Source: a virus. Taken from it: a DNA stretch of 64,000 nt. This document shows, piece after piece, positions 1 to 64,000 of this stretch. Location: the IMG/VR virus record IMGVR_UViG_3300021376_000042, positions 6,790 through 70,789 of that record; one strand, 5' to 3'. The notes beneath the pieces were generated by a model, which had not been told where the DNA came from, did not search any database, and saw only the letters and a program-made list of their open reading frames with translations. How positions within the stretch are numbered: position 1 is the stretch's first letter; each line of letters starts with the position of its first letter. A program made the translations under genes and the position numbers.

Positions 1-4
1 TGAC

Positions 5-328
5 GTGAAGCAGGGTTCAATCATGTGTTTGATTTCTGCTCTCCGAAATGATTTCGGTGGCGAAGTTGAAACAAATCGTGATGGTCGTAAGGTTCTGTCC
101 TATCAGTTGTTGAATGCTGATAAGGTCAAGATCCCGACGAAGGCTGCGAAGGCTGCGAAGGCTCCGAAGGCAGCAAAGGTTGCGGTTGTTAAGACCAAGA
201 CTACTGTTGCGCGAAAGGCAGCAGCGACTACCGATTCCCCGACTCTTGAGGTTGAGGAGATTGATAGTGATGCCGAACTTGCCTCGCTGAAGGCAGAGTT
301 GGGTCTTGCTGATTCTTATTCGGAGTAA
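5..328 (+). CDS. Hypothetical protein, probably 5'-truncated by the window edge; Lys/Ala-rich low-complexity segment and acidic tail
   Basis: Open frame from the window start; KAAKAAKAPKAAK encoded by 9-bp repeats; followed by a terminator. Confidence 0.6.
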   Translation: MKQGSIMCLISALRNDFGGEVETNRDGRKVLSYQLLNADKVKIPTKAAKAAKAPKAAKVAVVKTKTTVARKAAATTDSPTLEVEEIDSDAELASLKAELGLADSYSE

Positions 329-343
329 GATTCAGTCTGGCGA

Positions 344-374
344 AGAGGGGAGGTAAAACTCCCCTCTGTTTTTT
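344..374 (+). terminator. Rho-independent terminator
   Basis: AGAGGGGAG-gtaaaa-CTCCCCTCT hairpin followed by a T run. Confidence 0.8.
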
Positions 375-428
375 ATTTGTCTCCATTGTGAGACGCAATT
401 ATGTCACCATTGTGTGACGGAGAAAATT

Positions 429-1781
429 ATGAAAACTGTATATTTGCAGAAATCTGCATTAGATCTCATTCAGTTGGCTATCTCGGGTAAGTTGAATTCC
501 GATCCCATCGGTCAACGCCCACCGACTTCGCAAGGTTATGCGAAGTCCGAAGAAATTGTAAGATCTCTAATTTTGAATATTGGTATCGGCATGATCACGT
601 TGCGCGATATATCTCAAGATGAGGAAATGCAAAAGATTTATCCTGGTGTGCATTATCTTGTTATTGACGGTGGTCACCGTATTCGTGCACTGGTAAGATT
701 TTATCAAAATAAATTTCCGATCGGAAAAAAGAAGTTTAAAGAACTCAATATTGACTTGAGTCAGTACGAAGTTGCACTTGATATCACAACCTGTACATCA
801 CAGGAAGCCATTGAGAAGTTTCGTAATTTGAATCAAACCACACCAGTAAATCCGATGGAGATGCTGATGTGCGACGATCAATCTGAAGTCTGTCTTGCTG
901 TTCGTTCACTCACTCGTTACTATTCTGAGTACAAGAATGAAGCCCACGACTTGTTTGAAACTGCTTTCGACAAACATGGTGTTGAGAAGTCAAAGTTTTT
1001 TGACATGGCACCGAATCATCGACGTAAGTGGGATGAATATGTTTTCCTCGCGTTGATTAAATTTGTTGGTGGTGGCAATGTTGGTGCTGGTATTCCAACA
1101 TTCTACGATGCTGTTGATCAAGAATATAAGGGAAATAACATTCTTACTAAAACTGTGCTGAAGAATGTTGAACGATTCCTAGATGATGTTTATGGTTTTG
1201 CTAATGAACGTAAGCCATACAAACTGAACACAGATATTTTTGCTGCTCTTCAGTTGGTTTGGTTTGCTCTATATGAACAAAACAAAAACTTTAAAATCGA
1301 TGATTACACTAAATTTTATGAATCGTTTATGGCAGCGTATTCGTTGTTGACTGGTAATGCCAACACAACATATAATAACAAAACCATAAAATTTGGTGGT
1401 GACATTTATTTAATTAAAGAATTTGTTCGCACCAACATGACTAACTTTTCAAGTTCTGAAAAACAGAAAGAAGTTGCGAAGTTGTTCTTGGCTGAACTCG
1501 GCGATGATCCTGCTGAGTATGGAGTTATCTTCCGCGATTCTAAACGTAGTCTGACGACTTCTGAGCGTGAAGAAAAACTTGCTCTTCAGAGTTATAAGTG
1601 TGCTATTGACGGCGAGTCATTGCGCCTTGAGGACTCTGTTTGGGGTCACGATACTGCGTGGGCTCAGGGTGGTGAGTTGATGGATGGTGCTGTGATTCGT
1701 AAGACTCACAATCGCGACATGGGTACGACTACTCTTGATGAGTATCGTTTGATTCTTGAGATGCGTAAAGGTAAAAAGTAA
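429..1781 (+). CDS. DUF262/ParB-like (GmrSD-type) protein with C-terminal HNH-like domain
   Basis: VIDGGHR (DGQQR-like) motif and F.NLN.TTP; C-terminal CAIDG..GHD.AWAQGG...HNRDMG; ATG 429 follows GGAG. Confidence 0.65.
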   Translation: MKTVYLQKSALDLIQLAISGKLNSDPIGQRPPTSQGYAKSEEIVRSLILNIGIGMITLRDISQDEEMQKIYPGVHYLVIDGGHRIRALVRFYQNKFPIGKKKFKELNIDLSQYEVALDITTCTSQEAIEKFRNLNQTTPVNPMEMLMCDDQSEVCLAVRSLTRYYSEYKNEAHDLFETAFDKHGVEKSKFFDMAPNHRRKWDEYVFLALIKFVGGGNVGAGIPTFYDAVDQEYKGNNILTKTVLKNVERFLDDVYGFANERKPYKLNTDIFAALQLVWFALYEQNKNFKIDDYTKFYESFMAAYSLLTGNANTTYNNKTIKFGGDIYLIKEFVRTNMTNFSSSEKQKEVAKLFLAELGDDPAEYGVIFRDSKRSLTTSEREEKLALQSYKCAIDGESLRLEDSVWGHDTAWAQGGELMDGAVIRKTHNRDMGTTTLDEYRLILEMRKGKK

Positions 1782-2032
1782 TGAGTACGATAAAGACAAC
1801 TGATGAAGAATTGTTGGCTATGGAGATTTCGTATGCTAATCTCACTTCGAAATTTACTGAAGAAGGATTCAGTCCATATGCTTGTGCTGCTTCAATGGTC
1901 AAACTTGCATTAATGATCTATAAGACATCCATGGATGCCGAAGAATACAATATAATGATCGACTCTATCTCAGACAGTCGTGATCGAATTAAATCATTTG
2001 ATGAGATTCAAAAACTGAGTAGGCTAAACTAA
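1781..2032 (+). CDS. Hypothetical protein
   Basis: Coupled TAATG junctions on both sides. Confidence 0.7.
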   Translation: MSTIKTTDEELLAMEISYANLTSKFTEEGFSPYACAASMVKLALMIYKTSMDAEEYNIMIDSISDSRDRIKSFDEIQKLSRLN

Positions 2033-2295
2033 TGCGTCGTGAATGGCGATACGTTGAAAAGAACAGTCATTACTATTTCCAAGCACATGACGGAAAGGTC
2101 ATCGGTCAAGCATATAACATTGCTTTCACGATTGTTTGGGGCGCGAAGATTCCGATCAATGCAACTGATGAGTTAATTCTTGGTCAATACATTGAATTGG
2201 AATATGCTAAACGCGCGATTGAAGAATATTGGGATGAGAAAGATAGAACTCTAGAGGTGGTGCATGAACATCTTCTTCCTGGATACGGATCCTAA
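2032..2295 (+). CDS. Hypothetical protein
   Basis: TAATG coupling with the upstream gene; plausible composition. Confidence 0.65.
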   Translation: MRREWRYVEKNSHYYFQAHDGKVIGQAYNIAFTIVWGAKIPINATDELILGQYIELEYAKRAIEEYWDEKDRTLEVVHEHLLPGYGS

Positions 2296-2812
2296 AACCG
2301 CAGCGCAACAACATTGCGATAAGCATGTTGTCAAGATGATCATCGAGTATGCGCAGTTGCTTTCGACTGCGCACCGTATTCTTGACGGTAATCTGTATCT
2401 GGATAAGACAGCAAATGGTCGTAATATCAAACGCTGGAGGTTGGATGATTATCGCGAGTCTATACTATACAAAGCATCACACATCAATCATCCCTCTGCT
2501 ATCTGGGCACGAGAAGATCTTTCGCACTATCAATGGCTTTGGAATCTTGCCTCTGAACTATGCCAAGAGTACCGTTACAGATACGGTGGCACAAACGATA
2601 AGCAGCATAAGACTTCCCTCGTGATACAGAATCTCAGTTTTGCGCCCAATAACATCCCCAGAGACGGGTATTTTATTGAGCCACCCCAAGCCATGCCCAA
2701 TGATGTAAAAGTCCCTGGAGACTCTATTGCGGCGTATCGGAAATACTACAAGGTTCATAAGGTAAGGTTTGCGACATGGAAAAACCGAGAAGTGCCTGAG
2801 TGGTATAAATAA
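2264..2812 (+). CDS. Pyrimidine-dimer DNA glycosylase family (DenV-like) protein
   Basis: MNIFFLD..P..AAQ.HCDKHVVKMI.E.AQLLSTAH, HINHPSAIW, PPQAMP and AYR.YY motifs. Confidence 0.8.
   Translation: MNIFFLDTDPKTAAQQHCDKHVVKMIIEYAQLLSTAHRILDGNLYLDKTANGRNIKRWRLDDYRESILYKASHINHPSAIWAREDLSHYQWLWNLASELCQEYRYRYGGTNDKQHKTSLVIQNLSFAPNNIPRDGYFIEPPQAMPNDVKVPGDSIAAYRKYYKVHKVRFATWKNREVPEWYK
2804..2811 (+). promoter_or_regulatory. T4-type late promoter (TATAAATA)
   Basis: Exact consensus 7 nt upstream of ATG 2819. Confidence 0.75.
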
Positions 2813-2818
2813 GAGGCA

Positions 2819-3436
2819 ATGAAGAAATTCCTCGACTTTCTACAAGAAGAAATCGCTCACAATAAAGGTCTGCATGTATTCGATGTGGACGATACTCTCT
2901 TTCACACGACTGCCAAGATTCGCGTCATGAAGGGGAAGAAGCAAGTTGATTCTCTTTCCAACTCTCAATACAATACGCATGAACTTCCTGATGGTCATCA
3001 TTATGATTATTCAGAATTTCGTTCATCTGAAAAGTTTGCGAAAGAATCTTCTCCAAATGCTCGCGTTCTCAACAAAATGAAAAATCTTCATGACAAAACG
3101 AAGAAGGCTGGCGGCAAGGTCATCATCAATACTGCTCGCGCAGACTTCGATGACAAAGATAAATTTCTTGACAAGTTTCGTAAGCATGACGTTGACATTG
3201 ATAACATTCATGTTCATCGCGCAGGAAATTTAAAAACAAAAGGCACTGTTGCTGAGAAAAAGGCGAGCATTATTCGCGATCATCTCAATCAAGGGAACTA
3301 CTCGCATGCTTCATTGTATGATGACAGTGAACACAATTTAAAAGCATTCTTAGATCTCAAGAAAGATTTTCCAAAGGTGCGTTTCAATGCGCATCATGTA
3401 AAGCCAGATGGGAAGTTTAAACGATACGCTGGGTGA
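2819..3436 (+). CDS. HAD-superfamily phosphatase
   Basis: Motif I FDVDDTLF, motif II INTAR, Lys, motif IV YDDS. Confidence 0.75.
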   Translation: MKKFLDFLQEEIAHNKGLHVFDVDDTLFHTTAKIRVMKGKKQVDSLSNSQYNTHELPDGHHYDYSEFRSSEKFAKESSPNARVLNKMKNLHDKTKKAGGKVIINTARADFDDKDKFLDKFRKHDVDIDNIHVHRAGNLKTKGTVAEKKASIIRDHLNQGNYSHASLYDDSEHNLKAFLDLKKDFPKVRFNAHHVKPDGKFKRYAG

Positions 3437-3439
3437 TTT

Positions 3440-3769
3440 ATGGCAACTTATGAGTTTGTGAATACAAAAACTAAAAAGATCGAAGAGCATACAATGCCAA
3501 TGTCTGCTTATGACGATTTCAAATCAAAAAATCCTCATCTAGAAAGATATTACAGCGAAGCACCACTGTACAGTTACAGCGGCACTGGTGATTTCGCGGG
3601 TAAGAAAACAGACAACACTTGGAAAGAAGTGATGTCAAAAATCGCAGAACAAAATCCCAGAAGCCCACTAGCAGATAAAGTGTTAAAGAAAGACGCGAAA
3701 CGTACCAAGACAGATCAAGTCCTACAAAAACATTTAAAAAAGCAAGCCGCCCAGAAAAGGGGGAAGTGA
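3440..3769 (+). CDS. Conserved T4-like protein (FmdB-like N-terminus) usually upstream of phoH
   Basis: MATYEF.N.KT...E and WKEVMSKI motifs; synteny with phoH. Confidence 0.6.
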   Translation: MATYEFVNTKTKKIEEHTMPMSAYDDFKSKNPHLERYYSEAPLYSYSGTGDFAGKKTDNTWKEVMSKIAEQNPRSPLADKVLKKDAKRTKTDQVLQKHLKKQAAQKRGK

Positions 3770-3775
3770 GGAATT

Positions 3776-4531
3776 TTGAGTAAGAAGAAACACGGAAACA
3801 CAAATACTTACATCGAAATTACAACAGATACGCTGGAGAAAAAACCGCAGCGCATCAAATCGGCAGAACTTAAAAAGTTCGAGCCATTAACAGAAAATCA
3901 AGCAAAATTCTTTGAGTCATATAAATGTGGCGATTATTTTACAATGCTTTGCGGTTCAGCAGGAACTGGAAAAACTTTTATTGCATTGTATAAAGCATTA
4001 GAAGAAGTGTTAGACAAAACGTCATCATTTCATAGAGTTGTCATTGTTCGCTCAGCAGTTCAATCAAGAGATCTTGGATTCACACCTGGATCCGTTGAAG
4101 AAAAGATGAGCCTTTACGAACAACCATATATGCAAATTTGTCATACTCTGTTTGGTCGCCGCGATGCTTATGATGCATTGAAAGAATGCAATCGTGTTGA
4201 GTTTATCTCTACAAGTTTTATTCGCGGCATGTCTTTCGATGATGCCGTTATTCTTGTAGATGAATGTCAGAACTTGACTTGGGAGGAACTTTCAACTATA
4301 ATGACTCGTGTAGGTTATCGTTCTAAAATTGTATTTTGTGGTGACTATAAGCAAACAGACTTGTATCGGAATAACAAGGACAAGTCTGGAATGAAGAAGT
4401 TTCATGAAATTGCAAAGATGATGAGTTCGTTTACCAATATTGAATTTACGACAGAGGATATCGTTCGCTCAAGTTTGGTCAAGGACTTCTTGATCGCCGT
4501 TGAGAAATACGAAAAAGAAAACAGTGTTTAA
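3776..4531 (+). CDS. phoH: PhoH-like ATPase
   Basis: GSAGTGKT Walker A, LGFTPG, RGMSFDDA.ILVDECQN, GD..QTDL, DIVRS. Confidence 0.93.
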   Translation: MSKKKHGNTNTYIEITTDTLEKKPQRIKSAELKKFEPLTENQAKFFESYKCGDYFTMLCGSAGTGKTFIALYKALEEVLDKTSSFHRVVIVRSAVQSRDLGFTPGSVEEKMSLYEQPYMQICHTLFGRRDAYDALKECNRVEFISTSFIRGMSFDDAVILVDECQNLTWEELSTIMTRVGYRSKIVFCGDYKQTDLYRNNKDKSGMKKFHEIAKMMSSFTNIEFTTEDIVRSSLVKDFLIAVEKYEKENSV

Positions 4532-5195
4532 TCATATTCGTCATGAGTTTCCGCAACTCTTGCAAGAAAATGCGGATGGTAAGCGAGTGTATATTGCGCC
4601 GAATGGAGAAAAGTATCCTTCAGTCACTACGGTGATTGCGGATCACGGTAAAGAAGCAATTCTTGAGTGGCGCAAGAAGGTTGGTGAAGAGAAAGCCAAC
4701 GAGATTTCGCGTAAGGCTACGACTCGCGGCACAAGCGTCCATAAGGTCCTTGAGGCTTATCTAAACAACGAAGATATATCGGGGTTCGAGATGATGCCGA
4801 ACGTCAAGTCTCTCTTTGTACGAATGAAGCAAGAGTTGGACGACAAGGTCAATAACATTCACTGCCTCGAAGATAAATTGTTCTCTCACGAACTTAAACT
4901 TGCTGGCACTGTAGACTGTATCGCTGAGTATAAAGGAGTTCTTTCGGTTATCGATTTTAAGACTTCTGTCAGACTCAAGAAAAAAGAAAACATCGGTGGA
5001 TACTTTATGCAGGGTGCTGCATATGCCACTATGTTCAATGAGATGGCGAATCTTAACATTGATCAAGTTGTAATCCTAATTGGCGTTGATACTGCCAATT
5101 TTTGTCAGACTATGATTGTTCGAGGCGAAGAACTAGCGCATCATCGCCAAGAATTGCAAAAATATATAGATGCATATTGGACAAAAGTTGCTTGA
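4524..5195 (+). CDS. PD-(D/E)XK exonuclease (Cas4-like phage exonuclease)
   Basis: YPSVTTV, RGT.VH, AGTVDCI, IDFKTS, Q..AY; GTG start overlaps the phoH stop. Confidence 0.85.
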   Translation: MFNHIRHEFPQLLQENADGKRVYIAPNGEKYPSVTTVIADHGKEAILEWRKKVGEEKANEISRKATTRGTSVHKVLEAYLNNEDISGFEMMPNVKSLFVRMKQELDDKVNNIHCLEDKLFSHELKLAGTVDCIAEYKGVLSVIDFKTSVRLKKKENIGGYFMQGAAYATMFNEMANLNIDQVVILIGVDTANFCQTMIVRGEELAHHRQELQKYIDAYWTKVA

Positions 5196-5220
5196 CTTTT
5201 GTTTGACAGTATGCTATACT
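5192..5220 (+). promoter_or_regulatory. Sigma70-type early promoter
   Basis: TTGACT-17 nt-TATACT with extended -10 TG. Confidence 0.75.
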
Positions 5221-5250
5221 AACTATGTCTGGTTTAAATTGGAGTTTCTA

Positions 5251-5661
5251 ATGAAATGCTCAAGTTTAGTTGTTATGTCTGCAATCCTCCTGATTGGCTC
5301 AACAACCGCAAGTGCACAGAGCAACGAAGATATCGACGTGTTGCTGGGTGCCGCTGCTGGAGCCGCAATTGGAAGCACTATCGGCGACGGTGATGGTCGT
5401 AAGATTGCAACAGTTGTAGGCGGATTGATTGGCGCAAATATGGCTAGAGATCGCAATGAGTATCGCTATACTGGCAATGAGTATCGCTATACTGGTCGAC
5501 GATTTGAATCATATTGTAAGGATCGCATTCCTAGTCAATATCGAAATAATGCTGGTGTTGCCCGTTCTTGGGTTTCTGGTTGCGTTCAAAGACTTGAGCA
5601 ACGTCAAGTTGAACTTGAACAACAAGCATTTGAGGAGGCTTTGAATGGACCTGCCAATTAA
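5251..5661 (+). CDS. Secreted glycine-zipper (2TM) protein
   Basis: Signal peptide, then LLGAAAGAAIGSTIGDGDGRKIATVVGGLIGA; ATG 5251 follows GGAG. Confidence 0.75.
   Translation: MKCSSLVVMSAILLIGSTTASAQSNEDIDVLLGAAAGAAIGSTIGDGDGRKIATVVGGLIGANMARDRNEYRYTGNEYRYTGRRFESYCKDRIPSQYRNNAGVARSWVSGCVQRLEQRQVELEQQAFEEALNGPAN
5453..5494 (+). repeat. Exact 21-bp tandem duplication (in frame)
   Basis: GCAATGAGTATCGCTATACTG x2, giving NEYRYTG x2. Confidence 0.9.
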
Positions 5662-5809
5662 TATCGATGAACTTCGTGATATTGTTGTTTCTCTTGAGAA
5701 GGATAGCAACTTTGAACTTGCAGATCGTCTCAAACTTGTATGCCGTCTAATAGAAGAAGGCAAACCATACAAGAAAATTCTCCGCGAAGAATACAATCTA
5801 GTCGCGTAA
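5645..5809 (+). CDS. Small hypothetical protein, 54 aa (not in ORF track)
   Basis: GAGGAGG SD; MDLPINIDELRDIVVSLEKDSNFELADRLKLVCRLIEEGKPYKKILREEYNLVA. Confidence 0.7.
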   Translation: MDLPINIDELRDIVVSLEKDSNFELADRLKLVCRLIEEGKPYKKILREEYNLVA

Positions 5810-5845
5810 TAGTCTCCATCAATCGTTACGATTGAATTAAATTAT
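5809..5845 (+). promoter_or_regulatory. Putative OxyR operator upstream of ahpC
   Basis: ATAG-N7-CAAT-N7-ATTG-N7-TTAT versus consensus ATAG-N7-CTAT-N7-ATAG-N7-CTAT. Confidence 0.65.
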
Positions 5846-5933
5846 AACACAACGCCGCGAAATGCCTCGCATTTTGCATATATACGTTTGTGTATAGGTT
5901 TTGTTTAGGGTCAAAGTTATAAAGGAGTTAAAC

Positions 5934-6512
5934 ATGAAGACAGTCGGCGATAAAATTGAAAAGTTTGTTGTAACTGGTGTAAAGCCAGGAGCACTTGAGC
6001 CTACTGATGCATTTGAAAATATTACAGATCTTTCTTTTGAAGGCAAGTGGAAGGTCATTGTTTATTATCCAAAAGATTTCACATTCGTATGCCCAACGGA
6101 AATTTTGGCATACGATAAGTTGAATAAAGATTTTGCTGATCGCGATGCGGTTCTTCTTGTCGGTTCAACTGACAATGAATTTTGTAAATTGGCTTGGAAG
6201 AATGCGCATGAGGGGTTGAAGAACACCACTTGCTGGATGTTTGCTGATACTCATCGCGATCTCGGCGATCATTGGGATCAAATGAGCGAAGGTCTTGTAG
6301 AGCAACTTGGAGTTTTCTTCAAGCCTGCTGGCGCTGCTCTTCGCGCAACATTCATTGTTGATCCTAGCAATGTGATTCAGCATGTGACGGTGAATAGTCT
6401 TGCAGTTGGACGCAATGCTGATGAGACTCTCCGCGTTCTTGACGCATTACAAACTGGTGAACTTTGCCAGTGTAATCGTGAAGTTGGTGGTAAGACACTC
6501 AAGGATCTGTAA
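5934..6512 (+). CDS. ahpC: 2-Cys peroxiredoxin (AhpC)
   Basis: YYPKDFTFVCPTE peroxidatic motif, RATFIVDP, GRN..E.LR..DALQTGELC; AAGGAG SD before ATG 5934. Confidence 0.92.
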   Translation: MKTVGDKIEKFVVTGVKPGALEPTDAFENITDLSFEGKWKVIVYYPKDFTFVCPTEILAYDKLNKDFADRDAVLLVGSTDNEFCKLAWKNAHEGLKNTTCWMFADTHRDLGDHWDQMSEGLVEQLGVFFKPAGAALRATFIVDPSNVIQHVTVNSLAVGRNADETLRVLDALQTGELCQCNREVGGKTLKDL

Positions 6513-6619
6513 TGAAGAACGGTCTCGAATTTATAAAGGAGTGGGGGTTGCTTTTAGTTCCTTTTATAGTTTTAGGTCTATTTTGGCTTGGTATACATTT
6601 TACAAACATTCTCTACTAA
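6512..6619 (+). CDS. Small single-pass membrane protein, 35 aa (not in ORF track)
   Basis: TAATG-coupled to ahpC; MKNGLEFIKEWGLLLVPFIVLGLFWLGIHFTNILY. Confidence 0.6.
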   Translation: MKNGLEFIKEWGLLLVPFIVLGLFWLGIHFTNILY

Positions 6620-6630
6620 AGGAAATACAA

Positions 6631-6879
6631 ATGAAAAAGTTTATTCTCGCTCTTGCTCTCGTTTCTGTTCCAGCATTGGCTCAGGATCGTGTAGCGCAAT
6701 ATGACTTTGACAAAGATGGCAAAGTTTCTTTTGAAGATGTGAATCGTTTCTGCACAGTTTCAAAGGCACTCTTTGATCGTGCTGATAAGAACAGTGATGG
6801 ATTCTTGACCAACGCCGAAATGCGCACTGCGAAAGAATATCTCTTTTCACGTTGCATGGAAATACCAAAGAACGGCTGA
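6631..6879 (+). CDS. Secreted EF-hand protein
   Basis: Signal peptide MKKFILALALVSVPALAQ; EF loops DFDKDGKVSFED and DKNSDGFLTNAE; two Cys; AAGGA SD. Confidence 0.8.
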   Translation: MKKFILALALVSVPALAQDRVAQYDFDKDGKVSFEDVNRFCTVSKALFDRADKNSDGFLTNAEMRTAKEYLFSRCMEIPKNG

Positions 6880-6916
6880 TACCTAAATATTGCTACCTTT
6901 AAAAAAGGAGTAAGAT

Positions 6917-7075
6917 ATGTCTGACGTGAAACAAGTAAAGTGTGGTTGTGGTCGTAGTCCAACAGGTTACTGCGTTGGTCTACATAAAATGACAAATGAA
7001 CAATATAAGGCTCATCTTGACCAACAGCAGAAATCATTGAACGAACAGACCAAACCACAATTTCTAGTTGATTAA
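6917..7075 (+). CDS. CDGSH-like iron-sulfur/zinc-finger protein, 52 aa (not in ORF track)
   Basis: AAGGAG SD; MSDVKQVKCGCGRSPTGYCVGLHKMTNEQYKAHL..., a Cys3His pattern resembling CDGSH. Confidence 0.7.
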   Translation: MSDVKQVKCGCGRSPTGYCVGLHKMTNEQYKAHLDQQQKSLNEQTKPQFLVD

Positions 7076-7318
7076 TGGTAGTAAACCTTTGACTAAAGGT
7101 GTTTCGGACGTGGGTTCGACTCCCACCTTCTCCACCATCGACGGGGAAGAAATGGCTTCGACGGGGCAAGTAATAACCCAAAGGCTACCCGAAAGGTGAC
7201 GAACGTAATTCGCACAAATCAAGTAAACGCAAACGATGATGTTTACGAAATGGCTCTCGCTGCTTAATTGCAGTATGAGATTACCAGAGTTGACCGCTTG
7301 GTAACAGAAAGGTCAGGA
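7076..7318 (+). ncRNA. ssrA: Circularly permuted (two-piece) tmRNA; acceptor piece about 7076-7137, coding piece from 7143; tag ANDDVYEMALAA at 7229-7267
   Basis: T-arm GTGGG-TTCGACT-CCCAC plus CTTCTCC-ACCA precedes GGGGAAG; these pair with a G3:U70 wobble; P2 pairings between pieces; tag ORF ending ALAA-stop; 3' pseudoknot. Confidence 0.93.
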
Positions 7319-7319
7319 T

Positions 7320-7346
7320 GGTGGGCGAAATGCCCACCCTTCTTTA
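7320..7346 (+). terminator. Terminator after tmRNA
   Basis: GGTGGGC-gaaat-GCCCACC followed by a T-rich tract. Confidence 0.65.
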
Positions 7347-7382
7347 TATTATGACACACACAACACACAAAGGAGATATAAA

Positions 7383-7625
7383 ATGACACCATTTGAAATT
7401 CGATTAGAATTAGTTAAGTTGGCAAAGGATATGCTTTCTGAGGAATATCATTCCAAAAGAAACATGGTTGAGCAAGAGTGGAACAATGAAGTTGGTGCTG
7501 CTATAAATGTTAGCAGAGAACCACCAAAGGCTCCGACTTTGCCAAACTATTTCTCAGAGCATGACGTCATTGCAAAGGCAATTAGCCTCAATGAATTCAT
7601 TTCTGGAAATAAGCAGTTCCTGTAA
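7383..7625 (+). CDS. Conserved phage hypothetical protein
   Basis: MTPFEIRLEL.K.AKDML pattern; AAGGAGA SD. Confidence 0.75.
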   Translation: MTPFEIRLELVKLAKDMLSEEYHSKRNMVEQEWNNEVGAAINVSREPPKAPTLPNYFSEHDVIAKAISLNEFISGNKQFL

Positions 7626-7639
7626 GACTCAATAGAGTC

Positions 7640-7672
7640 AGAGGGTGGTGGTGCGAACCACCACTCTTTTCT
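7640..7672 (+). terminator. Rho-independent terminator
   Basis: GTGGTGGT-gcga-ACCACCAC hairpin followed by T tract. Confidence 0.65.
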
Positions 7673-7699
7673 TTCCACTGCAATAATGGAGACCTAAAC

Positions 7700-8326
7700 A
7701 TGAATGCAGTAGATATATTACATCATGTAGAAAAATATTTTGATCGCAATCATAGTTTGTTTTGTATGTGGGGTGGGTTGTTCGCCTTTATCTTTTTTGC
7801 AATGTATGTACCATTCAGTATGGTAGATCGTATGCAAAACAAACTTGAAGCACAACAAAATGCTAACGTGCTTCTACATTCCGAAATTGAAACTCTCAAT
7901 CGCAAAGTTGAGTTTCTAAATCTTTCTTATGAAAGAAAACAAGCAGTCATGAAAGAAGTTGAATGCTTGGCTCGTAACATCTATTACGAAGCAGGATCTG
8001 AGCCACGCGCTGGCAAGATTGCCGTTGCTGAAGTCACAATGAATCGTGTAAAAAGTCGACAGTTCCCAAGAACTGTATGCGGTGTTGTCTATCAAAAGAC
8101 CAAAGGGACTTGTCAATTCTCTTGGGTTTGTGAAGATAAAAAAGGTATTCGCAGTCGTAGTATGTGGCGCGAATCATTGCAGATCGCTGAAAATATTTTG
8201 ATTTCTAAACAGAAGTACGGTATAATAGGTAACGCATTGTATTTCCATGCAGACTACGTTGATCCTGCATGGTCGAATCAAAAGATTTTGATAAAGCAAA
8301 TTGGCAATCACATATTTTATCATTGA
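7700..8326 (+). CDS. Membrane-anchored cell-wall hydrolase (SleB/Hydrolase_2 family)
   Basis: N-terminal TM and coiled coil; CLARNIYYEA.SE, VA.VTMNRV, CQFSW, YFHADYV.P.W, IGNHIFY. Confidence 0.88.
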   Translation: MNAVDILHHVEKYFDRNHSLFCMWGGLFAFIFFAMYVPFSMVDRMQNKLEAQQNANVLLHSEIETLNRKVEFLNLSYERKQAVMKEVECLARNIYYEAGSEPRAGKIAVAEVTMNRVKSRQFPRTVCGVVYQKTKGTCQFSWVCEDKKGIRSRSMWRESLQIAENILISKQKYGIIGNALYFHADYVDPAWSNQKILIKQIGNHIFYH

Positions 8327-8332
8327 GGTTTT

Positions 8333-9358
8333 ATGAGAATTATTGAAGACGTGAAGTTAGATTACAAGGATGTTCTCATTACACCTAAACGATCTACTCT
8401 TGCTTCGCGCAGTGAAGTTTCTCTTGAGAGAAAATTTAAATTCAAACATGGCGGTGAGTGGTCTGGCGTTCCAATTATTGCTGCTAACATGGATGGAGTT
8501 GGCACCTTTGAGATGGCTGAGGAACTCAACAAGCATAAGTGTTTAGTTGCTGTCACCAAACATTATCCTGAACATGATTTGATCAATCATTTCGCATTGA
8601 GATTACATAGCAGCATTTATTCCTTGGGTATCTCAGATGCTGATCTGCAGAAGTTCGATAATGTCTACTACTCTGCTGTTCTTCATCAAACTATGAAAGT
8701 TTGTGTTGATGTTGCGAATGGATATACACAAGCATTTGTTGATTTCGTTTCACGATTTCGCGACAAGTATCCATCAGCAATACTGATGGCTGGTAATGTT
8801 GTCACACCAGAAATGACAGAGGAATTAATTCTATCTGGTGTCGACATCGTGAAAGTTGGCATTGGTCCTGGCTCTGTGTGCACAACACGCAAGATGACGG
8901 GGATCGGCTACCCGCAGTTGAGTGCAGTAATTGAATGCGCTGACGCTGCTCATGGTCTCAAGGGTCATATCATAGCGGATGGAGGGTGTTCCGTTCCTGG
9001 AGACATTGTGAAAGCATTTGCTGCGGGTGCCGATTTTGTGATGCTTGGTGGAATGTTGGCTGGTCACAAGGAAGGTGGCGCATCTTCATTCGGTGACAAT
9101 AAGTTCTATGGTATGAGTTCAGATACCGCCATGGATCTTCATAATGGTGGTGTGGCTAACTATCGAGCAAGCGAAGGTAAGACAGTTGAGATTCCATATC
9201 GTGGAGAAGTAAGCAGAACACTACAAGATATTCTTGGTGGTCTGCGTTCGGCATGTACTTATGTTGGAGCGAGTGAATTGAAAGAGTTGAGTAAGCGAAC
9301 TACCTTTGTTCGTGTTACACAACAATTGAATAATTCCTTGAGTGCTTATGAGATCTAA
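8333..9358 (+). CDS. guaC: GMP reductase
   Basis: [46 protein letters not shown]. Confidence 0.93.
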
Positions 9359-9359
9359 C

Positions 9360-9581
9360 ATGGCAAATCGCGAAGAAAAAAATAAATTTTCCATGATGAT
9401 CATGAATATGGCAATTGATGAAAGAATTGATCATATGGATGCAATCGCCACATACTGCGAGCGTAATAATCTCGAGATTGAAGTTGCTGCGACGCTTATC
9501 AATGAAGCCCTCAAAAGTATAATTGAAGGTGAGGCAATGGAATTGCGTTTTCTCCCACGAGGTAGTAGATTGCCTTTATGA
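9360..9581 (+). CDS. gp33: Late-transcription coactivator gp33
   Basis: MDAI..YCE.N..EIE..A.LI...LK..IE.EA..L.FL; upstream of gp59. Confidence 0.85.
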   Translation: MANREEKNKFSMMIMNMAIDERIDHMDAIATYCERNNLEIEVAATLINEALKSIIEGEAMELRFLPRGSRLPL

Positions 9582-10168
9582 ATGGATATGATCTGTACGG
9601 ATTGTATCAAGCAATAAAACTGCACTTCACATCCGAGACATACAATTTTTTTCAATACGACGGCAAGACAAGGATATCAGTCGATGCGTTTCAGAAACGT
9701 CGTGACAAGTTTTTGTTCCACCGTCTTGCGCGCAAGTATCGCGACGATGAGATGATTCCATTTTTGGTTGCTAATTTTGTACACAGTGATGATAAATTCA
9801 CCAAAACTCTTTTGGAAGAAGAATCAGAGGAAATCTTCAGAAACTGGAAAAAAATAACTGATTCTATGAGTAAAGTTTACCAAGAAGACCTTATTCATAT
9901 ATGTCCAGATGCAACCCAATTTAACGATTTATTCAAGGTTATTGATGGGCAATTCCCAAAACTTTTAAACCTTTATATGCAGAAAGAAGTTACCGTTGAA
10001 ACAATGGTAATTTTAAATAACCTTTTTAATTATATTGCAATCTGGGATAAAAAAATATCTGATGATATTATATACCCAAAAATATCTCGCAAGATTCGGA
10101 AGTATGGTGCCTTTCTTTCTGTTAACACAGAAAAATATAAGGAGTTGACGAAAAATTTGTATAAATAG
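9578..10168 (+). CDS. gp59: Helicase loader gp59
   Basis: Y..Y.AIKLHFT...Y.FF.Y.GK, F.KRRDKF.F; synteny 33-59-32. Confidence 0.88.
   Translation: MNGYDLYGLYQAIKLHFTSETYNFFQYDGKTRISVDAFQKRRDKFLFHRLARKYRDDEMIPFLVANFVHSDDKFTKTLLEEESEEIFRNWKKITDSMSKVYQEDLIHICPDATQFNDLFKVIDGQFPKLLNLYMQKEVTVETMVILNNLFNYIAIWDKKISDDIIYPKISRKIRKYGAFLSVNTEKYKELTKNLYK
10160..10167 (+). promoter_or_regulatory. T4-type late promoter for the homing endonuclease
   Basis: TATAAATA overlapping the gp59 stop codon. Confidence 0.75.
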
Positions 10169-10228
10169 AAGTGCAGGTCGCGATGCTGGAAACATCCACC
10201 TGCTCTAATGCTAAAGAGGAGCACCAGC

Positions 10229-10774
10229 ATGTCTATTTATTACATCTACGCATACATTCGTTCATCGGATGGAACCCCATATTATATCGGCAAAGGATCG
10301 GGCAATCGTGCTTGGTCGAATCATGGTGTAAATTTACCAAAAGATTATTCTAGAATAATAATTATGGAATCTGGTTTAACTGAACTCGGTGCATTTGCTT
10401 TAGAACGAAGATATATCAGATGGTATGGGCGCAAAAACAATGGAACTGGTATTCTTCGAAATATGACTGATGGTGGCGAAGGAACTAGTGGATGCATATA
10501 CACAGAAGAATCAAGAAACAAAATTGCTGCAGCAAATAGAAAGCGTAAACAATCTGAAGAAACTCGTAAAAAAATCAGTGAAGCAAGAAAAAAACAATCA
10601 GCACCGTTCCAAGGAAAAACTCATTCTATCGATTCTAAGATTAAAATAGGTAATTCTTGCAGTCAGCGAATGAGGGGGAAGGAAAAAACCGAAGAACACA
10701 AACGCAAAATTGGTGAAGTCATGAAAATTGTTAGGAAACAAAAGGCTTTACTTTTGAAACAGAATACTATATAA
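10229..10774 (+). mobile_element. Free-standing GIY-YIG homing endonuclease with NUMOD3-type repeats (seg-like)
   Basis: YYIYAY..PYYIGKG..RA, E...[15 protein letters not shown], repeated S/TEE..RKIS motifs; GAGGAG SD. Confidence 0.85.
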
Positions 10775-10775
10775 T
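10747..10775 (+). promoter_or_regulatory. Sigma70-type promoter for gp32
   Basis: TTTACT-17 nt-TATAAT. Confidence 0.6.
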
Positions 10776-10861
10776 TATATTATGATGAGACAAGTGAAAC
10801 ATCATGCAAAAAGTGGACAAGTCGATATACAATTTATACAACGCAATACGGAGTAATACAT

Positions 10862-11755
10862 ATGACGCTATCTAGTCTAAAGAAGGGTTCATCCCTTGAT
10901 AAGTTGAAGAAGGCAGTCGAAGCCTCTTCAGCAGGTGCTGGTGCCAAGAGTTCTGATGATCGTTTTTGGCAACCAGAAGTAGATTCTGCTGGCAACGGAT
11001 ACGCAGTTATCCGCTTCCTCGATACACCAGCAGTTGACGGTGAAGATGGTCTTCCTTGGGTACAAATCTGGAATCATGGTTTTCAAGGTCCAGGTGGTTG
11101 GTACATCGAGAACTCTCTCACCACTCTCGGCAAAACTGATCCTGTTTCTGAATACAACACTGTTCTTTGGAACAGCGGCATCGAAGCCAACAAGGAAATC
11201 GCACGTAAGCAAAAGCGTAGGCTGACTTACATTGCAAATATTCTTGTGGTCTCTGATCCGAAGCGTCCTCAGAATGAAGGTAAGGTTTTCCTTTACAAAT
11301 TTGGCAAGAAGATTTTTGATAAGATCAAAGAAAAACTTGAGCCGCAGTTCGAGGATGAGAAGCCATTGAATCCTTTCGATTTTTGGAAGGGTGCAAACTT
11401 TAAGGTCAAGATTCGTAACGTCGAAGGCTATCGCAACTATGACAAGTCGGAGTTTGATACTGCCGCTGCATTGTTCGAAGGTGATGATGCGAAGATTGAA
11501 AAGGTTTGGAAGTCTGCATATTCACTCAAGGATTTTTTGAAGCCTGAAAACTTCAAGTCCTATGATGAACTCAAGGCAAAGTTGAACAAGGTGCTAGGTG
11601 CTGGTGGTGTTGCTGGTGCAACAGCCAAGCAAGTTGAAGAAGAGGAAGCCGCTGCTCCTGTGATTCGCTCTGCTCCTGCCAAGAAAGTCACTGCTGAAGA
11701 TGTCAGTGCTGACGATGATGACATGGCATTTTTTGAAAAACTTGCCGCTGAGTAA
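10862..11755 (+). CDS. gp32: Single-stranded DNA-binding protein gp32
   Basis: DDRFW, GNGYAVIRFL, WYIENSLTTLG, FGKKIFDKI, YRNYDKSEF, acidic C-tail. Confidence 0.95.
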   Translation: MTLSSLKKGSSLDKLKKAVEASSAGAGAKSSDDRFWQPEVDSAGNGYAVIRFLDTPAVDGEDGLPWVQIWNHGFQGPGGWYIENSLTTLGKTDPVSEYNTVLWNSGIEANKEIARKQKRRLTYIANILVVSDPKRPQNEGKVFLYKFGKKIFDKIKEKLEPQFEDEKPLNPFDFWKGANFKVKIRNVEGYRNYDKSEFDTAAALFEGDDAKIEKVWKSAYSLKDFLKPENFKSYDELKAKLNKVLGAGGVAGATAKQVEEEEAAAPVIRSAPAKKVTAEDVSADDDDMAFFEKLAAE

Positions 11756-11783
11756 ATTCAGTTAGAAAACCGTAGATGTTTTC

Positions 11784-11810
11784 AGGCGCACTTCGGTGCG
11801 CCTTTTTTTT
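11784..11810 (+). terminator. Terminator with cUUCGg tetraloop between convergent genes
   Basis: AGGCGCAC-TTCG-GTGCGCCT followed by a T run. Confidence 0.88.
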
Positions 11811-14800
11811 ACATCACACCAACAGAAGTAAATGCCGACGGGTGCGAGAAGTCGCGAGCAAGAGCACGATTGAACGAATTATCATTTGAGCGTGCAGATG
11901 CTTTCGGTAAATTTTGTTTCGGTGGCGTCGTTGGTTGCTGAGATCCGCCACCAGAATTATTCACAACAACTGGTGCTGGTGCTGCTTGCATTGCTATTTG
12001 ATTTGCTGCTTGTTGCGTAGACTGTTGTGTTGCTATAGCACCAAGAGTATCTTGCGTTGGTGTAATTGTTGGACCGTATGATTGTTTTGCGGCGACCATC
12101 GGCTTTGAGTCAACTGCAGTTCCATCTGACATTGTTGCTAGTGGATCAGAAGATGCTACAGACGGAGTTGCTGCTGGTGCAGATGCACCTTTACTAGATG
12201 CATCAGCTGCTTGCATTGTCCCAGCTGGTGGTGCACTACCACCACCGCCGCCACCAACTTTAGCATCTTGACCCTGCGCAGCCAATGATGGTTCTGGCTC
12301 AGGACCACCAGCTGCAGCTGGTGTTGCTTCTGGACCTGCTTTCAATGCATTTGGATCTTTCATATAAGATGCGAATAACGATTCTCTATGAGATAACCCA
12401 ATAGATCCACCATTGATTGCTTTAGTTGCTTTAGCAGTGTCTTCACCAGGAATTCCTTTATCCATGACATTCTTTTTATAAAATGCAGCTGCGATATCTG
12501 CAGCTGTCCCTAAACTGCCAGCCATATCAGGATTGCTGACTAGATCAACTCCAGCAAGCTGACCGAATCGCTTGTAGTTGTCTTTGCCTGTTAATTGAAT
12601 TAATCCGCGACCACGATATTTGTATCCATCACCCGACTCTGGTGGTCCATTACCCATACGATTTGCGTAAACTCTATTAGCAATAGCAATAGGCGAATAT
12701 TCTTCAAGTGCAGCGATTGCGGGATCTTTATAATACTTTGGAAATATCTCCATCAATCGTTTTGCAGAATAACGAAGATTTTCTTCTACAGTTTTAAATC
12801 CACCAGACTCATGATCGAGCTGTGCCATAAATTGCGCTAAATGTGGACCAGTAATTCCATATTTTGCTGCTGATGCAAGCGCAGCATTTTTAGCAGCGCC
12901 AGAATCAACTTTACCTCTTTTTGCAGCTGCAGGTCCTAAACGTCTAGTTGGTCCGCTACTCGTTGCGACTGGTGATGCTGATGGCGCTGATGTTGCTGCT
13001 CCACCACCTGCTGCCATTGCTGGTTCTTTTGCTGCTTGAATTGCTGCAGCAGGTCCCGTCGGTGGCGGTGGCGCTGCAGCACCACCTGATGATGCAGTAG
13101 CAGTCATTCCCGCAGCTGTTCCAGCAGCACCTGCAGTAGCAGCACCTGCTACAGTTTGCGGTTGTCCAGATAACATATTTCTCAGACCTTCGCTGCCAGC
13201 ACCACTCATTGTTGCGCTTATACGTTCGGTCTCAACACCACCACCGCCACCAACAGGAGCGGTAGGCTTAGATTTTTTCCAATTAGATGGCGGATTACTG
13301 AGAATCTCATTTACTTGATTACGATATTCTTCTGGAACTTGCTGTATAGTTTGTTTACCAATAAACACACTGTATGCATAATCTTTAGCAAGTTTACTTG
13401 GAGTATTTGCTGCTAATTCTTTTTCGGCATCGCTCAATGCAGAAAATTCTTTCCATAATTGATAGATATCGTAAGCAGTGCTCAAGGCAAAACCAATTGA
13501 TACTGCAGCTGCAACCCAACCAGCAATAGGAATAGTCGCTAAAGCACCTGCTGATGCCAAACGAGCTCCTATCTTTAACATTAATTTTGGTGCACGTTTT
13601 TCTAGAAACTTTACAAACAAACCCCATACTTTATTTGTTGCAGCTTTTGCTACTTTTTTAACAGGTGCAGCTTTTTTTGATGCTACTGCAGTAACTTTCT
13701 TTACTGGCGCAGTTTTTGCAATTTTTTCTGCCACCTTAACGCCAGTATATGCTCCAATACCAGCTCCAGCAACACTAGCAACCTCAGCACCTGCTTGCAT
13801 AGCAACATCTTTTTTCTGTAATCCGATTTGCGTTTTGAGCGCTTCAGTGTATTCAGTGCCGCCAGCTTCTCGAGCAGCAATGGCTTCTTGTTTTAATGCT
13901 TCTGGGTCATAAGTATTAATATCCTTATCTCTAAATGCATCAACTGCCTTGTAAGCCAAGTAACCACCAGCTGCTGCACCCAATCCACCTGCTAGCAGCT
14001 TTCCTGCGCCAAATTCACCACTTTTGGCAAATCTTCCTTTCGCATCACGTGGTTGATCTACACCAAAACGACTTCTGTTTGCCGCTAATGTTCTTGCTAA
14101 TTTTTTTGAAGATGTGTCTTTAGTTGTTGGACCTTTAGTTGTCAATTTTCTGGTCGGCGTCTTTGTTTTTGGTCCACGTCTCCCAAGAAGACCGCCGCCT
14201 AATCCAAGTAGATCGCCTAATCCAAATCCAAAACCACCGCCGCCTCCCTCAATTTGATCAAGCAATTCATCAAGTTTTTCATGAACTGTTTTTCCAGTAT
14301 TATCTTCGCCAACTATTTCAACTATTTTTTCGCGTAAGAGTGTTAATGGATCTTCATCTGCACCAATGGCTTTTGTCAAGCGATCGCTTCTTTCTTTTCT
14401 CTTTGTTGCTTCATCTTCTGATGCAAATCGACCAGTGCGAACATTACGAATTCCACCCATTGCACCAATTCGCTCATCAAAATAGTAACCTTTCTTTAGA
14501 GAGATTTGTTCTGATTTGGGTGTTGAAATCTCAGAAGGTTGTATTGGCATTCTTTTTCTGCCAACCAAATTGCTTATATCTTTAATTTGTTTAGTCTTTA
14601 ACGAGCTCTTATCTTTCGATTTATTTTGAAATTTCTTTAAAAATTTTTCAGCAGACTCAACTTTTGAAGGATCTTCTTTAGCAAAAATATTCGCCAATGC
14701 CTGACCAACTTCATCGCTAAAAATACCCATCAACAAACCAGATTGTAGTCCTTTTGTCTTTTTTCTGGCTGTGTAAAATAGATCACGAACCTCAGCTTCG

Positions 14801-14931
14801 CGTTTTTTGGCTTCTTGTGGATCGGTAACACCTTTTGTTTCCGATTTAATTGCCCTTTCTAATTCTGTTAGACCAACTTCAAGTTTCTTTTTTGCCTTAG
14901 AAACTCTTCCGCTGACTTTCATTGTTGCCAT
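11809..14931 (-). CDS. Tape-measure/baseplate hub-like protein with a glycoside hydrolase family 19 (lysozyme/chitinase-like) domain
   Basis: Helical Ala/Gly-rich with hydrophobic segments; AQFMAQLDHESGGF, YRGRGLIQLTGKDNY, TKAINGG; downstream of gp26/gp51. Confidence 0.72.
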   Translation of the reverse strand: MATMKVSGRVSKAKKKLEVGLTELERAIKSETKGVTDPQEAKKREAEVRDLFYTARKKTKGLQSGLLMGIFSDEVGQALANIFAKEDPSKVESAEKFLKKFQNKSKDKSSLKTKQIKDISNLVGRKRMPIQPSEISTPKSEQISLKKGYYFDERIGAMGGIRNVRTGRFASEDEATKRKERSDRLTKAIGADEDPLTLLREKIVEIVGEDNTGKTVHEKLDELLDQIEGGGGGFGFGLGDLLGLGGGLLGRRGPKTKTPTRKLTTKGPTTKDTSSKKLARTLAANRSRFGVDQPRDAKGRFAKSGEFGAGKLLAGGLGAAAGGYLAYKAVDAFRDKDINTYDPEALKQEAIAAREAGGTEYTEALKTQIGLQKKDVAMQAGAEVASVAGAGIGAYTGVKVAEKIAKTAPVKKVTAVASKKAAPVKKVAKAATNKVWGLFVKFLEKRAPKLMLKIGARLASAGALATIPIAGWVAAAVSIGFALSTAYDIYQLWKEFSALSDAEKELAANTPSKLAKDYAYSVFIGKQTIQQVPEEYRNQVNEILSNPPSNWKKSKPTAPVGGGGGVETERISATMSGAGSEGLRNMLSGQPQTVAGAATAGAAGTAAGMTATASSGGAAAPPPPTGPAAAIQAAKEPAMAAGGGAATSAPSASPVATSSGPTRRLGPAAAKRGKVDSGAAKNAALASAAKYGITGPHLAQFMAQLDHESGGFKTVEENLRYSAKRLMEIFPKYYKDPAIAALEEYSPIAIANRVYANRMGNGPPESGDGYKYRGRGLIQLTGKDNYKRFGQLAGVDLVSNPDMAGSLGTAADIAAAFYKKNVMDKGIPGEDTAKATKAINGGSIGLSHRESLFASYMKDPNALKAGPEATPAAAGGPEPEPSLAAQGQDAKVGGGGGGSAPPAGTMQAADASSKGASAPAATPSVASSDPLATMSDGTAVDSKPMVAAKQSYGPTITPTQDTLGAIATQQSTQQAANQIAMQAAPAPVVVNNSGGGSQQPTTPPKQNLPKASARSNDNSFNRALARDFSHPSAFTSVGVM

Positions 14932-14934
14932 TTA

Positions 14935-15129
14935 TTATGACCTTCTTCTCTGTAACATTGCCAGTTTCATCTGTTCATTTTGTTCTTTGATGAACGAAAC
15001 TAACATAGAAACGTAAATCCGTTTTTCCCATGGTATTAAATTATCCAATTCAGTCAATGAATACTTGTGATGATGCATTAGCGTAAAATTTGTTTCAAAA
15101 TAATTTTTCAAAGACTCATAACCAAACAT
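14935..15129 (-). CDS. gp51: Baseplate hub assembly protein gp51-like
   Basis: Y..NF.LM.HHKYSLTEL.N.IPWE..IY..ML; follows gp26. Confidence 0.8.
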   Translation of the reverse strand: MFGYESLKNYFETNFTLMHHHKYSLTELDNLIPWEKRIYVSMLVSFIKEQNEQMKLAMLQRRRS

Positions 15130-15845
15130 TACTCGAAAAAATTTAGAATGCCCTCCACATTAACATGATGATTATAGCCACATTTTGCACATTGTATATC
15201 TTGGTCAAGCACAACAGTTGGTGTCGTCAAAAAGAATAATTTTACTTTTCGTATTTGATCTAAAGTTAAAGATTCAAAAAAGTCTCTTAATTCTTCTTTA
15301 GGCGTTTCATCTGCTTTATACAAATCATCGTCATCGTAAATATAATCAACATAATTTACAATTAATTCAAATCCACCATCATCAGTTTCATTTAAAACTT
15401 CTGGTGGTAACTGTAGAGTTGGATATTTAAATACAACACCAACTTTATCTGTTAGTCTTACATTTTTATCATGATCCTCTGGAATCTGATACTTAATGTT
15501 CTTTAAATGTAAATCAAATTCGGTAATATGTCCGCATGTATTTCCTTCGACGACATTGTCGCAAGTAAAATTCATTTGCACATTTTCGCCGACTGAATTA
15601 ATTCTTAAATTAATAAAAATCATTTCTATGTCGAATACTGGAAGAGATTCAACGTCAATCTCTTCCATACAGCAATTTTGAATAATCTGTTTCATAGTTT
15701 TGAACACATCATTCAAATCATCAGATTCTTTAGCCATTAGAAGAAGTTTTTCTTCTTTCACTAAGAATGGACGAAACTTTAATTTACGATCAATAGAATT
15801 TAATTGAACTTCAAACACAGGATGATCAAGTTTTGGCAAAGGCAT
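15129..15845 (-). CDS. gp26: Baseplate hub subunit gp26
   Basis: MPLPK, FRPFLVKEEK.LL, DIE.IF.NLR..SVGE, C-terminal C..C...EG..NFF. Confidence 0.88.
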   Translation of the reverse strand: MPLPKLDHPVFEVQLNSIDRKLKFRPFLVKEEKLLLMAKESDDLNDVFKTMKQIIQNCCMEEIDVESLPVFDIEMIFINLRINSVGENVQMNFTCDNVVEGNTCGHITEFDLHLKNIKYQIPEDHDKNVRLTDKVGVVFKYPTLQLPPEVLNETDDGGFELIVNYVDYIYDDDDLYKADETPKEELRDFFESLTLDQIRKVKLFFLTTPTVVLDQDIQCAKCGYNHHVNVEGILNFFE

Positions 15846-15864
15846 AATTTACTCCATATTAAGA

Positions 15865-16590
15865 TTATCTTCCACCAGGTCTTAAACCTGCAGCAAATAG
15901 ACCAAGCAATGGTGGTGATGTTATTGGTTTAATTCCAGATGTTCGACTACCACTTCCAGGTTTAAATGAATTTCCACCAGCACCTTGTGGGTTTGTGGGT
16001 TGCGCTGGCGTAGCAGGTTTAGTTGGTGCTCCAGCGGCGGTTTGTTGATTCAATCCAAATTTTTCAGTATTATTTGTTGACCAATAGTCATACTTAAAGG
16101 TGACTGACAGTTTATGAATACCATCATCACCCCAATTTAGTGTGAGTGGAGATAATGTTATTGGAAATGCGTTCCACAAAGAAACAATGTATGATGGTTC
16201 ACCAGTCTCATAAAACTGTGTGACATTAATTTTAGCAACATATTCGTTTTTATAACGCAATTCATATCTATTAATTGGTACTATTAGATTCATCCAGTAA
16301 TCAAATAGTTTCTTTTCCCATAAATCGCCTGCACATATGAAGGTAAGCGTAACATCATTAAATGAGGCGAAAGAAGCTGCAGGTGCAGGAACACCATATA
16401 TCTTAGCATCTACTGTGTTGATATTGTATCCTGGAAGTTCTGCAGCTTCACATTGAAATCTCAGTTCTTTAAAATCAACATCACTTGCTACAAAACCAGA
16501 TGGCTTCGAGATTTCAACATGAAATTTAGAAACCTTTGCAAAGTCTTTGTGTTTTGCAAAATTACTTAAAAAGTCATCTGGTTTAAACAT
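15865..16590 (-). CDS. gp54: Tail-tube initiator gp54-like (gp19 fold)
   Basis: CEAAELPG, AFPI.L, L.WG..., LSVTF.YDYW; synteny. Confidence 0.7.
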   Translation of the reverse strand: MFKPDDFLSNFAKHKDFAKVSKFHVEISKPSGFVASDVDFKELRFQCEAAELPGYNINTVDAKIYGVPAPAASFASFNDVTLTFICAGDLWEKKLFDYWMNLIVPINRYELRYKNEYVAKINVTQFYETGEPSYIVSLWNAFPITLSPLTLNWGDDGIHKLSVTFKYDYWSTNNTEKFGLNQQTAAGAPTKPATPAQPTNPQGAGGNSFKPGSGSRTSGIKPITSPPLLGLFAAGLRPGGR

Positions 16591-17138
16591 TAGGTCTTAT
16601 ACACCATTTTTTGTACAGGTAGGAAGATTGCAGTCTCCCAGTTATCGGGTTCAATATAGATAATCGAAGACATAATATGAGAAAACAGATATCGCTTAAC
16701 ACAAGGTTCAATAAGTTTGTATCTTCGCGATTTAGATAATAAACTATAAGCCAAATTAAATCTTGTGGTATTGTTATATTTATCGTTGTTTATGAAATCA
16801 TGTAGTCTGTCAAGCAGAGCCAAACGATTATATGGATCAAGATAGTGTAAATTTAATCCTGAAAAACCATCTGAATAGATATCCATTGGTATAACTAACG
16901 GATACATATCCCAGACTGGCAAGGTATCCTTGTATTTCGGATCATATTTGTATATGAACATTCTTCCTATAAACACATTAGATGAAATACGATTTGGATC
17001 ATTTAGAATATTACTACGATTTGTCGGAATGCGCGTTTTAGAAATTTTATCTAACAACCAAGATCTGGCTGTATCTGTTCTTGGTCGAATGCCAGCGGCA
17101 TTCATCTGTTTATTGAATTTATCAAATAGCGATGGCAT
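16590..17138 (-). CDS. gp2: DNA end protector gp2
   Basis: YDPKYK..LP.WD.YPL, F.GLNLHYL, PCVKRYL..H. Confidence 0.9.
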   Translation of the reverse strand: MPSLFDKFNKQMNAAGIRPRTDTARSWLLDKISKTRIPTNRSNILNDPNRISSNVFIGRMFIYKYDPKYKDTLPVWDMYPLVIPMDIYSDGFSGLNLHYLDPYNRLALLDRLHDFINNDKYNNTTRFNLAYSLLSKSRRYKLIEPCVKRYLFSHIMSSIIYIEPDNWETAIFLPVQKMVYKT

Positions 17139-17572
17139 TAGATTCCTAGTTCTTCCTCAGTTATAATCATAAACTTCCATCTACGATCTTTGCAATACTC
17201 ATCAGCTGCCTTCCATTTTGCTTCGTTAATACCATATGTTGTAACTTCTCGAATATATCGTTTGGTAACTTTCTTTTGAATTTTGGGCGGAACAGACTGA
17301 CTTTTAGGTTTTACTTCAAGAATCATAGACTCGGTTAATCCAGTTTTATTTCGTATTCTTACAAAAAAGTCTGGAAAGTAACGATGCCATTTTCCATCAA
17401 CTGGGGATAAATATGGTATAACTATTTCCTCATTCGACCAACCAATTACATTCGGATTGCCATCTAGGTGCACCATTACTCGGCGTTCCCATAACGATCT
17501 GTACCAGATGTTTGTTGGATCACCTAAATATTTATTGGTATTTTTAGGACTAAATTTACCATTATAAGCCAT
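17138..17572 (-). CDS. gp4: Head completion nuclease gp4
   Basis: KY.GDPTNI.YRS.WE, HRYFPDF, EVKP, N.AKW.AA. Confidence 0.92.
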   Translation of the reverse strand: MAYNGKFSPKNTNKYLGDPTNIWYRSLWERRVMVHLDGNPNVIGWSNEEIVIPYLSPVDGKWHRYFPDFFVRIRNKTGLTESMILEVKPKSQSVPPKIQKKVTKRYIREVTTYGINEAKWKAADEYCKDRRWKFMIITEEELGI

Positions 17573-17576
17573 CAGT

Positions 17577-17584
17577 TATTTATA
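17577..17584 (-). promoter_or_regulatory. T4-type late promoter for the minus-strand gp4 operon
   Basis: TATTTATA on + strand (TATAAATA on -), 4 nt before the gp4 ATG. Confidence 0.7.
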
Positions 17585-17593
17585 GGACCATTC

Positions 17594-18787
17594 ATGGCAA
17601 TCGTCAACAGCCCTCTTCGCAATCAAATTATGAGCGATCCGAAGGTCGTCAAAAATCCCCAATCCAATGCGAATAAAAATCCTAGTGGACCGCAAGCAAA
17701 ATTGAGCAGTAGCCCCTATAACGTACAGGATTTAAGATTTCCTAAAGAAGTTGCAATCAATGCAAAGAATAAACATTGGATAAGATTTACGCCTACAATT
17801 CAACAAGCAGGTTCATATAAAACCAGTTTTGCTAATGGCGGATTAGGTTCTGCTGATGCAAACAGAGCAGAATTTGGCGGGCAACTAGGTTCTGGTGCCG
17901 ATCCATTGAGTGCTGGTGCTGCATTAGCAGGTTTAGGTGCTATTGGTATTGCCGAAGGTGCCGTTACTGGCGATTTTGGTAAAGGTGGTGACATTTTAAA
18001 GAATGCATTGAGTAAAAGTAAATTAGGATTAGGAAAGGCAATTGGATTAGGATTATCCGTCGTTGGCTCTTTAGCAGTTACAGGTGCAGTTGTTGCTGGA
18101 ATAGATCTAACTCGTAAGACGCGCCGAGCTGCATCTTATATCTCGCTCTATATGCCAGACACAATAAATGTGACTGTTGTAAATGACTATGACCAATTAA
18201 GTTTAACTCAAGCATTAGGAAAGGCAGGTTTGGCAGCTCAATCTGGTGCAGAAATAGTTGGCGGAGAACTGAAAGCAGCTGGTGGCGGCGCAGGACCAGG
18301 AACAGCTGAAATTGGTGGGTTTTTGGCAGAAAAAACTGGTAATTTTGGTTCAGGAATTACTGACGCACTATTATTTTCAGCTGGCTATGCACAAAACCCA
18401 CAAATTGAACTACTTTTTAAGTCTATTCAAAATCGTGAATTTCTTTTCGATTTTAAATTCGTCCCAAAAACACAAGACGAATCTGTCGCAATTATAAACA
18501 TCATTAAGGCATTTCGATATCATGCCGCACCAGAAATTCCAACGATAGGCGGTGGTAGATATTTCGTGCCACCAGATGAATTTGATATTCAATTTATGTA
18601 TGGCGACTCTGAGAATAGAAATATACCAAAAGTTTCAACTTGTGTATTGCAAGGTATTGATGTAAACTATGCTTCTGCTGGTCAATGGACAACCTTCGCA
18701 AATGGTATGCCTGTTGAGATTGCTATGCAACTTCGATTTAAAGAAGTCGAGATTATGCACAAGAAACTTATCGAGAAGGGATACTGA
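17594..18787 (+). CDS. gp48: Baseplate tail-tube cap gp48
   Basis: ISLYMP, NPQ.ELLF....R.F.FDFKF.PK, C.L..I.VNY, L.F.E.E. Confidence 0.85.
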   Translation: MAIVNSPLRNQIMSDPKVVKNPQSNANKNPSGPQAKLSSSPYNVQDLRFPKEVAINAKNKHWIRFTPTIQQAGSYKTSFANGGLGSADANRAEFGGQLGSGADPLSAGAALAGLGAIGIAEGAVTGDFGKGGDILKNALSKSKLGLGKAIGLGLSVVGSLAVTGAVVAGIDLTRKTRRAASYISLYMPDTINVTVVNDYDQLSLTQALGKAGLAAQSGAEIVGGELKAAGGGAGPGTAEIGGFLAEKTGNFGSGITDALLFSAGYAQNPQIELLFKSIQNREFLFDFKFVPKTQDESVAIINIIKAFRYHAAPEIPTIGGGRYFVPPDEFDIQFMYGDSENRNIPKVSTCVLQGIDVNYASAGQWTTFANGMPVEIAMQLRFKEVEIMHKKLIEKGY

Positions 18788-19461
18788 TGAAATATTTTGA
18801 GAGTTTTTCAAAATTAGTCTACACCTTCGGGCAAGATAATTTTAATCAACAGTTGGTTACAAATATTTTTGCTCGATCTAACTTTTTGCGTGAAGTTGCA
18901 AATAATGTTGACATTGCTTATGAATATCAAGTTCAAGATTCAGACACACCTGAGATTATCGCACATAAAGTTTATGGCGATGCATATAGAAGCTGGATAG
19001 TTTTGCTGTACAACAAAATTATTAATCCTTACTATGATTGGCCAATGAAAAATGATGTTCTAGAGACGTATGTTGCAAACAAATACCACATAACATTAGA
19101 GCAATCAAAATCTACAATTCATCATTACGAGAAAGAAATAGAACAAACGGCAACTTATGGCGGTGTTGTGTTAGATAAAAATACAACAACCTATACAATA
19201 TCTACATACGATTATAATCAAAATACTGGATCATTGGTATTAAACACATTACCAAATACAGCAGATACTTATGTAACTATAAGTACCGAAACATTTAATT
19301 ATAACACATATATTTTAACTGTTACTACTAATCATAAAGCAGTATCAAATTTTACTTATGAATTTAATGAAAATGAAAAACGAAGAAAAATAAAGTTACT
19401 GGAAGATATCTACGTTGCTCAAATTGAACAAGAATTTAAAGAGATTATGAGAGATGGCTAA
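18787..19461 (+). CDS. gp53: Baseplate wedge gp53
   Basis: DTPE.IA.KVYGD...W.VLL.N.I.NPYYDWP, HHYE, E...NE.RR.IKLL. Confidence 0.9.
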   Translation: MKYFESFSKLVYTFGQDNFNQQLVTNIFARSNFLREVANNVDIAYEYQVQDSDTPEIIAHKVYGDAYRSWIVLLYNKIINPYYDWPMKNDVLETYVANKYHITLEQSKSTIHHYEKEIEQTATYGGVVLDKNTTTYTISTYDYNQNTGSLVLNTLPNTADTYVTISTETFNYNTYILTVTTNHKAVSNFTYEFNENEKRRKIKLLEDIYVAQIEQEFKEIMRDG

Positions 19462-20749
19462 CGGACCAGTAAGTTCCAAACAATCGTCCATACAAAAACT
19501 TAATCTGATTAATTCTGGTGGGCAAAGCATAAATCTTGCTGAAATATATGTTCAATTGCAAATCTACCAAGATATATTTGCGCAATGTATGTCAGGTAAA
19601 TTGTTGGTGGTCGATTCAAAAGAAACATTCACAAATTTTTATCTCTGCGGTAATGAATATTTACATGTTGTTCTTGACAAACCTGGATTAAATCGACCTT
19701 TTGAAAGAATCTTTAGAGTGTATAAAGTTGCAGATAGAAAAGCAACTTCTAATTCTGGTCAGATGTATGATGTTTATTTTTGTTCAGATGAATTTATTTC
19801 TTCAAATTCTATGCTTGTAAGTAAATCATATAAATCTACTAAAATTAAAGATGTAGTTCTAGATATTTTAAGCAAAGAACTTAAAGTAGAGTCTAATCGT
19901 ATTGCTAAATTAGAAGACACGCAAGGAAATTTTGATTTTATTATTCCAGCATATCGTCCATTTGAAGCAATACAATGGGCAACGGCTCGCGGTTATGCTC
20001 AAGATAAATTTTGTTATATGTTTTTTGAAAATAAAGATGGCTTTCAATTAACATCATTACAAACAATGATGAAGCAAAAACCATATAAAAAAATAAAGTA
20101 TGAAGTTAAGTTGTCGGATAGCGATCCATCATTGAATAAAGACTCAATGGACGACTTTGAGATTATAAATGACTTTGATATGATCACTTCAATGACAAAT
20201 GGATCGTTCGCCTCAAGATTGCTTACTATTGACTTATTTTCTCAGAAACATGAGACTCTTGATTATAGTTTAGAAGTTGCTGAAGCCAAGAAAAATCTAC
20301 TAAACAAATTTAAACCTGTTAATAGTTTTAAAAATTCTAAAGATCAAACTCTTTTTACTGCCTATAATTCGTTTTTTAGAACTTATTTGACGATAAACGA
20401 CACAAAATCAGAAAAAAGTAACGATATTAAATTTTGGTTACTACCAAGAGCATTACATATGTCTCTTTTAAATCATTTTCGCATTAAAGTTACGCTTCCT
20501 GGTGACACGGAAATGAAGGCAGGAGACGTTGTTGAGGTCGAATTTCCACTTTTTGAAGGAAAACAGAGTGGTGGAAGAAGTTTGAATAAAAAATTATCTG
20601 GAAAGTACATTGTTTCTGCTGTAAACTATAAAATTATTCGTGAGGAAAACTCATTTGAGTGTGTTGCTGAACTTGCAACTGATTCTTTCTCTGAACCACT
20701 ACCAGCAGCCAAAGATGGATTGAATAAATTGGCTAAAAAGGGTAAATAA
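19454..20749 (+). CDS. Baseplate hub protein (gp27-like)
   Basis: Between gp53 and gp5; FFENKDGF, PGD....GD.V, SGKY.V. Confidence 0.65.
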   Translation: MANGPVSSKQSSIQKLNLINSGGQSINLAEIYVQLQIYQDIFAQCMSGKLLVVDSKETFTNFYLCGNEYLHVVLDKPGLNRPFERIFRVYKVADRKATSNSGQMYDVYFCSDEFISSNSMLVSKSYKSTKIKDVVLDILSKELKVESNRIAKLEDTQGNFDFIIPAYRPFEAIQWATARGYAQDKFCYMFFENKDGFQLTSLQTMMKQKPYKKIKYEVKLSDSDPSLNKDSMDDFEIINDFDMITSMTNGSFASRLLTIDLFSQKHETLDYSLEVAEAKKNLLNKFKPVNSFKNSKDQTLFTAYNSFFRTYLTINDTKSEKSNDIKFWLLPRALHMSLLNHFRIKVTLPGDTEMKAGDVVEVEFPLFEGKQSGGRSLNKKLSGKYIVSAVNYKIIREENSFECVAELATDSFSEPLPAAKDGLNKLAKKGK

Positions 20750-22467
20750 TGCCTGGTGCAATTAAAAATTTTATAGGATTAGAAGGATTTATATGGTGGA
20801 TCGGCGTTGTTGAAGATCGCCAGGATCCAGAACAACTTGGTCGCGTCCGTGTTCGTTGTTTTGGATTTCACTCAGATGACAAATCATTAATTCCGACTGA
20901 TTCATTACCATGGGCACATCCAATTTTACCAATTAATGCTCCTAATGTGTATACACCGAAAGAAGGAGACATGGTTTTTGGATTTTTTGTCGATGGAACG
21001 AATGCTCAGAATCCTGCTATTCTTGGAATTTTCCCAGGCAAACCCGAAGAAAAACCAAAGTATGAAAGAGGATTCTCTGATCCAGGAAATACGCTTTCTG
21101 GTCGTCCTAAAAAACCAGATGATGATTCTGACAAGTATCCAAAGAGTAAATATTTAAAAGAACCAACGCTCAACAGATTATCTCGCGGTAAAGTTGATAG
21201 TACAATTATAGCAACTCGAAAGAAAAATCTAAAAAAGAATGTAAAGTCTGCTGGTGGTGTTAATTGGAGCGAACCTGCGCCATCTTTTAAACCAAAATAC
21301 CCATACAACAATGCTCTTGAATCTGAATCGGGGCATGCACTAGAATTTGATGATACACCTGGTAATGAGCGCGTACATTTGGCTCATCGTAAGGGTGCAT
21401 ACATGGAATATGATAAAGATGGCTCTAAAATTCAGAGAGTTCAGAAAGATAATTATTCTGTGATTATGGGCGATGACTTTATTTACATCAAAGGCAAAGC
21501 TGCAATTACAGTTGATGGTAATTTTAATCTTAAAACAAAAACAATTAACATTGAAGCATCTGAGATTAACATGGCAGCTGATGGTGCCGTTAAAATCAAA
21601 GGCAGCTCGGTTAAAATTGAATCAACAGGTGGAATGGACCTCAAAGCTGGCGGCGGTGGTAAATTTACAGCTGGTGGGCGACTAGATTTGAAGGGTGCCA
21701 CAGCTGGTCTTGGTGGTGCTACGGTTGATATCCCAGCTGGAAAGGTAAATATCCAAAGCGGATCAGTGAAATCAGCTTCTGGCACTGGATTGAAGGGTGG
21801 TGGATCAACACCATCATCAGAAGATGTACAAGAATCCGCAAGTGATGCAGCTGCACTGGCAGCAAACCCAGCTGCGAAAGCAAATTCTGTTTCAGCTGGC
21901 GCTGATTCATTGCAGGAAGTTAAAGTTACATCTAAGAAAGTTGAAGTTCCAAAGGGTCAATCAGTTCTCGGAAAAATTGCTGGCGGTATCACATCAACCA
22001 TCAGTGGTGTGGCTCAATCTCTTGGCGCTGCCGCTGATGGTATCATTAAAGATTTTGCTAACAAACTGCCAATAGGAGAATTGGCAGGTAAAGTTGATGG
22101 GTTTGGTATCGCTATTAATAATAATGTAGCTGATATTATCTCATTAGCGAGAGATCCTAAGCAGTTCCTTTTGAATAGGATAGATCAAGTTTCCCAGCTG
22201 GCGTTTAATAACAATGTGGAATTTAAGTTTGACCGTACAATTCAAAATGAAATTTTGACAACAGTTTATAACATTGCACAAAATCAACTAACAAATGTGA
22301 TCGCTAAACACACTTATCCTAAAACGGAAACTATTCAGATCGACAATGTTCCATCATATGCTGCGAACCCAGAAGTTTTTGAGCGATTTGAGGCTCAAAC
22401 TGATGAAGCTGAACAAAACCAAGAAGTGCTTGATATATTAAAGTCTATTAATGGGGGTCAGTCATAA
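20749..22467 (+). CDS. gp5: Baseplate spike gp5 (OB-fold and beta-helix, no lysozyme domain)
   Basis: WWIGVVEDR.DP...GRVRVR, LPWA, YPYN...SESGH..EFDDTPG.ER, beta-helix repeats. Confidence 0.88.
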   Translation: MPGAIKNFIGLEGFIWWIGVVEDRQDPEQLGRVRVRCFGFHSDDKSLIPTDSLPWAHPILPINAPNVYTPKEGDMVFGFFVDGTNAQNPAILGIFPGKPEEKPKYERGFSDPGNTLSGRPKKPDDDSDKYPKSKYLKEPTLNRLSRGKVDSTIIATRKKNLKKNVKSAGGVNWSEPAPSFKPKYPYNNALESESGHALEFDDTPGNERVHLAHRKGAYMEYDKDGSKIQRVQKDNYSVIMGDDFIYIKGKAAITVDGNFNLKTKTINIEASEINMAADGAVKIKGSSVKIESTGGMDLKAGGGGKFTAGGRLDLKGATAGLGGATVDIPAGKVNIQSGSVKSASGTGLKGGGSTPSSEDVQESASDAAALAANPAAKANSVSAGADSLQEVKVTSKKVEVPKGQSVLGKIAGGITSTISGVAQSLGAAADGIIKDFANKLPIGELAGKVDGFGIAINNNVADIISLARDPKQFLLNRIDQVSQLAFNNNVEFKFDRTIQNEILTTVYNIAQNQLTNVIAKHTYPKTETIQIDNVPSYAANPEVFERFEAQTDEAEQNQEVLDILKSINGGQS

Positions 22468-23378
22468 TGGCATTAACAGAAGCAAAAGCAAAAATTATTG
22501 CTAAAATCGAGGCTAAACTTTTAGATAAAATCAATGACATTAAAACGAACGGTGGAACTAATCTGCAGCAAATAAAGACGGTCACAGTTGGTGGATTGCC
22601 TGTAGCAATTAGAACGGGTGGTGCAGGAGCTCTTGGTGGTGCGCTTGGAAAAATTGCATCTGTTGTTCAAGAAGCTGGGTCTATTGCCTCATTAGTCCAA
22701 AATCCTGTTGGATTGGCGCAATCCGCCATTGGAAGTGCTGTGAGTGGTGTAAGTGGTAAATTGGGTGACATTACAGGTAAACTTACTGGTGGTCAGTTAT
22801 CTAATATAACAAACGCCATATCTCAAGTTACGACAAAACTAGGCGATCTTCAGGCTCATACATCTAATCTTTCTGGCTTATCCTCTGCGATAAATGATGC
22901 CGTACCAGATTTTAAGAAACTACAGAATGTCGGTGAGATGTTAAATGGATTGGGCTCTGACACTACCAAAGGGTTTCTTGCTAATACCGCAGGCGCTCTT
23001 AAATCAGGCGACACTCTTAACACAATTAAAGATAAACTAAACATAAGCGTTCAGTCTAAAATGGATCAGATTTTAAGATTAGATTCCGGAACAATATCTG
23101 GGCAGACTGCGATAGCAACTATTGTAACGGATATTAATGAACTACTAAATAATCAAGCAAATGTTATGAATGACATTGTTGAAATAGATACAAATAATTT
23201 TAATGAGGCTTCTAATAATTTAACGGCATCTTCCGATGTTATAGGTCTAACAGACGAATACAATGACCCAGATAGCGTAACTTATTCTATGTTTGTTGAT
23301 CTTGGTGTCGCCAAAGAATCTACGTTAACAGCATTTGACAATGCCGTAGAGCAATCTGAGCAGGAATTTGAGGGATAG
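22467..23378 (+). CDS. Hypothetical virion protein, Gly/Ser/Ala-rich and helical
   Basis: Coupled to gp5, upstream of gp25. Confidence 0.7.
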   Translation: MALTEAKAKIIAKIEAKLLDKINDIKTNGGTNLQQIKTVTVGGLPVAIRTGGAGALGGALGKIASVVQEAGSIASLVQNPVGLAQSAIGSAVSGVSGKLGDITGKLTGGQLSNITNAISQVTTKLGDLQAHTSNLSGLSSAINDAVPDFKKLQNVGEMLNGLGSDTTKGFLANTAGALKSGDTLNTIKDKLNISVQSKMDQILRLDSGTISGQTAIATIVTDINELLNNQANVMNDIVEIDTNNFNEASNNLTASSDVIGLTDEYNDPDSVTYSMFVDLGVAKESTLTAFDNAVEQSEQEFEG

Positions 23379-23381
23379 TAA

Positions 23382-23774
23382 ATGAGTTTGGTCGCTCGAA
23401 AATACACAGATTTTGACTTAAATTTCGGAATTCATCCAGTCACAAAGGATATTTTAAAAAAGAAAGACGAGAACTCTATTGCGCAATCAATTAAAACACT
23501 GCTCCTCACTTCGCATTATGAAAGACCATTTAATCCAGATTTAGGTTCAAATCTAAAGAGATTTTTGTTTGAGCCAATAGATGATGTAACTACAACACTC
23601 ATCCGTGATTCAATATTTGAAACATTAAAAAACTATGAGCCAAGAATAACTATTGAGGAAATAACTGCAACACCTAATTTTGATCTTGATCAATATGATG
23701 TTACAATAACTTTTTTTATAAAAAATGTTTTAGATCCAATAACAATCTCATTTTTCTTGGAGCGAATAAGATAA
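23382..23774 (+). CDS. gp25: Baseplate wedge gp25
   Basis: DFDLNF..HPVT.D, SI..LLLT...ERPF.P..GS, LFEP, YEPR. Confidence 0.92.
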   Translation: MSLVARKYTDFDLNFGIHPVTKDILKKKDENSIAQSIKTLLLTSHYERPFNPDLGSNLKRFLFEPIDDVTTTLIRDSIFETLKNYEPRITIEEITATPNFDLDQYDVTITFFIKNVLDPITISFFLERIR

Positions 23775-23777
23775 CAA

Positions 23778-25841
23778 ATGGCAAACCAAGACGCTAAACT
23801 CAAAGTTGCTGAACTCGACTTTGATACAATTAAAGATAATTTAAAGAATTTTCTAAAATCGCAATCAGAATTCAGCGATTATAATTTTGAAGGATCGGGT
23901 TTATCCGTCCTTCTAGATATTCTTGCATACAACACACATTACATGGGATATTATCTTAATATGGTATCTAATGAAATGTTTATTGATACCGCTTTAAGTC
24001 GCTCTTCGGTTGTCTCGCATGCAAAATTATTGGGTTATACTCCTAGATCAACTGTTGCCTCTCGCGCCACAATTAATGTTTCATTTACACCTGTAACGAG
24101 TGACGCTAACAGCACAGTTGTCATTCCTAGATTTACAAGATTTTTATCTGAGTCAAAAGATGGGACCAATTTCGTATTTGTAAATCCATCTTCTAGAACA
24201 ATCACAAAAAATAATAGCACTGGGTTATTTACAACTGAGAATTTAGAGGTAAAGGAAGGACAACCTTTGGCGATTACATTTACATACAGTTCTCAAACAA
24301 ATCCAAGACAAATATTTGAATTACCTGAGTCTAATATTGACACATCAACAATAGAAGTTCGTGTGCAGGTATCTGCTGAAAATGCTACTCAAAACACTTA
24401 CATTCTAGCAAGCGACGCTACAGATGTTGATTCAAATGCTTTAGTTTATTATATTGAAGAAAATAAAAACGGCAAATATCAAATTTATTTCGGTGATGGA
24501 ATTATTGGTAAAAAATTACTAGATGGTAATATTTTAATCGTATCTTATATTTCTTCTTCGGGATTGATTGCTAATGGTCTACAAACATTTAAATTAGTTG
24601 ATACAATTCTTCCAGGTAGCACAGTATCCATTACGACGAATTCTGCATCAACTTCAGGGGCAGCGGCAGAAGATATAGAAAGTATTCGATTTACAGCGCC
24701 AAAAGCATTTATATCACAAAATCGTGCAGTTACTAAAAATGATTATATTGCACTTATTAATCGGGATTATCCGTATTTCCAAGCAGTAAATGTTTGGGGT
24801 GGTGAGGAAAATGTGCCACCAGTTTATGGTAAAGTTTATTTTACCGCAAAACCTGTTGGTGGATATGAAATTACATCTACTGAAATTGAGTATGTAAAAA
24901 ATTCCATTATAAAACCATTTAGTATTTTAACTGTGACGCCTGAGTATGTCTCAGCAGATTATAATTATCTTAATTTAAATGTTAACATTTATTTTGATCC
25001 AACTAAAACAACAAAAACGCCTGATGAGATCAGTGCATTAGTGATTGGATCAATTCAAAATTTTGCTAATACAAATTTAAATTCATTTAACTCCACATTC
25101 AGAGTCTCCCAATTGTCAAGAGCAATTGATGATTCAGATTTTTCTGTTGTAAGTAATGATCTTGAAGTTGTGCTAGAAAAACGATTTACAGTTGATGTAA
25201 CAAGATCGGCAACATACACTTTAAATTATGGTGCAGCATTACTGCAGGGAACGACTTCTAAGAAGTTGTATTCTTATCCATCATTTAAATATCTAGACTC
25301 TACTGGGATTGCTCGCGACTCTTTCATTGAAGAAGTGTTGCAGTCATATACAGGAATTGATTCTATAGATGTTGTGTTCTCTGGAAGTGAATATGTATCA
25401 ACACCATCAGTTATTATTGAAGGTGATGGAACTGGGGCAAAAGCAAGAGCACTTATTGTCAACGGTGCATTAAAAAGAATTGAGGTCACTGATCCTGGCA
25501 GTGGATACACCTCAGCCTCAGTTTCTATTTCCGGAGGCAGTGGATCGGGAGCAACTGCAAAAGCCAATCTACAAGGACGCCAAGGAAAACTTAGAATTTA
25601 TTATTATGACGTAAATCAAATTAAAAGAGTCATCACCGAAGATGCAGGCGATGTCGACTATCAAAATGGAGTTGTTGTGCTACGAAATTTTGCACCAACT
25701 TCTATTTCTGATCCATTTGGAACGTTGGTGATAAAAGTTGTTCCGTTGAATAAAATATTCAAATCAGAAAAAAATACAATATTAACGCTGGATATTTCCG
25801 ATCCAACTGCTATCAGCACAAGTATAACATCCGTAGTGTAA
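23778..25841 (+). CDS. gp6: Baseplate wedge gp6
   Basis: LDFD.IK.NL, F.DYNFEGS.LS.LLD.LAYNTHY, FGDG..GK, QNRAVT..DY, WGGE. Confidence 0.93.
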   Translation: MANQDAKLKVAELDFDTIKDNLKNFLKSQSEFSDYNFEGSGLSVLLDILAYNTHYMGYYLNMVSNEMFIDTALSRSSVVSHAKLLGYTPRSTVASRATINVSFTPVTSDANSTVVIPRFTRFLSESKDGTNFVFVNPSSRTITKNNSTGLFTTENLEVKEGQPLAITFTYSSQTNPRQIFELPESNIDTSTIEVRVQVSAENATQNTYILASDATDVDSNALVYYIEENKNGKYQIYFGDGIIGKKLLDGNILIVSYISSSGLIANGLQTFKLVDTILPGSTVSITTNSASTSGAAAEDIESIRFTAPKAFISQNRAVTKNDYIALINRDYPYFQAVNVWGGEENVPPVYGKVYFTAKPVGGYEITSTEIEYVKNSIIKPFSILTVTPEYVSADYNYLNLNVNIYFDPTKTTKTPDEISALVIGSIQNFANTNLNSFNSTFRVSQLSRAIDDSDFSVVSNDLEVVLEKRFTVDVTRSATYTLNYGAALLQGTTSKKLYSYPSFKYLDSTGIARDSFIEEVLQSYTGIDSIDVVFSGSEYVSTPSVIIEGDGTGAKARALIVNGALKRIEVTDPGSGYTSASVSISGGSGSGATAKANLQGRQGKLRIYYYDVNQIKRVITEDAGDVDYQNGVVVLRNFAPTSISDPFGTLVIKVVPLNKIFKSEKNTILTLDISDPTAISTSITSVV

Positions 25842-25845
25842 TATA

Positions 25846-28800
25846 ATGTCAGCAGCAGAAAAAATAGTTTCAGCTTTTATACCATCTCAGCTTCCTGATT
25901 TTATAAAAGCAGATAATCCTAAATTCAAAAGATTTTTAGAATTATATTATCAATGGCTTGAACAAAATAATCCTGACGGCATTTCAAATACTGCAGGTAA
26001 TACAATCTATCATGCAACGCAAATCTCTAGTTATAGAGACATTGATGATACGCCATCTGAATTCATAAAGTATTTCAGAGATGAATTACTGCCGTATGTT
26101 CCAGAAAATGCCTCTCTTGATATTCGAAAAATATTAAAAAGCGCAAGAGAATTTTATAGTAAAAAAGGTAGTGATGAGTCAGTAAAGTGGCTCTTTAGAG
26201 CATTGTTTAATGAAGATATTGAACTCAATTATCCAAAAGAACAAATTTTAATTACTTCTGATGGTAAATGGAAAAAACCTAAAGCATTTAGAATTACTGT
26301 TTCTGAAACTAATAAAACAGTTGATGTTAATTTACTAGAAAAAAGAATTGTCACAGGTAAAAATTCTGGAGCAACTTGTTTTGTAGAATCAGCAAATAGA
26401 ACTGTAGATGTTGATAGTGGGCGTGAAATTATTGAAATTTACATTTCAAATATTAAAAGATTTTTTGAAAATGGCGAATTTATCATTATTAACTATGTAG
26501 ACGCGAATGGCGTAGAAAAGGTATTCTCAGAAAAAATTATCGGCACATTATCTAATATTCGTGTTGATTCAAATATTCGAACTGATCCACAACAAAAACG
26601 CCGTGGTTTATTGTATAATGTCGGCGATCCAGTAGTAATAACTGGTGGTCTTGCACTTACTGCAGAAGCTGAAGATGCTATAGCAATTGTTGGAAATGTT
26701 ACTATAGGTTCTATTGAAGAAGTAAATGTGGTGTTTCCTGGGTATGGATACAGAGTTTACCCACCAAACACAGAAGTTCTTGTCTTAAGATCTATTGGCG
26801 ATGATCCAGCCGCAAATTTAAGCACAGACCTAAGATTACAAGCTCTTAATCTTTCTTCCGTCTCGAGTAACAGTCAACGCACATTCACAGAAAACATTAC
26901 TTACAGCAAAACAGTAATTGAATTTGCTAAAGATTATGACATTGGTAATGCGAACATAGCAGTCTTTACATTAAATACAAAAAATGCATTATTAAATGTT
27001 ACAGAAGATGATGCTAATGACGATTTTAATAACTATGAACAAATATGGGCTAATGGTAACAACTTTAGTGATGCATTATTTACTGCAAAAATAGCAACAC
27101 CAAATGGCGGTGATGGCGGACCATTTGGATCTGGTGGTGCGGCATACACAGGTGGATTAATCATTTATGACATTGCGAATACTGGCGCACTTTCAACAGT
27201 ATTGACAGGCGCATCAATTTATACTAAAAATACTTCTAAAGAATTTGTATTTAATTCAATCACAACATACCCATTACCTGCTAATGCTAATGCAAAATTA
27301 ATCCAGTTTTTTGATTACGAAACTGTTGAAACTGGTGGCGTGGCATTAATTTCAGTTATAAACGGCGGATTTGGTTTTAGATCAGAACCACTTCTTGATG
27401 TGGTTTCTCATTATGATACAAATCTATCTGATAACTATGATTATGAAATAGAAGCCGAACGTAATAATAAAAGGCAGTACTGGCAAACATTCAAGGATTT
27501 AGGTCAAGTTGCTCACGTTTACATCAATAATCCAGGAATTGGATATTCAAATTCAGATACAATTTCGTTTGTCGGACGTGGTTATGGCGGTAATGCATCG
27601 ATCACTGTAAATGGATCAGGTTCAATTATTAACGTCAGTATTTTAGATAGAGGCGAAGGTCACACTGTCAGACCGAATTGCCAAATTACAACAGCAGGTG
27701 GCACTGGTGCATCGTTAACTGCATTTTTATTTGGAGACGGATTTGATTATACAATTGAAACAAATGCGATCGGAAGAGTTCAAAATTTACGTTTATTATA
27801 TCGCGGATTCGATTATACCGCTGTACCAAATACGTCATTAAAAGTCGTGGATACAGTAATCACAGCCATCCCAGAAAATGAAGGATTTGTTGAACAAGAA
27901 TACGTTTACCAAGGTGCGTCTTTCGCTGCATCTACATTTAGAGCGAATGTTAAATCATACACCAGATCTACAAATGTTCTAAGACTTTATGATTATTCTG
28001 GCACTATTAATACAACTGTTCCGATTATAAGTGCTAATGGGGTCACATGTAACGTAAATACGTCGGCACATGTTCCAGCGCCAGCGCAATACCCAGCAGC
28101 AGCAATTGCAAGTGGATTGGTAAATCCAATGTATTATGGTAATGGGCGCGCTAAAGCAAATGCTCAATTCGCTAATGGCTTGATAGAATTTAATGGATTC
28201 TATCTAAATTCAGATGGATTCCCAAGTTCAGATAAAAGATTGCAAGACGATACAATATATCACAATTTCTCATACATTGTTCAGTCAGAAAAGAGTCTTT
28301 CGGAATTTGAAATTCCATTAAGGAACATTGCACACCCAGCAGGTTTAGAACTACTGGCAAGAACAGTATTAAAATCATCTTCTTCTACAGAAGCAATAAG
28401 CAAATCTAATGTAGATCTGATATTGCCAATTAATACTGCATCAACTATCGTGGTTTCAAACACATTCTCAAATGTTGTAACTGGAACTAATACAGCATTC
28501 CTTGTTGCATCATATAAGGCTAACGTCGGTGATATGTTTATTCTAGTAGACAACACAAATATACTTAGAACTCAATCTAAGATTATTACAGCTGTTGATA
28601 GTAACACGTCTTTAAATGTTGCTGGTGATTTTATATACGTCGGTCAAGGTAAATTAAAAACAAATACGGGAAATACGCACTTTGAGATTTCAAGTAATGT
28701 AAATGCTGTAAGCGATTTTGTGGCTACAGGTGACCAAGTTAGAGTCAACATTACTAATGTTCAGCTTGCTGGAACAGTCAATGTCAGCGGAACAATAATT

Positions 28801-29130
28801 ACTGGTAACACTGTTGGTGGAAATACAACATACTTTGTTGGAAATGTTGTTGTGGGAAGCCAAGTTAATGTAAATAATGAAGTTAGAACAGTTACTGTAG
28901 TTTCAAATAGCAGTAGTCTAACTGTAAATTCTGCATTCACCAACGCTGCAACTAATAAATACATCAATGCCAATAGCGTTCTACTCAAAACTGTATCTTC
29001 AATTTCAGGAAATAGTCTCATTGTAAACACAGCTATCTTTGCGAACGTTACAAATCTGGTATACCAAATAGTACCTGATTATTCAACTTCAGATTACACT
29101 TATAAGATAGTAACTCTTACGTCGGAATAA
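25846..29130 (+). CDS. gp7: Baseplate wedge initiator gp7-like
   Basis: F.RFLE.YY.W, FY.KKGS..S..WLFR.LF, LQD...Y.NFSY, HPAG; after gp6. Confidence 0.78.
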   Translation: MSAAEKIVSAFIPSQLPDFIKADNPKFKRFLELYYQWLEQNNPDGISNTAGNTIYHATQISSYRDIDDTPSEFIKYFRDELLPYVPENASLDIRKILKSAREFYSKKGSDESVKWLFRALFNEDIELNYPKEQILITSDGKWKKPKAFRITVSETNKTVDVNLLEKRIVTGKNSGATCFVESANRTVDVDSGREIIEIYISNIKRFFENGEFIIINYVDANGVEKVFSEKIIGTLSNIRVDSNIRTDPQQKRRGLLYNVGDPVVITGGLALTAEAEDAIAIVGNVTIGSIEEVNVVFPGYGYRVYPPNTEVLVLRSIGDDPAANLSTDLRLQALNLSSVSSNSQRTFTENITYSKTVIEFAKDYDIGNANIAVFTLNTKNALLNVTEDDANDDFNNYEQIWANGNNFSDALFTAKIATPNGGDGGPFGSGGAAYTGGLIIYDIANTGALSTVLTGASIYTKNTSKEFVFNSITTYPLPANANAKLIQFFDYETVETGGVALISVINGGFGFRSEPLLDVVSHYDTNLSDNYDYEIEAERNNKRQYWQTFKDLGQVAHVYINNPGIGYSNSDTISFVGRGYGGNASITVNGSGSIINVSILDRGEGHTVRPNCQITTAGGTGASLTAFLFGDGFDYTIETNAIGRVQNLRLLYRGFDYTAVPNTSLKVVDTVITAIPENEGFVEQEYVYQGASFAASTFRANVKSYTRSTNVLRLYDYSGTINTTVPIISANGVTCNVNTSAHVPAPAQYPAAAIASGLVNPMYYGNGRAKANAQFANGLIEFNGFYLNSDGFPSSDKRLQDDTIYHNFSYIVQSEKSLSEFEIPLRNIAHPAGLELLARTVLKSSSSTEAISKSNVDLILPINTASTIVVSNTFSNVVTGTNTAFLVASYKANVGDMFILVDNTNILRTQSKIITAVDSNTSLNVAGDFIYVGQGKLKTNTGNTHFEISSNVNAVSDFVATGDQVRVNITNVQLAGTVNVSGTIITGNTVGGNTTYFVGNVVVGSQVNVNNEVRTVTVVSNSSSLTVNSAFTNAATNKYINANSVLLKTVSSISGNSLIVNTAIFANVTNLVYQIVPDYSTSDYTYKIVTLTSE

Positions 29131-29133
29131 AAC

Positions 29134-31152
29134 ATGAAATCTAGCATCACACCATTATTTGCAAAATTTACAGCTGATGATGTAAAGGATCATTTCTCAG
29201 AACATTCTAATGTTTTTATTGGAATTGGTAGATCAGCAGCATTCGGAAACACTTCTTCTAATGTTGATGATGTTGTTTTCACGACAAATAAAATAAATGA
29301 GCTCTACAGCAATTTAGTTGGAATTAAGAAAATTGCTGCATCTGATATGCAAGTTGTTTTAGCCCGTCGAGATTGGGTTTCTGGCATTGCATATGATGCA
29401 TATAAAGATGATATTGAACTTTACAATTACAACAAATCTACAAACATTGGTACTGCTAATGCAAATGCCAATACCGTTTTAACTGGCAATGCTAATATTG
29501 CAGCATCAAATGTGTTGGTGGGTAATGGCACATCATTCTCCACATTTATTTTTCCTGGCGATCAAATTGCAGTAAATTTATCAACGAAGACTGTTGTTTC
29601 TGTAACAAATAATACACATTTAATCGTCAATAGCGCTTTTGCAAATACTAATACAGTTGCAACAATTACGCTCATTGGGAATAGTACAACTGTCGTTGGA
29701 AATTCTGCCGCATTTAACTCTACGCTTTCGCCTGGAAATACAATCGTTATTGGAAATGATACTCGAGAAGTTGTTTCATTAAGAAGCAATAAAGTTATTT
29801 CCTTAAACACCAGTTTAACATACTCAAATTCTAATGTTTCAGTGTTTAGAAAAGATAATACTTTCCCACTATATGCTAATAATTTTTATGTTAGAAATAG
29901 CAGAGATCAAGTATTTAAATGTTTATACAATAATAATTCTGCAACTTCAACAGTAGAACCCACAATTGATATTGATGGTCAATTGCCAGAAAATGCATTT
30001 ATTTTGACTGGCGATGGATATAAGTGGAAATATTTGTATACAATTCCACCTGGTTTAAAACAAAAATTCTTTACAGATATTTTGATGCCAGTAGCAAATG
30101 ATGCTGCAGTAATCGCCGCTTCTGAGTCAGGACGCATAGACATTATTAATGTTCTTTGGGGTGGATCTGGGTATTTGAGCGGTGGCAATAGTAACACATC
30201 GACTATTCTTTCTGTCACAAATACAGATGGCGCTAATGCTAATTTGGTGGCTAAAGTCTCAAATGGCGAGATTGTGTCTGTATCTATTTTAACTGGCGGA
30301 AATAATTATACCAAAGGAACTGTAACTGCAGTTGATACATCAAGGCTTGGAAATACAACCATAGGTGGTACTGTTAACGCCAGTGGTTTAATTATACTTG
30401 CAAATGTTGCTAATACGTCTAATCAGGCATTTACTGGTAATGTGTATAAAAACGATCTCATTACTATTTCGGGTCAAACGAGAAACGTCGTTACAGTTGA
30501 TAGTGCAACACAAATAACAGTAAATACTGCATTTACAGGAACACTAAACACCGCTATCGCTACAATTCAGCGTTCCGATGCAGTCTTTGATATCGAATTT
30601 TCATCACCAGGCGGTCATGGCAGTTTCCCAGCTGAGGAGCTTGGAGCGCGTAGTTTGATGATAACTGTAGAATTAGAGGGCGAAGAAACTACTGCTAATC
30701 CAACTATTCCCCTTTCAGATAATTTAAATACTTTTGATTTTAATCAAATTTCTTTAATACAAGACCCATTGGTTGCAAATGGGGCTTATGCAGCGAATTT
30801 GACCAATTATCGAGTTACAGATAGACTTTTCTTGAGTGATCCAGGTACTACAAATTTTATCGATGATGAAACAGTATTCATTGGAACCTCTTTGGCAACA
30901 GCCACAATGGTTGCAAATGTGGCTCACTGGGACTCAGCCGATAATTATCTCGATATAAATAATATAACTGGAACATACTCTCCATCCCAATTAATCAGAG
31001 GGGCTGATTCTGGTGCAATTACCACAATATTGGAAATTTCAGAATCACAAATTAAGAAGTTTACGGGTGACGTACTCTATATAAGTAACCGTAAAAATGT
31101 AACACGCAACGAAAATCAAGTAGAACAAGTAAAAGTTGTTTTAACATTCTAG
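29134..31152 (+). CDS. gp8: Baseplate wedge gp8
   Basis: R.DW.SG..Y..Y, VFKCLYN, DGYKWKYLYTI, GGHG...EELG, GD.LYI.NR...R..Q.E..K.V..F. Confidence 0.85.
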   Translation: MKSSITPLFAKFTADDVKDHFSEHSNVFIGIGRSAAFGNTSSNVDDVVFTTNKINELYSNLVGIKKIAASDMQVVLARRDWVSGIAYDAYKDDIELYNYNKSTNIGTANANANTVLTGNANIAASNVLVGNGTSFSTFIFPGDQIAVNLSTKTVVSVTNNTHLIVNSAFANTNTVATITLIGNSTTVVGNSAAFNSTLSPGNTIVIGNDTREVVSLRSNKVISLNTSLTYSNSNVSVFRKDNTFPLYANNFYVRNSRDQVFKCLYNNNSATSTVEPTIDIDGQLPENAFILTGDGYKWKYLYTIPPGLKQKFFTDILMPVANDAAVIAASESGRIDIINVLWGGSGYLSGGNSNTSTILSVTNTDGANANLVAKVSNGEIVSVSILTGGNNYTKGTVTAVDTSRLGNTTIGGTVNASGLIILANVANTSNQAFTGNVYKNDLITISGQTRNVVTVDSATQITVNTAFTGTLNTAIATIQRSDAVFDIEFSSPGGHGSFPAEELGARSLMITVELEGEETTANPTIPLSDNLNTFDFNQISLIQDPLVANGAYAANLTNYRVTDRLFLSDPGTTNFIDDETVFIGTSLATATMVANVAHWDSADNYLDINNITGTYSPSQLIRGADSGAITTILEISESQIKKFTGDVLYISNRKNVTRNENQVEQVKVVLTF

Positions 31153-31162
31153 GTAGAAAAAC

Positions 31163-34100
31163 ATGGAATTTAATGTTGATCCGTATTATGATGATTTTGA
31201 GCAAAATGCTAAAGATAATAACTATATGCGCATTATGTTCAAACCTGGAAAGGCTGTACAGGCACGTGAACTTACGCAAATTCAATCTATTCTACAGAAT
31301 CAAATCAAACAATTCGGCGATCATATCTTTCAAGATGGATCACCAGTTATTGGTGGAAACTTAACTCTAGATAATAAAGTAAAGTACATTAAACTACTTG
31401 AGACGTATAATAATCAAGATATTGAAGTTACAAATTTTGTTGGCACAATTATTAGAAATAGCACTGGAACGATTCAGGCTAAAGTTCTAGCAACATATTT
31501 CCCTGTTGATGGTATACCAACTCTTATGGTAAAATACCTAACAGGAAATGAGTTTACAGACGGCGATGTCGTCAGAATCATCAATTCTACAACAGAAGCA
31601 CAATTAGTTGCATCAAATGCTACTGGTACTGGTACAGTTGTGTCCATTAACGAAGGTGTGTTCTATGTTGATGGTTATTTCGTGCAAGTTAATGATCAAA
31701 CTGCAGTTGCATCTGCGTATGGTACATCAGCAAACGTAAAAGTTGGATTAGAAATAAGCGAGAATATCGTTGACAGCGAAATTGATGCAACTTTATTAGA
31801 TCCAGCACAAGGATCATTTAACTTCCAAGCTCCTGGCGCCGATCGTTATCAATTTAATTTAACATTATCAACAAGACCATTAGATACGCAAGTTGACGAA
31901 TCTAAGTTTTTTGAATTGATGAGATTAGAAAATGGCAGTATTACAAAACAAGTAAAATATCCTGTTTATGCCGAACTAGAAAAAACATTAGCTCGTAGAA
32001 CATTTGATGAATCTGGCGACTACACTGTTCTTCCATTCCGCGCATCAGTTACAGATAGCGCAAGCGGAAATAATTATATTATTGCAATTGAACCAGGTAA
32101 GGCATATGTAAAAGGTTTTGAATTTGAAACATTAGCAACTCTGAAATTAGAAGCAGAAAAACCAAGAAGCGCTTCTGATATCAAAGCACTTGTTGATACA
32201 GATGTTGATTTATCTTACGGTAATTACATATATGTAACTTCTGTTCGCGGAACAAGTAATGGATTCATAAACATTGCTGGTTTAGAAAAAGTAGACATTC
32301 ATTTGGCGCAAACCAATAATGTTACTGCAACTGGCACTCATTCCGGAACTGCAAATGCATTCTTCTATGCTAACACCAGAATTGGTACAGCACGAGTTAG
32401 AAACTTTATTCGTTATACCCCAGATTCTTTTGGAGTTGATGCTTCAAATGTTGACTCAAATGGCGTCTATAAAGTTTATCTCACAGATATCGATATTGAA
32501 CCATTAACAGTAAAAGTTAATATTGCATCTTCAAATGCAAACACATTACGATTCAATGACAAAATGTCTCCGAATACGAATGTCTATAGTAATGTTTCAA
32601 TCACAGTTTTACCAATTCGACTTGATGCGATTGCTAATGTTAACACAGCAAATGTGTTTATTAACTCTTATCGTTTAAATGCCAACTCAGCAGTTGCCAA
32701 CGTCTTTAACTCCAATGTAAATGTTGGTAGTGTAATTCATGTTGGTAACATGATTAGACAAGTTGTTTCTGTAAATACAACTGGCGATTTTCTTACTGTT
32801 AATACTGCATGGGATAGAACAATTGAAGCAACCAACAATTTATCCAATCCATTAGAAGTTTATATTCAAACACCATATCTTCAAAACGTCTCCTCTCAAA
32901 CTAGAACTATTGAAAGATATGATGGTCCTACTAGAACATTATTTCTAGATTCACCATTTAATAATAATGGTATTGCAGATGCTAATAGCGTTATTTCGTT
33001 CAACTATAATTTTGAGCATGCTGAGTCTTTGGTAGCAGGTCCAGCTGTTGGAAATAATTTGGCAAAAGTTGCAAATGCATCAATGAATGTTGCATTGAAT
33101 TCAAAATATTTGGGTGGTGAAACTGCCGTAGAAGAAAGAATAAAAAATGGATTAATCTTTAAATTACCAGGTAATTATATTAAACGTTCTTCTATTAATA
33201 ATGCAGATTACAACTCAACAAAATTTTTCTCAAACAGATCAAATAATGGAACAGCAGGTGTATTTGCTATTGCGCAAGGTTCAGGACTCGAATCTTATGA
33301 AACCATTCCTTGGACGGATTCAACAAGCGCAATTCAAGATAATTTAATTTTAATTGTTAGAAATAATAACGGAAACACATATTTCCCTAATGGATCCATC
33401 GTACAATTAACTTCTGCTAATATTGCGATTGGTTCTCCTGCTATCTCATTAACTGTTAATACAAATGTTCCTGATATAATCAGCGCTGATTTAATAGTAA
33501 ATGTTAAGCAAAATGATGCAGAAGATTCTATTCGTAATAAGAATTTTATTTCAAATACAACATTTTCTGCAACGTCAAGTTCATTTACTTACCCAACAGC
33601 GATAAACGGAAATACAACAGTTACATTACCAGGTTATGGAATTGTTGCAAATATTAATGTTTCTCATGGATTTATTTTCTTAACTGATGCAACTTATAAT
33701 AGTGTGCGCCCAGGAGATTCTATTGGTCTATTTGTGCCAGATGTTGTAAAAGTTAATAGAATATTGAAGGGTAACACAACGCATCTGCCAGATGCAAATA
33801 ATTACACAGATATTACTGATCAATTTTATTGCGATTTCGGTCAACGCGATGATATGTATGATCATGCTAAATTGGTTTTAAAAGAGGGATATAATGTTGC
33901 TAATGCGAAGATGTTGGTTCATGTTGATTTTTATCAACATGTTTATAACTCATCCAATACATCATTCTTCTCAATAGACTCATATTCGTTGTCTCAATAT
34001 GAAAATGGGCTTATACCAATTTATGTTTCTCAAGCAGGGCAATTTTTTAATTTACGCGACTGTTTAGACTTCAGACCAACAAGACAACTTGGTAGCGGAA

Positions 34101-36049
34101 CAGGTGCATTTCAAAACCCAAACATAGCTGCGCCAGATGAGATTACTGAACTTTCGCTAGAATATTATCTACCTAGAATCGATAAATTAGTTCTTTCTAA
34201 AGATAAAGAATTTAGAATAGTAAAAGGTCGCTCATCACCACAACCTGTTGCTCCAGCAGATCTAGATGATGCAATGACACTTTATACTATTTCATTGCCG
34301 CCATATGTTTCAAATATCAAAGAAATTAAACTAAAATATAAAGACAATAGAAGATATACTATGAGGGATATCGCTTCTATTGATAAACGTCTGCAAAAAG
34401 TTGAATTTTTTACATCATTGAACAATGTTGAGAATCTAGCGCTAGCAGATCAAACTGAATATGAGGACGGTACAAAGAAAGAAAAATATGGTCTCATCGG
34501 CGAAAATTTCAGGAATTTTAATATTGCTGATTTTAGAAATGTTGACTTTAGAGTTTCATTGAATAATGGATTTATGTTACCTGCAGTAGCATCATACCCC
34601 GTTGGATTGCAGAATATTGGTAATTCATCCACAAAATTAAACAAACGCACTGTCAGCTTAAATTACACAGAAACACCTGCAATTACACAAGGTTTGTGTT
34701 CCGATAAAGCAGTCTCTATTCAACCATTTTTGTTTGGACAATTTAATGGTGTTGTTTCTATTGTTCCAGAAAGTGATTATTGGGTAAACGAGCAACTTAA
34801 ACCAGAAATTATTAGTGTTCCAGAAAGAATTATTGAACATCATCACTTTACAAGAGAAGTTGTCAGAGAACCTCCAGCCCCAGTAACAATTCAAAACATT
34901 GTGCAAACGACCAATGTTACGAATCAATATATTACTACACCAGGCACAAATCCACCTGTACAAAATGTCATTTACAACGTCGTGGTAAATAATCCTCCTC
35001 CGCCACCAATTATTGTGCCCCAACCGCAACCACCAGAGCCACCAATACATACTTCGCAACCCGAGCCATGGCCAGAACCGAGGTGGGATGAGCCACCACC
35101 ATGCCCAGCACCATGGATGAATGTTACACTTTCTGATGGAACAGAAATAAGTGCAGGTGAATTAAAAGTTGGGATGTTTGTGAGTACAATGCACGAAAAT
35201 ACTCTCGAATGGGGTAAACATGAAGTCACACACGTAGAATCAATACAAGATATTGAACGTGTAGAAATTGAATTCGATCATGTGAATTTTGTTTGCTCAA
35301 AAGATCACAAGTTCTATGTAAATAATGAGTGGGTGGAAGTTTATAACTTAAAAGCTGGTGATGTTGTTTACAGTCAGCCAGAAAGTTATGAAATTAAATC
35401 TATCAAATCTTATGCAACTGGTGAAGTTGTAAGAATCACCGTGAATGATGCGCATACTTATATTTGTGAGGGATTATTGTCACATAATAAAATGCCAGCA
35501 TTCCCACCTCCAGAATTTTTACCACCTGATCCTCCTCCTCCACCACCACCTCCACCTGTAAATCCTCCGATTCCAGAACCACCACCGATTGTGTATCCAC
35601 CGCCATTGGATCCACCAATTCCGCCTTACATACCACCACCAGTTGAGGAATTACCTCTGCCACCAGTGGTATTACCAGCTCCACCTCCAACTGAACCGAG
35701 TACTCCTCCACCATATAAACCAGTGATCGAAATACCATGGATTATACCGCCAATTACACCAGTCACATTTGGTGGGTTTGATGGCAGCAATTTCTATCCA
35801 ATAATTATGCCACCATATGATGCACCAACGGCGGCGTTACTGGAGTTGTGGTCAGTGCCACCAGATATTCCAATCTTCACACAACCAATCACTCTTGGTC
35901 CAGCACCTTTGAATGAGATTGATTATTCACAACCTGTCATCGATATTTCTGATGTTGCTCGCGATGATTACGTTGGCGGTGGCGGTGGTGGTGGCAGCGG
36001 TGGGCGCGGTGATTTCGATTTTGGTATGTTCGAATATGCTGTACATTAA
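31163..36049 (+). CDS. VrlC/DUF4815-like large virion protein, N-terminal part, carrying a Hint domain between proline-rich linkers
   Basis: FNV.PYYDDF, F.PG.AVQARELTQ.QSILQNQ, LARRT.DESGDY, YYLPRID, RYTMRDI. Confidence 0.8.
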   Translation: MEFNVDPYYDDFEQNAKDNNYMRIMFKPGKAVQARELTQIQSILQNQIKQFGDHIFQDGSPVIGGNLTLDNKVKYIKLLETYNNQDIEVTNFVGTIIRNSTGTIQAKVLATYFPVDGIPTLMVKYLTGNEFTDGDVVRIINSTTEAQLVASNATGTGTVVSINEGVFYVDGYFVQVNDQTAVASAYGTSANVKVGLEISENIVDSEIDATLLDPAQGSFNFQAPGADRYQFNLTLSTRPLDTQVDESKFFELMRLENGSITKQVKYPVYAELEKTLARRTFDESGDYTVLPFRASVTDSASGNNYIIAIEPGKAYVKGFEFETLATLKLEAEKPRSASDIKALVDTDVDLSYGNYIYVTSVRGTSNGFINIAGLEKVDIHLAQTNNVTATGTHSGTANAFFYANTRIGTARVRNFIRYTPDSFGVDASNVDSNGVYKVYLTDIDIEPLTVKVNIASSNANTLRFNDKMSPNTNVYSNVSITVLPIRLDAIANVNTANVFINSYRLNANSAVANVFNSNVNVGSVIHVGNMIRQVVSVNTTGDFLTVNTAWDRTIEATNNLSNPLEVYIQTPYLQNVSSQTRTIERYDGPTRTLFLDSPFNNNGIADANSVISFNYNFEHAESLVAGPAVGNNLAKVANASMNVALNSKYLGGETAVEERIKNGLIFKLPGNYIKRSSINNADYNSTKFFSNRSNNGTAGVFAIAQGSGLESYETIPWTDSTSAIQDNLILIVRNNNGNTYFPNGSIVQLTSANIAIGSPAISLTVNTNVPDIISADLIVNVKQNDAEDSIRNKNFISNTTFSATSSSFTYPTAINGNTTVTLPGYGIVANINVSHGFIFLTDATYNSVRPGDSIGLFVPDVVKVNRILKGNTTHLPDANNYTDITDQFYCDFGQRDDMYDHAKLVLKEGYNVANAKMLVHVDFYQHVYNSSNTSFFSIDSYSLSQYENGLIPIYVSQAGQFFNLRDCLDFRPTRQLGSGTGAFQNPNIAAPDEITELSLEYYLPRIDKLVLSKDKEFRIVKGRSSPQPVAPADLDDAMTLYTISLPPYVSNIKEIKLKYKDNRRYTMRDIASIDKRLQKVEFFTSLNNVENLALADQTEYEDGTKKEKYGLIGENFRNFNIADFRNVDFRVSLNNGFMLPAVASYPVGLQNIGNSSTKLNKRTVSLNYTETPAITQGLCSDKAVSIQPFLFGQFNGVVSIVPESDYWVNEQLKPEIISVPERIIEHHHFTREVVREPPAPVTIQNIVQTTNVTNQYITTPGTNPPVQNVIYNVVVNNPPPPPIIVPQPQPPEPPIHTSQPEPWPEPRWDEPPPCPAPWMNVTLSDGTEISAGELKVGMFVSTMHENTLEWGKHEVTHVESIQDIERVEIEFDHVNFVCSKDHKFYVNNEWVEVYNLKAGDVVYSQPESYEIKSIKSYATGEVVRITVNDAHTYICEGLLSHNKMPAFPPPEFLPPDPPPPPPPPPVNPPIPEPPPIVYPPPLDPPIPPYIPPPVEELPLPPVVLPAPPPTEPSTPPPYKPVIEIPWIIPPITPVTFGGFDGSNFYPIIMPPYDAPTAALLELWSVPPDIPIFTQPITLGPAPLNEIDYSQPVIDISDVARDDYVGGGGGGGSGGRGDFDFGMFEYAVH
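35102..35488 (+). other. Hint (intein-like, BIL-type) autoprocessing domain
   Basis: C1 (CPAPW..V.LSDG...AGELKVG), block B CS.DHKF, W.....LKAGD, ITV..AHTY...G.LSHN; +1 residue is Lys. Confidence 0.85.
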
Positions 36050-36071
36050 AGATTAATTAGGATAAAAAGAT

Positions 36072-39000
36072 ATGCCTACGACTAATTTCGGAAAAGTTGT
36101 TGTTGATACAAATATGATCCCATATATTCGATCGAACGAGGTCGAATTTGCAGCGCACAACTTAAAACCATTTAAACTATCTAAATTGTTTTTTGATGAT
36201 ATTGGAATTAATATGTTTTGTCAAGCTGCAAATAGAATGCTTCTTGACTCAAAAAAGGTTATAACTCTTAGCAGAAATAATGCAACTACAGTTACCGCTG
36301 ATGACATAGTTTACCAAGGCACATCTAATACAGTCAATACATTTAATGGTATTGTTGAATCTTTTTATTCTGCCAATTCTACTATAGTTGTTCGTAGATT
36401 AGATGGTGATTTTGATAAAGATGCACAATTGTTTATTGAAAATGTCTCTACAGGTTTCACATATGCTAACTGTAATGTAACATCTTTTGTAAACAAAGAC
36501 ACGTCTGACGTTTTTTATCCTGGAGAAGGGGTTGTTGCAACAGAAAGAAATAATGGTTACGCAACAGTTATTTCAACTTCTGGCGAAAATATTTTATACT
36601 TGAATAAAGATTATATCAGTTTGAATGTCACCGCAGTTGGTGCTAATGTTATAACGTCTATGACTAACGACTTTAAAGTCGGTGATATTGTTTATCAAAC
36701 TTTTGTGGGCGGCGCAAGTGGATCAAAGAGATATGATTATGCAACATTTAGAGGCGTTGTTAAATATTACAACCCACTAGGTGAATCAGGTATGGGATCA
36801 ATTGCAATTGATCCACTACACGGAAAAATTAATGTAAACGCTGCATCTTCTTCTTCAAATGGATTAGCGTATCTATGGAATACATCTAATCCAACTGCGC
36901 AGCCTCTTGGTGTAAAAGCACTTAATCTTGCAGATTTTGCATCAAATTCTAATGTTAGAAGCGTAACCAACTCTACAATTAAAATTAATGTAAGTTCTTA
37001 TGTTCATCGTTCGGGAGTTGGAACAGGAATTCAAGGAGAAAACACTTCTGTCGTAATTTTAAACTCTGGAAGTGGATTAGCACCAGCAAATGGAAATTTG
37101 ATTTACTTTGTTGCTGGATCTGGAATCGGCGAAATTCGTAGAGTAGTTGGTCTTTCAGCTAATAGCGTTCCAGGTGCTTTACAATTAAACAGTGCAATAA
37201 CATTTGTTCCAGACGCAACAACGCATTATTCAATTGGTAATTTTGAAACAGATGCTCATGGTTCATTATCTGGTGTTTATCATATTCCTTCAGTTGCTAA
37301 CTTTAAATTTAAAACTGGCGAACGTATATTTACAATCACAGATACAGATACTGTAGCTGATCCAGATTACACCATGAGAGCAGCTGCAATTTATTCTGCT
37401 GGTGGTATATTGAAATCTACTCAAAGAATTCAAACAACACCTAATTTGCCACCACTACCTGAACTAGATTCTGATGCATTGGTTCGTCCAATGTCGCCAG
37501 CGGATAGAACATATAATAGTTCAGTTAATAAATCTCCAGTTACAGGTTCAACTGCATCAACAACACCAAGAGTTCCGCTTGGTGATGGATTATCTCAAAC
37601 ATTCTCCACACCAAAACCAGAGGGAAACCAAACAGATTATGGTATCTTCGTTTCTTCAGTAGATTTGTTCTTTAAGAATAAACCAGCTCCTGGTGGATTT
37701 TTCAATAACTCAAAATTACAAAAACGAAGTTCAATGCAACTTCCTGTAACAGTTAAAATTGCAGAAGTTCAGAATGGTTACCCAACAAAAAATTATCTTT
37801 CGCAAAAAACCATACAAGCAAAAGATGTGAATGTTTCTGATTTACCAAGCACATCAAACTCTGCAACACTTACAAAATTTACATTTGATGATCCTGTGTA
37901 TCTAGAGCCTTCAAGGGAATATGCAATCACTATTCAATCAGATTCGCCTGATTATGAGCTGTATATTGCTGAATTGGGGCAGGATGTTTTAGGTGCATCT
38001 CCACCAAGAAGAATTTCTGAACAACCATATGCTGGTGTGCTGTTCCGTTCACAAAATTCTTCAACATGGTCGCCATATCAAAATCAAGATTTAATGTTTG
38101 TAATCAATAAAGCAGTATTTGCGTCAAGCGGAACTGCTACTTTTAATCTTGATGAAACACCTATGGCTAACACTGATGTTGATAGAATCATGTTGGTTTC
38201 TACAGACTTAACATTCCCTGCAGCAAATGTTCAATATAGATTAAAAGGTGTATACACATCAAATACTGCATATGAAGCAGGAAGCGGTGTTCCTTTAGTT
38301 CCGCATAAACCTATAGAATATGGGTTGTTGGGCGATGCATCAGGAAAAACTGGTGCAGCATTAAATCGTCGTCGTGTTCTTAGAGGAAATGCAAACAGTT
38401 ATATTCTAACAACAGAATTGTATACATCAAATCCAAATATATCGCCAGTGATTAATTATGATAGACTTGCAGCGCATCTTACAACATTCTACATTAATAA
38501 TGGTGGATTATCGAATACACTAATATCAATTACAAATCAAGGATCTGGTTATAACGCGATTACTAGCACTGCAACAGCAAATGTTCATGGAAGCACGTTA
38601 GATTCATTGAACACATATGCACAATTATATCGTGAAACGTATTTGGCTAACAGCGCAAATATTGGATTTTACAACATTAATGTGTATGGTGGTGGCGGTG
38701 TCGGATGCCTTGGATTCGCAGTAGCGAACACCGAAGGAACTAATACTGTAGACTACATTGTGTTGGCGTCTGGTGGTGGTAGTTTTGTTGAGACGCCGAA
38801 TATTTCTATAGCATCTGGTAATGCTACATCGACCACACAAGCCTATGCAATCATTAATGGCGAGACTGATCAAAGAGGCGGTAATATGATCGCTAGATAT
38901 ATTACGCGAGAAACAGTTCTTGAAGATGGATTTGAATCTGGTGATTTGAGAGTGTTTATGGACGTTATTAGACCTGCTATAACTGATGTGCAAGTTTATT

Positions 39001-39284
39001 ATAAGGTAGTTTCTGCGGATGATGTAGAAACAATTTCAGCAAAAAGATGGCGTCGCATGGGCAAAGTAAATGATGTGTCGTCTAAAGATGGAAGAACATT
39101 GATTGGTTTAGAATTCAGACCATCATTGGTTGAAAATAGAATTTCCTATGTTGAAAATGGAAAAAATTATCCTGTTGGTGGTGTATTTAAATCATTTCAA
39201 ATAAAGGTTTGTTTAATGACTGCAGATCCATCAGTTGTTCCAAAAATTAAAAACCTTCGTATAACTGCAGTTCCTGAGGGTTGA
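36072..39284 (+). CDS. VrlC-like virion protein, C-terminal part
   Basis: IPYIRS, LSQTF, GIF.SSVDLFF, T.FTF..PVYL, LF.SQN.STW, F..FQIK, P.IKNLR..A. Confidence 0.78.
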   Translation: MPTTNFGKVVVDTNMIPYIRSNEVEFAAHNLKPFKLSKLFFDDIGINMFCQAANRMLLDSKKVITLSRNNATTVTADDIVYQGTSNTVNTFNGIVESFYSANSTIVVRRLDGDFDKDAQLFIENVSTGFTYANCNVTSFVNKDTSDVFYPGEGVVATERNNGYATVISTSGENILYLNKDYISLNVTAVGANVITSMTNDFKVGDIVYQTFVGGASGSKRYDYATFRGVVKYYNPLGESGMGSIAIDPLHGKINVNAASSSSNGLAYLWNTSNPTAQPLGVKALNLADFASNSNVRSVTNSTIKINVSSYVHRSGVGTGIQGENTSVVILNSGSGLAPANGNLIYFVAGSGIGEIRRVVGLSANSVPGALQLNSAITFVPDATTHYSIGNFETDAHGSLSGVYHIPSVANFKFKTGERIFTITDTDTVADPDYTMRAAAIYSAGGILKSTQRIQTTPNLPPLPELDSDALVRPMSPADRTYNSSVNKSPVTGSTASTTPRVPLGDGLSQTFSTPKPEGNQTDYGIFVSSVDLFFKNKPAPGGFFNNSKLQKRSSMQLPVTVKIAEVQNGYPTKNYLSQKTIQAKDVNVSDLPSTSNSATLTKFTFDDPVYLEPSREYAITIQSDSPDYELYIAELGQDVLGASPPRRISEQPYAGVLFRSQNSSTWSPYQNQDLMFVINKAVFASSGTATFNLDETPMANTDVDRIMLVSTDLTFPAANVQYRLKGVYTSNTAYEAGSGVPLVPHKPIEYGLLGDASGKTGAALNRRRVLRGNANSYILTTELYTSNPNISPVINYDRLAAHLTTFYINNGGLSNTLISITNQGSGYNAITSTATANVHGSTLDSLNTYAQLYRETYLANSANIGFYNINVYGGGGVGCLGFAVANTEGTNTVDYIVLASGGGSFVETPNISIASGNATSTTQAYAIINGETDQRGGNMIARYITRETVLEDGFESGDLRVFMDVIRPAITDVQVYYKVVSADDVETISAKRWRRMGKVNDVSSKDGRTLIGLEFRPSLVENRISYVENGKNYPVGGVFKSFQIKVCLMTADPSVVPKIKNLRITAVPEG

Positions 39285-39286
39285 TT

Positions 39287-39514
39287 ATGAACGATCGTGC
39301 AAAAATTAAAGAAAAGCCAACTCTTATAAAAGATTTAAATAATTTTGCTATTTTAAATACTGATAAAGCTGTTGTGGCTCAACATAGATTAAAAATGGCT
39401 GAGCTGGAAAGAAAAAAGAAGATGGAAACAGAAATAAATAACTTAAAGTCAGAAGTTTCCGAAATAAAAAATATGCTCGGCGATGTTTTAAAAGCCGTGA
39501 GCCGCGAGAAGTAA
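39287..39514 (+). CDS. Small coiled-coil protein typically following VrlC-like genes
   Basis: AILNTD...EINNLKSEVSEIK.ML. Confidence 0.7.
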   Translation: MNDRAKIKEKPTLIKDLNNFAILNTDKAVVAQHRLKMAELERKKKMETEINNLKSEVSEIKNMLGDVLKAVSREK

Positions 39515-39517
39515 TAA

Positions 39518-40912
39518 ATGGCAAATTCAACAAATGTTGCAATAATTTCGACAGCAAATACATTTGATCAATGGCGCATTCGCGATAATTTACAAGCGAA
39601 TGACGTAAATGAAATTGCGCGCGGAAATTTTACAAAACCAACTGGTAATGTTATTATTACAGATGGTTTCTTGCTGCTAGATAAAGCAACTGGAACAACA
39701 TTAACTGTAGATGCGAATGCTCGAGTCAGTGGATTAATGTCTGTTGACTCAGTCGAAACTGATGATGATGGATATATTTTAGTTCAATCTGGTAATGTTG
39801 CAATGAGTAATCGCGCTTCTGGCGCATTATTTCAAGCAAACATTAATGTCAAGTTTGATTCAGCCAATGTTGTTTTCTCAAATTCAAATGTGCATTTTAC
39901 TAATAGCAGTCAAAATGCTATTTTAAATATCAAACCAAATACAATCTTTCAGACGAATGTCAATGTAGATGGTGTGTTGTATGTTGCAACATCAGCAAAT
40001 TTATTCATTGCAAATATTACCAATGTACATGCATCAAATATTCGTATAGACAGTGATCCGACTTATTATATTCAGAATGGTAATAGTGTATTCAATGATG
40101 TGCAGGTTAGAGGAAATCTAACTGTTCTTGGATCATCGGTTAACGACAGCGACACTCTAGTTTTACGACAAAACGTTGCTAGTGATGGCGATGGCATCTT
40201 CAGAATAAAGCGTGGATCTTCTGGTAAAGGTAATGCAGAACTTAAATTTATTGCAGCTTCTGAAGTTTGGCAAGCAACAGCGAATGCCAATGGATCCCCA
40301 ACACATGTAACAATATTAACCACGCAAAATGTTACAGATTCAGTTGTATCAACAAGTACAGTAAATGCAGCTGCTCCTAATTCTGTAAAAACAGCATATG
40401 ATCAAGCCACTAATGCACGAGACCAAGCAAACACTGCTCGCGATCAAGCGAATACAGCTCGCGATCAAGCCAACACGGCTCGTGATACTGCCAATGGCGC
40501 GTATGGACAAGCGAATGGAGCATACACGCAGGCTAATGGCGCTTATGCGCAAGCCAACGGAGCATATGGACAAGCCAATGGCGCTTATGCACACGCCAAC
40601 GTCGTATACGCGCAAGCAAATGCAGCATACGATCAAGCAAATGGTGCATATGGACAGGCTAATGGCGCTTATGCGCAAGCCAACGGTGCTTATGCACAAG
40701 CGAACAATGCTGCTAATACGGTTGCAACTTTTGCTAATGGCACGCTAGTTTTGGCTGCTAGCAATTTGAACTTTAATAACACAGCCAGCATTGATATTAC
40801 TATCACAGCGAATGGTGTAACTCAAACAAATGTTGAGTTTTCTTTGAATCCGACTTCGGCTGTTCCGCATTATCTAGTCAATTTCGCATTAGAAAATTTA
40901 GACATAACTTAA
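39518..40912 (+). CDS. Tail fibre-like protein with ANxAxxQ heptad stalk
   Basis: NTFDQWR...N N-terminus; [14 protein letters not shown] repeats. Confidence 0.7.
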   Translation: MANSTNVAIISTANTFDQWRIRDNLQANDVNEIARGNFTKPTGNVIITDGFLLLDKATGTTLTVDANARVSGLMSVDSVETDDDGYILVQSGNVAMSNRASGALFQANINVKFDSANVVFSNSNVHFTNSSQNAILNIKPNTIFQTNVNVDGVLYVATSANLFIANITNVHASNIRIDSDPTYYIQNGNSVFNDVQVRGNLTVLGSSVNDSDTLVLRQNVASDGDGIFRIKRGSSGKGNAELKFIAASEVWQATANANGSPTHVTILTTQNVTDSVVSTSTVNAAAPNSVKTAYDQATNARDQANTARDQANTARDQANTARDTANGAYGQANGAYTQANGAYAQANGAYGQANGAYAHANVVYAQANAAYDQANGAYGQANGAYAQANGAYAQANNAANTVATFANGTLVLAASNLNFNNTASIDITITANGVTQTNVEFSLNPTSAVPHYLVNFALENLDIT

Positions 40913-40930
40913 ACTGAAAACCATGCGATA

Positions 40931-40938
40931 TATAAATA
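40931..40938 (+). promoter_or_regulatory. T4-type late promoter
   Basis: TATAAATA in the intergenic gap. Confidence 0.75.
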
Positions 40939-40991
40939 AGAAGTATTTTGAATTTAATTTGTAATTATCAATCTCTAGAGGAATTTCTAAT

Positions 40992-41378
40992 ATGGCAACA
41001 GCAGCACAATATGCAGCAGTACCAAGAACAGCAATACAAGTATTAGGTTCTGCAAACGCAAACAGAAACGGAACTGGCGTTGTAAACATTGTATTCACGG
41101 CAAACGCTACCTCAGGCTCGCGTATTGACGATATCTTTGTAAATGCAACGGGAACAACCACTGCAGGCGTTATCAGACTTTATGTGTCTGATGGCACAAA
41201 TATTAATCTTTGGCAAGAAACTCTTGTTACTGCAACTACACCAAGCACCACAGTGCAAACTTTTAATTTCTCGTTAATTAACCAAGGTCTTATTCTTGCT
41301 CCAGGATGGTCTTTGCGCGCTAGTACAAATGCCGCAGAAACATTCCATGTTGTTGTAACTCGTGCAGGAGATTTCTAA
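40992..41378 (+). CDS. Small beta-rich virion protein
   Basis: GAGGA SD; lies in the fibre cluster. Confidence 0.7.
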   Translation: MATAAQYAAVPRTAIQVLGSANANRNGTGVVNIVFTANATSGSRIDDIFVNATGTTTAGVIRLYVSDGTNINLWQETLVTATTPSTTVQTFNFSLINQGLILAPGWSLRASTNAAETFHVVVTRAGDF

Positions 41379-42688
41379 TGAATAACGGTGGTTTTCTAGG
41401 ATTTGGAAAAGGTGCGCCAAATCTCGCTACTCCAATTGCACGATACATTCAGTCACCTGTTTATTATTCGTCCATAACAATTAAAGCTCCACCAGGCACA
41501 AAACAAATTCATGCTTGGCTAGTTGGTGGTGGTGGTGGTACTGGATCAAATCATAAAACAGCCACTCAGATGCCTCAGTATCATCAAGATCATCAAGAAG
41601 GTTTTTCAACACCAGGTGGTGGTGGATTTGGTGGTGCAGCATGTTTTGATCTTCCAGTTACAACTGATCCGATCGTAGTAACTATAGGTGCTGGTGGTGC
41701 TGGTGCTGTAGGTGGCACTTCATCTATTACAATTGGTGGTATGGTTTATGCACAAATAGGTGGTGGTGCACCTGGTAATCACGGTGATAGGGGTTATTTC
41801 GGTGGTGGTGGAGGTGGTGGTATTTTTCAAGGGAGTAATACCCATAGAGCAGAATATCAGCAGACGTCAGGAAGCACACATTTCGGTTATGGTACCGCTG
41901 GCGGCGAACCACCATACAGTAACAGAGGTGGTCCTCGAGTACTTTCTTGGTTGTATCCAGAAGGTCAGCGCGATCCAGGCACGAGTCCGTCGCACGTCCC
42001 TGGGATGCCTTTCTTTTTAAGTGGTGGTGCACATTTGCAAGGCGGAACTCAAGCGAATCCGTCTCACGCACCAGGACATCATCAATCAGCGATTACCCAT
42101 ATAGGGATTCCATTATTGCCTGTCCCAATAGGTTCGGCTGTCAAAGCATTAGATAATCGAAGTCAACAGCAAGCATCTCCGAATGAACATACATCTAATT
42201 CTACCGCAGCAGGCAGAAATGGATGGTTTGGTGCTGGTGGCTTTGGTGCCAGCGCAGGTACACAAGCAACTCCATTAGGATATGGCGCAGGTGGTGGCGC
42301 TGGTAGTCACTCGACAGGTGGAGCAGGCAATCATGGTGGCGGTGGTGGCGGTCCAGGTAATAATTACAATCACGCTACCTTTAATCCTTTTGGCGGAGTT
42401 GGTGCAGGTGGATCTTTCCCATCTACTCCTCATCTTTGGGGATTAAGAACTGGTCAAGCAAGTGGTTCTGGTGGTGCTGGATTGTTTACTAATAGCACTA
42501 CTCAAAACGGCGGCGCGGGTGGTGGTGGTGCAGGAGGTCAAAATCAAACTCAAGGATCTCAGCAACAACACAGTAATACAGATCACTGGGCTGGGCAAGC
42601 ACAACAACATAGTCATACTGGTGGCGGCATCACTCAGGGTACGCCAACTGGTGGCGGTGGCTGCGCCGTGTTCCGTTTTTACATCTAA
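41378..42688 (+). CDS. Glycine-rich protein (polyglycine-II sandwich/adhesin-like)
   Basis: VGGGGG, GGGGFGG, V.IGAGGAG..GG.SSI, many GxGGG motifs, C-terminal GGGG..VFRFY. Confidence 0.65.
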   Translation: MNNGGFLGFGKGAPNLATPIARYIQSPVYYSSITIKAPPGTKQIHAWLVGGGGGTGSNHKTATQMPQYHQDHQEGFSTPGGGGFGGAACFDLPVTTDPIVVTIGAGGAGAVGGTSSITIGGMVYAQIGGGAPGNHGDRGYFGGGGGGGIFQGSNTHRAEYQQTSGSTHFGYGTAGGEPPYSNRGGPRVLSWLYPEGQRDPGTSPSHVPGMPFFLSGGAHLQGGTQANPSHAPGHHQSAITHIGIPLLPVPIGSAVKALDNRSQQQASPNEHTSNSTAAGRNGWFGAGGFGASAGTQATPLGYGAGGGAGSHSTGGAGNHGGGGGGPGNNYNHATFNPFGGVGAGGSFPSTPHLWGLRTGQASGSGGAGLFTNSTTQNGGAGGGGAGGQNQTQGSQQQHSNTDHWAGQAQQHSHTGGGITQGTPTGGGGCAVFRFYI

Positions 42689-42714
42689 TTTCGATTTTAA
42701 TCCAGGTAAATAAA

Positions 42715-43509
42715 ATGTCTAAAAGATTTGCGATTATAGAAGAAAATTTGGTTGTAAATGTTGTTTTGGCTGATGATGATTCACTCGCTAAAGAAAATGA
42801 AACTTGGGTAGACATCACAGAATATATTTCTCACATACCAGCAATAGGATGGTCTTATACTAATAATAAGTTTTGCAAATCTCCTTCAGCTCTAGCTCTT
42901 AGAGAAGATAGTGTGACTTACAAAATTAAAACAAGTCCTCTTTTAGAAAATCAAACTCTTTCTTTTGGGGATTGGATTTATCAAGGAAATAGTTATGACA
43001 AATTCGTATTTTCTGGATTTGTAAAATCATATGATGCAAATACAAGGTTTTTACTTTATTATGATAAAGAGGGGTCCATAAATCCGAATGTTGCAATCTC
43101 AACCGTTAATTTTGATTTTACGTTGGAGACATTTCTAGCACGTCCTGGAATAAATCCATATTCCTTTAATTCGCCCGCACAACTTGCAGGTGTGGTGGCA
43201 AATACAAATCAAGTTCTTACTTTTGAAAAACCATGGTACCCAGCACCCATAAAAATACCAGCGATCATTACAAAATTAGGATTTCGTATGAGAATGACTA
43301 ATTTGGAATATGCTGGCATACTAGAATCAGCAAAAACTGACTCTTTAGTTCAAGCATGGGTAGAAACTTTTAATATGATGACTATTTTAGATTTAGAAAA
43401 CACTAATGTCAAAAGCGATATGGAGATGTTGGTTGAAAAGGGATTAATTACTCCAGATAGATCACTAGTGATCTTAAATAAACAAATCCAACCAAACGAA
43501 ATGCCATAA
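42715..43509 (+). CDS. Hypothetical fibre-associated protein (assembly chaperone-like N-terminus)
   Basis: FAIIE...VVNV.......IGWSY..F; ITKL.FR.R.T..E C-terminal segment. Confidence 0.55.
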   Translation: MSKRFAIIEENLVVNVVLADDDSLAKENETWVDITEYISHIPAIGWSYTNNKFCKSPSALALREDSVTYKIKTSPLLENQTLSFGDWIYQGNSYDKFVFSGFVKSYDANTRFLLYYDKEGSINPNVAISTVNFDFTLETFLARPGINPYSFNSPAQLAGVVANTNQVLTFEKPWYPAPIKIPAIITKLGFRMRMTNLEYAGILESAKTDSLVQAWVETFNMMTILDLENTNVKSDMEMLVEKGLITPDRSLVILNKQIQPNEMP

Positions 43510-43544
43510 TTTATCATAAGTAAAAACACCAAGTATTGCTTATG

Positions 43545-43552
43545 ACTAAATA
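43545..43552 (+). promoter_or_regulatory. Late promoter variant (ACTAAATA)
   Basis: Intergenic CTAAATA; the same variant occurs at 57548 and 61549. Confidence 0.55.
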
Positions 43553-43581
43553 TTCAAAACGCTGTGTTTTGAGGAATTTAA

Positions 43582-43917
43582 ATGGCGAATCAAGTAGAAT
43601 TGTATTGCGATCAAGGCACAGATTTTTCGTATGCAATAGATTTAAGCAACGATGATAACTCGCCTATCAACGTTGCACTTTACACATTTTCTTCTTCAAT
43701 TCGAAAGTCCTTTTATTCTTCTGGTGTAACTGCCAATTTAACTATTACAGTTTTAGATTCTGCGAATGGTAATGTACAAATTTCTATGAATGCTGCCACA
43801 ACGGCTAATATAAAAGCTGGCAGATATCTCTATGACGTGAAAATGAAAACTAATAACAATGTTACGTCTAGAGTTATAGAGGGTATTATTACAGTTTATC
43901 CGCAGATTACTAAATGA
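43582..43917 (+). CDS. Small virion structural protein
   Basis: DQGTDF, IRKS, G.Y.YDV, RVIEG...V.P..T. Confidence 0.75.
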   Translation: MANQVELYCDQGTDFSYAIDLSNDDNSPINVALYTFSSSIRKSFYSSGVTANLTITVLDSANGNVQISMNAATTANIKAGRYLYDVKMKTNNNVTSRVIEGIITVYPQITK

Positions 43918-46900
43918 AGATAACAGTTGGATCAACAAGTAATCTAGTATTTCAACCAGCAACTGATCGCGGCAAATCAGCCAAGATAACAATCAGCAGT
44001 GGTGGCGGTGGTGATGCTGGATCAGCTTACGGTCAAGCCAATGCCGCCAGAGGACAAGCAAACAGTGCTTATTCTCAAGCAAATGGCGCCTATAATGTAG
44101 CCAATGCTGCTTATAATGCAGCAAATAATGCGCAAGTAACAGTATACGCAAACAGTGCATCTGGCGTTACAACACAAAATATTAATTTTGTTAATACTTC
44201 AACGATAACAGTTGAAGTTTCTTCTAGCGGATCTAATGCCAACGTAGCATTTACTGCAGTTAGTGGCGCTGCTTATGATCAAGCAAACGCCGCGAGAGGA
44301 CAGGCAAATAGCGCTCGCACAACTGCTAATGGTGCATACAATCAAGCCAATGGAGCCTATGCTCAGGCTAATGACGCTTACGCACAAGCAAACAATGCAT
44401 ATGATGCTGCAAATAATCGTGTATTGAGAGCTGGCGATACAATGACTGGCAATCTGACCATGTCAGGCGCCACAATCAATGCTGCCACTGCAAATATTAG
44501 CACCATTGTCACTGGAAATACACTACTATTATCAACAGGTATTGGATCTAATAGTGATGTAACGATAAATGCGAATGGTAATTATACTTGGACGTTTAGA
44601 GCCAATGGGTTGTTAGACTTGCCAGGTAATATCACGAATTTCACAGCATGCAGTGCAATTAATTTTGTTGCGGACAGTTCTGGTGATGGTTATGAATATT
44701 CAACAATTGAAATTCGACCAGACAGCGGTGCAACATTAGATCAATATCTAATTATTGATCCGACTGCACCAAATCATATTCACATTCGTGCTGGTGGGCA
44801 ACAAGATAATTCAAATGCTGAATTATATATTGGTGGCGAGAATAGTTATTTTAAAGTTGATGATGGCGAAAATCCATCAATATCGATTGCTTCGAATAAT
44901 TATTTTTGGACATTTGATACTGATGGAAAATTAACTATACCTGGCGACATTATTCCAAGTCAAAATTTAACATGGAATCTTGGTTCACCAACAAATAAAT
45001 TTAACGATTTGTATATTGGTGGTAACACAGTATATATTGGCGAGGCGATACTTTCTACAAATGGCGACACTGTTACAACCAACACTTTCATTGCAGAACT
45101 AGCCTTTGAAAGTGGTGGATTAAATGTTCTAACTCAAGCAAATACTGCTCGCGATCAAGCCAACAACGCTTATGGCGTTTCAAATGCCGCTTATGGACAA
45201 GCAAATGCAGCATATGCTGAAGCAAATACGAAACTTCCATTAGTTGGTGGTACAATTTCAGGTGACTTGATTGTTTCTGGCAATCTTGTAGTATCTGGAA
45301 ATAGTACAACACTCAACACTGAAATTCTCATTGTTGAAGACGCAGACATTGTTCTTCTATCAAATGTAACATCAACACCTGCATTGAATGCTGGCTTGAT
45401 AATTAATCGCGGCACTTCTCCAAATACATTCTTAAGATGGGCTGAAGATGTTGATAAATGGGGTTGGTCGGATGATGGCTCAACCTTCTACTCATTTGAT
45501 ACTTCTCTTAACGCATATGCTCAAGCCAACAATGCCAGAGATCAAGCGAATACTGCTAGAACACAGGCTAACACTGCATACGGACAAGCGAACGATGCTT
45601 ATGGACAGGCTAATACAGCGCGCAATCAAGCAAATACTGCCTATGGACAAGCCAACGCAGCGTATGGGCAAGCCAACGCAGCGTATGGGCAAGCCAACGC
45701 AGCGTATGGGCAAGCAAATAGTGCTCGCGATCAAGCCAACACTGCAAGAACAACTGCCAATGATGCATATAATACAGCAAATACGAAGGTAAGTAAATCT
45801 GGCGATACAATGACTGGTGATCTAACGATCAATACAGTACTGTATGCAAATCAAGCCAATATCACAACAACATTGAATGTTGGTACATCAATTGTCATAG
45901 GAACAGGTGGAGCTGCTGGTGATATCACTGGCGCGAATGCTATTTTCGCAGAATCATTCTTCACAAATGATGGAATCAATCTAGCAACTTCAGCAGCAAC
46001 CAGCACAGCTGCATACGTTCAAGCAAATAATGCGCGCGATCAAGCAAACACTGCTCGTGGCACTGCCAATGATGCTTATGGACAGGCTAACACTGCTAGA
46101 GATCAAGCGAATACTGCTAGAACTACTGCAAATGATTCGTATGCTCAAGCAAACACCGCTAGAGATCAAGCGAATACATCACGTGATCAAGCGAATACTG
46201 CTCGCGACCAAGCCAACACTGCTCGCGACCAAGCCAACACTGCTAGAGATCAAGCGAATACTGCAAGAACACAAGCGAATACAGCGCGGAATCAAGCAAA
46301 TACTGCATATGAAAGTGCTAATACTAAATCAGAATCGCCAGCCGTAACTTATTATGTTCAAGCATATGCACCAAATCCTGGCGGCAGTTCAACTTATTAT
46401 TTTAGATTTCGTTATCCTAACGGAACAGGCGACAATACTATTAGTGGAGATTTGTTGTATGGCTATAATGATGAGACTGGTGTTGGTGAAGACGAAGATA
46501 GTCCAACAATTGTCTTGCATCCTGGCACAACAGTTAAATTTGTTTTAAGTGATTTGAATCCAGACACTGGCGCTGGATTACAAGTTTTTGCTGTTCAAAC
46601 ATTTATAGCTGGAGTATATTCTCATGTAACATCAGGAATATATCATATAGCCACAAATGGTAACATAACAACAGGTAAAGGTTTCGCTGATTCTGGTACT
46701 ATTGTTTGGACAATTCCACAAAATGTGCCTGGCACAACACAATATATCTATCGAAGTCCATCCAATAATGATGGTGTTCAAGGACAATTCCGAATAGCAA
46801 CATATGCTGCTCCTGCATCTTTACAAGCCAATACTGCTCGCGATCAAGCGAACACAGCAAGAACTCAAGCAAACACTGCTCGCGATACTAGTAACAATTC

Positions 46901-49352
46901 ATATGTGCAAGCAAACAGCGCTTATGATCAGGCGAATACTGCTCGCAATACTGCAAACAATGCCTATGTTCAAGCGAATGGTGCGTATGCACAAGCAAAT
47001 AATGCAGCAAATACTGCAAGAGTTTCAGCGAACAGTGGATCAACACTAGACGCAAAACATCTTAATTTCATTAATTCAGCAAGTGTGTTTGTTTCTGTTA
47101 CTCCTTCTGGAGACGGAACTAATGCGAATATTTCATTTATAACTTCTGGTGCGTCAATTGGCGATGCTTATGTTCAAGCCAACGCAGCAAGAGATCAGGC
47201 GAACACTGCACGTGAACAAGCGAATACAGCAAGAACGCAAGCCAATACTGCTCGCGACACTGGCAATAATGCATATGCTCAAGCGAATTCTGATTATATG
47301 TCAGCTGAAGCATATAGTATTACTGTTACTGAACCAAACCCCGTAGGATTTGTATTCAGAACATTTGAAGATGGCGGCTCCAGTGGTGCCGTATACACTG
47401 CCTGGGATAGTCCCGCGACGCAAGCAAATCCAAGTCTATGGCTTCGACCTGGCAGCACTATTGCATTTAGATTAGTTGATTTGGTATCTCCATTAAACGG
47501 ACCTCAAGGTTTTGCACTTTATTCTGATTCTTATACCAGCCTAGTATCTTCTGGATTAACTCATGTCGCGCTTGACGGTACACTAAGTGTTGGTACAAGT
47601 GCACAAAACAAACAAACTGGCACGTTATACTGGACAATACCATCATCAGCTGCTGGTTCAACTTATTATTATGGATCCAATCAGGGGAACGGAAACCTTT
47701 ATCGTGGACAATTCTATGTAGATTATTATGCTGCTAGTGTACGAAATCTAGCAATGGATGCATTTAATCAAGCAAACACTGCTCGCGACCAAGCGAACAC
47801 TGCAAGAACACAAGCAAATAATTCGTACCTTCAAGCAAATACCGCTCGAGATCAAGCGAACACTGCCAGAGATCAAGCGAATACTGCTCGTGGTCAAGCA
47901 AATAACGCTTACGCCGAAGCCAATCTTAAATTAAATCTAACTGGCGGTACGATAAATGGATCGTTAAATATTTCTGGTAACTTATTTGTTACTGGCAATA
48001 CGACATTTATTAATACATCAACGTATACAGTTGATGATCCACTAATTTATCTAGCTGCAAATAATATACTCACTGATATTGTTGATATTGGATTTGTCGG
48101 CGCTAAAAACTCAGGCTCATCAGTAACGCATACTGGTTTCGCGCGCGATGCTGGTGACGGAATATGGTATTTGTTTGATAACCTAGCAAATTCTGGTCAT
48201 GAGAATAATGTGATCGACTTTGCGAATACTTCACTCGCAACTCTTCGAGCAAATATTGATGCAAATAGTATCACTCTTGTGAGTAATACTGTTGCTACAC
48301 ATGCTAATTTAATTTTTGCATTTAATCAAGCAAACACTGCGCGTGATACAGCAAATAATTCTTATGCTCAAGCAAATGTAGCACGCGATACTGCGAATGG
48401 TGCCTATGTGCAAGCAAATGGTGCTTATGCTCAGGCAAATGGTGCGTACAATCAGGCGAATGGTGCTTATGCTCAGGCGAATGGTGCTTATGCTCAGGCG
48501 AATGGTGCTTATAATCAGGCGAATGGTGCTTATGCTCAGGCGAATGGTGCATATAATCAAGCCAATAATTCTGCGAACACGGTTCGTGTTTATGCAAACA
48601 GCGCTGGTGAACTTTCAAATAAATTCCTAAACTTCATCAATACTGCAAGTATTCAAGTCGATGTCAGTAGCGTTGATGGAAATGCAAATATAGCCTTTAA
48701 TACGACTGGTGCTGCAGTTGCTGACGCTTATGCTCAAGCAAACATAGCACGCAATACCTCTAATAGTGCATATGCTCAAGCAAATAACGCATATAATGCA
48801 GCTAATAATGCAACGGTAAGAGTCTCAGCCAATTCAGGATCCATAACTGTAACACCTAATATCAATTTCATCAATACATCAACTGTTTCCGTTTCTGTTG
48901 TATCTGGCGATAATGGTAATGCAAATGTTTCGTTAATATCTTCTGGATCGCAACAGTTTACATATGATACAACAACTACCTCTGCCGAAACAGTTGACAG
49001 TTGGTCAGCTTCGACTTATAGAAGTGGTAGATATCAAATGCAAGTGGAAAACCTATTTGGGTTTTTGGCACTTGAAATTATGCTGTTACATGATGGGGCA
49101 ACGACAAATTTGGTCAAATATGCTGAAACAACTATTGGTAGTGGTGTTGGTACATTCTCTTCAGATATTAGCAGTGGATTGGTCAGACTTCGATTTACAC
49201 CGAATGATCCAACTTCACAATTAACTTACTATAAATCATTGTTAACCAGTAGAATATCATCAGACGCGTTGCCAATCGATTTAATGACTGGATCAATAGT
49301 ATTTGATTTAATGAACAGCTTCTCACTATCCCCATCAGACTTAAATGCATAA
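43914..49352 (+). CDS. Long tail fibre-like protein with heptad stalks and globular inserts
   Basis: 1812 aa; repeated [14 protein letters not shown] blocks, GDTMTG.L motifs, two cupredoxin-like inserts. Confidence 0.75.
45648..45710 (+). repeat. Exact 21-bp tandem repeat x3 within the heptad stalk
   Basis: CAAGCCAACGCAGCGTATGGG x3. Confidence 0.9.
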
Positions 49353-49360
49353 TTGAAAAT

Positions 49361-49368
49361 AATAAATA
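49361..49368 (+). promoter_or_regulatory. Late promoter variant (AATAAATA)
   Basis: Intergenic, upstream of the 49394 fibre. Confidence 0.55.
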
Positions 49369-49393
49369 AAGGTACTTCATAGAGAGATCTTAA

Positions 49394-52300
49394 ATGGCAA
49401 CAACATTACAATTCCGAAGATACGATACGGCAAATATCGCTAATTTAACTGGTGCGGTTGGCGAAATCTTTATTGACATGGATAAAGATACCGTCGTTGT
49501 ACAAGATGGATCTACGGCAGGCGGCTTTCCGTTAGCCAGAGAAGGTGCTTACATACAAGCGAATAATGCACGAGATCAAGCCAATACAGCTCGTGATCAA
49601 GCAAATACATCACGCGATCAAGCAAATACTGCTCGCAACCAAGCCAACAATGCTTATGCAGAAGCCAATCTAAAAGTTAATTTAACTGGTGGAACAATCA
49701 GTGGTAATTTAGTAATCACTGGCAATTTAGAAGTTCTCGGAAATAGTACAACTCTTAATGTTGAAACATTATCAGTTGAAGACAATGAAATTATTCTTAA
49801 TTCAAACGTAACTGGTTCTCCAACTTTAAATGCCTATATTTCTATCAATCGTGGAACAGATCCAAATGCAAATCTAGTTTGGGATGAAGACACAAATCAA
49901 TGGAAATGGAATGATGGTGATGGAGTATTTTATGCGCTAGACTCATCACTAGATGCATATGCTCAAGCAAACACTGCTAGAGATACAGCTAACGGTGCTT
50001 ATGCGCAAGCCAACGGTGCTTATGGTCAAGCGAACGGTGCATATTCTCAAGCCAACGGAGCCTATGCTCAGGCTAATGGCGCATATGCTCAAGCAAATAG
50101 TGCAAGAGATGTAGCCAACGGAGCATACGCCCAAGCCAATGGTGCATATAGTCAAGCCAATACTTCTGCAAACACGGCTCGTGTTTATGCAAACAGTGCT
50201 GGTGAGTTGTCGAATAAGTTCCTAAACTTCGTAAATACAGCAAGTATTCAAGTCAGTGTTTTCGATAATGCTGATGGTAATGCAAATATCTCCTTTAGTA
50301 CGACTGGCGCTGCTGTTGCTGATGCTTATGCACAAGCCAACGCTGGTTATGCTCAAGCAAACACTGCTAGAGATACAGCTAACGGTGCTTATGCGCAAGC
50401 CAACGGTGCTTATGCACAGGCTAACGGTGCTTACACCCAAGCCAATGGAGCCTATGCTCAAGCAAATGGTGCTTATGCCCAGGCAAATGGAGCCTATGCT
50501 CAGGCAAACTTAAAAGTTTCTCTTGCTGGTGATACGATGACAGGCAACTTAAATGTTGCTGCTAGTTTGATAACTCAAAATATTGAGCCTAATTTAAATG
50601 TCACATATGATATTGGTACTCCAACTAAACGATTTAAAGATCTGTATCTAAGTAACAGCACAATTTATCTTGGTGAAACAGCACTATCTGCTTCTGGCGA
50701 TGAGGTGCGCGCCAATGTATTCAATGCTGCTGTGTCAGTATTAGTAAGTGGTGTCAATGTTCTTGATACTGCCAACGGTGCATACGCTCAGGCAAATGGT
50801 GCTTATGGACAAGCAAATGGCGCATACGGACAGGCTAATGGAGCGTACTCCCAAGCCAACGGAGCATATGCTCAAGCCAATAGTGCCAGAGATGTTGCTA
50901 ATGGAGCCTATGCTCAAGCCAATGGTGCTTATGGACAAGCCAATGGAGCCTACGCTCAAGCAAATGGTGCCTATGCGCAGGCTAATGGTGCTTATGCTCA
51001 TGCTAATGTTGTATATGCACAAGCAAATGCAGCGTATGACACTGCTAATCTTAAACTGAGCGCCAGCGGCGGATCTATAAATGGTGATTTGACAATCACA
51101 GGAAATTTATTTGTAACAGGATCTAACACATTACTTAATGTCAGTAATTTGTCTGTAAATGATTCTATCATTTTCTTAGCAAATGGACAGGTTGGTGATG
51201 CGTTTGATATAGGATTCGTTGGTCACTTTGATCGCGGCGCAACACCAACTCACGCTGGTTTGATTCGTAAATCAACAGACAATCAATTTTATCTTTTCGA
51301 TAATTATGAAGTAGAACCTACAAATAATATTATCGACATCAATGGAAATAATTTTAGAACTGGTAACTTAAAACTTAACACAATAAATGCTGTTACGTTT
51401 GTCACCAATGCAGGATTAAATGTCACTGATCAAGCCAACTCCGCCAGAGATCAAGCAAACACCGCTAGAGGACAAGCAAACAATGCATATGCTGAAGCCA
51501 ACCTCAAGGTAAATCTTTCTGGCGATACGATGACTGGTACATTGAATGTGCAGCATCTTATTCCGACTGCAAATGTTACATATGATCTTGGAACGTCTAC
51601 AAAACGATTTAAAGATTTGTATCTCAGTGGGTCGACAATTTATATCGGTGAAACAATATTGTCTACCTCTGGCGATGAGATGCGCGCAAATACATTCAAT
51701 GCCGCTGTTTCATTCTTAAGTGCAGGTTTAAATGTTCTTGATCAAGCCAACTCTGCTCGCGATACAGCAAATGGTGCTTATGCACAAGCCAACGGAGCCT
51801 ATGCGCAAGCGAATGGTGCTTATGCTCATGCGAACATTGTTTATGCTCAAGCAAATGCTGCATATGCTCAAGCGAATGCAGATTATCAACCAGCCGTCAC
51901 TCGCCTTGATGTAACAAACAATGGCGCGACAGCATATCGTTTTGATCAATATGGCGCAGCAACTGATGATCCAACACTCTATGTTCGTGCTGGTGAAACT
52001 ATTGCATTTAATCTAAACAATGCTGGTCACCCATTTGCGATTCGTGTCTCAAACGGTGGTTCGAACTACGACACTGGATTGACGCACGTTGCAACTGATG
52101 GCACAGTAAGCACTGGTTCCTCTGCTCAAGGTAAGGTTTCTGGAACACTTTACTGGAAAGTTCCATATACACTTGGCGGAAGCACTTATGTTTACCAGTG
52201 CACTGTGCATAGTGGTATGGTCGGCAACATTGTGATTGAGCCAGATTCAACAGTAATCTACGTTCAAGCCAATGCTGCATATGCTCAAGCCAACGGCGCA

Positions 52301-52828
52301 TACGGACAGGCTAATGGCGCATATGCTCAGGCTAATGGTGCTTATGCACAAGCCAACGGAGCCTATGCGCAAGCGAATGGTGCTTATGCTCATGCGAACA
52401 TTGTTTATGCTCATGCGAATAATTCATATGATCAAGCAAATACTGCAAGAGATACTGCGAATGGTGCTTATGCTCAAGCAAATGGTGCATATGCGCAGGC
52501 GAACGGCGCATATGCACAAGCGAACGGCGCTTATGCTCAGGCGAACGGCGCTTATGGTCAAGCAAATTCTGCTGCAAATACTGTTCGAGTTTCAGCTAAT
52601 GGTGAATCAACATTAGATGCAAAACAACTAAATTTTGTAAACACAACTTCTATTCAAGTTATTGTTGCTTCTGCAGCTGATGGCACAAATGCTAATATCT
52701 CGTTTACAACAGGTACTGCTTCGGTTGGTGACGCTTATGCTCAAGCGAATGCAGCATTCGCTAAAGCGAATACTGCGGGTGGTGGTGGATCTGATGGGTT
52801 TATACTCCATATTTTTGGTATAACATAA
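49394..52828 (+). CDS. Tail fibre-like protein (Mtd-N-like start) with heptad stalks and a cupredoxin-like domain
   Basis: LQFRR......TGA.GE...D.....VV.DG.TAGGFPLA; ANGAYAQ arrays; GHPF...YQCTVHSGM. Confidence 0.75.
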   Translation: MATTLQFRRYDTANIANLTGAVGEIFIDMDKDTVVVQDGSTAGGFPLAREGAYIQANNARDQANTARDQANTSRDQANTARNQANNAYAEANLKVNLTGGTISGNLVITGNLEVLGNSTTLNVETLSVEDNEIILNSNVTGSPTLNAYISINRGTDPNANLVWDEDTNQWKWNDGDGVFYALDSSLDAYAQANTARDTANGAYAQANGAYGQANGAYSQANGAYAQANGAYAQANSARDVANGAYAQANGAYSQANTSANTARVYANSAGELSNKFLNFVNTASIQVSVFDNADGNANISFSTTGAAVADAYAQANAGYAQANTARDTANGAYAQANGAYAQANGAYTQANGAYAQANGAYAQANGAYAQANLKVSLAGDTMTGNLNVAASLITQNIEPNLNVTYDIGTPTKRFKDLYLSNSTIYLGETALSASGDEVRANVFNAAVSVLVSGVNVLDTANGAYAQANGAYGQANGAYGQANGAYSQANGAYAQANSARDVANGAYAQANGAYGQANGAYAQANGAYAQANGAYAHANVVYAQANAAYDTANLKLSASGGSINGDLTITGNLFVTGSNTLLNVSNLSVNDSIIFLANGQVGDAFDIGFVGHFDRGATPTHAGLIRKSTDNQFYLFDNYEVEPTNNIIDINGNNFRTGNLKLNTINAVTFVTNAGLNVTDQANSARDQANTARGQANNAYAEANLKVNLSGDTMTGTLNVQHLIPTANVTYDLGTSTKRFKDLYLSGSTIYIGETILSTSGDEMRANTFNAAVSFLSAGLNVLDQANSARDTANGAYAQANGAYAQANGAYAHANIVYAQANAAYAQANADYQPAVTRLDVTNNGATAYRFDQYGAATDDPTLYVRAGETIAFNLNNAGHPFAIRVSNGGSNYDTGLTHVATDGTVSTGSSAQGKVSGTLYWKVPYTLGGSTYVYQCTVHSGMVGNIVIEPDSTVIYVQANAAYAQANGAYGQANGAYAQANGAYAQANGAYAQANGAYAHANIVYAHANNSYDQANTARDTANGAYAQANGAYAQANGAYAQANGAYAQANGAYGQANSAANTVRVSANGESTLDAKQLNFVNTTSIQVIVASAADGTNANISFTTGTASVGDAYAQANAAFAKANTAGGGGSDGFILHIFGIT

Positions 52829-52834
52829 TAAATA
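52827..52834 (+). promoter_or_regulatory. Late promoter variant (AATAAATA)
   Basis: Upstream of gp13. Confidence 0.55.
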
Positions 52835-52864
52835 ATATTATTCTTTTATTTTTGAGATAAAAAA

Positions 52865-53626
52865 ATGGGAATCCCAACAACACGCACAGAACTTAAAGAT
52901 TATTGCCTTCGTCGTTTGGGATTTCCAGTTATTGACATTAATGTTGATGACGACCAATTAGATGATCGCATTGATGATGCATTAAACAAATATCGCGAGT
53001 TTCATTACGATGGAACTGAAGATTGTTATCTTGCGCATAAAGTAACTACATCAGATCAAACAAATCGTTACATTAGACTCTCTGATAATATAATTGGCAT
53101 TTCAAGAGTAATGCCAATCACTGGTGCTAGCATCAGTTCACAAGGAACATCTGGATTTAATATTTTTGACATTAATTATCAAATTAGACTTAACGATTTT
53201 TATAATTTATTAGCAAGTTCTTACACATATTATTATATTGCCAGACAACATTTATCAATGTTAGATATGATCGTAACTGGTGAAATCCCATTTAATTTTA
53301 ATAAAAAAACTAAACGTCTTGATATCTATATGGATTGGGATTCAAGAGTAAATCCAAACGATTATATTGTTTTTCAAGGATTTAGAATTGTTGATCCGGA
53401 AGTTTATGATAAAATTTATTCTGATCAATGGTTAAAAGAATATACCACTGCATTATTTAAAATGCAGTGGGGTTCTAATTTAACAAAATATGCAAACTAC
53501 ACACTTCCTGGTGGTCTAGTTGTAAATGGTGAAAAGATTTATAATGATGCAATTCTAGAAATTGAAAAACTAGAAGAAAAATTAAGAGACATGTACGAGT
53601 CGCCTGCATCTATGTTTGTTGGATAA
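52865..53626 (+). CDS. gp13: Neck protein gp13
   Basis: LKDYCLRRLG.PVI.INV..DQ..DRID.AL, W...Y.TAL.K.QWG.NL.KY, LPGG. Confidence 0.93.
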   Translation: MGIPTTRTELKDYCLRRLGFPVIDINVDDDQLDDRIDDALNKYREFHYDGTEDCYLAHKVTTSDQTNRYIRLSDNIIGISRVMPITGASISSQGTSGFNIFDINYQIRLNDFYNLLASSYTYYYIARQHLSMLDMIVTGEIPFNFNKKTKRLDIYMDWDSRVNPNDYIVFQGFRIVDPEVYDKIYSDQWLKEYTTALFKMQWGSNLTKYANYTLPGGLVVNGEKIYNDAILEIEKLEEKLRDMYESPASMFVG

Positions 53627-53630
53627 TTAA

Positions 53631-54500
53631 ATGGCGACAAGCGTATATTTTAACTATCAGGATGCATCAAGAGAACAATTCCTTATTGAAGATATGGTGA
53701 TTGAATCAATCAAAAATCACGGCATTGACATTTACTACATTCCGCGCGATTCTCAGTCAGAACTTGATGAGTTATTTGGTGACGATCCAGTTAAATCATA
53801 CACGAGTGCATACAAAATGGAAGTTTATCTTGAAACCTTTGACAACTTTAAAGGTAATCAAGAATTTTTCAGTAAGTTTGGTTTACAAATAGAAAAGGGT
53901 GTTGAGTTAGCATTAGCACGACGCACCTTTGAAAGATATATTCCGTATACAACAAGAAACACACCAAAAGAAGGCGATTTAATTTATCTATCAGTTCAAG
54001 AAAAATTAATGGAAATAAAAAATGTCGAAGAAGAAAAGAACTTCTTTCAGGCTGGTAAAGTAGCAGCATACATGTATGGACTCTCATGCGAGACGTTTAA
54101 ATACAATGGTGAAATTCTTACAACTGGTGTTCCATCTATAGATGAGGTTGCTGATCAAAATGCATTTAGTATTGAGTTTACAATGCAAGCTGGCGGAACC
54201 TCTACATATATAGATGGTGAAATAGTTTATCAAGGTGCTTCGCTTGCTGCTTCAACAGCAAAAGCATACGTGCGTTCTTGGGATAAAACAAATCTTAAAT
54301 TAGTTTTAAGAAACATACGTGGAGCATTTACAGGTGCTACAGTAATAGGTGTAAGTTCAGACGCACAATGGACTTTGGTAAGTGGTAATACTCAAGAAGA
54401 TGCAACTGAGCCTTATGATGATAATGTTAGAATTGAAACAGAAGCTGACAATATTCTTGATTGGTCAGAAACAAATCCATTCGGAAGTTCAGACGAGTAA
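53631..54500 (+). CDS. gp14: Neck protein gp14
   Basis: EQ.L.ED...ESI...G.D.YY.PR, SKFG, P.EGDLIY, D.SE.NPFG. Confidence 0.92.
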   Translation: MATSVYFNYQDASREQFLIEDMVIESIKNHGIDIYYIPRDSQSELDELFGDDPVKSYTSAYKMEVYLETFDNFKGNQEFFSKFGLQIEKGVELALARRTFERYIPYTTRNTPKEGDLIYLSVQEKLMEIKNVEEEKNFFQAGKVAAYMYGLSCETFKYNGEILTTGVPSIDEVADQNAFSIEFTMQAGGTSTYIDGEIVYQGASLAASTAKAYVRSWDKTNLKLVLRNIRGAFTGATVIGVSSDAQWTLVSGNTQEDATEPYDDNVRIETEADNILDWSETNPFGSSDE

Positions 54501-54502
54501 TT

Positions 54503-55513
54503 ATGCTTTCTAGCACACATTTTTATCATCGTGTTACAAGAAAAATGGTCGTGGCGTTTGGCACGATGTTCAACAACATTCGCCTTGTGCGATATAATAA
54601 AGCGGGAACAACTGAACTTGAAAGAATTACTGTTCCACTTTCTTATGCACAAAAAGAAAAATTTTATTCGCGTTTACAGCAAGATCCAAATATGAATCAG
54701 GCTGTGCAAATTACATTACCGAGAATGAGTTTTGAAATGACTTCAATTACATATGATCCTGTTCGTAAAACAAGCATGTTTAATCGCAATTTTTCACCAC
54801 TCAGCGATACGCTTCTTCGCAGTGTGCGAATGACGCCATATAATTTTGATTTTAGTTTGAATATCTACGTCCGTAACACTGAAGATGGTACACAAATCGT
54901 AGAACAAATTTTACCATATTTTGCGCCAGACTATACACTTACAGCTGATTTAACAGGATTAAATCAACCAATAGACATACCAATTATTCTTCAAAATGTT
55001 GTTTATGATTCAGATTATATTGGTGGTATCGATACGTTGCGCGTTTTAAATTGGACATTAAACTTCACTATGAAGGGGTATATGTACGGTCCAATATCTA
55101 ATGTTGATGTAATTAGAACATCTTCTGCTAATACATTCAATGATGTATTTAATGCCAACTCTTCTCGCAAAATCACCATTAATAGTGGAGCAGGTAGTGG
55201 CGGAACAGGTACATTTAAAGTTGGCGAACTTGTTTATCAAGGAAATAATTTTGATGTTGCCTCTGCAACTGCATATGTAGATGCTTGGAGTCCTTCTACG
55301 AATACTCTTATTGTTGTGGATACTACAGGTGTTCTTGCTTCTGGTCATTTTATAACTGGTGCAGTATCCAATGCGTCATATAATATAATTTCGTTTGGCA
55401 CAAATGATCAACAATTAGTAAGCATAACTGTTACACCTGATCCTAACACTGCTAACGTAAATACTGCATTCGGATTTGATACAACTGTTGAGGAATTCCC
55501 CAATATAACATGA
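54503..55513 (+). CDS. gp15: Tail sheath stabilizer/terminator gp15
   Basis: FGT.FN.I, VPL.Y..KEKF, LPRMSFE, QIVEQILPYF.P. Confidence 0.92.
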   Translation: MLSSTHFYHRVTRKMVVAFGTMFNNIRLVRYNKAGTTELERITVPLSYAQKEKFYSRLQQDPNMNQAVQITLPRMSFEMTSITYDPVRKTSMFNRNFSPLSDTLLRSVRMTPYNFDFSLNIYVRNTEDGTQIVEQILPYFAPDYTLTADLTGLNQPIDIPIILQNVVYDSDYIGGIDTLRVLNWTLNFTMKGYMYGPISNVDVIRTSSANTFNDVFNANSSRKITINSGAGSGGTGTFKVGELVYQGNNFDVASATAYVDAWSPSTNTLIVVDTTGVLASGHFITGAVSNASYNIISFGTNDQQLVSITVTPDPNTANVNTAFGFDTTVEEFPNIT

Positions 55514-55920
55514 GTGATGTTGATAAAAATCTTGCTGAGTTATTAAATACTGATTATGTGCCTGTTGTAAATGACAAATCTGACAAGCCCATAACATTGC
55601 ATCACGACAACACAAATAATCCAGATGCACATTATTCTCGATCAAATTATTATAATCTTATTGAAAAGGGCAACGAAGCATTAGATGGTATTCTAGAAGT
55701 TGCAAAAGAATCACAACATCCAAGAGCCTATGAAGTTGCTGCAAATATGATCAAAAATCTTTCTGATGTCACAGAAAAATTAATGATCCTTCAAAAACAA
55801 CAACAAGAATTACAACCAAAAGGACCTGCCGCTCCTACAAATATTACAGTGGATAAGGCAGTATTCGTTGGATCAACTGCTGAGTTGTTGAAGAAACTTA
55901 AAAATGAATCTAGCGACTAG
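55510..55920 (+). CDS. gp16: Terminase small subunit gp16
   Basis: YSR.NYY.LIEKG.EA, A.ES.HPRAYEV, FVGST.EL. Confidence 0.92.
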   Translation: MSDVDKNLAELLNTDYVPVVNDKSDKPITLHHDNTNNPDAHYSRSNYYNLIEKGNEALDGILEVAKESQHPRAYEVAANMIKNLSDVTEKLMILQKQQQELQPKGPAAPTNITVDKAVFVGSTAELLKKLKNESSD

Positions 55921-57535
55921 AATAAAGAATTATTTGGGGAACCCAAATTTAAAGAAGATTAATATGCAATTACAACTTACGGAAGATCAAGTCCGTGAGT
56001 TTGTTCGCTGCGCGCAAGATCCAATTTATTTTATTGAAAACTATGTCAAGATTATTACACTTGATAAAGGGTTCGTTCAAATTTCACTGTATCCGTTTCA
56101 AAAAGAAGCCATCACTGATATCAATACGAATCGTCGTGTGATTGTAAAGGCTGGTCGTCAGGTCGGTAAGACCACGATGGTTGTTGGCTATATTCTTTGG
56201 TATATCTTATTCAATGAAGACAAGTTCGTTGCAATTCTAGCAAACAAAGCACCAACTGCAAGAGAAATTTTGAATCGCGTTAAAATTGCATATGAATCTT
56301 TGCCATTGTGGTTGCAACAAGGTGTTCGCGTTTGGAACAAAGGCGATATAGAATTAGAAAATAATTGTCGTGTGATGGCAACATCAACTGCTTCTAGTGC
56401 GATTCGTGGTTTCTCTATTTCATTATTGTATCTTGACGAGTTTGCATTCGTGCCAAGTAATATTGCCGAAGAATTTTTTACATCTGTTTACCCAACTATT
56501 TCTTCTGGTGAAACTTCCAAGATTCTTATTTCTTCAACACCGAATGGGATGAATCACTATTATAGAATGTGGACGGAAGCTGTTGAAGGTCACAATGGAT
56601 TTACGCATATTGAAGCAAATTGGCGTCAAGTCCCAGGAAGAACACAACAATGGGCAGATGAGCAGCGTCGAGTTCTTGGAGAACAGAAGTTTTCACAAGA
56701 AATGGAATGCGAGTTTATGGGTTCAGCAGGAACACTTATCTCTGTAGCTGGTTTAAAGTCTCTTGCATTCGTAAAACCATTACATATATCTGATACAGGA
56801 ATCAAAATTTACGAACAACCAATACAAGGACAAAATTATGTGCTAGTTGCCGACACATCAAGAGGAAAGGGTCTTGATTATTCAGCATTTACTGTTCTTA
56901 GCGTCTCTACGATGCCCTATAAAGTGGTCGCAACATATAAAAACAATGAAATTAGCCCTTTAGTGTATCCTAGTGTTATAAAAAAAGTTGCTGACTATTA
57001 CAATCAAGCCTATGCATTAGTAGAAATCAATGATAATGGTCAACAGGTCGTAGATTCTCTCTTTGAGGACTATGAATATGAAAATATTCTTTCTACAGTA
57101 GATCTTAAAGGTAAAATTGCTCTAACTTGGGGTTATGGAAACAAGTCTAATCGTGGTGTACGAACCACCAAATCAGTAAAACGTCTCGGTACTTCTATTC
57201 TTAAGAATTTAATTGAGCAACAAAAAATAATTATTCAAGATTTTGATTTAATCTCAGAACTTTCTACCTTTATAGCCAAAGGAAACAGCTTCGAAGCAGA
57301 AGAAGGAAGTCATGATGATCTTGTAATGTGTTTAGTTTTGTTCTCTTGGATGACAAATCAATCATTTTTTGCTGAATTTACTGATTCTAATTTAAAAACA
57401 AGACTTTATGAAGAACAAATGCGTCAAATCGAAGAAGAATCGCTTCCAACTATGCTTGCTGGTCATCTTGATATAGATGGTAATGATGGGTCTTATGTAG
57501 AAGGTGGTGACCTTTGGAGACCGTTTACTCGTTAA
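55904..57535 (+). CDS. gp17: Terminase large subunit gp17
   Basis: RQVGKTT, LYLDEFAF, SSTPNG.NH, QE.ECEF.GS, DYSA, HDDLVM. Confidence 0.96.
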   Translation: MNLATRIKNYLGNPNLKKINMQLQLTEDQVREFVRCAQDPIYFIENYVKIITLDKGFVQISLYPFQKEAITDINTNRRVIVKAGRQVGKTTMVVGYILWYILFNEDKFVAILANKAPTAREILNRVKIAYESLPLWLQQGVRVWNKGDIELENNCRVMATSTASSAIRGFSISLLYLDEFAFVPSNIAEEFFTSVYPTISSGETSKILISSTPNGMNHYYRMWTEAVEGHNGFTHIEANWRQVPGRTQQWADEQRRVLGEQKFSQEMECEFMGSAGTLISVAGLKSLAFVKPLHISDTGIKIYEQPIQGQNYVLVADTSRGKGLDYSAFTVLSVSTMPYKVVATYKNNEISPLVYPSVIKKVADYYNQAYALVEINDNGQQVVDSLFEDYEYENILSTVDLKGKIALTWGYGNKSNRGVRTTKSVKRLGTSILKNLIEQQKIIIQDFDLISELSTFIAKGNSFEAEEGSHDDLVMCLVLFSWMTNQSFFAEFTDSNLKTRLYEEQMRQIEEESLPTMLAGHLDIDGNDGSYVEGGDLWRPFTR

Positions 57536-57547
57536 AAAACTTAAAAT

Positions 57548-57555
57548 ACTAAATA
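57548..57555 (+). promoter_or_regulatory. Late promoter variant (ACTAAATA)
   Basis: Intergenic, upstream of gp18. Confidence 0.55.
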
Positions 57556-57596
57556 TTTCGTAGATTTCTTAATCTCCATATTATAGGAGCAATAAC

Positions 57597-59291
57597 ATGG
57601 CTTTTCAAGTATCACCAGGCGTGAATGTTTCCGAAATTGACGCAACAACAGTTGTACCATCAGTTTCCACATCCACTGGCGCTGTTGCTGGCGCATTTCA
57701 GTGGGGACCAATTGATGTTGTTCGTGCTGTTTCAACAGAGGACGAGTTGGTTGCGGTTTTCGGTAAACCAGACTCAGACACGTTTTTAACATTTTTTACA
57801 GCAGCAAATTTCCTTTCATATAGCAACAGCCTATTCGTTTCTCGTGCTGATGCTGCAACTCTAAACGCTGCAGTTGGACTTAATGTAGCCTCATGGGCAG
57901 GCAATACAAAAATTCGCAATGAAGATCACTACTTTAATAGTTTCTTCACTACTTCGAATGCGAATATTGTTGTAGCAGCTCGTTTTCCAGGATCTCTTGG
58001 AAACTCACTAAAGGTTGCAATCTGTGCAAACGCAAATGCTGGTGTGTTTTCAACTTGGACATATGCTCCATATTTCGACAGAGCACCAGGAACTTCAGGA
58101 TATATCGCTGCAAACTTTAAGTCAAATGCAAATGATGAAATGCATATTGCAGTTATCGACGAAGATGGTTTGATCACAGGAACACCTAATACAGTGATCG
58201 AGCGCTACTCAAATGTATCTAAAGCAACAAATGCTAGAGATGAAAGTGGTGCATCACTATACTGGCGCGATGTTCTTTATACGAACTCTCGTTGGGTGTA
58301 TGCAATGGGACAAAATAGCGCAACATGGGGTGTTGCTGCTAATGCTACTCACTTCTTCGATGGCGAAAATCTAAACGGCATTTCATTTGTACAAGGTACA
58401 GATGCCACACCAACTGATGGCAATGTTCAAACTGCTTATACTCAGTTTGCTTCAACAGACAATGTTGACATTAGTTTGGTAATGACTGCTGGTCACTCTG
58501 AAACAGTTGTTGGTACAACAATAACTCTAGCAGGTGCAAGACGCGATTGCTTGACGTTCATATCACCATCCCTAGCAAATTGCCAAGCAGCTGATCCAAC
58601 AACAGCAATTGTTAACTATCGTAATAATGCTCTTGCTAACGTATCCAACTCATTCGCAGTAATAGATAGCAACTGGAAGTATCAGTACGACAAGTATAAC
58701 GACACTTATCGCTGGGTCCCATGTAACGGTGACACTGCTGGTCTCTGCGCGCAAACTGATCGTGATCGTGATCCATGGTTCTCACCAGCTGGATTTAATC
58801 GCGGTCAATTGAAGAATGTTGTTAAATTGGCATTTAATCCGAACCAAACACAACGCGATACGCTTTACAAGAATAATGTGAACCCAATTGTATCTTTCCC
58901 AGGAGAAGGAACTGTTCTCTTTGGTGATAAGACGCTTCTAAGCAAGCCAAGTGCATTTGATAGAATCAATGTCCGTCGCTTGTTTATCGTTCTTGAAAAA
59001 GCAATTGCTCGTGCTGCTCGCGCTCAGTTGTTCGAGTTCAATGATGAGTTTACAAGATCACAATTTGTAAATCTTGTCGAGCCATTCCTACGACTTGTAC
59101 AATCACGTCGCGGTATCTATGATTTCCGTGTTGTTTGCGATGAGACAAACAATACTTCTCAAATCGTCGATAGCAATCAGTTTGTTGGTGACATCTACAT
59201 TAAGCCAGCCAAGGCAATTAACTTTATACAGTTGAACTTTGTTGCTGTTCGCTCAGGTGTTGCCTTCGATGAAATCGTAGGACGCTTCTAA
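57597..59291 (+). CDS. gp18: Tail sheath gp18
   Basis: SPGV...E.D, F.WGP, PWFSPAG..RG, GDKT, FDRINVRRLF, FEFND. Confidence 0.96.
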   Translation: MAFQVSPGVNVSEIDATTVVPSVSTSTGAVAGAFQWGPIDVVRAVSTEDELVAVFGKPDSDTFLTFFTAANFLSYSNSLFVSRADAATLNAAVGLNVASWAGNTKIRNEDHYFNSFFTTSNANIVVAARFPGSLGNSLKVAICANANAGVFSTWTYAPYFDRAPGTSGYIAANFKSNANDEMHIAVIDEDGLITGTPNTVIERYSNVSKATNARDESGASLYWRDVLYTNSRWVYAMGQNSATWGVAANATHFFDGENLNGISFVQGTDATPTDGNVQTAYTQFASTDNVDISLVMTAGHSETVVGTTITLAGARRDCLTFISPSLANCQAADPTTAIVNYRNNALANVSNSFAVIDSNWKYQYDKYNDTYRWVPCNGDTAGLCAQTDRDRDPWFSPAGFNRGQLKNVVKLAFNPNQTQRDTLYKNNVNPIVSFPGEGTVLFGDKTLLSKPSAFDRINVRRLFIVLEKAIARAARAQLFEFNDEFTRSQFVNLVEPFLRLVQSRRGIYDFRVVCDETNNTSQIVDSNQFVGDIYIKPAKAINFIQLNFVAVRSGVAFDEIVGRF

Positions 59292-59297
59292 TAAATA
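59290..59297 (+). promoter_or_regulatory. Late promoter variant (AATAAATA)
   Basis: Between gp18 and gp19. Confidence 0.55.
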
Positions 59298-59322
59298 GCA
59301 TAAAGGCTCAGGAGTAAAAACA

Positions 59323-59925
59323 ATGGCATTTAATGCAGATCAATTTCGTAGTGTACTCGTAGATGATGGTGCTCGTCCTAATCTATTTGAAGTAGAACTC
59401 GGTTTCCCTTCTTACGTTCAAAACGTGGCAAGCCTTGCTCGCTTTATGGTAAAGACGGCGCAATTACCTGGATCAACACTAGGTAGCGTTCCTCTTCAAT
59501 ATTTCGGTCGTGAAGTTAAAGTTGCTGGTAATCGTACTTTCGCAGATTGGACAGTTACAATTATCAATGACGAAAACTTTGCAATTCGTAATTCGATGGA
59601 CGCTTGGATGCGCGGCATCAACAACAATGTAACCAACCTTCGCTCTAATAGTGCCAGAAACACATCATCTGGTGGCAGATTAATTGGAAACACAGGTGGT
59701 TATGCGAGTGATGCAACTGTAACACAATACAGAAAAACTGGCGGCACCGCAAAGAGATATCGTTTCGTTGGAATGTTTCCAATTGATATCACACCAATCG
59801 ATCTAGATTGGGGTTCAAACGATACAGTTGAAGAGTTTTCAGTGACATTCCAGTATCAATACTGGACAGAAGTGAGTACGACAAGCGGATTCACTGGTAC
59901 TTCATTATTCACAACAACTGCCTAA
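59323..59925 (+). CDS. gp19: Tail tube gp19
   Basis: GARPNLFEV, LPGS, AG.RTF..W.VT..NDE.F, EEF.VT..Y.YW. Confidence 0.95.
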   Translation: MAFNADQFRSVLVDDGARPNLFEVELGFPSYVQNVASLARFMVKTAQLPGSTLGSVPLQYFGREVKVAGNRTFADWTVTIINDENFAIRNSMDAWMRGINNNVTNLRSNSARNTSSGGRLIGNTGGYASDATVTQYRKTGGTAKRYRFVGMFPIDITPIDLDWGSNDTVEEFSVTFQYQYWTEVSTTSGFTGTSLFTTTA

Positions 59926-59936
59926 ATTTGAAATCC

Positions 59937-59968
59937 AAGAGGAGAGGATTTTCTCTCCTTTTGTTTTA
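59937..59968 (+). terminator. Terminator after gp19
   Basis: AGGAGAG/TTCTCCT-type hairpin followed by a T tract. Confidence 0.6.
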
Positions 59969-59982
59969 TTATGGAGTAACAT

Positions 59983-61557
59983 ATGGCAATTAATCTTTTC
60001 GGTTTCGAGATTGCGCGCAAAAAAGAAGAGGTTAGTATTCAACCAGCAATCACTGCACCCGCTGCAGATGATGGTGCAGTGAATATATCCGCTGGCGGAT
60101 ATTTCGGAACTTATCTCGATCTAGAAACAAGTTTTAAAAACGAAAACGATTTAATTACTCGTTATCGTGAAATGGCTATGCAGCCAGAACTTGAGTCTGC
60201 GGTTGATGATATCGTAAACGAAGCAATCGTTCATGACGTAACTGGAAAAACGGTTACGATTATTCTTGATGATTTAGAACAACCAGATAATATTAAAGAC
60301 ATGATTCGCGAAGAATTTCAAAACGTTCTTCGTATGTTAGATTTCTCAAACGAAGGCGCAGATATATTTCGTCGTTGGTATATTGACGGAAGATTGTATT
60401 ATCAAGTTTTGGTTGATCAAAAACAGCCAAGACTGGGCATTCAAGATCTTGTCTACATTGACCCAAGAAAAATTAAAAAAGCGCGTCAAGTTATACGCGA
60501 AAAAGATCCACGTACAGGTGTTGAAGTTGTTAAAGGAACACAAGAATTTTATGTGTTTAACGACAGAGCAACAACCACAGGTCAGACTGTTGTAACTTCA
60601 CCAACAGATGCAAGCGTAAAAATTGCATCAGATGCAATTGTCAATGTGAATTCTGGTTTGATGGATCCAAGAAGAATGCTAGTTCTTTCTTTCTTGCATA
60701 AAGCAATCAAACCACTTAATCAACTACGTTTGGTTGAGGATGCAGTTGTTATCTATCGTTTATCGCGCGCACCAGAACGTCGTGTGTTCTATATTGACGT
60801 TGGTAACATGCCGAAGATTAAATCAGAACAATATCTTCGTGATATTATGACCAAGTTTAGAAACAAAGTTGTATACGATAGCACAACTGGTGAAGTAAAG
60901 GACGATCGTAAATTCCTTTCAATGATGGAAGATTTTTGGATTCCACGTCGCGGTGAAGGTAAATCAACAGAAATTACAACACTCCCAGCAGGACAAAATC
61001 TTGGTGAATTATCTGACGTCAACTATTTTGAAAAGAAACTATACAAGGCTTTAAATGTACCAGTTTCTCGTCTAGAAACAACAACTGGATTTGCTCTTGG
61101 TCGTTCTACAGAAATTACGCGCGACGAATTAAAGTTCAGTAAATTTGTTGAGCGTTTAAGATCTAAATTTAGTATTTTGTTTGATGGATTAATGGAACGT
61201 CAGTTAGCGCTTAAAGGTATTTGCTCAGTTGATGAGTGGCAAGAATTAAAAGAAAAAATTCATTACGATTTCTTGAAAGATAATAACTTCGCAGAAATCA
61301 AAGAATCTGAGTTAATGGCTATTCGTCTTCAACTTATGCAACAAATTGATCCATATGTTGGAACATATTTCTCGAAAGCATGGGTTCGTAAACATGTTCT
61401 TCACTTTGATGAAGAAGGAATTGAGCGTATGCAATCAGAATTGAGCGATGAGCAATCTGACCAACCTACAACGACACCACCAGAACAAACACAAGCTGTG
61501 AGTGGTCCAGCAACTCCTGATATTAATACCGCTTTTAATACTGCAATTACTAAATAA
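59983..61557 (+). CDS. gp20: Portal vertex protein gp20
   Basis: FRRWY.DGR, LHKAIK..NQLR..EDA.VIYR..RAPERRVFYIDVGN, EDFW.PRR, EITRDE.KF. Confidence 0.96.
   Translation: MAINLFGFEIARKKEEVSIQPAITAPAADDGAVNISAGGYFGTYLDLETSFKNENDLITRYREMAMQPELESAVDDIVNEAIVHDVTGKTVTIILDDLEQPDNIKDMIREEFQNVLRMLDFSNEGADIFRRWYIDGRLYYQVLVDQKQPRLGIQDLVYIDPRKIKKARQVIREKDPRTGVEVVKGTQEFYVFNDRATTTGQTVVTSPTDASVKIASDAIVNVNSGLMDPRRMLVLSFLHKAIKPLNQLRLVEDAVVIYRLSRAPERRVFYIDVGNMPKIKSEQYLRDIMTKFRNKVVYDSTTGEVKDDRKFLSMMEDFWIPRRGEGKSTEITTLPAGQNLGELSDVNYFEKKLYKALNVPVSRLETTTGFALGRSTEITRDELKFSKFVERLRSKFSILFDGLMERQLALKGICSVDEWQELKEKIHYDFLKDNNFAEIKESELMAIRLQLMQQIDPYVGTYFSKAWVRKHVLHFDEEGIERMQSELSDEQSDQPTTTPPEQTQAVSGPATPDINTAFNTAITK
61549..61556 (+). 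promoter_or_regulatory. Late promoter variant (ACTAAATA)
   Basis: Overlaps the gp20 stop, upstream of prohead core genes. Confidence 0.5.
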
Positions 61558-61573
61558 TTTATTGGAGTGAATT

Positions 61574-61876
61574 ATGACTGAAACAAATACAGAAATGAAT
61601 ACTGATGTAATGAGCGATTATAATGATTTTGCTAAAGTTAGCATCGTAGATGCTGCTATAGCACAAGACAAAGACGCTTTTATGCAAGCCTTTAACAATG
61701 CAATATCACAAAAAGTTGTTGATGCGCTTGAGGTAAAAAAAGTAGAGATTGCTTCTAATTTAATCGGAACACAAGAAGTAGAAACGAATGAGATTGAAAC
61801 AACTCAAGCAGAAGTTGACGGAAGCAGCGATGGAGAATCCATCGCAGCAGATGCAACAGAAAGCCAAGAAGCCTGA
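61574..61876 (+). CDS. Prohead core protein (gp67-like)
   Basis: Acidic, follows the portal; F...I..KV.DALE.KK.E.A. Confidence 0.65.
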   Translation: MTETNTEMNTDVMSDYNDFAKVSIVDAAIAQDKDAFMQAFNNAISQKVVDALEVKKVEIASNLIGTQEVETNEIETTQAEVDGSSDGESIAADATESQEA

Positions 61877-62663
61877 AGATACAGTCAGAGCAAAAGTTAT
61901 GGCTGCTAAATCAGCATTGGGATTGAAAGATCTCAATGTTGCTGCTGCTATTGCTGGGCATAAGATGTATCAGGCTCACGCATCAAAAAATCCTGATCTG
62001 CCTGCAAATCAAATTTTAAATAAAATTTCTGCTAATGCAAGAACTAATTATCTAAAACTTACGTCAGAAGTTCCATCATCAGTATTAGGTAATGTTCCAA
62101 TGACGCAATTTCGTTCTACGTTACAAAAATTAAAACAAGCGCGTGGAATAATGCAGCAAGTAAATAACTCTTATGAAATTACTGATCTTAATCAAATTTC
62201 AGAAGCTGCAAGATTAAAAGATGAAATTAATCCACCTTATATGCTTGTATTGAAGCGTAGAGGTATTCGTATTTTCCCAGATGGAAAACGTGTTGCGCTG
62301 TATGTTAACGAAAAACTTGGTTTAACATTTACAGTGCCATACGAACCTGCTGGAACAATGGCTAAAGAAGTTCTTCCTGGTGTTCAAGCCGAAGAAATTG
62401 AATTATCAGAAGAAAATATTGAAGAGAATATTGATCACATTAAAGATATTGTAGATAAACATCAAGCAAAAAAATTAAAATTTCTTGATGGAACTTCTAT
62501 GAATGTTGATGCTACTACTGCAAAAGCAATACATTTAGCGCATGGTGCATTAAACGATCAAAATAAAGCAAAAATTACAAGAATGATCTCTCACAGCAAA
62601 AGTCAATTTATGAAGGTTGCTGATTTTGCAATGAAAAATACTGCATTTAAAATAAACAAATGA
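61788..62663 (+). CDS. Prohead core-associated hypothetical protein
   Basis: PP.MLVLKR..IR.FPDG.RVALY, F.DG....VD..TA.AI; overlaps the upstream gene by 89 nt. Confidence 0.65.
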   Translation: MRLKQLKQKLTEAAMENPSQQMQQKAKKPEDTVRAKVMAAKSALGLKDLNVAAAIAGHKMYQAHASKNPDLPANQILNKISANARTNYLKLTSEVPSSVLGNVPMTQFRSTLQKLKQARGIMQQVNNSYEITDLNQISEAARLKDEINPPYMLVLKRRGIRIFPDGKRVALYVNEKLGLTFTVPYEPAGTMAKEVLPGVQAEEIELSEENIEENIDHIKDIVDKHQAKKLKFLDGTSMNVDATTAKAIHLAHGALNDQNKAKITRMISHSKSQFMKVADFAMKNTAFKINK

Positions 62664-62962
62664 AAACAGTTGCTGAAGTTGTAAAAGAGATTATAGCAGA
62701 AGCGAATGTTCAACGCATGGGTCGTAAGAAACTTATTCGTGCGCGTGTTCGTGGTGGTAAAGTTCAACGTCGTAAAGTATTTTCTGCTGTAAAAGGATAT
62801 ACAATTCGTGGTGGGAGAATGATTCGTATTTCTCCATCTGAAAGATTAAAAAGAAAGATGGGTGCTCGCCGCGCAAAAGTAAAACGTAGAGCAAAAATGG
62901 CGAGAGCATTAATTAAAAGAAAGCGTTCACTTCGTAGACGCGCATCACTAGGACTAAGATAA
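62660..62962 (+). CDS. Arg/Lys-rich prohead core protein (gp68-like)
   Basis: Very basic; immediately upstream of gp21. Confidence 0.65.
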   Translation: MKTVAEVVKEIIAEANVQRMGRKKLIRARVRGGKVQRRKVFSAVKGYTIRGGRMIRISPSERLKRKMGARRAKVKRRAKMARALIKRKRSLRRRASLGLR

Positions 62963-63607
62963 ATGAAATTAATTACAGAGAATATTGAAGAAGTAAAGTT
63001 AGTCACTGAAGAAAAAAACGGTGTCAAAACACTTTACATTCAAGGACCATTTCTTGTTTCAGAAACAAAAAACCGCAATGGTCGTATGTATCGCAAAGAA
63101 ACTCTTGCTAACGAAGTAAAGCGTTACAATGAAGAATATGTTACTAAGAATCGTGCATTTGGTGAGTTGGGTCATCCAGAGTCACCAACAATCAATTTAG
63201 ATCGCGTTTCGCATCTAATCACAAGCCTCAAGGAAGATGGTAATGTCTTCGTAGGAAAGGCGAAAATTCTTGAAACACCAATGGGTAAAATCGCCAAGTC
63301 TCTAATGGAAGGCGGTGCAACTCTTGGTGTGTCATCGCGTGGCATGGGCTCCGTTAAAAACGAGGGTGGTGTCAACATTGTTCAGGATGACTTTTATCTC
63401 GCTACAGCAGCAGATATTGTCGCGGATCCGTCCGCACCAGGTGCTTTCGTTTCAGGTATTATGGAAGGCAAAGAGTGGGTTTGGGATAATGGCATTGTAA
63501 AAGAAATTGACGTCAATGCTTATTACGAACAAATCAAGAACGCAAAGCAAAAACAAATCGACGAAATCTCATTAAAGATTTTTGAGAATTTCGTGTCAAA
63601 ACTTTAA
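62963..63607 (+). CDS. gp21: Prohead protease gp21
   Basis: MKLITE, NRNGR.Y, GELGHP, LGVSSRGMGS, DIVADPSAP.AFV. Confidence 0.96.
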   Translation: MKLITENIEEVKLVTEEKNGVKTLYIQGPFLVSETKNRNGRMYRKETLANEVKRYNEEYVTKNRAFGELGHPESPTINLDRVSHLITSLKEDGNVFVGKAKILETPMGKIAKSLMEGGATLGVSSRGMGSVKNEGGVNIVQDDFYLATAADIVADPSAPGAFVSGIMEGKEWVWDNGIVKEIDVNAYYEQIKNAKQKQIDEISLKIFENFVSKL

Positions 63608-63611
63608 ATTT

Positions 63612-63619
63612 TATAAATA
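63612..63619 (+). promoter_or_regulatory. T4-type late promoter
   Basis: TATAAATA upstream of the gp22-like gene. Confidence 0.75.
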
Positions 63620-63646
63620 ATATTACTTCTTTAGGAGTTTAAACAA

Positions 63647-64000
63647 ATGGCTAAAACATTATCTGAATCTGCTGCTGAAATCCTCAAGGCATCTATGAAT
63701 GCAGGAAAAGAACCAGCTGCAACACTTTCAGCCGAAGTTCAGGATCTCGGCGGACAAACCCCACAATCACAGTCCACAGCAATTGGTGCGGCTGCTTCTG
63801 CTAAAATGAAAGAAGCACCAAAACCAGGTGTAACGGGCGCACCAGCAGAGCCAATGAAGAAGGCTCCTGAGACAGCCAAGAAAGTCGGCGATGAAGAAGA
63901 AGAAGCTCTTAAGAAGAATCCAGTTGATGCTGGTTCAGTTAAGGCTGAAGAAGCCGAAGTTGAAGGCGAAGAAGTTGTCACTGAAGAAGAAGCAGCCACT
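63647..64000 (+). CDS. gp22: Prohead scaffold gp22-like (3'-truncated by the window edge)
   Basis: AGGAG SD, MAKTLSESAAEILKAS..., acidic, follows gp21. Confidence 0.65.
   Translation, partial: MAKTLSESAAEILKASMNAGKEPAATLSAEVQDLGGQTPQSQSTAIGAAASAKMKEAPKPGVTGAPAEPMKKAPETAKKVGDEEEEALKKNPVDAGSVKAEEAEVEGEEVVTEEEAAT

What the first reader, a model, noticed from the sequence alone, without database searches (positions are those of the whole stretch)
5809..7346. Putative OxyR-controlled stress cassette: AhpC, membrane peptide, EF-hand protein, CDGSH-like protein, tmRNA
Seen: ahpC (5934-6512), a TAATG-coupled 35-aa TM peptide, a secreted EF-hand protein and a 52-aa Cys3His protein run head-to-tail with gaps under 40 nt. 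The tmRNA acceptor piece begins right after the last stop codon (7075), and the first clear terminator is at about 7320. Two of these ORFs and the tmRNA are missing from the ORF track, and the EF-hand gene is given a wrong start. Inference: one transcript may couple peroxide detoxification, Fe-S/redox handling and ribosome rescue (oxidised mRNA stalls ribosomes), with the tmRNA processed out of a polycistronic mRNA. I know of no description of this combination in a phage.
Basis: partly seen in the sequence, partly recalled or inferred. Interest (0 to 1): 0.85.

Follow-up and report, generated by a model that had tools for sequence, protein, structure and literature searches.

The report
Phage tmRNA operon with swappable redox genes
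An uncultured T4-like phage carries a working two-piece tmRNA that closes a tightly packed run of small genes, and in related phages the genes in front of it (peroxiredoxin, AhpD, rubredoxin, a CDGSH-like mini-protein, an EF-hand protein) are shuffled or absent, so this is a variable cargo slot and not a fixed peroxide-stress cassette.

Summary
These are a 2-Cys peroxiredoxin (5934-6512), a TAATG-coupled 35-aa membrane peptide, a signal-peptide EF-hand protein (true start 6631) and a 52-aa Cys3His protein. A complete permuted (two-piece, betaproteobacterial-type) tmRNA runs from 7077 to the terminator at 7320-7338.

The window is an uncultured T4-like myophage. In related viral contigs the tmRNA is the constant element of a slot between a PD-(D/E)XK nuclease gene and a SleB-like hydrolase gene. 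Of 47 complete slots, 34 hold the peroxiredoxin and 13 do not. There are 30 gene orders, and the window's own order occurs in 2.

A conserved sigma-70-type promoter sits at the slot entrance (window 5192-5220). The tmRNA 5' end abuts whatever ORF lies upstream (TAAT|GG in 70 of 74 flanks) and has no conserved promoter of its own. A terminator follows. Co-transcription with processing is therefore the best reading, but no RNA data show it.

OxyR control has no support: no consensus match was found. Functional coupling of peroxide defence to ribosome rescue remains speculation. Phage two-piece tmRNAs and phage peroxiredoxins are both already published. The slot architecture and the mini-CDGSH-like family are the modestly new parts.

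The parts
5192..5220 (+). Promoter-like site P1 at the end of the PD-(D/E)XK nuclease gene (TTGACT-17-TATACT, with TG before the -10). It is the likely start of the transcription unit.
   Evidence: The scan gives 10 of 12 matches. A site at the same place with a 17-nt spacer occurs in 20 of 23 unique relatives, with scores of 8-12 out of 12. Minimal slots L276 and L295 carry a perfect TTGACA-17-TATAAT whose -10 ends 222 and 210 nt before the tmRNA.
5251..5661 (+). Glycine-zipper protein with a signal or lipoprotein-like N-terminus. The start at 5251 is inferred; the mechanical ORF starts at 5170.
   Evidence: Pfam Rick_17kDa_Anti scores 36.7 bits. It is present in 26 of 47 complete slots.
5645..5809 (+). 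54-aa protein of unknown family (p54). It overlaps the previous gene.
   Evidence: ORF. No Pfam or NCBIfam hit. Homologues occur in 25 of 47 slots.
5810..5933 (+). Conserved ahpC leader. It holds the inverted repeat TCAATCG-N3-CGATTGA (5819-5835), a variable hairpin region, a -10-like GCATATATAC (5876-5885), GTATAGGTTT (5892-5901, tandem in relatives) and a ribosome-binding site.
   Evidence: Alignment of 18 unique leaders. RNAalifold finds no consensus RNA structure. The motifs occur only once in the window. The leader is absent in L025, L035 and L036, where ahpC follows p54 directly.
5934..6512 (+). Typical 2-Cys peroxiredoxin of the M. tuberculosis AhpC type (PxxxTxxC with Cys in FVCPTE; C-terminal ELCQCN).
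   Evidence: Pfam AhpC-TSA E 4.7e-21. Best solved relative is 2BMX, M. tuberculosis AhpC, E 2e-40. NCBIfam AhpC equivalog scores 106 bits, below its cut-off of 272. At least 598 viral contigs encode relatives.
6512..6619 (+). 35-aa single-pass membrane peptide (tm35), coupled to ahpC by TAATG. An alternative in-frame TTG start lies at 6548 behind AAGGAG.
   Evidence: ORF. Homologues with a conserved C-terminus (…TFTNILY) but different N-termini occur in relatives. Present in 8 of 47 slots. Codon-position differences 85/47/133.
6631..6879 (+). 82-aa protein with a signal-peptide-like N-terminus (MKKFILALALVSVPALA) and two EF-hand loops.
   Evidence: Pfam EF-hand_1, EF-hand_5 and EF-hand_6 above cut-off, two stretches. 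Relatives start at the same MKK. Present in 25 of 47 slots.
6917..7075 (+). 52-aa protein with the invariant motif CxCGRSPTGxCxGxH (3 Cys + 1 His). It is a divergent CDGSH-like metal-binding mini-domain followed by a helix.
   Evidence: 52 clusters were found, 2 of them named CDGSH-type Zn-finger by JGI. Invariant residues are C9 C11 G12 R13 S14 G17 C19 G21 H23. A profile finds 647 representatives. 1 of 61 sampled members passes Pfam zf-CDGSH. The window protein itself has no Pfam hit.
7077..7137 (+). tmRNA acceptor piece: 5' strand of the long helix, T arm, 3' acceptor strand and an encoded CCA (7135-7137). It is preceded by a conserved TAAT (7073-7076), which contains the cys52 stop codon.
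   Evidence: Rfam alignment. Covariation. TAAT occurs in 70 of 74 flanks.
7138..7142 (+). Intervening segment (TCGAC), which would be removed when the precursor is cut into two pieces. It is 4-5 nt here and up to about 90 nt in relatives.
   Evidence: Alignments.
7143..7343 (+). tmRNA coding piece. It comprises the 5' acceptor strand GGGGAAG (G3·U70), the tag reading frame 7229-7264 (ANDDVYEMALAA) with its stop at 7265-7267, the hairpin 7292-7314 and the terminator 7320-7338.
   Evidence: ARAGORN. Rfam RF01850 over its full length. In the alignment 98.5% of cells are paired, and 13 pairs change on both sides, against 0-2 in the slid controls. Terminator scan.
7383..7665 (+). Context only: an 80-aa ORF (7383-7625) plus a second terminator (7647-7665). 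They look like an insertion between the tmRNA body and the terminator that most relatives have.
   Evidence: Relatives go straight from the tmRNA to GGTGGTGGTGCGAACCACCACC. Contigs of RNA-library runs join 7314 to 7643. p80 is present in few relatives.

Best explanation
The region is the accessory-gene slot of an uncultured T4-like myophage lineage, probably infecting a Gram-negative host of the betaproteobacterial kind. The slot lies between a conserved PD-(D/E)XK nuclease gene and a SleB-like hydrolase plus GMP-reductase pair.

Its constant parts are three:
- a sigma-70-type promoter at the entrance (window 5192-5220);
- a complete, functional two-piece tmRNA at the exit (7077-7343);
- an intrinsic terminator (7320-7338).

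Between them the lineage carries a shuffled set of small host-like genes. These are a mycobacterial-type AhpC peroxiredoxin, its reductase partner AhpD (found only together with AhpC), rubredoxin, a CDGSH-like Cys3His mini-protein, a secreted EF-hand protein and small membrane peptides. This window has the order gly-zipper, p54, AhpC, tm35, EF-hand, cys52, tmRNA.

Inferred mechanism. The slot is transcribed as one early RNA. The mRNA part is translated. The tmRNA is cut out at the conserved UAAU|GG junction, where the last ORF's stop codon sits, and is split at the 5-nt intervening segment. By analogy with bacterial two-piece tmRNAs, RNase P would make the 5' end of the coding piece and trimming would expose the encoded CCA. 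The tmRNA would then be charged with alanine (G3·U70) and work with host SmpB to free stalled ribosomes and tag the unfinished proteins with …ALAA. The peroxiredoxin would remove peroxides using host reductants, because no AhpD is seen in this record.

Shown here: the features, their conservation, the modularity of the slot and the RNA covariation. Inferred: co-transcription, processing and all physiological roles.
For: - **Phage identity.** Portal_T4 scores 565 bits, and a T4-type terminase, gp5 and a tail sheath are present. The nearest isolates share only about 50-53% portal identity: Melnitz, DLP6, Mosig and cyanomyophages. No integrase was found.
- **tmRNA.** ARAGORN and two Rfam models above threshold find it. 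Among 30 distinct relatives 98.5% of cells are paired, against 40-60% in the slid controls. 13 pairs change on both sides, against 0-2 in the slid controls, and 0 of 500 shuffles reach the observed values. The 5'-terminal helix covaries (U-A in 20, A-U in 10). The acceptor G·U is invariant in 30 of 30.
- **Linkage seen from the AhpC side.** A permuted tmRNA lies on the same strand within 6 kb in 44 of the 80 best AhpC loci. In 34 of them it lies downstream, 20 to 2279 nt after the ahpC stop.
- **Linkage seen from the tmRNA side.** AhpC is present in 34, the cys52 family in 26, the glycine-zipper gene in 26, EF-hand in 25, p54 in 25, AhpD in 22 (all with AhpC), rubredoxin in 16 and tm35 in 8. 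There are 30 gene orders.
- **Promoter P1.** It stands at the same place, with a 17-nt spacer, in 20 of 23 unique relatives. In the minimal slots L276 and L295 it is a perfect consensus about 210-220 nt before the tmRNA.
- **No promoter at the tmRNA.** The 90 nt upstream are unrelated between contexts. A positioned promoter-like site of at least 9 of 12 matches occurs in only 5 of 73 flanks, and the window is not one of them.
- **Junction.** TAAT precedes the tmRNA in 70 of 74 flanks. An open frame of at least 40 codons ends 1 nt before the tmRNA in 34 of 74 and within 26 nt in 66 of 74.
- **Family assignments.** AhpC is closest to 2BMX. AhpD scores 125.7 bits on TIGR00777 and 33.7 on TIGR00778, above that cut-off of 27.8. 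Rubredoxin is called by Pfam.
- **Linkage is not inherited from bacteria.** None of 120 bacterial loci around permuted tmRNAs holds a homologue of any slot protein.
Against: - No transcript data are available. The RNA-library runs offered only assembled contigs with small shares, which cannot show ends, strand or a single transcript and may contain DNA.
- The 124-nt ahpC leader has a -10-like element and a hairpin region. It could be a second, regulated promoter or a partial terminator, so the unit may be split.
- L212 has a good promoter of its own aimed at the tmRNA 5' end (11 of 12 matches), so independent transcription exists in some lineages.
- Phage middle or late promoters of this lineage are unknown and would escape a sigma-70 scan.
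- 13 of 47 slots lack AhpC, so any functional dependence between AhpC and the tmRNA is weak.
- The loci are related phages, so the counts are not independent events.
- The record is only 42% complete by CheckV. The absence of AhpD and SmpB is therefore not proof.
- The host is unknown.
Confidence: 0.6

Rival explanations
1. This is a single OxyR-controlled stress operon that deliberately couples peroxide detoxification (AhpC), Fe-S/redox handling (the CDGSH-like protein) and ribosome rescue (the tmRNA). The reasoning is that oxidised mRNA stalls ribosomes during infection.
For: - The cargo is enriched in redox and metal proteins: AhpC in 34, AhpD in 22, rubredoxin in 16 and the CDGSH-like protein in 26 of 47 slots.
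- The ahpC leader is conserved and specific to this gene.
- It carries a dyad of the ATC-N9-GAT type, recalled as LysR-box-like, centred about 64 nt upstream of the start predicted from the -10-like element. No conserved -35 accompanies it (positions by my own count).
- AhpC and the tmRNA also lie within 6 kb of each other in more distant contigs with other gene orders: L048, L052, L058, L066, L070, L073, L075, L077, L080 and L081.
Against: - The OxyR consensus has 0 matches with up to 3 mismatches.
- The leader is missing in L025, L035 and L036.
- 13 of 47 slots have the tmRNA without AhpC, and 5 have none of the cargo genes I searched for.
- 32 of the 80 AhpC loci show no tmRNA within the sequence held, and 4 more are cut within about 560 nt downstream of ahpC.
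- Non-redox cargo also sits in the slot: a GDSL hydrolase, an FkbM methyltransferase and a 2OG-Fe oxygenase.
- There is no expression or peroxide data.
Confidence: 0.1
2. Neighbours only. The tmRNA is made from its own promoter, a phage-specific or weak one hidden in the end of the upstream ORF. The protein genes are unrelated accessory genes packed against it by genome compaction. The conserved TAAT is then the transcription start region and not a cleavage site.
For: - L212 has TTGACA-17-TATAGT placed 9 nt before the GG, with TAAT in between. This shows that the same 5' end can be a primary start.
- Four more flanks have a positioned site of at least 9 of 12 matches.
- T4-like phages use middle and late promoters that my scan cannot see.
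- The gene content upstream is highly variable.
Against: - The sequence upstream of the tmRNA is unrelated between contexts, and 68 of 73 flanks lack a positioned promoter-like site.
- In L035 and L057 only 20 nt separate the ahpC stop from the tmRNA.
- The 5' GGU(A/U)G is base-paired and covaries, so it must be in the RNA. That leaves the -10 inside unrelated coding sequences.
- P1 is conserved at the slot entrance even when the tmRNA is only about 210 nt away.
Confidence: 0.25
3. The tmRNA is not a phage gene in use. It is host DNA at a prophage border, or an attP-type fragment left by integration into ssrA.
For: tmRNA genes are common integration sites, and fragments of them occur in prophages (PMC9004378, passages read; listing of PMC4383910).
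Against: - The gene is complete under two full-length Rfam models.
- It keeps its pairing through compensatory changes across relatives.
- It lies between phage genes on both sides in more than 100 viral contigs.
- No integrase is present in the record.
- The phage is T4-like.
Confidence: 0.02

Closest known systems
Two-piece tmRNA (ssrA) of Methylophilales phage Melnitz and other aquatic phages (PMC9004378; abstract and passages read)
   Same: - Both are T4-like aquatic myophages with a complete permuted tmRNA and no integrase.
- In both the tmRNA lies in an operon bounded by terminators and downstream of an early-type promoter.
- That paper counts 402 of 18,146 phage genomes with a tmRNA, and 53 of 133 unique ones as two-piece.
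- Melnitz is among the nearest isolates by portal protein, at 52.9% identity.
   Different: - The Melnitz tmRNA is reported as alphaproteobacterial-type. It sits beside a glutamine riboswitch and upstream of a transcription coactivator.
- Here Rfam prefers the betaproteobacterial model, and no riboswitch family matches 5000-8500 at E up to 1.
- Here the tmRNA is the last element behind protein genes.
- No close AhpC homologue turned up in Melnitz or the pelagiphages at E 1e-5.
- That paper's Table S1 (supplement, closed) could list phages with a similar neighbourhood.
Betaproteobacterial two-piece tmRNA (Rfam RF01850; for example Rhodocyclaceae, Accumulibacter, Dechloromonas)
   Same: - The permuted order, the helices, the T arm and the G3·U70 pair are the same.
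- The tag begins AND and ends LAA.
- The nearest cellular sequences by nhmmer are Rhodocyclaceae loci, at about 63 bits.
   Different: - The phage tags are 12-16 residues (ANDDVYEMALAA and others), against 10 (ANDERFALAA) in most of those bacteria.
- The intervening segment is only 5 nt here.
- None of the 120 bacterial loci has ahpC or any other slot gene beside the tmRNA.
M. tuberculosis AhpC/AhpD peroxidase system (AhpC structure 2BMX)
   Same: - 2BMX is the best solved relative, E 2e-40 over residues 3-189.
- The peroxidatic FVCPTE is shared, and so is the C-terminal ELC-x-C, which reads ELCASN in the solved chain.
- Relatives carry an AhpD-family gene right after ahpC, and never without it: 22 of 34 slots with AhpC against 0 of 13 without.
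   Different: - This window has no AhpD (the record is incomplete).
- The phage protein has an insertion around residues 110-125.
- It fails the NCBIfam AhpC equivalog cut-off.
- The reductant is unknown.
CDGSH iron-sulfur domain (Pfam PF09360; mitoNEET/CISD2, bacterial 3TBN)
   Same: - Both have 3 Cys + 1 His in the order C-x-C…C-x3-H, with G-R-S after the second Cys.
- Weak profile hits to CISD2 and 3TBN fall on the motif (E about 1).
- One family member, with CTCGRSKTGFCDDTH repeated three times, passes Pfam zf-CDGSH at 36.3 bits against a cut-off of 29.5.
- JGI names 2 of the 52 clusters CDGSH-type.
   Different: - The loop between Cys2 and Cys3 is one residue shorter (7 against 8; the canonical spacing is recalled).
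- C-D-G-S-H is replaced by C-x-G-(L/W)-H.
- The window protein has no Pfam hit.
- Foldseek finds nothing for the model.
- Whether the metal is Fe-S or Zn is unknown.
Phage-encoded peroxiredoxins as auxiliary genes (for example cyanomyovirus S-SCSM2R, PMC12801897; passages read)
   Same: A T4-like aquatic phage carries a peroxiredoxin among genes read as relief from oxidative stress.
   Different: - That peroxiredoxin is not reported next to a tmRNA; the word tmRNA occurs 0 times in that text.
- The peroxiredoxin here is of the mycobacterial AhpC type and is often paired with AhpD.
Bacterial operons in which ssrA is co-transcribed with upstream protein genes
   Same: The tmRNA is made from a longer transcript and matured by processing.
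   Different: The upstream genes there belong to the same pathway (smpB, rnr). Here they are variable redox and metal genes in a phage.

Membership tests
Permuted (two-piece) tmRNA, Rfam RF04321 / RF01850 | Score above the curated gathering threshold over the full model | tested here: met
   RF04321 scores 144.2 bits against 47, model positions 1-213. RF01850 scores 136.3 bits against 84, positions 1-331. The own-genome search gives the same result.
Permuted (two-piece) tmRNA, Rfam RF04321 / RF01850 | Permuted gene order: the 3' acceptor strand with CCA comes before the 5' acceptor strand, joined by an intervening segment | tested here: met
   CTTCTCC-ACCA (7127-7137), then TCGAC, then GGGGAAG (7143-7149). 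ARAGORN flags it as permuted.
Permuted (two-piece) tmRNA, Rfam RF04321 / RF01850 | tRNA-Ala-like identity: a G3·U70 wobble pair in the acceptor stem, and a T arm | tested here: met
   The U·G pair at the third acceptor position is present in 30 of 30 sequences. The T arm is kept through 3 covarying pairs.
Permuted (two-piece) tmRNA, Rfam RF04321 / RF01850 | Tag reading frame with an Ala resume codon, a stop codon and a C-terminal degradation signal | tested here: met
   GCA at 7229, the tag ANDDVYEMALAA and TAA at 7265-7267. Relatives' tags all end in LAA or MAA.
Permuted (two-piece) tmRNA, Rfam RF04321 / RF01850 | Cleavage into two RNAs, alanylation, and tagging together with SmpB | not testable with these tools
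   No raw RNA reads were on offer. No SmpB gene is in the record, so a host SmpB would be needed.
Typical 2-Cys peroxiredoxin (AhpC/Prx1 type) | AhpC-TSA fold with the PxxxTxxC peroxidatic motif, the conserved Arg and a C-terminal resolving Cys | tested here: met
   Pfam scores 75.4 bits. The residues read from the translation are PKDFTFVC, LRATFIVD and ELCQCN. The alignment to 2BMX agrees.
AhpC equivalog (NCBIfam TIGR03137, the AhpF-coupled AhpC) | Score above the equivalog cut-off | tested here: not met
   106.1 bits against a cut-off of 272. It should be called a peroxiredoxin of the AhpC/AhpD-type branch, not AhpC in the strict sense.
CDGSH iron-sulfur domain (PF09360) | Pfam model match, and the motif C-x-C-x2-(S/T)-x3-P-x-C-D-G-(S/A/T)-H (motif recalled) | tested here: not met
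   The window protein has no hit at E up to 0.1. Its motif is CGCGRSPTGYCVGLH, one residue shorter and without D, G-S or P. Only 1 of 61 family members passes Pfam. It resembles the domain, but membership is not shown.
CDGSH iron-sulfur domain (PF09360) | Binds a 2Fe-2S cluster through 3 Cys + 1 His | not testable with these tools
   The four ligand-type residues are invariant in 31 of 31 and in 61 of 61 sequences. The metal is unknown.
EF-hand calcium-binding proteins | A pair of 12-residue DxDxDG-type loops matched by the Pfam EF-hand models | tested here: met
   EF-hand_1 scores 35.3, EF-hand_5 34.7 and EF-hand_6 33.6 bits, all above cut-off, with 2 stretches. The loops are DFDKDGKVSFED and DKNSDGFLTNAE. 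Lanmodulin scores 22.9 bits against 135 and is not met.
OxyR regulon promoter | An OxyR tetramer site (ATAGnTnnnAnCTAT-N7-ATAGnTnnnAnCTAT, recalled) overlapping the -35 region | tested here: not met
   0 matches with up to 3 mismatches in the whole window. OxyR sites of the unknown host could differ.

The most novel reading that the evidence does not exclude
The slot is a built-in oxidative-stress and translation-rescue module. On this reading the phage makes its tmRNA only as the 3' end of an mRNA for peroxide-defence proteins, so that ribosome rescue capacity rises in step with peroxide defence. The ahpC leader, with its LysR-box-like dyad, -10-like element and tandem GTATAGGTTT, would add redox control by a host regulator.

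A related bold reading concerns the junction. The invariant UAAU|GG, which doubles as the stop codon of whatever ORF lies upstream, could be a cassette-capture point at which new genes are recombined in front of the tmRNA.
Probability: 0.12. Interest if true: 0.8.

Novelty: new variant of a known kind. Interest (0 to 1): 0.45.

Why it matters
Phage tmRNAs are known, but nobody has shown what they do or how they are expressed. This lineage is abundant in public data: at least 598 viral contigs carry the peroxiredoxin, and more than 119 carry this tmRNA type.

The lineage offers a clean comparative case. The tmRNA appears to be the fixed 3' end of an early operon, and its protein-coding cargo turns over quickly and leans towards redox and metal proteins.

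If co-transcription and processing are confirmed, this would be a phage example of a stable RNA matured from the tail of an mRNA, with a defined junction (UAAU|GG) to test.

The CxCGRSPTGxCxGxH mini-domain has 647 representative clusters and is sometimes fused to EF-hands or phage structural proteins. It is a widespread, uncharacterised metal-binding module that would be worth a simple biochemical look.

For annotation, the case shows that the small ORFs and the tmRNA are real and are missed by length-filtered ORF calling.

Tried and rejected
- **RNA evidence.** The run search gave 10 runs, all with shares of 0.05-0.07, and all held as contigs. I laid X2, X4, X5 and X9 at 85% likeness.
  - X4 has contigs with no differences at 7108-7172 and 7219-7312.
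  - X9 record 28 covers 7070-7314 and has 88 further letters upstream that are unlike the window.
  - X2 record 5 (892 nt) joins 6491 to 7153 with only 26 letters on the shorter side, and joins 7314 to 7643.
  - X5 record 21 covers 6988-7100, only 24 letters into the tmRNA.
  - None of this counts as a bridging transcript. Contigs cannot show ends or strand, and DNA may be present in these libraries. Bins without cover (for example 6523-6664) say nothing.
- **Leader as an RNA element.** RNAalifold on 15 leaders gave 0 pairs. Rfam at E up to 1 found nothing in 5000-8500 except the tmRNA and a chance-level Ysr224 hit.
- **OxyR consensus.** 0 matches.
- **GTATAGGTTT and GCATATATAC as phage-wide motifs.** They are not enriched: 4 matches against 3.5 expected, and 3 against 5.2 expected.
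- **cys52 fold.** The AlphaFold model has a mean pLDDT of 77.3. Foldseek against the PDB gave 0 matches. The profile search against PDB sequences gave only E of about 0.1-1.
- **Minus-strand 166-aa ORF (6681-7181).** It has no Pfam family and overlaps the tmRNA and two coding genes, so I take it as spurious.
- **Cys-rich ORF upstream of ahpC in L058.** By eye it looks like an HNH endonuclease, but Pfam gives no hit, so I do not claim it.
- **My first regular expression for the tmRNA core was too strict.** It found 11 loci. I replaced it with nhmmer.
- **blastn of 5600-7700 against isolated phages.** The one weak hit is a Ralstonia record with a 62%-identical peroxiredoxin and no annotation. 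It may be host-like DNA.
- **Supplementary files are closed.** Table S1 of PMC9004378 was not seen.
- **Literature searches for the combination.**
  - 'two-piece tmRNA' + phage.
  - tmRNA + peroxiredoxin + 'phage genome' (3 papers, none on the linkage; one checked by passages).
  - phage-encoded + peroxiredoxin + 'auxiliary metabolic'.
  - ahpC + 'auxiliary metabolic genes' + freshwater + phage (listing only).
  - CDGSH + bacteriophage (listing only).
  - None describes this slot. Subscription journals are not covered.

Full report
**What is there**

The window is part of a 70.8-kb IMG/VR virus record that CheckV rates 42% complete. It encodes a T4-type portal (565 bits), a T4-type large terminase, a gp5-like protein and a tail sheath. 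It is therefore a T4-like myophage. The nearest isolated phages share only about 50-53% portal identity: Methylophilales phage Melnitz, Stenotrophomonas phage DLP6, Pelagibacter phage Mosig and cyanomyophages.

All the features named in the finding exist at the stated places:
- a peroxiredoxin at 5934-6512;
- a 35-aa membrane peptide starting in the TAATG overlap at 6512;
- an 82-aa EF-hand protein whose real start is ATG 6631, not the mechanical TTG at 6400;
- a 52-aa Cys3His protein at 6917-7075;
- one base later, a complete permuted tmRNA that ends in the strongest terminator of the region (7320-7338).

The three small ORFs have strong ribosome-binding sites. Against relatives they show an excess of third-position changes. 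That test leans towards coding, because tblastn chose the alignments.

**The tmRNA is real and in use**

ARAGORN and two Rfam models find it over their full length. The gene order is:
- acceptor piece, with an encoded CCA at 7135-7137;
- a 5-nt intervening segment;
- coding piece, with the tag ANDDVYEMALAA (7229-7264) and its stop.

On an alignment of 30 distinct relatives, six helices are 98.5% paired, against 40-60% when partners are slid. 13 pairs change on both sides, against 0-2 in the slid controls, and none of 500 shuffles reaches these values. The G·U pair at acceptor position 3, the alanine identity mark, is invariant. The very first helix (GGUAG/CUACC against GGUUG/CAACC) covaries, so the RNA must include base 7077.

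The record holds no SmpB and no integrase, though it is incomplete. Rfam prefers the betaproteobacterial model. The nearest cellular sequences are Rhodocyclaceae tmRNAs at about 63 bits. No close cellular donor was seen.

**What the proteins are**

- **Peroxiredoxin.** It has the PxxxTxxC motif, the conserved Arg and a C-terminal ELCQCN. Its best solved relative is M. tuberculosis AhpC (2BMX, E 2e-40). It fails the NCBIfam AhpC equivalog cut-off.
- **AhpD and rubredoxin in relatives.** Many relatives carry an AhpD-family gene directly after ahpC (TIGR00777 at 125.7 bits; TIGR00778 above its cut-off). Many also carry a 50-aa rubredoxin. This window and its record have no AhpD.
- **The 52-aa protein.** It belongs to a sharply defined family with the invariant motif CxCGRSPTGxCxGxH. 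A profile of it finds 647 representative clusters. Of 61 sampled members, 59 carry the motif and two are fused to EF-hands. Others sit in larger proteins, one of them with a phage baseplate-wedge domain. One member, with the variant CTCGRSKTGFCDDTH in three copies, passes Pfam zf-CDGSH. 'CDGSH-like' is a fair description, but membership is not shown. The window protein has no Pfam hit, its loop is one residue shorter, and fold search gave nothing.

**The comparative picture changes the interpretation**

Starting from the peroxiredoxin, at least 598 viral contigs encode relatives. Among the best 80, a permuted tmRNA lies on the same strand within the held flanks in 44. In 34 of them it lies downstream, 20 to 2279 nt after the ahpC stop, and the space is filled by different small ORFs.

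Starting from the tmRNA gives the less biased sample:
- 34 of the 47 contain the peroxiredoxin and 13 do not.
- AhpD is found in 22, always together with AhpC.
- The cys52 family is in 26, EF-hand in 25, rubredoxin in 16 and tm35 in 8.
- There are 30 different gene orders. The window's own order occurs twice.
- Five slots have none of the cargo genes I searched for.

The tmRNA is therefore the anchor, and the protein genes are exchangeable cargo with a clear lean towards redox and metal proteins. None of 120 bacterial loci around permuted tmRNAs has any of these genes nearby, so the neighbourhood is a phage feature.

**How it is probably expressed**

A sigma-70-type promoter lies at the end of the PD-(D/E)XK gene (window 5192-5220, TTGACT-17-TATACT). 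A site at the same place with a 17-nt spacer is present in 20 of 23 unique relatives. In the minimal slots L276 and L295 it is a perfect consensus whose -10 ends 222 and 210 nt before the tmRNA.

In front of the tmRNA the picture is different:
- The upstream 90 nt are unrelated between contexts.
- Only 5 of 73 flanks have a promoter-like site placed to start at the tmRNA, and the window is not among them.
- TAAT precedes the tmRNA in 70 of 74 flanks.
- An open frame ends exactly 1 nt before the tmRNA in 34 of 74 flanks and within 26 nt in 66 of 74.
- A terminator hairpin follows the tmRNA and is kept through compensatory changes.

The simplest reading is one early transcript, P1-cargo-tmRNA-terminator, from which the tmRNA is cut at UAAU|GG. 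Two things count against a simple picture:
- L212 has its own good promoter aimed at the same 5' end. The junction can therefore also be a primary start.
- The 124-nt ahpC leader may hold a second, regulated promoter or a partial terminator.

That leader is conserved in sequence but has no consensus RNA fold. It contains a 7+7 inverted repeat, a -10-like element without a conserved -35, and a tandem GTATAGGTTT. It is missing where ahpC follows p54 directly (L025, L035, L036). It does not match the OxyR consensus. Control by some host regulator is possible but unshown.

RNA-library runs offered only contigs with small shares. They are compatible with expression of the tmRNA and of the peroxiredoxin in relatives, but they prove no joint transcript.

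**Comparison with what is known**

- Two-piece tmRNAs in aquatic phages are published. The Melnitz paper describes one in an operon behind an early promoter, and counts 53 two-piece forms among 133 unique phage tmRNAs (PMC9004378, abstract and passages read).
- Phage peroxiredoxins are also published (PMC12801897, passages read).
- My five literature searches found no description of a tmRNA-anchored slot with AhpC/AhpD, rubredoxin and CDGSH-like cargo. The library lacks most subscription journals, and supplements were closed.

**Verdict**

It is wrong or unsupported on OxyR control, on the cassette being a unit, and on the novelty of a phage tmRNA. The finding is a new variant of known things. 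It is of moderate interest, mainly for the expression mode of the tmRNA and for the uncharacterised mini-CDGSH-like family.

Noticed in passing
L051-L053, L055, L058, L061-L063, L066, L070 (for example L058:7315-7391): More distant phage contigs that carry the peroxiredoxin also carry a tRNA with anticodon CUA, which ARAGORN labels 'tRNA-Pyl (cta)'. It looks like an amber suppressor and hints at TAG recoding in those phages.
   Followed up: no
window 7315-7665; L020, L021, L036: The 80-aa ORF with its own terminator looks like an insertion between the tmRNA body and the ancestral terminator. The ancestral hairpin (GGTGGTGCGAACCACCAC) now sits at 7647-7665. RNA-library contigs of relatives join 7314 to 7643. 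L020, L021 and L036 show a second partial copy of the tmRNA 3' part about 230 nt downstream.
   Followed up: partly
L094 (1550-bp contig binned as an Ignavibacteriaceae MAG): It carries a permuted tmRNA with the identical tag ANDDVYEMALAA (99.5 bits to the window's tmRNA). It is most likely a fragment of this phage lineage binned into a bacterial MAG by mistake.
   Followed up: partly
L119, L120, L134, L140, L149, L161 (Stenotrophomonas genomes); L117, L155, L160: These are bacteria expected to have one-piece tmRNAs, yet they show permuted tmRNA genes with unusual long tags (for example ANADYYDQNEQDTLLAA). They may be prophage-borne second copies.
   Followed up: no
P0221, P0206 (hits of the cys52 profile): These proteins fuse an N-terminal membrane helix, the CxCGRSxTGxCxGLH motif and one or two EF-hand loops. 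They make up 2 of 61 sampled members. This is a domain-fusion hint that the neighbouring EF-hand and cys52 genes work together.
   Followed up: partly
L058:4436-5449: A distant phage contig encodes a full Gram-negative porin (Porin_4, 150.9 bits) between its tmRNA and its AhpC-AhpD pair.
   Followed up: no
window 8333-9358: A phage-encoded GMP reductase (IMPDH/GMPR domain, 225.9 bits). It is conserved at 82-84% identity in the close relatives just downstream of the slot, and is also found in Xanthomonas, Stenotrophomonas and Caulobacter jumbo or T4-like phages.
   Followed up: partly
window 5819-5901: The ahpC leader has a perfect 7+7 inverted repeat (ATC-N9-GAT type), centred about 64 nt before the start predicted from the -10-like element. 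A tandem GTATAGGTTT sits right at that predicted start. The layout resembles an activator-dependent promoter, but it is unassigned.
   Followed up: partly

What the first reader, a model, noticed from the sequence alone, without database searches (positions are those of the whole stretch)
7076..7346. Phage-encoded circularly permuted two-piece tmRNA
Seen: the tRNA-like 3' end (T-arm GTGGG-TTCGACT-CCCAC, then CTTCTCC-ACCA ending at 7137) lies upstream of the 5' end (GGGGAAG at 7143), separated by only 5 nt (TCGAC). The two make a 7-bp acceptor stem with the G3:U70 alanine identity pair. P2 pairs across pieces: GGTAG/CTACC, CCTTTG/CAAAGG, TGTTTCG/CGGGGCA. The tag ORF at 7229-7267 reads ANDDVYEMALAA, followed by an H-type pseudoknot (TTACCA/TGGTAA, TGACC/GGTCA). 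Established: permuted ssrA genes occur in alphaproteobacteria, some betaproteobacteria and marine cyanobacteria, and C-terminal LAA is a ClpXP degron. Inference: the phage supplies its own trans-translation RNA (no smpB in this window, so probably host SmpB), either to sustain ribosome rescue or to replace host tmRNA cut by defence nucleases. The layout may point to the host lineage.
Basis: partly seen in the sequence, partly recalled or inferred. Interest (0 to 1): 0.9.

Follow-up and report, generated by a model that had tools for sequence, protein, structure and literature searches.

The report
Two-piece tmRNA gene in aquatic phage
A T4-like aquatic phage carries a genuine back-to-front (two-piece) gene for tmRNA, the RNA that frees stalled ribosomes, but such genes are already known in related aquatic phages, so this is a well-supported new example and not a new kind of thing.

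Summary
ARAGORN calls a permuted tmRNA with tag ANDDVYEMALAA. Rfam gives tmRNA_permuted 144.2 bits (cut-off 47) and beta_tmRNA 136.3 bits (cut-off 84).

The window is an IMG/VR virus record, a T4-like myophage fragment. The 26-mer covering the T-arm, acceptor strand and CCA occurs in 28 viral contigs. All 28 have a permuted tmRNA with an AND...LAA tag. Twenty-six of them have the window's hydrolase gene just downstream. Covariation supports P2, a pre-tag hairpin and pseudoknot stem 2.

No SmpB was found in this record or in 5 related records, one of them CheckV-complete.

Phage two-piece tmRNAs are in print (PMC9004378). Phage Melnitz has one in the same slot, but alpha-type and followed by a glutamine riboswitch. 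The 5-nt spacer is not new either: Accumulibacter-type bacteria have 4-nt spacers.

The host-lineage inference fails. The viral tmRNAs form their own clade, and beta-type bacterial loci average 61% GC against 38% here.

This scan has noted phage two-piece tmRNAs many times on other DNA.

Verdict: new member of a known kind, modest interest.

The parts
7077..7137 (+). Acceptor piece of the permuted tmRNA: the 5' strands of P2a/b/c, T-arm (7110-7126), acceptor 3' strand (7127-7133), discriminator A and CCA (7134-7137)
   Evidence: Sequence. Rfam alignments. P2 covariation. The 26-mer 7112-7137 is shared exactly with 28 viral contigs.
7138..7142 (+). Intervening spacer TCGAC, to be removed in maturation; the minimal ('empty') form of a spacer that is 44-186 nt in 16 of 28 relatives
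   Evidence: spacer lengths. (short and long forms are interleaved on the tree).
7143..7343 (+). Coding piece: acceptor 5' strand GGGGAAG (7143-7149), D-loop-like AAATGGCTTCGAC, P2 3' strands (7162-7189), pre-tag hairpin, tag frame, pseudoknot, terminal hairpin
   Evidence: The beta_tmRNA model is matched end to end, 1-331, up to 7343. ARAGORN gene 7045-7358.
7196..7215 (+).
   Evidence: helices 6 and 7: 5 of 7 pairs change on both sides, 97-99% of cells paired. Recovered in the MFE fold.
7229..7267 (+). Tag reading frame: resume codon GCA, peptide ANDDVYEMALAA, stop TAA
   Evidence: All 28 of 28 relatives encode AND...LAA tags. Third-position changes keep Leu-Ala-Ala (CTC/CTT/CTA/TTA, GCT/GCC/GCG) in alignment A1.
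7281..7315 (+). Post-tag H-type pseudoknot: S1 7281-7286/7299-7304, S2 7291-7295/7311-7315
   Evidence: S2: 3 of 4 counted pairs change on both sides, 89.5% paired. S1: 71.3% paired with no compensatory change, so it is unconfirmed.
7320..7338 (+). Terminal G+C-rich hairpin followed by a T-rich run; terminator-like 3' end of the coding piece
   Evidence: 8 pairs, 6 G-C, tail CTTCTTTATA. helix 11 (2 pairs change on both sides)..

Best explanation
This is a functional ssrA gene of the circularly permuted kind, resident in an uncultured T4-like aquatic myophage.

Shown:
- The gene order is permuted and all tRNA-Ala-like identity features are present.
- The helices that join the two pieces covary.
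- The tag frame is kept by selection across a family of at least 29 viral contigs at one conserved genomic slot.
- The phages carry no SmpB.

Inferred:
- The gene is transcribed as one precursor, probably with the upstream small genes, since no sigma-70-like promoter was found just upstream, and it ends at the 7320-7338 hairpin.
- RNase P cuts 5' of G7143.
- The 5 spare bases after CCA (7138-7142) are trimmed by 3' exonucleases.
- The two pieces stay joined through P2 and the acceptor stem.
- Host AlaRS charges the CCA end and host SmpB delivers the RNA to stalled ribosomes.
- Translation resumes at GCA 7229 and adds ANDDVYEMALAA, whose ALAA end marks the product for host proteases.

The likely benefit is spare ribosome-rescue capacity while host transcription and host tmRNA supply decline and broken mRNAs accumulate during infection.
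For: - Detectors.
- Covariation: 19 pairs with two-sided changes (0 of 500 shuffles reach this); 93.1% of cells paired against 40-54% when slid.
- Family: 28 of 28 viral contigs with the 26-mer have a permuted tmRNA with an AND...LAA tag. Synonymous third-position variation occurs in the Leu-Ala-Ala codons.
- Same slot: the hydrolase homologue lies just downstream in 26 of 28 loci. PhoH, the PD-(D/E)XK nuclease, gp33, gp59 and gp32 lie around it. Melnitz has its ssrA between the same genes.
- Phage nature: an IMG/VR record with PhoH, gp32, gp33, gp59 and baseplate matches.
- No SmpB in 1 + 5 records.
- Fold: z = -3.69. The MFE structure shows the T-arm, the acceptor stem closed by a 9-nt loop, the pre-tag hairpin and the terminal hairpin.
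- Maturation by tRNA-processing enzymes is the published rule for permuted tmRNA genes (PMC11915505, passage read).
- Contigs from RNA libraries of three studies match 7071-7317, with 8 contigs at 99% or more in X3. This is compatible with expression but does not prove it.
Against: There is no direct evidence of transcription, cleavage, charging or tagging.

The RNA-library contigs may be carried-over DNA. Their ends at 7137 and 7143 may be assembly-graph branch points between co-occurring relatives with different spacers. Other contigs run across the spacer.

Pseudoknot stem 1 lacks comparative support. No promoter was found just upstream. The T4-type late motif is not near the gene.

The host is unknown, so compatibility with its SmpB and AlaRS is assumed. 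The record is only about 42% complete, so an SmpB gene elsewhere in this particular phage cannot be excluded, although a complete relative has none.
Confidence: 0.8

Rival explanations
1. The RNA is a decoy that titrates host SmpB or AlaRS and so inhibits host trans-translation, as proposed for the tRNA-like-domain-only form of mycobacteriophage DS6A. On this reading it is not a working rescue RNA.
For: The phage brings no SmpB of its own, so it must compete for the host's. PMC4131195 (passage read) reports that a tRNA-like-domain-only molecule strongly inhibits tmRNA.
Against: A decoy needs no tag frame. Here the frame, its resume-codon context, the stop codon and the LAA end are kept in 28 of 28 relatives with synonymous changes. 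The post-tag structures also covary.
Confidence: 0.06
2. The gene matters mainly as a tolerated landing site. The excised spacer is a slot where small genes and structured inserts come and go, and the tmRNA itself is of little use to the phage. The window shows the empty site.
For: Spacers are 4-6 nt in 12 of 28 relatives and 44-186 nt in 16 of 28. The short/long state changes at least 8 times on a 23-row tree, and at least 4 changes are forced by strongly supported branches. Two spacers hold a 34- or 50-codon ORF that differs by an in-frame 16-codon indel. Earlier notes of this scan describe the same slot idea on other DNA.
Against: The tmRNA parts outside the spacer are under clear purifying and compensatory selection. 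The empty-spacer form is common. Slot use and tmRNA function are not exclusive.
Confidence: 0.06
3. The phage tmRNA replaces host tmRNA that has been destroyed by a host defence nuclease.
For: None from any call. It is compatible with the phage carrying a full tmRNA but no SmpB.
Against: I found nothing in the window or in the papers read that links tmRNA cleavage to phage defence. No RNA-repair pair was looked for next to the gene. The only such hit is a weak polynucleotide-kinase match at 2819-3436.
Confidence: 0.06
4. It is not a phage gene: a bacterial ssrA on a mis-assembled or mis-classified contig, or an attachment-site remnant.
For: ssrA is a common integration site and prophages often carry its 3' fragment (PMC9004378 section 8). 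One near relative (L065) is filed in a bacterial MAG.
Against: The gene is complete, not a 3' fragment. It sits between T4-like replication and late-transcription genes in 28 of 28 viral loci. None of 185,579 species genomes holds the 26-mer. L065 is a 1,550-bp, 35% GC contig, which is most simply a mis-binned phage piece.
Confidence: 0.02

Closest known systems
Betaproteobacterial two-piece tmRNA (Rfam RF01850), e.g. Candidatus Accumulibacter phosphatis NC_013194 (locus L080) and other Rhodocyclaceae
   Same: The best-scoring subtype model is matched over its whole length (136.3 bits). Shared features are the permuted order, a very short spacer (A + CTGC/CTGG/CTAC/CTAT in the bacteria; CTAT, CTGC, CTAC or TCGAC in the phage family), a hairpin before the tag, a pseudoknot plus terminal hairpin after it, and a tag that starts AND and ends AA. 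These are the best genuinely bacterial blastn matches: 76-77% over 134-140 nt.
   Different: The phage tags are 12-14 residues (ANDDVYEMALAA), against 10 in the bacteria (ANDERFALAA, ANDEQFAIAA). The viral family forms its own clade (SH-aLRT 95) outside the bacterial beta clade. The exact 26-mer occurs in no species genome. The DNA is 38% GC against a mean of 61%. The gene is carried by a lytic-type T4-like phage without SmpB.
ssrA of Methylophilales phage Melnitz (MZ577097.1 45984-46436; Buchholz et al. 2022, PMC9004378)
   Same: It is a phage-encoded permuted two-piece tmRNA in a related T4-like aquatic myophage (gp32 57.5% identical). It lies in the same slot: PhoH, PD-(D/E)XK nuclease, small ORFs, ssrA, then gp33, gp59, gp32. 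Melnitz has no SmpB either.
   Different: Melnitz scores as alpha-type (alpha_tmRNA 106.7 bits). Its spacer is about 140 nt and is followed by a glutamine riboswitch (RF01739, 52.8 bits). The window's gene is beta-type, has a 5-nt spacer and has no riboswitch match even at E up to 10. blastn finds no similarity beyond the T-arm in any of 50,697 GenBank phage records.
Alphaproteobacterial (Caulobacter-type) two-piece tmRNA, Rfam RF01849
   Same: The gene permutation and the two-piece principle are the same, and the match is above the cut-off (85.9 bits against 50).
   Different: The score is 50 bits lower than for the beta model. The alpha rows group apart from the viral family in the tree, though that deep split is poorly supported.
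One-piece phage tmRNAs (mycobacteriophage Bxz1 group, Bacillus phage G) and the tRNA-like-domain-only form of phage DS6A (PMC4131195)
   Same: These are tmRNA genes carried by phages.
   Different: They have the standard gene order or lack a tag frame. Here the order is permuted and the tag frame is complete.

Membership tests
Circularly permuted (two-piece) tmRNA, Rfam RF04321 | Permuted gene order: T-arm, acceptor 3' strand and CCA lie upstream of the acceptor 5' strand | tested here: met
   CCA ends at 7137 and G1 is at 7143. ARAGORN flags the gene as permuted.
Circularly permuted (two-piece) tmRNA, Rfam RF04321 | Covariance-model score above the curated cut-off | tested here: met
   144.2 bits against 47, model positions 1-213 of 213.
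Circularly permuted (two-piece) tmRNA, Rfam RF04321 | tRNA-Ala-like domain: 7-bp acceptor stem with G3:U70, discriminator A, CCA, 5-bp T-stem with a 7-nt T-loop | tested here: met
   Read. Invariant in 24 of 24 distinct family members, but partly by search design.
Circularly permuted (two-piece) tmRNA, Rfam RF04321 | P2 helices that hold the two pieces together, supported by covariation | tested here: met
   Helices 1-3: 9 of 18 pairs change on both sides, 85-99% of cells paired.
Circularly permuted (two-piece) tmRNA, Rfam RF04321 | Tag reading frame with an Ala resume codon, a stop codon and a hydrophobic ...LAA end, under selection | tested here: met
   (28 of 28 relatives). Synonymous changes.
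Circularly permuted (two-piece) tmRNA, Rfam RF04321 | Precursor is cut into two mature RNAs | tested here: inconclusive
   In one search, RNA-library contigs end at 7137 and at 7143 in run X3, but others cross the spacer. Contig ends may be assembly branch points, and DNA carry-over is not excluded.
Circularly permuted (two-piece) tmRNA, Rfam RF04321 | Alanylation, SmpB binding and tagging activity | not testable with these tools
   Needs biochemistry or proteomics.
Circularly permuted (two-piece) tmRNA, Rfam RF04321 | SmpB partner encoded in the same genome | tested here: not met
   PF01668 has 0 matches in the own record and in 0 of 5 related records. For a phage the partner is expected to be the host's, so this does not exclude membership.
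Beta subtype (Rfam RF01850) | Best score among the three subtype models, matched over the full length | tested here: met
   Beta 136.3 (1-331 of 331), alpha 85.9, cyano 55.6 (below cut-off).
Beta subtype (Rfam RF01850) | Nested within the bacterial beta-type clade | tested here: not met
   In one search the viral family (23 rows plus L065) is a separate clade. Its join to the beta group is unresolved (support 14).
Melnitz-like phage ssrA with glutamine riboswitch (PMC9004378) | Same genomic slot in a T4-like aquatic myophage | tested here: met
Melnitz-like phage ssrA with glutamine riboswitch (PMC9004378) | Glutamine riboswitch at the 3' end, and alpha-type sequence | tested here: not met
   No RF01739 match in 6700-7700 at E up to 10, while Melnitz itself gives 52.8 bits. 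The subtype here is beta.

The most novel reading that the evidence does not exclude
Related T4-like aquatic phages hold an alpha-type tmRNA (Melnitz) or a beta-type tmRNA (this family) in the same genomic slot. The phage beta-type family is a deep clade of its own that shares the peculiar 4-nt CTAT/CTGC/CTAC spacers with Accumulibacter-type bacteria. The boldest reading not excluded is that large aquatic phages are a long-standing reservoir and vector of permuted tmRNA genes. On this reading, whole ssrA cassettes are swapped at a fixed phage locus, and at least one bacterial two-piece lineage (or its short-spacer form) came from phages and not the reverse.
Probability: 0.07. Interest if true: 0.7.

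Novelty: new member of a known kind. Interest (0 to 1): 0.3.

Why it matters
It adds a well-documented beta-type family, found on at least 29 viral contigs, to the known phage two-piece tmRNAs. It shows that the ssrA slot next to gp33/gp59/gp32 is conserved across T4-like aquatic phages while the tmRNA subtype in it differs.

It also gives a clean empty-spacer reference (5 nt) for a family in which the spacer is repeatedly filled and emptied.

It warns against reading host identity from a phage's tmRNA type.

The general phenomenon, that phages supply their own ribosome-rescue RNA but not SmpB, still lacks any experimental test, so a tractable member would be useful. This one has no known host.

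Tried and rejected
1. Near relatives in GenBank phages. blastn of 7040-7360 against 50,697 records gave 10 records, none covering more than 12% of the query (T-arm only). The 3-kb surroundings gave one irrelevant match, to a GMP reductase in a Salmonella record. So no isolate relative of this tmRNA is visible at blastn sensitivity.

2. Glutamine riboswitch as in Melnitz: none at E up to 10.

3. Promoter. No sigma-70-like site was found upstream of the gene in 6300-7076. The only hit lies inside the downstream ORF. The T4-type late motif has 6 matches in the window against 5.1 expected, and none is near the gene.

4. Processing evidence from public RNA runs.
- All 23 runs held under a fifth of the sampled words.
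- Four RNA libraries from four studies were laid as contigs.
- Contigs cover 7071-7317. The flanks 6900-7061 and most of 7332-7628 had no cover.
- In X3, one exact contig ends at 7137, one ends at 7143, and one exact contig runs 7108-7172 across the spacer with 30 nt on each side, just under the bridging rule.
- X4 and X8 hold longer, less similar contigs that cross the spacer.
- Several contigs ending at 7135-7137 continue upstream into unlike sequence, so they belong to other organisms' tmRNAs.
- I do not count any of this as proof of transcription or cleavage, and I name no habitat from it.

5. Host inference from the tmRNA type: rejected.

6. The 5-nt spacer as a novelty: rejected. Of 35 bacterial-labelled loci with N of 7 or less in the layout scan, 21 are Betaproteobacteria or unclassified Pseudomonadota with normal AND... 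tags.

7. Sharkady and Williams 2004 (PMC516066), the paper that described the beta two-piece lineage, is not held. What I say about that lineage rests on Rfam, on my own scan, and on citations in PMC9004378 and PMC11915505.

8. Supplementary Table S1 of PMC9004378, which lists the 53 two-piece phage tmRNAs, is closed. I cannot say whether any of them is beta-type or belongs to this family.

9. Searches for print on phage tmRNA function gave only the papers cited. I found no experimental test of a phage two-piece tmRNA in them.

10. Correction: an earlier count said 13 of 28 short spacers. The correct count is 12 of 28 relatives, or 13 of 29 with the window.
Full report
**What is there**

- T-arm 7110-7126.
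- Acceptor 3' strand 7127-7133, then ACCA ending at 7137.
- A 5-base spacer, TCGAC.
- Acceptor 5' strand GGGGAAG from 7143, giving seven pairs with G3:U70.
- Three P2 segments that pair 7077-7106 with 7162-7189.
- A tag frame 7229-7267 reading ANDDVYEMALAA.
- Two interleaved stems at 7281-7315.
- A G+C-rich hairpin at 7320-7338 followed by a T-rich run.

ARAGORN finds one RNA gene in the 64 kb, a permuted tmRNA with that tag. Rfam matches the general permuted model at 144.2 bits (cut-off 47) and the betaproteobacterial model end to end at 136.3 bits (cut-off 84). The alpha model gives 85.9 bits. The cyanobacterial model gives 55.6 bits, below its cut-off and on the T-arm only. PMC11915505 (passages read) recommends these three older models for subtyping, so the subtype is beta-like.

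**Is it a phage?**

The window is bases 6790-70789 of an IMG/VR virus record of 70,789 bases with a CheckV completeness of 42%. The genes around the tmRNA match several phage families:
- PhoH (3776-4531).
- A PD-(D/E)XK exonuclease (4500-5195).
- A cell-wall hydrolase (7700-8326).
- A GMP-reductase-like dehydrogenase (8333-9358).
- The late-transcription coactivator gp33 (9342-9581).
- The helicase loader gp59 (9578-10168).
- The gp32 single-strand-binding protein (10862-11755).
- A baseplate protein (17594-18787).

gp32 is 59% identical to that of pelagiphage HTVC008M, 57.5% to Melnitz and 56-57% to cyanomyophages. This is therefore a T4-like aquatic myophage without a close cultured relative in that collection.

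**Relatives and comparative support**

The 26 bases covering the T-arm, acceptor strand and CCA occur exactly in 28 IMG/VR contigs. All 28 carry an ARAGORN permuted tmRNA whose tag starts AND and ends LAA, and 5 of the 28 have the identical tag.

tblastn with the window's neighbouring proteins shows the same neighbourhood. The hydrolase lies just downstream in 26 of 28 loci. PhoH, the nuclease, gp33, gp59 and gp32 lie around it wherever the locus is long enough.

- 93.1% of cells pair, against 40.0-54.2% when the 3' partners are slid by 1-3 columns.
- 19 of 55 pairs change on both sides, against 9.0 +/- 1.7 in shuffles (0 of 500 reach it) and 1-7 in the slid controls.
- P2a, P2b and P2c carry 9 such pairs.
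- The pre-tag hairpin (7196-7198/7213-7215 and 7200-7203/7209-7212) carries 5.
- Pseudoknot stem 2 carries 3, and the terminal hairpin carries 2.
- Pseudoknot stem 1 pairs in only 71% of cells with no compensatory change, so I treat it as unconfirmed.
- The T-arm and acceptor stem never vary, partly because of how the set was found.

In the tag, Leu is written CTC, CTT, CTA or TTA and Ala GCT, GCC or GCG while the peptide end stays LAA. That pattern is expected of a translated frame. The single-sequence fold has z = -3.69 and recovers the T-arm, the acceptor stem closed by a 9-base loop, the pre-tag hairpin and the terminal hairpin.

**SmpB**

Pfam SmpB finds nothing in the whole 70.8-kb record. 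It finds nothing in five related records either: a 197-kb relative rated 100% complete, three fragments, and the complete Melnitz genome. The control rang in 12 of 14 known genomes. Dependence on host SmpB is thus a well-founded inference.

**What is already known**

Buchholz et al. 2022 (PMC9004378; abstract, sections 8 and 10 and further passages read) report several relevant points:
- Phage Melnitz has a two-piece ssrA directly upstream of gp33.
- 402 of 18,146 phage genomes had tmRNA genes, with 133 unique forms. Of these, 53 were two-piece, 50 of them from marine or aquatic phages.
- 17 of 47 Melnitz-like contigs had permuted tmRNAs.
- The authors propose maintenance of the hijacked translation machinery, or tagging of host proteins.

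I fetched the Melnitz locus. Its order is PhoH, PD-(D/E)XK nuclease, two small ORFs, ssrA, gp33, gp59..., gp32, which is the same slot as here. Its RNA differs, however. It scores as alpha-type (106.7 bits), has a spacer of about 140 nt, and is followed by a glutamine riboswitch (52.8 bits). The window has no riboswitch match at E up to 10.

PMC11915505 counts 79 unique bacteriophage tmRNAs and 11,946 permuted ones in all. PMC4131195 lists earlier one-piece phage tmRNAs and the tag-less DS6A form that inhibits tmRNA.

This scan itself has noted phage two-piece tmRNAs many times on other DNA, including spacers that hold genes. Those notes were leads only.

**The short spacer**

Among the 28 relatives the spacer is 4-6 nt in 12 and 44-186 nt in 16. 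On a tree built without the spacer columns, the short/long state needs at least 8 changes among 23 rows. At least 4 are forced by strongly supported branches, and the scatter is no more clustered than in shuffles. For example, L009 (4 nt) and L027 (62 nt) are sisters at 100/100. Recombination could contribute to this.

The window has the empty form. Two long spacers hold a same-strand ORF of 34 or 50 codons that differs by an in-frame 16-codon indel.

A very short spacer is not new. Of these, 88 have an ARAGORN tmRNA: 63 Betaproteobacteria, 11 Alphaproteobacteria, 8 unclassified Pseudomonadota, 3 cyanobacteria, 2 Gammaproteobacteria and 1 labelled Ignavibacteria. Twenty-one normal beta-type genes, including the complete genome of Candidatus Accumulibacter phosphatis, have only four bases after CCA.

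**Host lineage**

- No species genome holds the exact 26-mer.
- The best bacterial-labelled blastn match, L065 (80% over 176 nt, same tag), is a 1,550-bp, 35% GC contig binned with an Ignavibacteriaceae MAG. It groups with the viral family and is most simply a mis-binned phage piece.
- The best genuine bacterial matches are Rhodocyclaceae at 76-77% over 134-140 nt.
- In a 110-row tree, 23 of the 24 viral rows form a clade (SH-aLRT 95) and L065 joins them (84). This clade lies outside the bacterial beta clade, with the deeper joins unresolved. The 24th viral row, L026, and Melnitz are long branches near the alpha rows.
- Beta-type bacterial loci average 60.9% GC, against 38.3% for the window and 34.9-42.6% for the viral loci.
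- Together with the published Melnitz mismatch, this means the tmRNA type records ancestry of the gene, not the present host.

**Mechanism**

Shown: the gene anatomy, selection on the helices and the tag, residence in a phage lineage, and the absence of SmpB.

Inferred from the established biology of permuted tmRNAs (PMC11915505):
- One precursor is made.
- RNase P cuts before G7143.
- The five bases after CCA are trimmed.
- The two pieces are held together by P2 and the acceptor stem.
- Host AlaRS charges the RNA and host SmpB delivers it.
- Translation resumes at GCA 7229, and the ALAA-ended tag is recognised by host proteases.

With a 5-base spacer, a single endonucleolytic cut plus short trimming would suffice. 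RNA-library contigs from three studies match 7071-7317, with ends at 7137 and 7143 in one run, but also contigs that cross the spacer. Because these are assembled contigs, and relatives with different spacers co-occur, the ends may be assembly branch points. I do not count them as proof.

**Verdict**

This is a real, probably functional, phage-borne two-piece tmRNA of beta-like type. It is a new member of a known kind. Its novelty estimate and its host-lineage hint are not.

Noticed in passing
window 7315-7665: The 3' end of the tmRNA appears to be interrupted by a cassette of about 330 bases. The hairpin at 7644-7665 and its flanks (GTCAGAGGGTGGTGGTGCGAACCACCAC..CTTTTCTTTCCACTG) closely match the terminal hairpin that follows the pseudoknot directly in most relatives. 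In the window, a different hairpin (7320-7338) and an 80-codon ORF (7383-7625, no PHROG match) lie in between. The ORF has homologues in only 4 of 28 relatives (L016, L017, L028, L032). One RNA-library contig joins 7314 to 7646, which is the cassette-free form.
   Followed up: partly
L010:1955-2059 and L030:3737-3889 (minus strand of the locus): The long tmRNA spacers of two relatives hold a same-strand small ORF (34 and 50 codons, MRYKIVVKAYGKTF...) that differs by an in-frame 16-codon indel. Other long spacers (44-90 nt) have self-complementary ends that could close a stem.
   Followed up: partly
window 10208-10774: A homing-endonuclease-like ORF (phrog_314, E 3e-17) lies between gp59 and gp32. 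tblastn finds it in none of the 28 related loci, where gp59 and gp32 are about 200 bases apart. It looks like a recent insertion in this phage.
   Followed up: partly
window 6917-7075: A 52-codon ORF with a good ribosome-binding site and a Cys-rich motif (KCGCGRSPTGYCVGLH) ends two bases before the tmRNA. It has homologues upstream of the tmRNA in many relatives (up to 96% identity in L024) and no PHROG match.
   Followed up: partly
L129 (genome contigs locus labelled Dechloromonas aromatica MAG): An 8-kb stretch at 33% GC, in a MAG of a genus whose other loci here are about 60% GC, carries a short-spacer permuted tmRNA (tag ANDERYAVAA) on a long branch. It is probably another mis-binned phage contig, like L065.
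   Followed up: no
window 8333-9358: A GMP-reductase-like dehydrogenase gene (phrog_9582, E 4e-110) sits between the hydrolase and gp33. It is conserved at 78-85% in most relatives and looks like an auxiliary nucleotide-metabolism gene of this phage group.
   Followed up: no
window 11809-14931 (minus strand): A 1,040-codon ORF has an endolysin/lysozyme-like domain at residues about 690-890. It lies at the switch in strand and GC skew, and may be a tail-associated cell-puncturing lysozyme.
   Followed up: no
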